Source: a virus
Lineage: Duplodnaviria; Heunggongvirae; Uroviricota; Caudoviricetes
Virus record (IMG/VR): IMGVR_UViG_2585427793_000007
Span: 1 to 5,297 of that record
Reading direction: 5' to 3' (one strand)
Length of the DNA stretch: 5,297 bases
Below are positions 1 to 5,297 of the stretch, one piece after another (positions within the stretch are counted from its first letter, which is position 1; each line of letters opens with the position of its first letter). A model generated the notes under the pieces. The model was not told the origin of the DNA, ran no database searches, and was given only the letters and a program-made list of their open reading frames with translations. The position numbers were made by a program, and so were the translations under genes.

Positions 1-969
1 CATAAAACTCTGTGAGACAGTCGTCCAGCTGTTTGTGTCGCTTTGTACGCCATTCTCTGTAATCGTTGCACCTGCATGGCTGCCATTTTTCACTTTCCAG
101 GCCAGGCAGTTATTGGGGGCATCAGCACCGCGGTAAGTGACCGAGGCCATAACAGCCACAACATCACTGTTGCTGTTATCCACCGCATCAAACGTGGCCT
201 GTGCTGCATTCAGGGACGGCGAGAGCATCAGATATCCGGCCTCGCTGTCAGAGGTGTTCAGCCCCGTGACAATATCTTTATTCAGTGAGTTTTTGGCGCT
301 TCCACCGGTAAATGCCGTTACCGGGCTGTATCTGACCTCAATGCTTCCGAGCAGGGCGGGTTCTGCACTATTATTTCTACCGTATGTCACTGTTCCACAG
401 TACATATCACCCAGCATTAACGTGCCGGATGCACCCGATGAAAAAATATTGTCACCACTACCAATACTCACCTGAATTTTGTCAGTCCGGTCATCTGATA
501 CATAAAACGATGCATTTCCAACTAATGAGCGGTTGCAGTACAGACTGGCTGAGACATAGCCGTTTTCGTTTCGCGTTGCGAAAATTTCATAGTAATAACT
601 GGCTGCTTCATCAGGATACGGGGTTGTAAATGAATAGCCATTAATCCTGATGTGGGATGGCGAAGATGAATATTTCTTTCCCGCACTTAATGTCAGACGA
701 AATCCCAGCTGTACAGCTGAGGCTTTTAAGTCCGGAAGTGTGCTGTACAGTGTGACATATGAGGGTGTCGTAAAAATCAGCCCCGTTCTTTCTACAGTAT
801 TTACGGCCTGAGTGCCACGACAGACGGATGTTACAGAACCGGACATATCATTGATAAGCGTGACACCGTTTTCGTTCAGTGCTGAAATAATATTTGTTGA
901 ATAATAGTTCTCGCACAATCCCTCATTCGCCGGAATTTGTCGGAACCCTTCCAGATTAATAATATTCAA
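1..969 (-). CDS. Hypothetical protein, partial (3' end beyond window start); possible distal tail-fibre / receptor-recognition component
   Basis: Minus-strand frame is open for 323 codons from 969 down to position 1 with no stop; a chance open frame of this length in ~45% GC DNA is very unlikely. Probable TTG start at 969..967, preceded by AAGGGG (revcomp of 976..981) with a 6-nt spacer; the first in-frame ATG (846..844) has no Shine-Dalgarno. Translation begins MNIINLEGFRQIPANEGLCENYYS and is S/T/N/G/Y-rich and non-repetitive. Not listed in the ORF track because its stop is off-window. I do not recognise the family; the fibre role is inferred from position only. Confidence 0.55.
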   Translation of the reverse strand, partial: MNIINLEGFRQIPANEGLCENYYSTNIISALNENGVTLINDMSGSVTSVCRGTQAVNTVERTGLIFTTPSYVTLYSTLPDLKASAVQLGFRLTLSAGKKYSSSPSHIRINGYSFTTPYPDEAASYYYEIFATRNENGYVSASLYCNRSLVGNASFYVSDDRTDKIQVSIGSGDNIFSSGASGTLMLGDMYCGTVTYGRNNSAEPALLGSIEVRYSPVTAFTGGSAKNSLNKDIVTGLNTSDSEAGYLMLSPSLNAAQATFDAVDNSNSDVVAVMASVTYRGADAPNNCLAWKVKNGSHAGATITENGVQSDTNSWTTVSQSFM

Positions 970-975
970 AATATT

Positions 976-981
976 CCCCTT
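976..981 (-). promoter_or_regulatory. Putative Shine-Dalgarno for the downstream ORF
   Basis: Minus strand reads TAA TAG AAACTAAAT AAGGGG AATATT TTG; the AAGGGG lies 6 nt before the TTG and 13 nt after the stf double stop, which suggests translational coupling. Confidence 0.4.
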
Positions 982-993
982 ATTTAGTTTCTA

Positions 994-2091
994 TTAAGCA
1001 GCAGATAAAACCGCAAACTGCAGTACTGCCCGATCTACTGTCAGTGGCTCATTGGTTTGATATGCTGGTACAAAGAAGGCTCTGTTAACTGCTACCGGCT
1101 CGCTCATCAGGAGTCCGGGTTGTAATTGCATGGTGTTAATGGTTATCGGTTCATGGGTGTTGCGCCCTGACTGAACAAATTTTCTGTTAATTGTTAAAGG
1201 CCCCCTTGTCTGTTCCCCGGACTGAAGCAGCACTCTGTTGATTTGCAGAGCGGGCTTTGGCGTTTCTGACGGAATTTCTGGTGGAATGACGGGCGCACCC
1301 TGAGAAGCCAGAGCCTCCGCGATTAACGCGCGTACAAATGCAGCATTGGCTATCTCATTACCGGATGCATCCGGTGGAGGTACTGGAGACATCGGGGTTC
1401 CCGTAAATTCAGGGCTGTCCAGCGATGCTTTTTTCTGCGTTTCATCCATCACTAACTTTACCGCCTTCGAGGTCGCTGCAAGCGTTTCTGACTCACTGTC
1501 CGTGGCGCTGCTCAGCCGCACAATCCCGTTGTGTTCCGTACTCGCATCCTCTGCAGTATATTTCCTGTCAGCGAGATCATATGCTGCTTTTACCGCCTTC
1601 GGGGTCGCTGCAAAATCTTCACTGCCGCTGTCCGTATCGCTGCTCAACTGCACCAACCCCTTTTGGGTTGTGGTGGCATCCATTGTTCTTATGCTGTCGA
1701 AAATCTTCTTTACACTTTCTGCATATTCGGCTGCCGCTTCCGCATTCGCCCTGGCGTGAGACACCAGTTCCTCAAGGTGGATTATCACTTCAGGCCTGGC
1801 ATTCTGCTCAGTGAATTTCAGTAAAAAATCATTCAGCGCCCCAGGCTGAGAATCTTCGTAAACGGTGATGTCCCCTATATTCGATGGTGGATAACCATCA
1901 ACCAACAGGGTGACGCTGTACTGTCCATACTCAACGTCCATACTGTAACGCCCGGTTTCATCCGATCTGACTGAAGCTACAGTACTTGCCAGCACCGTGG
2001 TGCTGTGACGCCTTGCCGTCAGCTGAATGATGCCATTCTGTATTGGTTTACCTGCACCGTCTTTCAGCACACCTGAAATCTTTACTGCCAT
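994..2091 (-). CDS. stf: Side tail fibre protein, Stf-like, short form of about 365 aa
   Basis: ATG at 2091..2089 preceded by GGGGAG (revcomp of 2097..2102) with a 5-nt spacer; the track's GTG start at 2097 is two codons upstream. N-terminus MAVKISGVLKDGAGKPIQNGIIQL...GRYSMDVEYGQYSVTLLVDGYPPS...ITVYEDSQPG closely matches the lambda Stf N-terminal domain as I remember it. Two copies of the phage tail-fibre repeat motif follow (GLVQLSSDTDSGSEDFAATPKAVKAAYD and GIVRLSSATDSESETLAATSKAVKLVMDETQKKASLDSP). Ends in a double stop, TAA at 996..994 then TAG. Confidence 0.8.
   Translation of the reverse strand: MAVKISGVLKDGAGKPIQNGIIQLTARRHSTTVLASTVASVRSDETGRYSMDVEYGQYSVTLLVDGYPPSNIGDITVYEDSQPGALNDFLLKFTEQNARPEVIIHLEELVSHARANAEAAAEYAESVKKIFDSIRTMDATTTQKGLVQLSSDTDSGSEDFAATPKAVKAAYDLADRKYTAEDASTEHNGIVRLSSATDSESETLAATSKAVKLVMDETQKKASLDSPEFTGTPMSPVPPPDASGNEIANAAFVRALIAEALASQGAPVIPPEIPSETPKPALQINRVLLQSGEQTRGPLTINRKFVQSGRNTHEPITINTMQLQPGLLMSEPVAVNRAFFVPAYQTNEPLTVDRAVLQFAVLSAA
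997..1248 (-). repeat. Five tandem in-frame 51-bp (17-codon) repeats forming the Stf C-terminus
   Basis: Translated units: LQINRVLLQSGEQTRGP / LTINRKFVQSGRNTHEP / ITINTMQLQPGLLMSEP / VAVNRAFFVPAYQTNEP / LTVDRAVLQFAVLSAA (last unit 16 aa). Conserved positions are hydrophobic-T-(I/V)-(N/D)-R, a central Q, a G/P/A turn, and a terminal E-P. DNA-level identity between units is only moderate, so this is an old protein-level periodicity, not a recent duplication. Confidence 0.7.
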
Positions 2092-2096
2092 ATTCA

Positions 2097-2102
2097 CTCC
2101 CC
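2097..2102 (-). promoter_or_regulatory. Putative Shine-Dalgarno for stf
   Basis: Minus strand reads GGGGAG TGAAT ATG, spacer 5 nt. Confidence 0.45.
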
Positions 2103-2133
2103 AAACAAAAAAGGCACCATTTCTGGTGCCCTT
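2103..2133 (-). terminator. Candidate rho-independent terminator between J and stf
   Basis: Minus strand reads AAGGGCACCA GAAA TGGTGCCTT TTTTGTTT: a 7-bp perfect GC-rich stem (GGCACCA/TGGTGCC), extendable to 9 bp with one G-U pair, a GAAA tetraloop, then a T-rich run. It sits 17 nt after the J stop and directly before the stf ribosome-binding site. Confidence 0.55.
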
Positions 2134-2149
2134 ATCCAGGTTATAAAAT

Positions 2150-4222
2150 TCAACTGATACTGATACCTGCTGTTGATTTCTTCATCACCACAACCAGTAA
2201 ATCGCTGATACTTGCTGTGGGATACCAGCCATTTACCAGCCAGGCTGACACAGAAAATTCCAGCCTCATGTGACCGTGACCGGCAGGCATATCAATAACG
2301 CCACTGTAAATCAGCGTATTATCCAGCGCAGTACGGTTATAAATTTCAGCACCGTTTTTCCGCACTATCAGACGGCATGAGGAGTAAATATCAGTATGAT
2401 TTCGCTCATGCTTAGCGCCGCTGAATGCCACCGCCGGAATAACAATCTGTCGGTCAAACGGCTGATCGTCATAAATCCTGACGGTAATGGTCCCTGATGG
2501 CCACCGTTCCGGTGCACGGGAGTCCCGGGGGAAAGCTTTACCCACTGTTTTAACGAGATCGCCTTCAATCTGGTTCGCGGACAGTTTTCCCAGAACCCGG
2601 CAGTTCTTGTTAATCGTGACGTTGTTGAGCGTCCCGGCGTTCGCATTCACGTTACCGCTGATATCCGCATTTCTCGCCGTCAGTCGCCCGTCCGGTGTCA
2701 GGGAAAATGCCGGAGGATTGCCACCACTGGTAATGGTGGGGGCCGTCAGGCGTTTCAGGAACACGTCATTCATGAATATCTGATCACCCTGCGCCACAAA
2801 CATCGGCGTTTCATTTCCGTTTGCCGGGTCAATAAACGCGATACGGTTAGCGGCAACCAGGAACTGGCTCAGTTTACCTTCCTCCGTGTCCTCCATGCTG
2901 AGGCCAATACCCGCGACATAATGTTTGCCGTCTTTGGTCTGCTCAATTTTGACGCCCCACATGGCATTCCATTTATCGTTGGCATCTTTCCACTCTTTCG
3001 AAAACTCCTCCAGTTTGCTGGCGTTATCCTCCGTCAACTCGACTTTTCCCAGCAGCTCTTTACCGAGATGGGATTCGGTTATCTGGCCTTTGAAAAAATC
3101 CAGGTAACCTTCGGCATCATCGCTCGCCCGACCGACAGCCTCCACAAATGCCGATTTGCCAACGGTGTTCACACTGCGGATGTAAAAATAATAATCATGG
3201 CCCGGCCTGATATTGATACTGGCAGCTATCCAGTACAGCGCCGTGCCAAGATAGCGCGCTGTGGTTTCAACCTGTCTGATATCCGCAATCCGCTTTTCCG
3301 AGAACCAGAATTCAAACTGTACCGTCGGGTCATAAACGGCAAGATGCGGCGTGGCGGTTATCTGAAAATAGCCCGGCGTCAGCTCAATCCGCGACGGCGC
3401 TGCCGGTGCGGCAATCCGGAACGATACCGATGCAGGATCGCCCTGCTGCCCCCAGGCATTTGCCGCCCGGACTGTCAGCCTGTAGCTTCCCAGCGCCAGC
3501 TGCCTGAAGCGGTATGTGGTTTCCGTCGTCCGGGCCGTGCTGACCAGCCGCTCACTGCCGTCATCCGCTGCCACGGTCAGGCGAAGCATAAAGCTCACGC
3601 CCTTCACCACCTTCGGTGTGTCCCATCGCGCCAGCACCTGATATTCCCCGCTGTCTGCAGTGACTTCTGCGGTCAGGTGCTGCACCGCTGGCGGCGTGAC
3701 ACCATTCACCGTGCCACTCTGTTCGCCGTCAAAGTGCGCCCCGTTATCCACGATGGCCTCTTTTTCCGGCACATGCTGCACGGCGGTGATGGCATACGTG
3801 CCGTCGTCGTTCTCACGGATACTCACGCAGCGGAACAGTCGCTGGCGCAGCGTCGGCAGCTTCAGCCCCCATACGCTGTATTCAGCAACACCGTCAGGAA
3901 CACGGCTCACTTTTACCTTCACGTCGTCGGTGACGGACTGAACCTCCACGCTGACCGGATTGCCACTTCCGTCAACCAGGCTTATCAGCGTGGTACCGGA
4001 GGATGGCAGCGTGATTTCACGGTCGAGCGTCAGCGTCCGGGTCTGGCTGTTCACCGCCAGCACACGACCACCGGTGCTGATACCGGCATAGTCATCATCA
4101 CAGATTTCAATAACATCGCCCGGTACATGGCGAAGCCCTTCTGCGCCGACGCTGAAATCCACGGTCTGCGTTTCCAGCAGTTCTGTTTTAATCAGCCACA
4201 GCCCGGCGCGGTGTGCCTGCCC
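2150..4222 (-). pseudogene. J: Tail-tip host-specificity protein J, C-terminal ~690 codons; 5' part separated by IS186 insertion
   Basis: Continuous 691-codon frame ending at TGA 2152..2150. Translation is typical of lambda J-family central tail fibre proteins, with fibronectin-III-like segments and a C-terminal receptor-binding region ending ...[24 protein letters not shown].... J-family proteins are about 1100 aa or more, so roughly 400 N-terminal codons are missing. The track's ATG at 4225..4223 is the revcomp of the CAT that begins the IS186 terminus, and the frame hits a stop inside IS sequence 18 codons further up (TAA, revcomp of 4280..4282), so it is not a native start. Confidence 0.8.
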
Positions 4223-4245
4223 CATAAGCGCTAACTTAAGGGTTG
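4223..4245. repeat. IS186 terminal inverted repeat (one end)
   Basis: CATAAGCGCTAACTTAAGGGTTG at the boundary where the J frame breaks. The partner repeat is off-window, so the assignment rests on memory of the IS186 terminus rather than an observed pair. Confidence 0.5.
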
Positions 4246-4393
4246 AACCATCTGAAGAATGCGACGCCTCGGTGCCTCGTTAAGACGATGCCTCGCGTTC
4301 TTCAATTGCGTTTTGTAGGCTGTCAGGGATACTGTCCCACGAATGGCCACCTGTAAGCTCCAGATGACCATTTTTGTTATTCTCCACAACGAG

Positions 4394-5297
4394 TTAGTTC
4401 TTCTTTTCGGATCCGGCACTTCTGGGGGGGAAATCCAGCGATGGCTGGATTATGTCGTCAATTAAAAATGCGGCGAGTAGATTAGCAAATATCCACGCTT
4501 TCGCGAGTTCAGGTTCCTTTGCACGCAAAGCATCCAGGTGCAGCAAACTTTTGAGCCGCTTAAAAGCCAGTTCAATTTGCCATCGCAGACGGTAACAATC
4601 AGCCACTTGCTCTGCTGAATATTCATCTTCCGGTAATGATGTTAGCAATAGCACATGGCCCGCTGCTTCCAGCGTTTCCGCCTGAACTACTCGTCCTTTT
4701 CGACGATTCTCGCTGAGCAGTCGGGTTTTACTGATTAATGCTTTTTCGGGAGGAAGTGATACGGCAATGAGACGTGCCGGAAAGGGAGCTCCGGCTTTTT
4801 TATTACCTGAATTGCCTATCATTACAGTGGTTTCACCGTTCTTACCGCAATCCAGCCCGCGCAGAAAACCCATCATGTCAAAGCGCATTCCTTCTGCAGT
4901 TAACCAGCGCAATCCTCGCCAGTGAACCCGGACGATATAATCAGCTTCTCCAAAAGCAAGTGAGCGGATACATTCGGGACGCGAACCGAATCCCCGGTCA
5001 GCAATGCGTATCTCGTCTGCCGTTTGCGCAAATCGGTCCAGCCGTTCAGCGTCTCTGCTGTCGGTTAGCTCAAAATCAGTGAACTGACAGGTATGAGGAT
5101 CATATCCCATATGTAGTCGCCATTCAGCGCTGCCGCCCCCGGGCGCACTGATTGCTGTTCCATCGACAAGACGCAATCTCTTTCCGCTTGTACAACCCGT
5201 AACTGCGGCGCGTACAGCAAGTGTTTGTGCGGCAAGTATGCCAAACCAGTCGGCGGCATTCCGCAGCCGCTTCAGGAGAGCCACGTCAGATAATGTT
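4394..5297 (-). CDS. insL: IS186 transposase InsL (IS4 family, DDE), partial; 5' end beyond window end
   Basis: Frame is open from the window edge (…TLSD-VALLKRLRNAADWFGILAAQTLAVRAAVTG…) to TAA at 4396..4394. The C-terminal region CYRLRWQIELAFKRLK resembles the conserved Y-R-E-K-type C-terminal signature of IS4-family DDE transposases. The track's Met at 5284 is an internal GTG; the real start is upstream of the window. Confidence 0.85.
   Translation of the reverse strand, partial: TLSDVALLKRLRNAADWFGILAAQTLAVRAAVTGCTSGKRLRLVDGTAISAPGGGSAEWRLHMGYDPHTCQFTDFELTDSRDAERLDRFAQTADEIRIADRGFGSRPECIRSLAFGEADYIVRVHWRGLRWLTAEGMRFDMMGFLRGLDCGKNGETTVMIGNSGNKKAGAPFPARLIAVSLPPEKALISKTRLLSENRRKGRVVQAETLEAAGHVLLLTSLPEDEYSAEQVADCYRLRWQIELAFKRLKSLLHLDALRAKEPELAKAWIFANLLAAFLIDDIIQPSLDFPPRSAGSEKKN

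Follow-up and report, generated by a model that had tools for sequence, protein, structure and literature searches.

The question raised by this locus is whether a tail fibre gene of the lambda Stf type and the open reading frame behind it are two genes, or the two halves of one fibre gene that was split recently. The window analysed here is the whole 5,297-nucleotide stretch (positions 1 to 5,297 of IMG/VR virus record IMGVR_UViG_2585427793_000007), and both frames lie on its minus strand. Every detail of the junction given in an earlier note is present in the sequence. The Stf-N-like gene is closed by a tandem stop (991..996, minus strand) which consists of TAA (996-994) and TAG (993-991). 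The next seven codons are sense codons (KLNKGNI) and include the Shine-Dalgarno-like AAGGGG (976..981, minus strand; read as 981-976), and 6 nt past this motif the downstream frame starts with TTG (969-967) and stays open for 323 codons up to the edge of the window. The spacer between the two genes is 24 nt. Both are read in a common frame (2091-969 = 1122 = 3 x 374), and over 2097..1 this frame (frame 1) has two stops, the TAA and the TAG, where the remaining frames have 47 and 45. Neither a promoter nor a strong terminator was found at the junction.

The junction was compared in 35 related loci. As these reduce to eight junction types, the independent observations are few; every type has a stop, a Shine-Dalgarno motif and a start of its own. 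The tandem TAA TAG is identical in L001, L002, L009 and L019, and the same junction is found in prophages with an intact J gene and in a P2-like prophage. The earlier note had named homologues of intact phages with the same double stop and separate start as a finding that would speak against a pseudogenised fusion, and such homologues exist in intact prophages. Across the eight types the stop is TAA-TAG, or a single TGA or TAG, the spacer measures 12-56 nt (12-30 nt in most relatives), and the start codon is TTG in seven of the eight. The Shine-Dalgarno-like motifs are AAGGAG, GAGGA, GAGGG, GAGGTG and AAGGAAAG, placed about 4-8 nt 5′ of the start (L040 included). The upstream frame is kept in three junction types and lost in five. 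Two neighbouring genes have one frame in common by chance with a probability of 1/3, so the shared frame of the window is no more than chance would give. One other junction type likewise has further in-frame stops, and it is common for a second stop to follow in frame; the common frame and the tandem stop are coincidental and have no biological meaning. The conservation of the spacer between L001 and L002 was also considered as an argument and was dropped, since the flanking 150 nt are likewise 99% identical and form part of a mosaic block.

The downstream gene (1..969, minus strand, from TTG 969-967) runs off the window after the first 323 of its 349 codons, the full length being taken from near-identical loci. 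Its protein matches the profile of PHROG 8291, annotated as function unknown, over the entire length (E 7.7e-242, residues 1-349 on positions 1-349 of 349). Homologues were collected in 28 clusters, all of them stand-alone proteins with identity down to 41%, which have 343-387 aa except for three shorter fragmentary entries of 245-334 aa. When 1.84 billion representatives were searched exhaustively with an HMM, 18 hits were obtained, whose full-length members have 346-368 aa and were mostly aligned from their first residues. No fused Stf-8291 homologue occurs among the 28 clusters, the 18 hits of the exhaustive search or the closest relatives of the proximal protein, which at full length are also stand-alone (314-370 aa). 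The N-terminus MNIIxLEGFRQIP is kept in relatives down to 41% identity, and the residues Q87, R91, Y125, Y126, E128, Y144, D188 and Y190 are invariant in the family. The dN/dS of the gene is 0.16-0.23, and a ratio of about 0.2 indicates that it is under purifying selection. Among the Pfam, NCBIfam and PHROG families the protein matches no chaperone, Caudo_TAP/PF02413 included, and it has no PADLOC match. By inspection, its N-terminal sequence is without signal-peptide-like features.

The AlphaFold model of the 8291 protein, which is confident (pLDDT 92), is a double beta-jelly-roll, and the beta-jelly-roll sandwich by which the concanavalin-A-like lectin/glucanase superfamily is recognised can be seen in it. 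The protein is thus predicted to be globular, with a concanavalin-A-like lectin/glucanase fold. It was compared with PL7/PL14/PL36 alginate lyases, GH131, CBM22/CBM4 and sialidase lectin domains, from which it differs in having two tandem jelly rolls in one chain of 349 aa and with which it shares 5-16% identity. Since the fold matches (7-16% identity) hold at the superfamily level only, lectin, lyase and purely structural roles are not separable by them. The best whole-chain structural matches are siphovirus proteins of about 350 aa (Foldseek E 1e-14 to 1e-10, TM 0.5-0.67), namely the "virion structural protein" of Achromobacter phage AchV4 and proteins of Serratia JS26, Providencia Kokobel1, Cronobacter JC01 and Hafnia Enc34, which are similar in length to the 8291 protein but only 11-16% identical to it.

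The proximal gene (994..2091, minus strand, TAA included) encodes 365 aa from ATG 2091; the program that listed the open reading frames had begun it at GTG 2097 (367 aa). The protein consists of a lambda-Stf-type N-terminal domain (PF08400, residues 1-129, E 1.3e-52), a coiled segment, two Phage_fiber_2 repeats (PF03406, E 3.7e-33), the collar motif SLDSPEFTGTP and C-terminal repeats, and identical genes are labelled in RefSeq as "prophage tail fiber N-terminal domain-containing protein". Its C-terminus is an array of five tandem 17-aa repeats (997..1251, minus strand) of the type PLxIN..LQSG, which read ALQINRVLLQSGEQTRG, PLTINRKFVQSGRNTHE, PITINTMQLQPGLLMSE, PVAVNRAFFVPAYQTNE and PLTVDRAVLQFAVLSAA, and the protein ends at a repeat-unit boundary, with a unit of the "GLxFAV" type. 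The repeat region is covered by no Pfam family, and the repeats are seen at the protein level only, as Tandem Repeats Finder reported none at the DNA level. The C-terminal 113 aa alone gave nothing in a word-indexed homology search, probably because of a limitation of the index. The AlphaFold monomer of the proximal protein (pLDDT 39, pTM 0.26), built from only 10 alignment rows for a fibre that is probably trimeric, is uninformative on the repeat fold. The N-terminal strand of the 8291 protein was also tried as a cryptic copy of the repeat, such as ancient fission or strand complementation would leave, and was rejected: an HMM made from 42 units gave scores that were all negative and none at the N-terminus, and performed on the 8291 protein no better than on shuffled sequences.

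The proximal protein has PF08400 and Phage_fiber_2 repeats in common with lambda Stf, and its gene stands behind J as in lambdoid phages. Nucleotide identity of about 83% to lambda-like phages is confined to a stretch of about 370 nt which covers the last part of J and the beginning of the Stf-like gene. The window's protein ends at 365 aa in its PLxIN repeats, whereas lambda Stf continues into a distal shaft and a Tfa-dependent tip. The stf of laboratory lambda is split into orf-401 and orf-314, the intact form being that of Ur-lambda; no homologue of the distal shaft and tip, the orf-314 part, is found in the proximal protein or in the next open reading frame, as judged by tblastn of the repeat region and the downstream protein against 50,697 phage genomes.

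From these data the two frames are almost certainly genuine neighbouring genes and not a split fibre gene. The two calls made here by annotation pipelines are correct, and there is no need to regard the locus as pseudogenised or as a site of recoding. The contrary reading, a single Stf-like gene broken by a nonsense mutation whose downstream frame is a decaying C-terminal half of the lambda PaPa type, had drawn on the one frame interrupted only by TAA-TAG and seven codons, on a summed length of about 720 aa that resembles lambda Stf, and on damage elsewhere in the same prophage, where an insertion sequence lies in J. It is extremely unlikely, and the suggestion of a recently split single fibre gene is refuted: three independent searches are without a fused homologue, the stops, spacers and frames vary between junction types while a Shine-Dalgarno motif and a start are kept at every junction, the conserved downstream N-terminus and the low dN/dS speak against relaxed selection, and the proximal protein stops at a repeat boundary. 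The likeness in length is a coincidence, because the 8291 protein is globular and unrelated to lambda Stf's C-terminal half, or to any phage Stf, and gives no tblastn match in 50,697 phage genomes. The precedent of lambda holds in so far as the stf of laboratory lambda is indeed split, but this is by a frameshift and not by an in-frame stop (PMC12617516), and it arose in the laboratory, whereas the two-gene layout described here is the conserved natural state. Programmed readthrough, by which a fused Stf-8291 protein would be added to the two separate products and for which the frame in common at this junction type could be cited, has a negligible chance, as TAA TAG is a pair of consecutive strong stops, relatives are out of frame or carry several in-frame stops in the spacer, and the seven spacer codons are not kept as protein.

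Each frame is a gene of its own; the two are co-transcribed and belong to a multi-protein tail fibre. The alternative of a genuine two-protein fibre, which the earlier note had also offered, finds support as to gene organisation, but the downstream protein is neither fibrous nor related to the distal half of lambda Stf.

A PLxIN repeat protein is encoded 5′ of the 8291 gene in 35 of 35 loci, directly adjacent in 33 and two genes upstream in 2; in L016 and L017 the repeat protein is separated from 8291 by a fibre gene and a Tfa gene. The E. coli genomes with the repeat type number 18 of 18 among the records where the 8291 gene comes next. The N-termini which bear the repeats are those of lambda Stf-N, P2 tail-collar or Mu gp48 proteins, and the distant relatives P0151 and P0153 stand behind P2 gpI-type proteins with C-terminal repeats of their own of 17-18 aa. 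In related loci the baseplate wedge proteins Mu gp48/e14 YmfQ and P2 gpI have a C-terminal repeat extension of this kind, with the 8291 gene directly behind them, and the window's proximal protein differs from these wedge proteins in its Stf-type N-terminus. In the extended gp48 and gpI proteins the family models cover only the N-terminal 140-190 residues or so, and the repeat tail is uncovered; the canonical gp48 and gpI are not known to carry such tails. Near-identical 8291-fibre-Tfa cassettes (99% identity) are placed behind Stf-N in L001 and behind Mu gp48 in L003. In L004 the repeat is down to one unit on an ORF of 64 aa, and L038, the most distant relative (E 2.5e-5), shows no evident repeats upstream of 8291. 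PHROG 8291 and the repeat module form an undescribed, tightly linked pair that moves together among lambda-like, P2-like and Mu-like tails.

Searches by tblastn against 50,697 deposited phage genomes, lambda included, gave no match to the 8291 protein, and the repeat region gave none in the same 50,697 genomes, so that the evidence is entirely prophage-derived, and some of these prophages are defective. A scan of species-representative genomes returned a single 8291 locus, from E. albertii. The 8291 family is rare and so far known solely from prophages.

The explanation that accounts best for these observations, and which we regard as probable, is that the two genes belong to a multi-protein fibre in which the repeats dock a lectin-like head. 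The lambda-Stf-type N-terminal domain fixes the proximal stalk to the tail, and the 8291 gene is translated separately from its TTG with its own Shine-Dalgarno motif into a globular protein of 349 aa; the PLxIN repeat region may be the docking site for it. At the distal end of the stalk the 8291 protein would then act as a separate receptor-recognition head that binds, or possibly cleaves, glycans; for this particular placement, in which the virion carries the protein as a distal binding head docked on the repeats, the chances appear evenly balanced. Counted against it are the arrangement of L016 and L017, the reduced or missing repeats of L004 and L038, the superfamily-level fold matches, the restriction of the family to prophages and the small number of independent junction types. 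A system similar in outline is gp38 of the T2/T6/S16 type, a globular adhesin encoded right behind the fibre gene, carried on the fibre tip and responsible for receptor specificity (PMC3157838). The 8291 gene also follows directly behind a fibre gene, but the 8291 protein resembles gp38 neither in sequence nor in fold.

The docked head would make "repeats + 8291" a portable cassette which has been recombined onto lambda Stf-N, P2 tail-collar and Mu gp48/YmfQ proteins and, in distant relatives, P2 gpI. In its widest form, which we propose only tentatively and hold rather less probable than its negation, this is an undescribed "plug-in" receptor-recognition cassette, in which the array would serve as a universal docking rod, fused to siphovirus side fibres, to P2-type fibres or directly to myovirus baseplate wedge proteins (Mu gp48, P2 gpI), and would recruit a new class of separately translated, lectin- or lyase-like double-jelly-roll head, possibly one that is also the socket for a further short fibre. 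If the repeats do dock a lectin-like head, the pair would be a natural receptor-binding cassette independent of tail type, and prophages of differing tail architecture could swap one host-recognition unit. It would be relevant to the prediction of host range for E. coli prophages, and the specificity of phages or tailocins could be engineered by exchanging one small module as against whole fibres. PHROG 8291 would thereby gain a testable role.

Among the other roles, the one which survives best is that of a hinge or hub seated on the repeats and carrying the short fibre encoded next, in the way T4 gp35 joins the half-fibres. The T4 long tail fibre (gp34/gp35/gp36/gp37) is alike in being built of several separately encoded proteins with a chaperone gene nearby, and its gp35 is a hinge protein of about 370 aa (approximately 372) between the proximal and distal parts, a length to which the 349 aa of the 8291 protein come near. 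Most loci have a short fibre gene and a gene for a Tfa chaperone directly behind 8291: a short tail fibre of 369 aa and Tfa follow it in L001 and L003, the Tfa (PF02413) of L001 being a separate 176-aa gene farther downstream, and in L001 this cassette stands behind a lambda-type Stf-N, without a myovirus baseplate to which the fibre could attach. This gene order fits L001, L003 and L040 but not L002, L008, L016 or L036, and the distal fibre expected from the T4 arrangement is missing after 8291 in several relatives; 8291 is the last tail-module gene in L008 and L036, with no fibre behind it, other genes come after it in L002, and the fibre comes first in L016 and L017. Moreover, no homology to the T4 long tail fibre, gp35 included, was detected for 8291, no match in sequence or fold to gp35 or any fibre protein was found, and a lectin/glucanase fold suits ligand binding more than pure connection. 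A hinge is for these reasons unlikely, though it keeps some weight.

The strict linkage of 8291 to the repeats would also be produced by an assembly factor outside the virion, such as a chaperone or cap which is released once it has folded or stabilised the repeats. Chaperone genes typically come after fibre genes, and the weak TTG start of most junction types would suit a helper made in sub-stoichiometric amounts. We consider this doubtful, with a small probability: the protein matches neither Caudo_TAP nor other chaperone families while a genuine Tfa is encoded apart, it is large with a predicted lectin/glucanase-like double jelly roll, and its best viral structural relatives include the AchV4 virion protein. 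Carriage as a moron or cargo gene without a tail role, for example in lysogenic conversion or exclusion, is highly improbable. The tail-fibre regions of prophages are hotspots for cargo genes, and the family's lack of an assigned function and its absence from deposited phage genomes would agree with such an origin, but the gene has the same orientation as its neighbour with gaps of 12-30 nt in most loci, is without a promoter or terminator of its own, and keeps its link with the repeat module in four tail attachment contexts that are unrelated to one another; the absence of a PADLOC match and an N-terminus unlike a signal peptide point the same way.

The prophage of the window is itself interrupted. 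The C-terminal part of the tail-tip gene J, about 690 codons (2150..4222, minus strand; Pfam Ig_J, Ig_J_second, Phage_Tail_Tip and Ig_GpJ_C), is cut off from its own 5′ part by an insertion sequence, the intact J of L001 having 1131 aa. Homology to prophages stops at 4223, where an IS4-family element of the IS421/IS186 type begins and runs off the window (4223..5297, minus strand; "IS4-like element IS421 family transposase", 99.5% identity), with PF01609 in its ORF 5284..4394. Between J and the Stf-like gene there is a terminator-like hairpin with a stem of 10 bp and a T run (2110..2133, minus strand), and a terminator is also annotated at the J/stf boundary in the record of phage 21.

The minus strand carries every gene of the window, and the two genes in question follow one another closely on it. 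The Stf-like ORF (994-2091) starts at the ATG at 2091, the mechanical ORF list putting the start at GTG 2097, and its 365-aa product ends at TAA (996-994) with TAG (993-991) directly after it. A spacer of 7 codons (KLNKGNI) follows, containing AAGGGG at 981-976, and 6 nt after this motif is the TTG (969-967) which opens the downstream ORF in the same frame; this ORF remains open for 323 codons up to the window edge, by which this copy is truncated. The geometry was described accurately in the earlier note, where a single Stf gene recently split by TAA-TAG was weighed against a genuine two-protein fibre. The correct reading is the latter, a conserved two-gene, multi-protein fibre module in which each gene has independent translation signals and purifying selection acts on the downstream one.

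For the survey of junctions 35 full-junction loci were collected from E. coli, E. albertii, Raoultella and 26 IMG/VR prophage contigs, and behind these 35 there are only 8 independent junction types. Type A is that of this window, with TAA-TAG, a 24-nt spacer, TTG and the frame of the upstream gene. Four types use TTG in a different frame after a single stop, namely B (TGA, 23 nt), B' (TAG, 22 nt), C (TGA, 22 nt) and D (TGA, 17 nt). Type E has TGA with further in-frame stops, 30 nt and TTG in the same frame, type F has TGA, 12 nt and ATG in the same frame with a 64-aa ORF preceding, and type G has TGA, 56 nt and TTG in a different frame with a Tfa (tail fibre assembly chaperone) gene preceding. 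An open frame across the junction was found in none of the 35 loci, and a Shine-Dalgarno-like motif stands ahead of the start in all eight types. The frame is common to both genes in 3 of the 8, which is the chance expectation. Shared frame and tandem stops are statistically unremarkable (p = 1/3 for the frame; tandem stops are common), and the striking aspects of the junction, i.e. shared frame, double stop and summed length, are coincidence. The TTG start is kept in seven types, in relatives down to ~51% protein identity, ATG being found only in more distant relatives, and this weak start, being conserved, might determine the ratio of the protein to the stalk protein.

Unusual arrangements were also seen. 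The order is permuted in L016 and L017 (2569-6056), having a Mu gp48-type protein with repeats, a short fibre, Tfa, a 56-nt spacer and the downstream gene last. Among the E. coli relatives the one that diverges most (41% identity; L004, 4002-5000, and also L005) has a 257-aa Stf-N protein with a different, repeat-free C-terminus, and a separate 64-aa ORF with one repeat-like unit (PLVIKHAVVSVG) directly before the ATG-started homologue. In the lambdoid prophage L001 (6110-9421) the Stf-N-like, PHROG 8291 and 369-aa short fibre genes all lie in one frame with stop-containing gaps of 24-30 nt; the chance probability of this pattern is 1/9 and it is not kept in relatives.

The full-length downstream protein (349 aa) matched 28 clusters in a word-indexed search, down to 41% identity; the full-length ones are of 343-387 aa and three shorter ones (245-334 aa) are fragmentary. 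The profile of these clusters, searched without word index against all 1.84 billion cluster representatives, retrieved only 18 proteins, whose full-length members are of 346-368 aa and mostly align from the first residues. No fused protein was present among the 28 clusters or the 18 profile matches, and among full-length proteins those most similar to the upstream one measure 314-370 aa. The N-terminal MNIIxLEGFRQIP ranks with the best-conserved stretches of the family, and dN/dS of the window's gene versus relatives is 0.16-0.23 at dS 0.2-2.7 (Nei-Gojobori). The lack of fusions, the conserved N-terminus and these ratios together make the downstream gene an independent, selected coding unit, and the recent split is rejected on them; programmed readthrough fails on the same evidence. 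The split stf of lambda, taken in the earlier note as a precedent, is a different situation, being a laboratory frameshift which abolished the side fibres (PMC12617516).

Megablast located the whole 2.2-kb stretch in 8 of 5,426 complete E. coli genomes, at 98.9-99.7% identity. Here J is intact (1131 aa), and the TAA-TAG, spacer and TTG are identical to those of the window, which speaks against a recent split. In L001, for instance, J is followed in turn by the genes for the 365-aa "prophage tail fiber N-terminal domain-containing protein", the 349-aa "hypothetical protein", the 369-aa "phage tail protein" and the 176-aa tail fibre assembly protein. In 10 further genomes homology is limited to the final ~90 upstream codons and the downstream gene (93% identity); the junction is again identical, the setting is a P2-like myovirus prophage, and the upstream product is a "tail-collar fibre" protein (PF12571) of 285 aa that has the C-terminus of the window's protein. 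In many more genomes homology starts exactly at the TTG. An example is the Mu-like L003, whose upstream gene encodes a Mu gp48/YmfQ-type baseplate protein (PF10076, 319 aa) with the same kind of repeats in its C-terminal 120 residues, and whose junction runs from TGA over 23 nt that include AAGGAG to a TTG outside the upstream frame. The downstream protein is encoded in 63 of the 5,426 genomes, and its family is so far known from prophages only.

The last 85 residues of the window's upstream protein consist of five 17-aa units with the consensus PLxINRxxLQSGxxTxE. The final unit is of the PLxxNxxGLxFAV subtype, which is found internally too in relatives, so the protein ends at a unit boundary. 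In 33 of the 35 loci the upstream protein ends in the same repeats (5-9 units), and in the remaining 2 they stand two genes upstream; the N-terminal parts of the repeat-bearing proteins, lambda Stf-N (PF08400), P2 tail-collar (PF12571) and Mu gp48 (PF10076), are mutually unrelated. The window's repeat type occurs in 18 E. coli genomes and is followed by the downstream gene in all 18 records. The gene before the distant relative P0151 (profile match at E 3e-48) encodes a 300-aa P2 gpI, of which TIGR01634 covers residues 6-142 only and which ends in four 18-aa units SVPVKAINGTxINAGNVL, and before P0153 stands an ORF with PVKxIYG-type units at its end. The repeats and the PHROG 8291 gene are thus linked across at least four attachment contexts. 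Repeats were not evident upstream of the most distant match, P0163 (E 2.5e-5). The flagged junction has an ordinary answer, and a lead of modest novelty is the linked cassette of repeats and lectin-like protein. Neither the repeat module nor PHROG 8291 was found described in the family libraries consulted. At the loci of P0151 and P0153 (L040, 4097-4999; L037, 1-307), where the C-terminal extensions of P2 gpI-type proteins consist of 17-18-aa repeats of another sequence type (SVPVKAINGTxINAGNVL; PVKxIYGxxICDGDxV), the stop nearly abuts the ATG (TGAAATG). The upstream variants P0031 and P0032 (314 and 325 aa, against 365 aa for 994-2091 of the window) have lost one Phage_fiber_2 repeat unit, and variants also differ by a duplicated PSET motif; at sequence level these differences indicate that stalk length varies by repeat recombination.

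The downstream protein matched PHROG 8291 (function unknown) end to end (E 7.7e-242), with no Pfam, NCBIfam or PADLOC match. Tblastn against 50,697 deposited phage genomes gave no match either, and the protein is therefore not related to lambda Stf in its distal half. The AlphaFold2 model (26-sequence alignment) is all-beta and confident (pLDDT 91.7, pTM 0.90), and predicts a globular tandem jelly roll, a fold that typically binds or cuts polysaccharides. Foldseek matches to TtX122, legume lectins and botulinum HC domains give the predicted fold a lectin/glucanase-like character, and solved structures of phage fibres, of gp38, of gp35 or of chaperones were not among them. The best matches among predicted viral structures are whole-chain (TM 0.5-0.67, E down to 1e-14), to siphovirus proteins of ~350 aa, one of them annotated as "virion structural protein".

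Gene context and predicted structure suggest that the repeat array may be a docking element for the downstream protein. That protein would be carried on the virion as a distal head that recognises or cleaves glycans, and the only tail-type-specific part would probably be the N-terminal domain of the repeat-bearing protein. The closest functional analogue, read from the same kinds of evidence, is in T2, T6 and S16, whose fibre tip carries a separate adhesin, the product of gene 38, which lies just after gene 37 (PMC3157838). Neither in sequence nor in fold are the present proteins related to gp37 or gp38. The downstream protein may also, or instead, be a hinge or hub like T4 gp35, carrying the following short fibre in some phages, since a 99%-identical cassette of this gene, fibre and Tfa stands behind both Mu gp48 (L003) and the lambda-type Stf-N protein (L001); against this, that fibre is absent or elsewhere in L002, L008, L016 and L036. 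A chaperone role is less likely in view of the size and fold of the protein, of the Tfa encoded by a gene of its own, and of the structural relatives that include a "virion structural protein".

Beyond the fibre genes, an IS4-family IS421/IS186-like element (4223-5297; terminal repeat CATAAGCGCTAACTTAAGGGTTG from 4223; transposase ORF 5284-4394, minus strand) interrupts the tail-tip gene J, so that the prophage of this genome is defective for J; the apparent ATG at 4225 of the 691-aa J ORF is a product of the IS end. This insertion is shared by none of the 5,426 complete E. coli genomes. A strong terminator-like hairpin on the minus strand (2110-2133; 10-bp stem AAGGGCACCA...TGGTGCCTTT followed by a T run) lies between the end of J (stop at 2150) and the start of the Stf-like gene at 2091, and the phage 21 record annotates a terminator at the equivalent place. 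Downstream of the cassette, L001 (10021-14173) and L003 (7791-9231) have in common fibre and Tfa gene fragments, a 45-aa ORF ("nucleocapsid protein" in RefSeq) and an opposite-strand class I SAM-dependent methyltransferase, to which an IS66 insertion is added in L001; the region resembles a decayed invertible or alternative-fibre segment with added cargo.

What the first reader, a model, noticed from the sequence alone, without database searches (positions are those of the whole stretch)
1..969. Unrecognised S/T/N/G/Y-rich protein of at least 323 aa downstream of stf: candidate receptor-recognition module
A long open frame, translationally coupled to stf, sits where lambda carries the small Tfa chaperone, but it is much longer than a Tfa (~190 aa) and the recalled Tfa N-terminus does not match. 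Its composition and apparent lack of a signal peptide resemble distal fibre or adhesin domains. It is cut by the window edge, so its C-terminus, where specificity determinants and any variability would lie, is not visible.
Basis: partly seen in the sequence, partly recalled or inferred. Interest (0 to 1): 0.5.

Follow-up and report, generated by a model that had tools for sequence, protein, structure and literature searches.

The report
Lectin-like phage tail accessory protein
The open frame is a real, conserved prophage gene for a 349-residue lectin-fold protein that always travels with a short repeat "tail" on whichever phage tail protein precedes it, so it is most likely a plug-on host-recognition head, from a rare family that nobody has characterised.

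Summary
The ORF is real. It lies on the minus strand at 969→1, with a TTG start and its own Shine-Dalgarno. It is 323 codons long here and 349 aa in 99%-identical E. coli prophages, so only 26 aa are missing. It is under purifying selection (dN/dS about 0.2). It is not a Tfa: in intact relatives a separate 369-aa fibre gene and a 176-aa Tfa gene follow it.

No Pfam, NCBIfam, PADLOC or PDB sequence match was found. The only family match is PHROG 8291, of unknown function. The family is tiny: 18 representatives among 1.84 billion proteins.

AlphaFold (pLDDT 90) gives a concanavalin-A/LamG-like jelly roll plus a second beta-sandwich. Full-length fold analogues are proteins of Casjensviridae-type phages, one of them detected by mass spectrometry in Achromobacter phage AchV4 virions.

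The main finding is synteny. In all 12 architectures examined, the gene's operon encodes a protein ending in a 17-19-residue tandem repeat. This protein is an Stf N-terminus, a tail-collar stub, Mu gp48, P2 gpI or a small free-standing protein. The terminal motif of the repeat co-varies with the clade of the gene.

Best reading (0.55): a virion-borne lectin-like adhesin that docks on this portable repeat tail. In this window the prophage is defective, because an IS cuts J.

The parts
1..969 (-). Gene X, codons 1-323 of 349. Predicted concanavalin-A/LamG-like jelly roll (about residues 1-200) plus a second beta-sandwich (about 250-347). The last 26 codons lie beyond window position 1.
974..981 (-). 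Shine-Dalgarno-like AAGGGGAA. Its last G lies 6 nt upstream of the TTG start at 969.
   Evidence: Read from the sequence. PGAP uses the same start in L001 and L069.
970..993 (-). 24-nt spacer between the stf stop (TAA, 996-994) and the start of gene X. The genes do not overlap.
994..2097 (-). Anchor gene: a truncated side-tail-fibre protein (Stf N-terminal part, 367 aa from GTG, 365 aa from the ATG that PGAP uses). It contains phage_tail_N, two Phage_fiber_2 repeats and the conserved '...NAAFVRALIAEA' junction, followed by the repeat tail.
   Evidence: Pfam, PHROGs. Only 5 clusters among 3984 Stf-like hits cover the whole protein including the tail.
997..1260 (-). Repeat tail, Stf residues 280-367. 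It has five 17-residue units (PKPALQINRVLLQSGEQ / TRGPLTINRKFVQSGRN / THEPITINTMQLQPGLL / MSEPVAVNRAFFVPAYQ / TNEPLTVDRAVLQFAVL) followed by SAA. This is the proposed docking module for gene X.
   Evidence: Lag-17 self-similarity z = 9.5, with 0 of 5000 shuffles reaching it. The same kind of tail lies upstream of X in all contexts examined. No Pfam or PDB match.

Best explanation
Gene X most likely encodes a virion-borne accessory adhesin. It is a globular protein with a lectin-type (concanavalin-A/LamG-like) jelly roll and a second beta-sandwich. It is not covalently part of a fibre. I propose that it is recruited to the tail by docking non-covalently on a dedicated module: a tandem array of 17-19-residue units ending in a short hydrophobic strand (here ...LQFAVLSAA). 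In this window that array forms the C-terminus of the truncated Stf encoded just upstream.

The pair 'repeat tail + X' behaves as a portable cassette. The tail has been grafted onto lambdoid Stf N-termini, P2-type tail-collar stubs, the Mu baseplate wedge protein gp48 and the P2 wedge protein gpI, and it also exists as a small free-standing protein. Once on the particle, the lectin-like domain would bind a surface glycan (LPS or capsule). That would add or replace a side-fibre specificity, while J makes the irreversible contact.

What is shown:
- The gene is real and under purifying selection.
- The fold is lectin-like.
- X strictly co-occurs with repeat tails on unrelated anchors.
- The X clade co-varies with the tail terminus.
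- A fold analogue is present in AchV4 virions.

What is inferred:
- Physical docking of X on the tail.
- Stoichiometry.
- Glycan binding.
- An effect on host range.

In this particular genome the prophage is defective, because J is cut by an IS, so the module is probably not being assembled into particles.
For: 1. Real gene: 323 open codons, its own SD and TTG start; dN/dS 0.16-0.22; intact 349-aa CDS in 99% identical prophages.

3. Virion analogues: full-length BFVD matches have TM 0.6-0.67 and E down to 1.5e-14. The top one, at 352 aa, equals AchV4_0026, which was detected in virions by LC-MS/MS (14 peptides). It sits after the J-like protein and a short fibre (PMC7996906).

4. Synteny: in 28 of 30 informative loci, X directly follows a protein ending in the repeat tail. 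In the other two the tail-bearing gp48 is two genes upstream. Anchors are phage_tail_N, Phage_tail_fib, Phage_Mu_Gp48 and Tail_P2_I. The rule holds for X relatives down to 18-28% identity.

5. Converse test: of 19 genuine 'NHxGLHFAV' tails in IMG/VR, 18 are on contigs that carry X and one is at a contig end.

6. Covariation: X subgroup A tails end L[HQNS]FA[VF]... Subgroup B tails end YGYLLVTEV, YGVMMISSEV or SGVMLVSSEV, whether on gpI or on a free 65-aa protein. Subgroup C tails end LNALTESEV or LSVLRSTDV.

7. Add-on nature: cultured phages phiP27 and SfV have a gp48 of about 195 aa, followed directly by the fibre and Tfa, with no tail and no X.

8. X can be the last tail gene, with no fibre or Tfa after it (L002/4/15, L031, L035, L043, L072). 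This fits a terminal binding unit.
Against: - No direct evidence that X is in any virion of its own family. No cultured phage among 50,697 genomes carries a sequence homologue.
- Docking is inferred from gene order only.
- Nearly identical X proteins (about 99%) are paired with clearly different subgroup-A tails, Stf-type versus gp48-type, which share only 36-40% identity in the last two repeats. Recognition, if real, must therefore rest on the short shared motif.
- gp48 and gpI are single-copy per wedge whereas Stf is trimeric (PMC11915804). One docking mode has to work with one chain or with three.
- The 64-65-aa free-standing proteins show no statistically significant periodicity.
- Sequence-level homology to the AchV4 proteins is weak (hhalign E 0.12 to 6e-4, probability 28% or less).
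- A lectin fold does not prove glycan binding.
Confidence: 0.55

Rival explanations
1. X is a connector ('knee' or adaptor) rather than an adhesin. It would join the repeat tail of the anchor to the N-terminus of the short distal fibre encoded downstream. The mature side fibre would then be Stf-N / X / 369-aa fibre, with Tfa as chaperone, by analogy with T4 gp34-gp35-gp36/37 (own knowledge).
For: In the window's lineage, X is followed by a 369-aa fibre and a Tfa. The block X-fibre-Tfa is about 99% identical between lambdoid and Mu-like prophages, so it moves as one unit. In cultured phages this 'MHRIDTPTA' fibre type follows the gp48-like baseplate wedge gene directly, and in Mu the fibre N-terminus docks on a gp48 loop. 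A lambdoid tail lacks gp48, so something else would have to hold the fibre there.
Against: X occurs with no fibre or Tfa after it in several architectures (L002/4/15, L031, L035, L043, L072). In the P2-like locus the downstream fibre has its own tail-collar attachment domain. The downstream fibres have at least four unrelated N-termini while the X N-terminus is conserved. In L012 the order is tail-fibre-Tfa-X.
Confidence: 0.2
2. X is an assembly factor for the repeat-tailed anchor. It would be a chaperone that folds or caps the repeat array, functionally replacing Tfa at the position where lambda has tfa. It need not contribute to receptor binding or stay on the particle.
For: It occupies the Tfa position immediately after a fibre gene and is the last tail gene in several lambdoid loci. 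It strictly co-occurs with the repeat tail. Known Tfa-type chaperones can also remain bound to fibre tips (own knowledge).
Against: There is no similarity to Caudo_TAP/Tfa by HMM. The size and lectin-type two-domain fold are unlike known fibre chaperones. The fold analogue AchV4_0026 is a virion component with 14 peptides detected. Surface loops are variable, as expected for a protein exposed to selection by hosts.
Confidence: 0.1
3. X is a virion-associated enzyme (polysaccharide lyase or glycosidase) that degrades capsule or O-antigen.
Against: The same scores are obtained for non-catalytic lectins and CBM-type sandwiches. Identities are 4-15%. The residues invariant across the family (G63, G89, R91, Y126, E128, N146, D188, Y190, G208, V217, L247) fall in the 'YYYEIF', 'LYCNR' and 'GDMY' strands. 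By my own reading, these mirror the structural core motifs of LamG-type domains rather than a known catalytic set. The only HMM signal is Laminin_G_3.
Confidence: 0.08
4. X is a non-structural lysogenic-conversion or defence gene (a 'moron') that merely sits in the fibre region.
For: Fibre-proximal regions of prophages are known hotspots for such cargo (own knowledge). No cultured phage has a sequence homologue.
Against: It lies inside the tail operon on the same strand, between anchor and fibre, with tight spacing (1-24 nt) and no promoter-like site of its own. There is no PADLOC match. There is no signal peptide or membrane segment. It is conserved across sipho- and myovirus-type tails together with the repeat tail.
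Confidence: 0.05

Closest known systems
AchV4_0025/0026/0027 and their relatives in Casjensviridae-type siphophages (Serratia JS26, Providencia Kokobel1/Stilesk, Cronobacter JC01, Proteus Saba)
   Same: They share the size (316-377 aa) and the two-domain fold over the full length (Foldseek TM 0.6-0.67, E to 1.5e-14). The N-terminal motif is similar (MIRFMDGFDQ / MAIIDLEGFE versus MNIINLEGFRQ). They lie after the J-like tip protein and a short fibre. AchV4_0025 and 0026 are virion proteins by LC-MS/MS.
   Different: Identity is only 12-17% and profile comparison is not significant. They occur as two or three tandem paralogues. No 17-residue repeat tail is seen on the preceding AchV4 fibre; instead a 578-aa repeat-rich protein (0028) follows them. 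Their function is also unknown.
T2/S16-type gp38 adhesin that caps the tip of the gp37 long tail fibre (own knowledge)
   Same: The logic is the same: a separately encoded, non-fibrous adhesin attaches non-covalently to the end of a fibre protein encoded just upstream and supplies receptor specificity.
   Different: The fold is unrelated. X has no glycine-rich motifs (Gly 8.4%) and is a jelly roll plus sandwich. The docking partner here is a tandem repeat array that is also found on baseplate wedge proteins.
Carbohydrate-binding (LamG/ConA-like, CBM) accessory modules of phage adhesion devices, such as BppA of lactococcal phage Tuc2009 and CBM insertions in Dit/Tal (own knowledge; reviewed in PMC7291167, which I did not read in detail)
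   Same: A lectin-type beta-sandwich is added to a tail to bind saccharides. It is an optional add-on rather than a core component.
   Different: Those modules are domains inside baseplate proteins, or proteins of Gram-positive phage baseplates. X is a free-standing protein of enterobacterial prophages with a dedicated repeat docking partner.
T4 gp35 hinge protein between the proximal (gp34) and distal (gp36/gp37) half-fibres (own knowledge)
   Same: The gene order is similar: proximal fibre / roughly 350-aa non-fibrous protein / distal fibre / chaperone.
   Different: X is often terminal with no distal fibre. No comparison with gp35 was run here.
Lambda Tfa / P2 gpG (Caudo_TAP) tail-fibre assembly proteins
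   Same: The position immediately downstream of stf.
   Different: There is no HMM match. X is twice the size and has a different fold. A genuine Tfa (176 aa, PHROG 136, E 9e-55) lies two genes further on.

Membership tests
PHROG 8291 (phage protein family of unknown function) | Full-length match to the family HMM | tested here: met
   E 7.7e-242, residues 1-349 on profile positions 1-349 of 349.
Tail fibre assembly protein (Tfa; Caudo_TAP PF02413, PHROG 136) | HMM match to Caudo_TAP/Tfa families, and a size of about 175-200 aa | tested here: not met
   No Pfam, PHROG or NCBIfam Tfa hit for X. X is 349 aa. The real Tfa is a separate gene downstream.
Trimeric tail fibre / side tail fibre (Stf) distal part | Fibre repeats or domains (Phage_fiber_2, collar, Gp53-like_C, beta-helix shaft), or a match to tail-fibre PHROGs | tested here: not met
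   No fibre family matches X. The model is globular with two beta-sandwich domains and is confidently folded as a monomer. The flanking genes do match fibre families.
Concanavalin A-like lectin/glucanase superfamily (LamG-type, Pfam Laminin_G_3 PF13385) | Jelly-roll beta-sandwich fold of the superfamily | tested here: met
Concanavalin A-like lectin/glucanase superfamily (LamG-type, Pfam Laminin_G_3 PF13385) | Sequence match above the Pfam threshold | tested here: not met
   The window protein and P0001 give no hit. Only 3 of 26 members hit Laminin_G_3, with best E 1.6e-4.
Concanavalin A-like lectin/glucanase superfamily (LamG-type, Pfam Laminin_G_3 PF13385) | Carbohydrate (or other ligand) binding at the concave face or loops | not testable with these tools
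   This needs a glycan array or binding assay, or at least coordinates and docking.
Polysaccharide lyases / glycoside hydrolases with this fold (PL7, PL14, GH16, GH131) | Conserved catalytic residues of the respective family in the cleft | tested here: inconclusive
   There is fold similarity only and no HMM match to any such family. The invariant E128 and D188 exist, but they lie in motifs typical of the LamG structural core. No structural superposition of the residues was possible.
T2/S16 gp38-type fibre-tip adhesin | Glycine-rich motif sandwich with hypervariable segments in the C-terminal domain | tested here: not met
   There are no glycine-rich motifs in the sequence (Gly 8.4%). The family profile has no PDB sequence match at E up to 10, and phmmer with one member gave only two E 1.6 hits to an unrelated Frv protein. 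Variability is spread over both domains.
Anti-phage defence proteins (PADLOC-DB) | Match to any defence-system HMM | tested here: not met
   No hit at E up to 0.1 for X or for two distant relatives.

The most novel reading that the evidence does not exclude
The 17-19-residue repeat array may be a general, portable 'socket strip'. Each unit, or pair of units, would bind one copy of the lectin-like protein, so any tail protein that acquires the strip becomes a multivalent glycan-binding brush. That applies to a siphovirus side-fibre stub, a myovirus baseplate wedge protein, or a small free protein. Copy-number changes in the strip (4-7 units, near-identical in some loci) would tune valency. This would be a previously undescribed plug-and-socket system for host-range exchange across phage morphotypes. 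It may be related to the X-like paralogues plus repeat-rich protein of Casjensviridae.
Probability: 0.25. Interest if true: 0.75.

Novelty: new variant of a known kind. Interest (0 to 1): 0.55.

Why it matters
Host recognition modules decide which bacteria a phage or tailocin can attack, and they are the parts engineers swap. This work points to an uncharacterised two-part module: a repeat tail plus a lectin-fold protein. Nature appears to have grafted it onto at least four unrelated tail proteins (Stf, tail-collar fibre, Mu gp48, P2 gpI).

If the docking is real, it offers a compact, transferable way to add a glycan-binding head to lambdoid, Mu-like and P2-like tails. It would also explain a class of truncated stf genes and over-long gp48/gpI genes that annotation pipelines currently flag as odd or as pseudogenes (PGAP marks the extended YmfQ as incomplete). 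Finally, it gives a testable function to PHROG 8291 and, by fold, to the unexplained 35-kDa virion proteins of Casjensviridae.

If the docking is not real, the finding reduces to an ordinary hypothetical tail-region protein with a lectin fold.

Tried and rejected
1. Tfa identity was rejected. There is no HMM match, and a real Tfa lies downstream.

2. Sequence searches for a known family found nothing beyond PHROG 8291. These covered Pfam, NCBIfam, PADLOC, and PDB by phmmer and by family profile.

3. tblastn of X and of two distant relatives against 50,697 cultured phage genomes gave no match.

4. Searching the 5.8-billion-protein set with the 88-aa repeat tail alone returned nothing, probably a limit of the word index. 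tblastn of the tail against the phage collection also found nothing. Pfam and PDB searches with tails gave only noise, for example PEX14 at E 0.005, which I judge spurious.

A first DNA pattern had too few specified bases. The second pattern worked.

7. AF2 of the window's Stf with a 6-sequence alignment gave pLDDT 33.6, so it says nothing about the fold of the repeat tail.

8. The afdb50 fold library was unavailable.

9. The idea that the tail is a homotrimeric adenovirus-like triple beta-spiral arose from the PLTIN / GPLVIN motifs (own recollection). I set it aside as a general explanation, because the same tail sits on gp48 and gpI, which are single-copy per wedge. It remains possible for the Stf and tail-collar anchors.

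10. A hypervariable C-terminus was not found.

11. hhalign of the family profile against AchV4_0025-0027 was too weak to claim sequence homology.

12. Literature searches for the family, its accessions or this architecture found nothing.

Full report
**1. The observation**

All long ORFs in the window lie on the minus strand. From high to low coordinates they are:
- an IS4-family transposase (4394-5284);
- the C-terminal 691 residues of the tail-tip protein J (2150-4225);
- a 367-aa stf-type gene (994-2097; phage_tail_N plus two Phage_fiber_2 repeats);
- the reported frame, 969->1.

The reported frame is 323 uninterrupted codons that run off the window. It starts with TTG at 969. An AAGGGGAA Shine-Dalgarno lies at 981-974, and 24 nt separate it from the stf stop. 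The two genes are therefore adjacent but do not overlap. S+T+N+G+Y make up 44.6% of residues, and the N-terminus has no signal-like segment.

**2. Completing the gene**

The first 1100 nt of the window match 58 of 5426 complete E. coli genomes, at best 99.6%. In strains 100248 and TD225-C4 the CDS is intact and 349 aa long, so only 26 residues are missing from the window.

In those prophages the order is J (intact) - Stf-N - X (349 aa) - a 369-aa 'phage tail protein' - a 176-aa Tfa - prophage end (tRNA-Ser in TD225-C4; IS66 and tail-gene remnants in 100248). The 369-aa protein matches tail-fibre PHROGs and the 176-aa protein matches PHROG 136 (Tfa). So X is not the Tfa.

In the window itself, homology to J stops at 4223, where the IS begins. 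This copy of the prophage is therefore defective.

**3. Is X a real gene, and what family is it?**

Against homologues at increasing divergence, dN/dS is 0.20 (dS 0.20), 0.22 (0.91), 0.16 (1.78) and 0.19 (2.1). That is clear purifying selection.

X has no Pfam, NCBIfam, PADLOC or PDB sequence match. Its only family is PHROG 8291, of unknown function, matched end to end.

The family is very small:
- 29 clusters at 90% identity among 5.8 billion proteins, nearly all E. coli plus Raoultella;
- 18 representatives at 50% identity among 1.84 billion proteins in an exhaustive profile search;
- no homologue in 50,697 cultured phage genomes.

**4. Fold**

AlphaFold2 with the family alignment gives a confident model (pLDDT 90, pTM 0.89). 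It is all-beta, with an N-terminal sandwich of about 200 residues and a second sandwich of about 100 residues.

- Foldseek against the PDB gives legume lectins and the botulinum Hc domain, at domain level only.
- Three family members give weak Laminin_G_3 hits.
- Variability is spread over loops of both domains. The C-terminus is not hypervariable.

**5. Virion analogues**

Foldseek against predicted viral structures finds full-length analogues (TM 0.6-0.67, E to 1.5e-14). They are the same size as X and come from Achromobacter phage AchV4, Serratia JS26 (three paralogues), Providencia, Cronobacter, Proteus and Hafnia phages.

The top hit (352 aa, 'virion structural protein') corresponds by length and name to AchV4_0026. 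That gene lies after the J-like protein and a short fibre, and its product was detected in purified virions by LC-MS/MS (PMC7996906). Its neighbours 0025 and 0027 share the X-like N-terminal motif. Profile comparison is too weak to claim sequence homology, so I treat these as fold analogues and possible remote relatives.

**6. The key finding: a repeat tail always accompanies X**

The window's Stf ends with five 17-residue units (residues 280-367, window 997-1260). The lag-17 self-similarity has z = 9.5, and none of 5000 shuffles reach it.

I examined 27 IMG/VR loci, four E. coli/E. albertii loci, and the contexts of eight divergent or distant X relatives. The results were:

| Anchor type | Loci |
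|---|---|
| X directly follows a protein ending in such a tail | 28 of 30 informative loci |
| Tail-bearing gene two genes upstream (order tail-fibre-Tfa-X) | the other two loci |
| Stf N-terminus (phage_tail_N) | window, L001, L028-31, L071, L072, L074 |
| P2-type tail-collar stub of 285 aa | L002/4/15 |
| Mu baseplate wedge protein gp48, extended from about 195 aa to 307-396 aa | L003, L005-27 |
| P2 wedge protein gpI, extended to 300 aa with 18-residue units | L032, L073 |
| Small free-standing protein of 64-90 aa | L035, L043, L039, L041 |

Periodicity is highly significant for the fused tails and for the 90-aa protein of L039. It is not significant for the 64-65-aa proteins or the L041 protein.

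Repeat number varies from 2 to 7, and some arrays are near-identical copies (L022, L072). The tail has no Pfam or PDB counterpart.

As a converse test, a degenerate DNA pattern for one tail subtype was scanned in IMG/VR. It found 19 genuine tails. Eighteen are on contigs that carry X, one is at a contig end, and six further hits were chance.

**7. Covariation, and evidence that the pair is an add-on**

The terminal motif of the tail tracks the X clade rather than the anchor:
- Subgroup A tails end L[HQNS]FA[VF].. on Stf, tail-collar and gp48 anchors.
- Subgroup B (P0032, P0034, P0035) tails end YGYLLVTEV, YGVMMISSEV or SGVMLVSSEV, on gpI and on a free 65-aa protein.
- Subgroup C (P0043, P0044) tails end LNALTESEV or LSVLRSTDV.

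Cultured relatives without X (phiP27, SfV) have a normal-length gp48 followed directly by the same type of fibre and a Tfa. In Mu, gp48 is one copy per wedge and holds the fibre through an internal loop (PMC11915804). So 'repeat tail + X' is an insertion into an otherwise complete attachment apparatus.

X can also be the last tail gene, with no fibre or Tfa after it.

**8. Interpretation**

The simplest account is that X is a lectin-like accessory adhesin that docks on the repeat tail and so becomes part of the tail. In the window's lineage this would replace the usual covalent distal half of Stf. I give this 0.55.

The main rival (0.2) is that X is a connector between the tail and the downstream short fibre. 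It is attractive for the lambdoid context, where the Mu-type fibre has no gp48 to sit on. It is contradicted by the many loci where X is terminal, or where the fibre has its own attachment domain.

The other rivals are less likely, for the reasons listed under each:
- an assembly-factor role (0.1);
- an enzymatic role (0.08);
- a non-structural cargo gene (0.05).

Docking, stoichiometry and ligand are inferences. I could not model the complex, and the Stf monomer model was uninformative.

**9. Comparison with known systems, and novelty**

- By position, X resembles Tfa, but it fails every Tfa criterion.
- By logic, it resembles the gp38 adhesin of T2/S16-type phages and the carbohydrate-binding add-ons of lactococcal phage baseplates (own knowledge). 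Its fold and partner differ from both.
- By fold, it belongs to the ConA/LamG superfamily and resembles unexplained virion proteins of Casjensviridae.

Accessory lectin-like receptor-binding proteins are a known kind. The dedicated, portable repeat-tail partner shared across sipho- and myovirus tails appears undescribed in the literature I could search. I rate it a new variant of a known kind, with interest 0.55.

Noticed in passing
window 4224-5297: An IS4-family element (transposase ORF 4394-5284 on the minus strand, whose N-terminal ~100 residues lie beyond the window end) interrupts gene J. Homology to intact J genes stops at 4223, leaving only the C-terminal 691 of about 1131 residues. 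The prophage in this genome is therefore defective.
   Followed up: partly
window 2098-2149, hairpin at 2133-2110 (minus strand): A strong terminator-like hairpin (10-bp stem, then a T-run) lies between the J stop and the stf start. No lom gene is present there, although some relatives carry an Ail/Lom gene at this spot. How stf and X are transcribed past the hairpin is unclear.
   Followed up: no
L003 5019-5978 (E. coli UTAK-3) and similar loci: PGAP annotates the gp48/YmfQ gene that carries the repeat tail as a pseudogene ('incomplete; missing C-terminus'), although the 319-codon frame is intact. The repeat extension seems to confuse the annotation model.
   Followed up: partly
L003, L012, L018 and P0049 tails: gp48-type tails contain the terminal-like motif twice. 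An internal '...HFAV[VI]P.L' follows the first two repeats, and another occurs at the very end. This looks like a duplicated module and may mean two docking sites.
   Followed up: no
L020, L021, L022; L072 3945-4979: Repeat copy number differs between close relatives (4 or 5 units), and some arrays are nearly identical copies (EPLSINRLYLQSGAKTQ x4). This points to recent expansion and contraction by slippage or recombination.
   Followed up: no
L070 19255-20991 (Achromobacter phage AchV4 gene 0028): A 578-aa protein immediately after the three X-like paralogues is strongly repetitive, with periods of about 19 and about 25 residues (0 of 2000 shuffles reach either). It was not among the MS-detected virion proteins. 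It may be the counterpart of the repeat tail in that phage family.
   Followed up: partly
L074 3740-4978: One anchor combines an Stf-like N-terminus, a long collagen-like Gly-X-Y run and only two tail repeats. It sits in a contig whose head and neck genes include an SU10_adaptor domain, which is a further phage type carrying X.
   Followed up: no
L014 9081-10967: In one IMG/VR prophage the 369-aa fibre gene downstream of X is split into a 93-aa and a 262-aa frame by about 800 nt of inserted or rearranged DNA. This is another sign that many carriers are decaying.
   Followed up: no
L002 2989-7190 (E. coli 47258), also L004 and L015: This myovirus-type prophage encodes two fibre systems side by side: a full 566-aa tail-collar fibre with its Tfa, then a 285-aa tail-collar stub with the repeat tail and X. 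The two anchors presumably compete for, or share, baseplate sites.
   Followed up: no
E. coli genomes matched: Genomes that carry the stf-end/X segment hold a median of 2 and up to 5 matching places, four of them on plasmids. I did not determine whether these are full extra copies or fragments.
   Followed up: no

Follow-up and report, generated by a model that had tools for sequence, protein, structure and literature searches.

The supposed side tail fibre (Stf-like) protein encoded in the window, by which we mean the whole 5,297-nt stretch analysed here (IMG/VR virus record IMGVR_UViG_2585427793_000007, positions 1 to 5,297), closes with a tandem array of five 17-residue units. Sequence comparisons across prophages suggest that this array is probably a portable C-terminal docking module which attaches a separately encoded, lectin-like protein of PHROG 8291 to phage tails. 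The same motif array closes four unrelated kinds of tail anchor, namely Stf N-terminal domain (Stf-N) fibres, tail-collar fibres, a collagen-like fibre and Mu gp48/YmfQ wedge proteins. All tail genes of interest in the window lie on the minus strand, and the features are as follows.

4223..2150, minus strand, lambda-type tip attachment protein J, C-terminal 691 residues (NCBIfam lambda_TipJ, profile positions 442-1163)
994..2097, minus strand, Stf-like anchor coding sequence, 367 aa from a GTG start, with stop codon TAA at 994-996 (open reading frame list)
1705..2091, minus strand, prophage tail fibre N-terminal domain for tail attachment, residues 3-131 (Pfam PF08400 phage_tail_N, E = 1.3e-52)
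1441..1665, minus strand, two Phage_fiber_2 repeats, approximately residues 145-176 and 189-219 (Pfam PF03406, E = 3.8e-33)
1312..1416, minus strand, conserved junction motif SPEFTGTP...FVRALIAEA, residues 228-262, common to the tail-collar anchor (alignment)
1252..1311, minus strand, proline-rich linker, residues 263-282 (DNA 93% in common with the tail-collar locus from about 1266)
997..1251, minus strand, five 17-aa units, residues 283-367 (periodicity statistics, unit profile, homologous arrays)
1201-1251, 1150-1200, 1099-1149, 1048-1098 and 997-1047, minus strand, array units 1 to 5 in that order, 17 aa each
970..993, minus strand, 24-nt spacer with a Shine-Dalgarno sequence (AAGGGG), from the array stop codon to the downstream TTG
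1..969, minus strand, PHROG 8291 gene, first 323 codons (349 aa in full), from a TTG start at 969 and running off the left window edge

The Stf-like gene begins about 50 nt after J. PGAP places its start two codons later (at 2091), yielding the 365-aa protein WP_077759375.1, and DNA 99.7% identical to it in E. coli strain 100248 (locus L001) is annotated as encoding a "prophage tail fiber N-terminal domain-containing protein". A preliminary description of this DNA had assigned the protein a conserved Stf N-terminal domain followed by two fibre repeats, and Pfam confirmed both. The match to PF08400 reached 177.8 bits, passing the gathering cut-off of 26.6, and that to PF03406 reached 113.2 bits (cut-off 22) over two stretches that lie upstream of the 17-aa units and are distinct from them. 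The region of the junction motif matches several tail-fibre PHROGs. Beyond the linker the protein stops in the array and has no distal receptor-binding domain, again as first described.

The five units read ALQINRVLLQSGEQTRG, PLTINRKFVQSGRNTHE, PITINTMQLQPGLLMSE, PVAVNRAFFVPAYQTNE and PLTVDRAVLQFAVLSAA. Units 1-4 are of an internal type, consisting of a core and a polar spacer, and unit 5 is of a terminal type that ends in LQFAVLSAA. The array had a sum-of-pairs BLOSUM62 score of 215; shuffling its 85 residues 20,000 times gave −142 ± 25 (z = 14.3) and never a score as high as 215. When periods from 10 to 25 were scored, 17 was the only one with a positive per-position score. Five tandem 17-aa units at this C-terminus had been reported in the preliminary description and are confirmed; its range of 997-1248 does contain the array but is one codon short of unit 1, whose true end is 1251. 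Across the array only the Stf reading frame is open. Pairwise, the units share 4-8 of 17 residues in protein and 15-29 of 51 nt (29-57%) in DNA, and the window array is an old, diverged protein repeat, not a DNA tandem repeat. Tandem Repeats Finder was silent over the array because the units have diverged at the DNA level. With this empty result and such low unit identities, a role for the window copy at the level of DNA, as a tandem DNA repeat or recombination site, was rejected.

Over residues 283-367, searches of Pfam (E up to 0.1), NCBIfam and PDB sequences (E up to 10) gave no match, in keeping with the earlier view that the array is not a named domain. An exhaustive HMMER search of 1.84 billion representative proteins returned five true array relatives, none of them named, and so few carriers imply that the module is rare. 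Three other HMMER matches (P0035-P0037) were rejected as spurious, being repeat-rich unrelated proteins; P0036 has a 17-aa repeat of its own (EEPLPLDSA...) and no phage context shown. Translated searches (tblastn) of GenBank phages with the array and with PHROG 8291 both gave no match, and the module of array plus PHROG 8291 is known from prophages only. A word-indexed homology search found nothing with the 100-aa C-terminus and three fragments only with a profile of ten arrays, outcomes that reflect a limit of the index and are not evidence of absence. A scan of species-representative genomes added one locus only, in E. albertii. We found no description of the 17-aa repeat or of PHROG 8291 in the literature.

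Arrays with the same motif were found on proteins with very different N-terminal parts. Stf-N fibres carry it in the window and in loci L001, L006, L010, L013 and L024; among these are a lambdoid Stf encoded after lom with four near-identical units, a 202-aa protein with three units, and a Raoultella protein with five units of 17 or 19 aa. About ten genomes represent the P2-type tail-collar fibres (L002, L005); the only DNA they have in common with the window, at 93% identity, begins 15 nt ahead of unit 1 and runs on through the PHROG 8291 gene. Their array closes a 285-aa protein with a P2-type tail-collar fibre domain (PF12571) at its N-terminus, the gene lies in a myovirus-type baseplate cluster, and the arrangement recurs in E. 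albertii. A collagen-like fibre (L011) has an array of two units at its end. The fourth kind of anchor is the Mu gp48/YmfQ wedge protein (L003, L004, L012, L014). In about 40 E. coli genomes the PHROG 8291 gene is all that is common with the window; it is 98-99% identical, the match starts exactly at the TTG, and the gene upstream encodes a gp48/YmfQ protein with a seven-unit array that is about 33% identical to the window array. Other gp48-like proteins have arrays of four or five units, and a 259-aa gp48 protein has three units behind an acidic linker. The most divergent locus (L008) has about two degenerate units on a separate 64-aa ORF.

The preliminary description raised the possibility that the repeats dock the downstream protein, and comparative genomics supports this, as the array and PHROG 8291 co-occur in every locus examined and with all four anchors. 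A PHROG 8291 gene, with a product of about 350 aa, is present at every locus with readable downstream DNA. The spacers between array and partner measure 1, 12, 17, 21, 22, 23, 24 or 32 nt, and the 24-nt spacer of the window is identical in L001, L002 and L005. The one exception to adjacency is a plasmid locus with a fibre-chaperone cassette between the array gene and PHROG 8291. In the reverse direction, an array-bearing gene lies upstream of all the PHROG 8291 homologues sampled, whose identity goes down to 42%. IMG/VR was scanned with a degenerate-DNA pattern for two consecutive units, which was specific in the window (0 matches expected). The scan returned 35 stretches, of which 26 are true arrays, and every one of these lies in a prophage identified in an isolate genome. 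PHROG 8291 follows within about 10-30 nt in 23 of the 23 arrays with downstream DNA; the other three end at the sequence edge. YmfQ N-terminal domains at 91% identity also occur free of the array, the listed example being STEC308, which is not among the 60 PHROG 8291 matches listed of 66. Since two arrays only about 33% identical each go with essentially one PHROG 8291 protein (98-99% identical), with the breakpoint at the TTG, recognition, if any, would rest on the conserved core and the terminal motif and not on the variable positions.

Two other links between the neighbouring genes were considered and rejected. The N-terminus of PHROG 8291 (MNIINLEGFRQ) is not an extra unit, since its position-specific score comes between 15th and 313th when about 340 windows from these proteins are ranked. 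Stop-codon read-through fusing the array to its partner is at odds with a spacer frame that is not constant, and the window has an in-frame TAG after the TAA. Adjacency and co-inheritance could also reflect a functional link other than docking.

PHROG 8291 has no Pfam or NCBIfam match and is annotated as of unknown function. Its AlphaFold model (pLDDT 88, pTM 0.86, from 20 homologues) is mostly beta-strand, with about 20 strands and two short helices arranged in two beta-sandwich domains. The model has a concanavalin-A-like lectin/glucanase fold, with a predicted jelly-roll that can be superposed on lectins, carbohydrate-binding modules (CBMs), and PL7 or GH16 enzymes. Foldseek comparison with the PDB returned legume lectins and toxin receptor-binding domains. 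Among predicted viral structures, the full-length model resembles proteins of 306-371 aa (TM 0.55-0.67), including a "virion structural protein" of Achromobacter phage AchV4 and proteins of Serratia, Providencia and Cronobacter phages. At the level of the fold, PHROG 8291 is likely a virion-borne head that binds, and possibly cleaves, carbohydrate.

The position of the gene also suits a different role, in which PHROG 8291 would be a non-virion chaperone, like Tfa or T4 gp38, that folds the array-bearing fibre. Chaperone genes are typically next after the tail-fibre gene, gene order and tight spacing would fit, and the array alone is predicted to be unfolded. We consider this very unlikely, however, in view of the protein itself. 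At about 350 aa, with two beta-sandwich domains similar to lectins and CBMs, it is unlike the Caudo_TAP chaperones (PF02413, approximately 170-200 aa), to which its 349-aa sequence gives no Pfam match, and Caudo_TAP is found separately in the same loci, a genuine gene of this family lying farther downstream in L001. The full-length structural relatives include a virion structural protein, and there is no distal domain beyond the array that would need a chaperone.

Alignment of 48 distinct units gave the internal consensus P1-L2-x-I/V4-N5-R6-x-Q8-L9-Q10-S11-G12-x-x-T15-x-E17. Most information resides at positions 1, 2, 4, 5, 9, 10 and 12; the residues at 13-17 make up a polar spacer. In the terminal unit of nearly every array, hydrophobic F-A-V takes the place of Q-S-G and the protein ends a few residues later. 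A terminal-type unit also occurs internally, at position 2, in the seven-unit gp48 arrays, which look like two arrays joined. Units are mostly 17 aa long and 19-20 aa in some arrays, with lengths of 17, 19 and 20 even within single arrays. A survey of homologues had been proposed to see whether repeat number varies between prophages; it does, from 2 to 7 units across loci. In L010, L004, L018 and L048 adjacent units are identical at 51 of 51 nt, and closely related arrays can be set apart by the gain or loss of entire units (4 versus 5). Copy number is thus evolving at present, in whole 51-nt units. Between the two closest copies, the array has a dN/dS of 0.59 (17 substitutions), indicating mild constraint, and the partner gene a dN/dS of 0.19.

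The window prophage itself is damaged. The 5' part of J is replaced from window position 4224 by an IS4-family element, and with J cut in this way the array copy of the window may never be assembled into particles. PGAP, moreover, labels gp48-array genes as pseudogenes "missing C-terminus". Both observations would suit a recombination scar, in which the repeat tail of a truncated Stf is a fortuitously translated remnant without function. Such an origin is extremely improbable, and is already contradicted by a motif that has been conserved in protein where the DNA of the arrays can no longer be aligned, on all four kinds of anchor and in both Escherichia and Raoultella. The array always ends its ORF just before the partner gene, and in-frame duplication of units is still under way. 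The entire window arrangement occurs at 99-100% identity in eight complete E. coli genomes, and seven genomes besides that of the window, for example strain 100248, combine it with an intact J. The mild constraint on the array, the plasmid chaperone cassette, the degenerate array of L008, the IS-cut J and the AlphaFold monomer run described below were counted against docking.

We hypothesize that the anchor, here the Stf N-terminal domain with its two fibre repeats, would provide attachment to the virion and that the tandem array would offer one or more binding sites for the separately translated PHROG 8291 protein encoded 24 nt downstream, whose ConA-like fold would make it the likely carbohydrate-recognising head. 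The contact elements may be the 12-residue core P-L-x-I/V-N-R-x-Q-L-Q-S-G and the hydrophobic terminal L-x-F-A-V, with the polar spacers of 5-8 residues as presumed loops. The array would become ordered only when assembled, either as an oligomer or bound to its partner, and the complete complex of anchor, array and PHROG 8291 would serve to bind host-surface glycans. Such a docking function could be realised by a shaft with a terminal socket or by several equivalent sockets.

An AlphaFold monomer of residues 221-367 showed no fold over the array, with pLDDT of about 40 from a five-sequence alignment. This is compatible with an array that folds on binding or as an obligate trimer, and weakly speaks against a self-sufficient monomeric solenoid. 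A trimer is what the fibrous shaft of the preliminary description would require. Three chains would then intertwine in a triple beta-spiral or beta-helix with one rung per unit; the array would mainly set the length, and only the last hydrophobic unit would hold the partner. A constant 17-aa period in which hydrophobic residues, Asn, Gly and Pro keep their places (P1, L2, I/V4, N5, L9, Q10, G12) is what such a fold would produce. Trimer-forming fibres (Stf-N, tail collar, collagen triple helix) account for most anchors, nearly all arrays end in a distinct hydrophobic unit, and an obligate trimer would give low pLDDT as a monomer. We nevertheless regard the shaft as unlikely, in part because the array's carriers would not all be homotrimers. 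T6SS TssG and T4 gp7 are present as one copy per wedge, in a (TssF)2-TssG1 arrangement, and not as homotrimers; Mu Mup48 and T4 gp7 have been proposed as counterparts of TssG (PMC6300606). By analogy, the gp48/YmfQ carriers of the array would also be single-copy, and the array ends these Phage_Mu_Gp48 proteins too, in many cases after a long acidic linker. Units of 17, 19 and 20 residues occur within single arrays, arrays of two or three units would be too short for a useful shaft, and no solved fibre matched in sequence or fold.

The variable spacers, the wedge carriers and the unfolded monomer would suit a rigid trimeric shaft no better than tandem docking motifs. In the fullest version of docking, which we hold to be speculative and about as improbable as the shaft, each 17-aa unit would be an independent docking site. 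The array would then display a multivalent brush of lectin-like copies or trimers, its valency tuned by gain and loss of 51-nt units, and would act as a transferable tag for trimeric fibres and single-copy wedges alike.

That receptor-binding proteins can be encoded separately and held by adaptors is a known principle in the evolution of phage host range. What docking by the array would add is an undescribed and very short tandem motif as the adaptor, grafted onto at least four unrelated fibre and wedge tail proteins. If docking is true, PHROG 8291, now annotated as unknown function, would gain a function, and the pseudogene calls made by PGAP on gp48-array genes would be corrected. The array would also provide a compact natural tag of 34-120 aa for mounting lectin-type heads on engineered lambda-, P2- or Mu-type tails or on tailocins. 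Of 5,426 complete E. coli genomes, 63 contain PHROG 8291 DNA, which hardly occurs outside Escherichia; this rarity limits the biological reach of the module.

Several known systems resemble parts of this arrangement. T-even phages of the T2/T6/S16 type have a gp37 fibre without a head of its own, and the adhesin encoded by the next gene, gp38, docks on its C-terminus. A headless fibre end followed by a head encoded separately in the next gene is the feature in common with the window. There is no relationship in sequence or fold, however, and the array is a 17-aa repeat of variable copy number with a ConA-like partner, found on wedge proteins as well. In TP901-1 (lactococcal), BppU likewise is a single anchor that carries separately encoded receptor-binding proteins. 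It differs in that BppL docks on a folded C-terminal domain instead of short repeated motifs, and it shows no homology.

BppU has been described as the functional equivalent of the (TssF)2-TssG adaptor, in which TssG holds two TssK trimers via two extended loops with three hydrophobic residues each (PMC6300606). TssG offers a precedent for a once-per-wedge adaptor in which extended segments with few hydrophobic residues hold receptor-binding-type proteins, and at several loci the array is a C-terminal extension of a protein of the Mup48 family. The loops of TssG are two internal ones of its C-terminal domain, whereas the array is a terminal tandem repeat, and TssK is unrelated to PHROG 8291. 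In none of gp37-gp38, TssG-TssK and BppU-BppL, functionally the closest systems, does a terminal tandem 17-aa motif occur, nor is any of them homologous to the module.

The triple beta-spirals of adenovirus fibre and reovirus sigma1 also consist of repeats of approximately 15-17 aa with fixed hydrophobic residues and Gly/Pro turns. In the array the conserved positions come in another order, with Asn-Arg invariably following the first hydrophobic pair and Gly the second. The array also occurs on a protein that would be single-copy, and it matched no solved structure. The window anchor can further be compared with lambda Stf and the phage_tail_N family. Nothing sets its N-terminal 131 residues or its two fibre repeats apart from other members of their families, and the gene lies directly after J as in lambdoid prophages. 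In Stf of the lambda type, however, a long distal fibre dependent on Tfa follows, whereas the window protein stops after the array, and what appears to be its distal part is a separate gene.

The most divergent PHROG 8291 locus (L008) encodes an Stf-N protein of 257 aa with a different, non-repeat C-terminus, and about two degenerate units are found on a separate ORF, which may be either what is left of an array in decay or a mini-adaptor that stands on its own. In the collagen-like fibre locus (L011), the anchor joins an Stf-N-like domain to a coiled-coil-like segment and a stretch of collagen G-P-Q triplets some 90 residues long, followed by a small globular domain and then two units.

L008:3794-3988, separate 64-aa ORF, 12 nt upstream of the PHROG 8291 homologue
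L011:2240-3478, composite anchor gene (Stf-N-like, coiled-coil-like, collagen, globular, two units)

Elsewhere in the L011 cluster, one gene encodes a head-tail adaptor of the SU10 type, and J-type tip domains are found on a different protein.

Array-bearing gp48/YmfQ wedge-protein genes are labeled "missing C-terminus" by PGAP, although they contain unbroken reading frames of 319 and about 320 aa; the call is probably an annotation artefact arising from the unmodelled repeat extension.

L003:4019-4978, gp48/YmfQ gene called pseudogene
L014:1605-2561, gp48/YmfQ gene called pseudogene

Outside the arrays, one segment of PHROG 8291 was the top internal match to the terminal-unit profile P-L-x-V-N-R-x-G-L-x-F-A-V in eight of 20 homologues. 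Because scores were low (-3.4 to 5.4 bits), this likeness may be due to chance. In most loci the PHROG 8291 gene has a TTG start with a good Shine-Dalgarno sequence ahead of it, and only three loci use ATG; such a conserved weak start could fix the partner-to-anchor ratio.

Window about 766-804, minus strand, PHROG 8291 residues 56-68, VNTVERTGLIFTT
Window 967-969, TTG start codon of PHROG 8291, also in L001-L006, L010 and L011

A hit in the representative protein library, P0036 (849 aa, about 20 tandem 17-aa "EEPLPLDSASHVPNxVC" units), is an unrelated protein with a weak score against the array (E = 1e-4), and was judged a convergent low-complexity similarity.

Downstream of PHROG 8291, window-type and gp48-type loci encode a tail fibre of 369 aa ("MHRIDTPTA...", phrog_6859) together with a Tfa chaperone; beyond these lie Tfa/DUF4376 gene fragments in a pattern typical of a decayed invertible cassette.

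L001:8312-9966 and L003:6082-7736, 369-aa fibre, Tfa chaperone, gene fragments

This fibre, absent from the lambdoid Stf-N locus (L010), may attach to PHROG 8291, or may be a remnant of recombination between a lambdoid and a Mu/e14-like prophage.

The J gene of the window is interrupted at 4224, where similarity to the intact J of the E. coli strain 100248 locus (L001) ends.

Window 4224-5297, non-J sequence beginning with CATAAGCGCTAACTTAAGGGTTG
Window 5284..4394, minus strand, IS4-family DDE transposase ORF

We take CATAAGCGCTAACTTAAGGGTTG to resemble the IS186 terminal repeat. With its J gene cut in this way, the prophage is probably tail-defective.

Follow-up and report, generated by a model that had tools for sequence, protein, structure and literature searches.

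We report the interruption of J, the gene for the tip attachment protein or central tail fibre of a lambda-like prophage, by the insertion sequence IS186. We consider it likely that IS186 (transposase InsL, IS4 family) transposed into J of a lambda-like prophage of Escherichia coli 3-373-03_S4 as a simple insertion, leaving the 5′ part of J on the far side of the element. The knocking out of a prophage structural gene by an insertion sequence is a well-known and ordinary phenomenon, but this instance shows cleanly, in a natural setting, that IS186 can use a site departing by one mismatch from its very specific target, illustrates how the CAT end of the element can create a plausible start codon that misleads an annotation pipeline (KEL20244.1), and implies that prophage inventories of the strain should score this prophage as tail-defective.

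The stretch of DNA analyzed here (hereafter the window, 5297 bp) constitutes the entire contig JOQL01000080.1 of draft assembly GCA_000714065.1, as established by exact protein look-up. The source entry for this contig names the strain Escherichia coli 3-373-03_S4_C3, a stool isolate. All annotated genes of the window lie on the minus strand, and the features considered in the analysis are the following (window coordinates):

1..969, minus strand: partial ORF (gene call; 323 of 349 codons) for a hypothetical protein of the side-tail-fibre module, its 3′ end cut by the contig end.
994..2091, minus strand: intact stf, encoding a prophage tail fibre N-terminal domain protein of 365 aa (Pfam phage_tail_N and Phage_fiber_2).
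2110..2133, minus strand: terminator-like hairpin of 10 pairs with a T run, between J and stf; the best such site in the window.
2150..4222, minus strand: 3′ part of J, codons 442-1131 plus stop (nucleotide comparison and Pfam).
4210..4222, no strand: retained part of the IS186 target, GGTG(TGCCTGC)CC, read from the unoccupied allele, with the register taken from four reference copies.
4223..4225, minus strand: chimeric ATG replacing J codon 441 (CGG), from sequence reading; product KEL20244.1.
4223..4245, plus strand: 23-bp terminal inverted repeat of IS186, CATAAGCGCTAACTTAAGGGTTG, at the end distal to the transposase start; both ends of the reference copies match it exactly.
4223..5297, plus strand: IS186, of whose 1339 bp the first 1075 are present before the contig stops; 100% identity to K-12 IS186A.
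4394..5297, minus strand: insL transposase gene, codons 71-370 plus stop (Pfam DDE_Tnp_1; the CDS of the reference copies has 1113 nt).

The inserted element and the interrupted gene

From its terminal repeat onwards, the segment 4223-5297 aligns to IS186A of E. coli K-12 MG1655 with 0 mismatches in 1075 bp, and every test possible within the window identifies the inserted element, as the sequence-only reading had proposed, as IS186 (IS4 family). Four reference IS186 copies carry the repeat CATAAGCGCTAACTTAAGGGTTG at each end, and IS186A, counted from CAT to ATG, measures 1339 bp and carries perfect 23-bp terminal repeats. The C-terminal 300 residues of InsL match PF01609 (Pfam, E=1e-26), and insL and J share the same orientation. 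The element therefore resembles IS186A/B/C of K-12 (IS421) in nucleotide identity (100% over 1075 bp), in the 23-bp repeat, in the InsL DDE transposase and in the type of target, and it differs from them in that only 80% of the element lies in the window and in that its target bears one mismatch (GGTG versus GGGG). Near-identical copies of IS186, annotated as IS186B or IS421, are present in 2158 complete genomes. The window stops inside IS186 and the record holds no sequence past 5297; the far end of the element, previously put at about 1.3 kb from 4223, would by our corrected estimate lie at the window equivalent of position 5561, 264 bp beyond the window end.

The proposal that the element splits J is borne out by an uninterrupted allele, the intact J gene (1131 codons) of a lambdoid prophage of E. 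coli TD225-C4. The minus-strand ORF at 2150..4225 encodes 691 aa and is colinear with residues 441-1131 of this full-length J, from which it differs by four residue substitutions and by the change of R441 to M; at the nucleotide level, the J part of the window (2150..4222) is 99.2% identical to the uninterrupted gene. Codons 442-1131 of J are all open, with neither stop nor frameshift, codon 441 (CGG) is replaced by ATG, and the first 440 codons are absent from the window. The missing N-terminus had been recognized from the sequence alone, but its size was set at about 400 codons instead of 440.

Pfam analysis of the J fragment identifies, in order, the end of Phage-tail_3, Ig_J, Ig_J_second, Phage_Tail_Tip and Ig_GpJ_C. 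The last four are all present, each with E<=1e-34, whereas Phage-tail_3 (PF13550) is represented by profile positions 109-162 of 164 only. The same Pfam search finds FNIII-A_GpJ (PF24801) absent from the 691-aa fragment, and full-length J relatives carry both PF24801 and a complete Phage-tail_3. Because PF24801 is absent and Phage-tail_3 is incomplete, the 691-aa ORF is, on its domain content, a fragment of J and not a functional J. Its C-terminal 690 residues resemble lambda gpJ in presenting, in the same order, the end of the hub, two Ig/FNIII domains, the fibre and the C-terminal receptor-binding domain; in contrast to gpJ (1132 aa), the ORF lacks the N-terminal 440 residues, which hold the hub domains. 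The J genes of lambda-like phages 2G7b, 4A7 and similar are 91-94% identical to the window J at the nucleotide level.

Target register and the far side of the insertion

All Megablast alignments of J alleles end at window position 4223 and the IS186 match starts at 4223, so that the J frame breaks just where the element begins, in line with the sequence-only reading. In the TD225-C4 prophage the unoccupied allele reads GGTGTGCCTGCCCCC. Since its longer context reads GGTGTGCCTGCCCCCGACTGG, C4223 is ambiguous and can be assigned either to the target, as the fifth C of its run, or to the element, as its first base. IS186 targets GGGG(N6/N7)CCCC, and 7 of 59 mapped insertions departed from the flanking palindrome at one or two bases (Lee et al. 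2016, PMC5009759). The unoccupied J site, GGTG(TGCCTGC)CCCC, spans codons 441-446 and constitutes a one-mismatch version of GGGG(N7)CCCC, with the start of the IS placed exactly two bases into the CCCC 4-mer, which is the canonical register. The fit to the IS186 target preference that had been noted for a GC-rich tract thus holds in a more exact form.

In the four reference copies (from three complete genomes, plus K-12 IS186A), target duplications measure 10-11 bp when the element is counted from CAT to ATG, and each comprises the core with the two G and two C that adjoin it. Across the phage segment as reconstructed (5545 bp), there are 0 perfect and 5 one-mismatch IS186 target loci. Because the breakpoint falls in register at one of only five near-consensus loci, the coincidence of breakpoint and register lies far beyond chance, and the sequence evidence indicates that this is certainly a genuine transposition into J. 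For this copy, the predicted target-site duplication is the 11-bp TGTGCCTGCCC at 4212-4222.

Under simple insertion, IS186 would have transposed into this near-consensus site so that its transposase-distal end came to abut J codon 442, which is the junction seen in the window. The far side would then consist of the IS end CAACCCTTAAGTTAGCGCTTATG, the 11-bp duplication TGTGCCTGCCC and CCGACTGGTACAGCC (J codons 1-445), and the 5′ fragment of J would end after 13 IS-encoded residues, yielding a predicted product of 458 aa.

Database searches returned neither side of the element elsewhere. The IS186/J junction is present in 0 of 5426 complete E. coli genomes, and it is absent from the species-representative genomes and viral contigs searched. 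A pattern in which the IS end and the J 5′ flank are separated by 6-16 bp, as expected at the far junction, gave 0 matches among viral, species-representative genome and metagenome contigs, a weak negative in that the draft assembly lies outside these collections. Among the cluster representatives matched in a protein search with the J N-terminus, none combined a length of 445-460 aa with >=97% identity, which is likewise weak evidence, given that fragments are hidden inside large 90% clusters. One protein, P0009 (438 aa), was considered as the far-side J fragment and rejected, as it is a contig-end fragment of an unrelated assembly. Starting from the TD225-C4 N-terminus, which is common to the three closest relatives, seven N-terminal fragments were built, one for each duplication length from 8 to 14 bp, and 0 of these 7 predicted fragments were found in the protein collection by exact look-up, a weak test in which a single substitution defeats the match.

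Given the absence of the junction from the 5426 complete genomes and the identity of the IS copy to the K-12 reference, we infer that the insertion is strain-specific, and it is probably recent. It resembles the IS-disrupted genes known from cryptic lambdoid prophages of E. coli, in that a single IS knocks out one structural gene while the prophage module around it stays conserved; it differs from them in that the site at J codon 441 is unoccupied in all 5426 complete genomes.

The alternative that fares best against simple insertion posits that IS186 inserted in J and that later recombination with another IS186 copy deleted, inverted or relocated the far flank, leaving a prophage remnant. The far side of the element lies outside the window and the look-up of the predicted N-terminal fragments was negative, the closest prophage (TD225-C4) has a broken or fragmented tape-measure gene, so that the lineage does decay, and IS-IS recombination is a known process, roughly eight times less frequent in E. 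coli than insertion (PMC5009759). The same rates nonetheless amount to a prior of about 8:1 for plain insertion (PMC5009759), and since the event is confined to one strain and its IS copy matches the reference exactly, further rearrangements have had little time to occur. The negative look-ups, for their part, are uninformative for a draft assembly that lies outside the collections and for an exact match that a one-residue difference defeats. With insertions outnumbering IS-IS recombinations by about 8:1 and the event being young, the 5′ part of J would be expected to lie still on the far side of the element, and we regard subsequent recombination as unlikely.

The junction itself recurs in other assemblies. 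The same region is found in two sibling assemblies (JNMW01 and JNMS01), with 4-5 SNPs relative to the window; one of them corresponds to 3-373-03_S4_C2, and by the naming scheme both derive from other colonies of the same stool sample. The IS186/J junction is identical across the three colony assemblies. A chimeric contig joined at a repeat, which a short-read draft contig ending in repeats at both sides might suggest, as might the few fibre-gene SNPs that point to blurring between paralogous copies among the three sibling assemblies, was rejected as very improbable, because the join coincides to the base with the start of the IS repeat and respects the canonical target register, which a misjoin would not give, and because three separately assembled colonies concur on it.

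The IS-derived start codon and the expected tail defect

The ATG at 4225-4223 is in frame with J, and it is, as had been read from the sequence, a false start derived from the element: its A and T come from the IS186 end and its G is shared. The terminal CAT of IS186 hence supplies an in-frame ATG that leads gene callers to a false "complete" protein of 691 aa. Three GenBank records (KEL20244.1, KDU23284.1 and KDU47194.1) list the 691-aa product of the truncated J as a "phage tail family protein" and treat it as complete, and these "complete" entries starting at the IS-derived ATG are an annotation artefact.

No Shine-Dalgarno-like sequence was found upstream of the chimeric ATG, and a scan of the window revealed no promoter-like site near the IS186/J junction. 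On these two grounds, expression of the J fragment appears doubtful. The IS186 end was also considered as a source of an outward promoter or ribosome-binding site, and this was rejected, neither being found. It is accordingly hard to credit that the truncated J, comprising the FNIII, fibre and receptor-binding domains, is produced from the ATG supplied by the IS and has been kept for some function, for instance to block a receptor. The start codon is in frame, codons 442-1131 are fully open, and the co-orientation of insL makes read-through transcription conceivable; beyond the missing initiation signals, however, the ATG is a by-product of the fixed end sequence of the IS, and the fragment is unique to one strain and thus shows no sign of selection. 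That such a hub-less J fragment, possibly together with stf, works in soluble form against related phages, by blocking their receptor or serving as a decoy, is extremely improbable.

In lambda, J is the protein on which tail assembly begins, and mutants in J are tail-less. Structurally, gpJ is a trimer of 1132 residues in which the hub domains, located beneath the gpM ring, close the tail cone; these hub domains are N-terminal, and the FNIII domains, the central fibre and the receptor-binding domain come after them (Ge and Wang 2024, PMC11101478). Because the fragment in the window lacks the hub part and lambda tails start on J, this prophage should be tail-defective unless J is supplied in trans. 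Extrapolating from lambda biology, a J protein without its N-terminal hub domains would be unable to nucleate a tail tip, and the prophage would at best make tail-less, non-infectious heads if no other prophage supplied J.

Related prophages and neighbouring genes

Over positions 1-4223, the window is 99.4% identical to the TD225-C4 prophage, and the other closest prophages sharing the J/tail-fibre module over this interval, those of E200086 and cS51a, reach 99.3% and 98.9% identity, respectively. The three prophages occupy different chromosomal loci, beside tRNA-Ser/hyaA (TD225-C4), yecD (E200086) and ydfJ (cS51a). Within the window, stf (994..2091) differs from its TD225-C4 counterpart by 1 nt. 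The ORF at 1..969 has no Pfam match, and its full-length TD225-C4 homologue matches phrog_8291, a family of unknown function.

The sequence-only reading had taken the element for most likely a decaying prophage and had deemed the intact stf next to J all the more worthy of attention. The interruption of J agrees with the former description, but no other lesion was seen within the window. The significance attached to stf is not supported: an insertion found in one strain and involving a reference-identical IS is probably recent, and intact neighbours of J are hence to be expected, decay requiring more time than has passed.

Several ORFs seem to share the side tail fibre, first a 365-aa N-terminal-domain protein and then a 349-aa ORF (window 1-2091; TD225-C4 prophage 4235-8091); relatives continue beyond the 349-aa ORF with a 369-aa "phage tail protein" and a gene for tail fibre assembly. 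As in lambda, stf comes after J in the window. The terminator-like hairpin at 2110..2133 lies within the 58-bp gap that separates the J stop from the stf start. In contrast to lambda-like phages, the window has no lom between J and stf; the gene is missing there from this lineage and present there in many lambdoid relatives.

Differences among the colony assemblies map to window positions 217, 498, 513, 1114, 1119 and 3500, nearly all of them in fibre genes. Four to five differences per 5 kb exceed what is expected for clonal colonies of one sample, and these SNPs probably reflect paralogous prophage copies blurred by short-read assembly.
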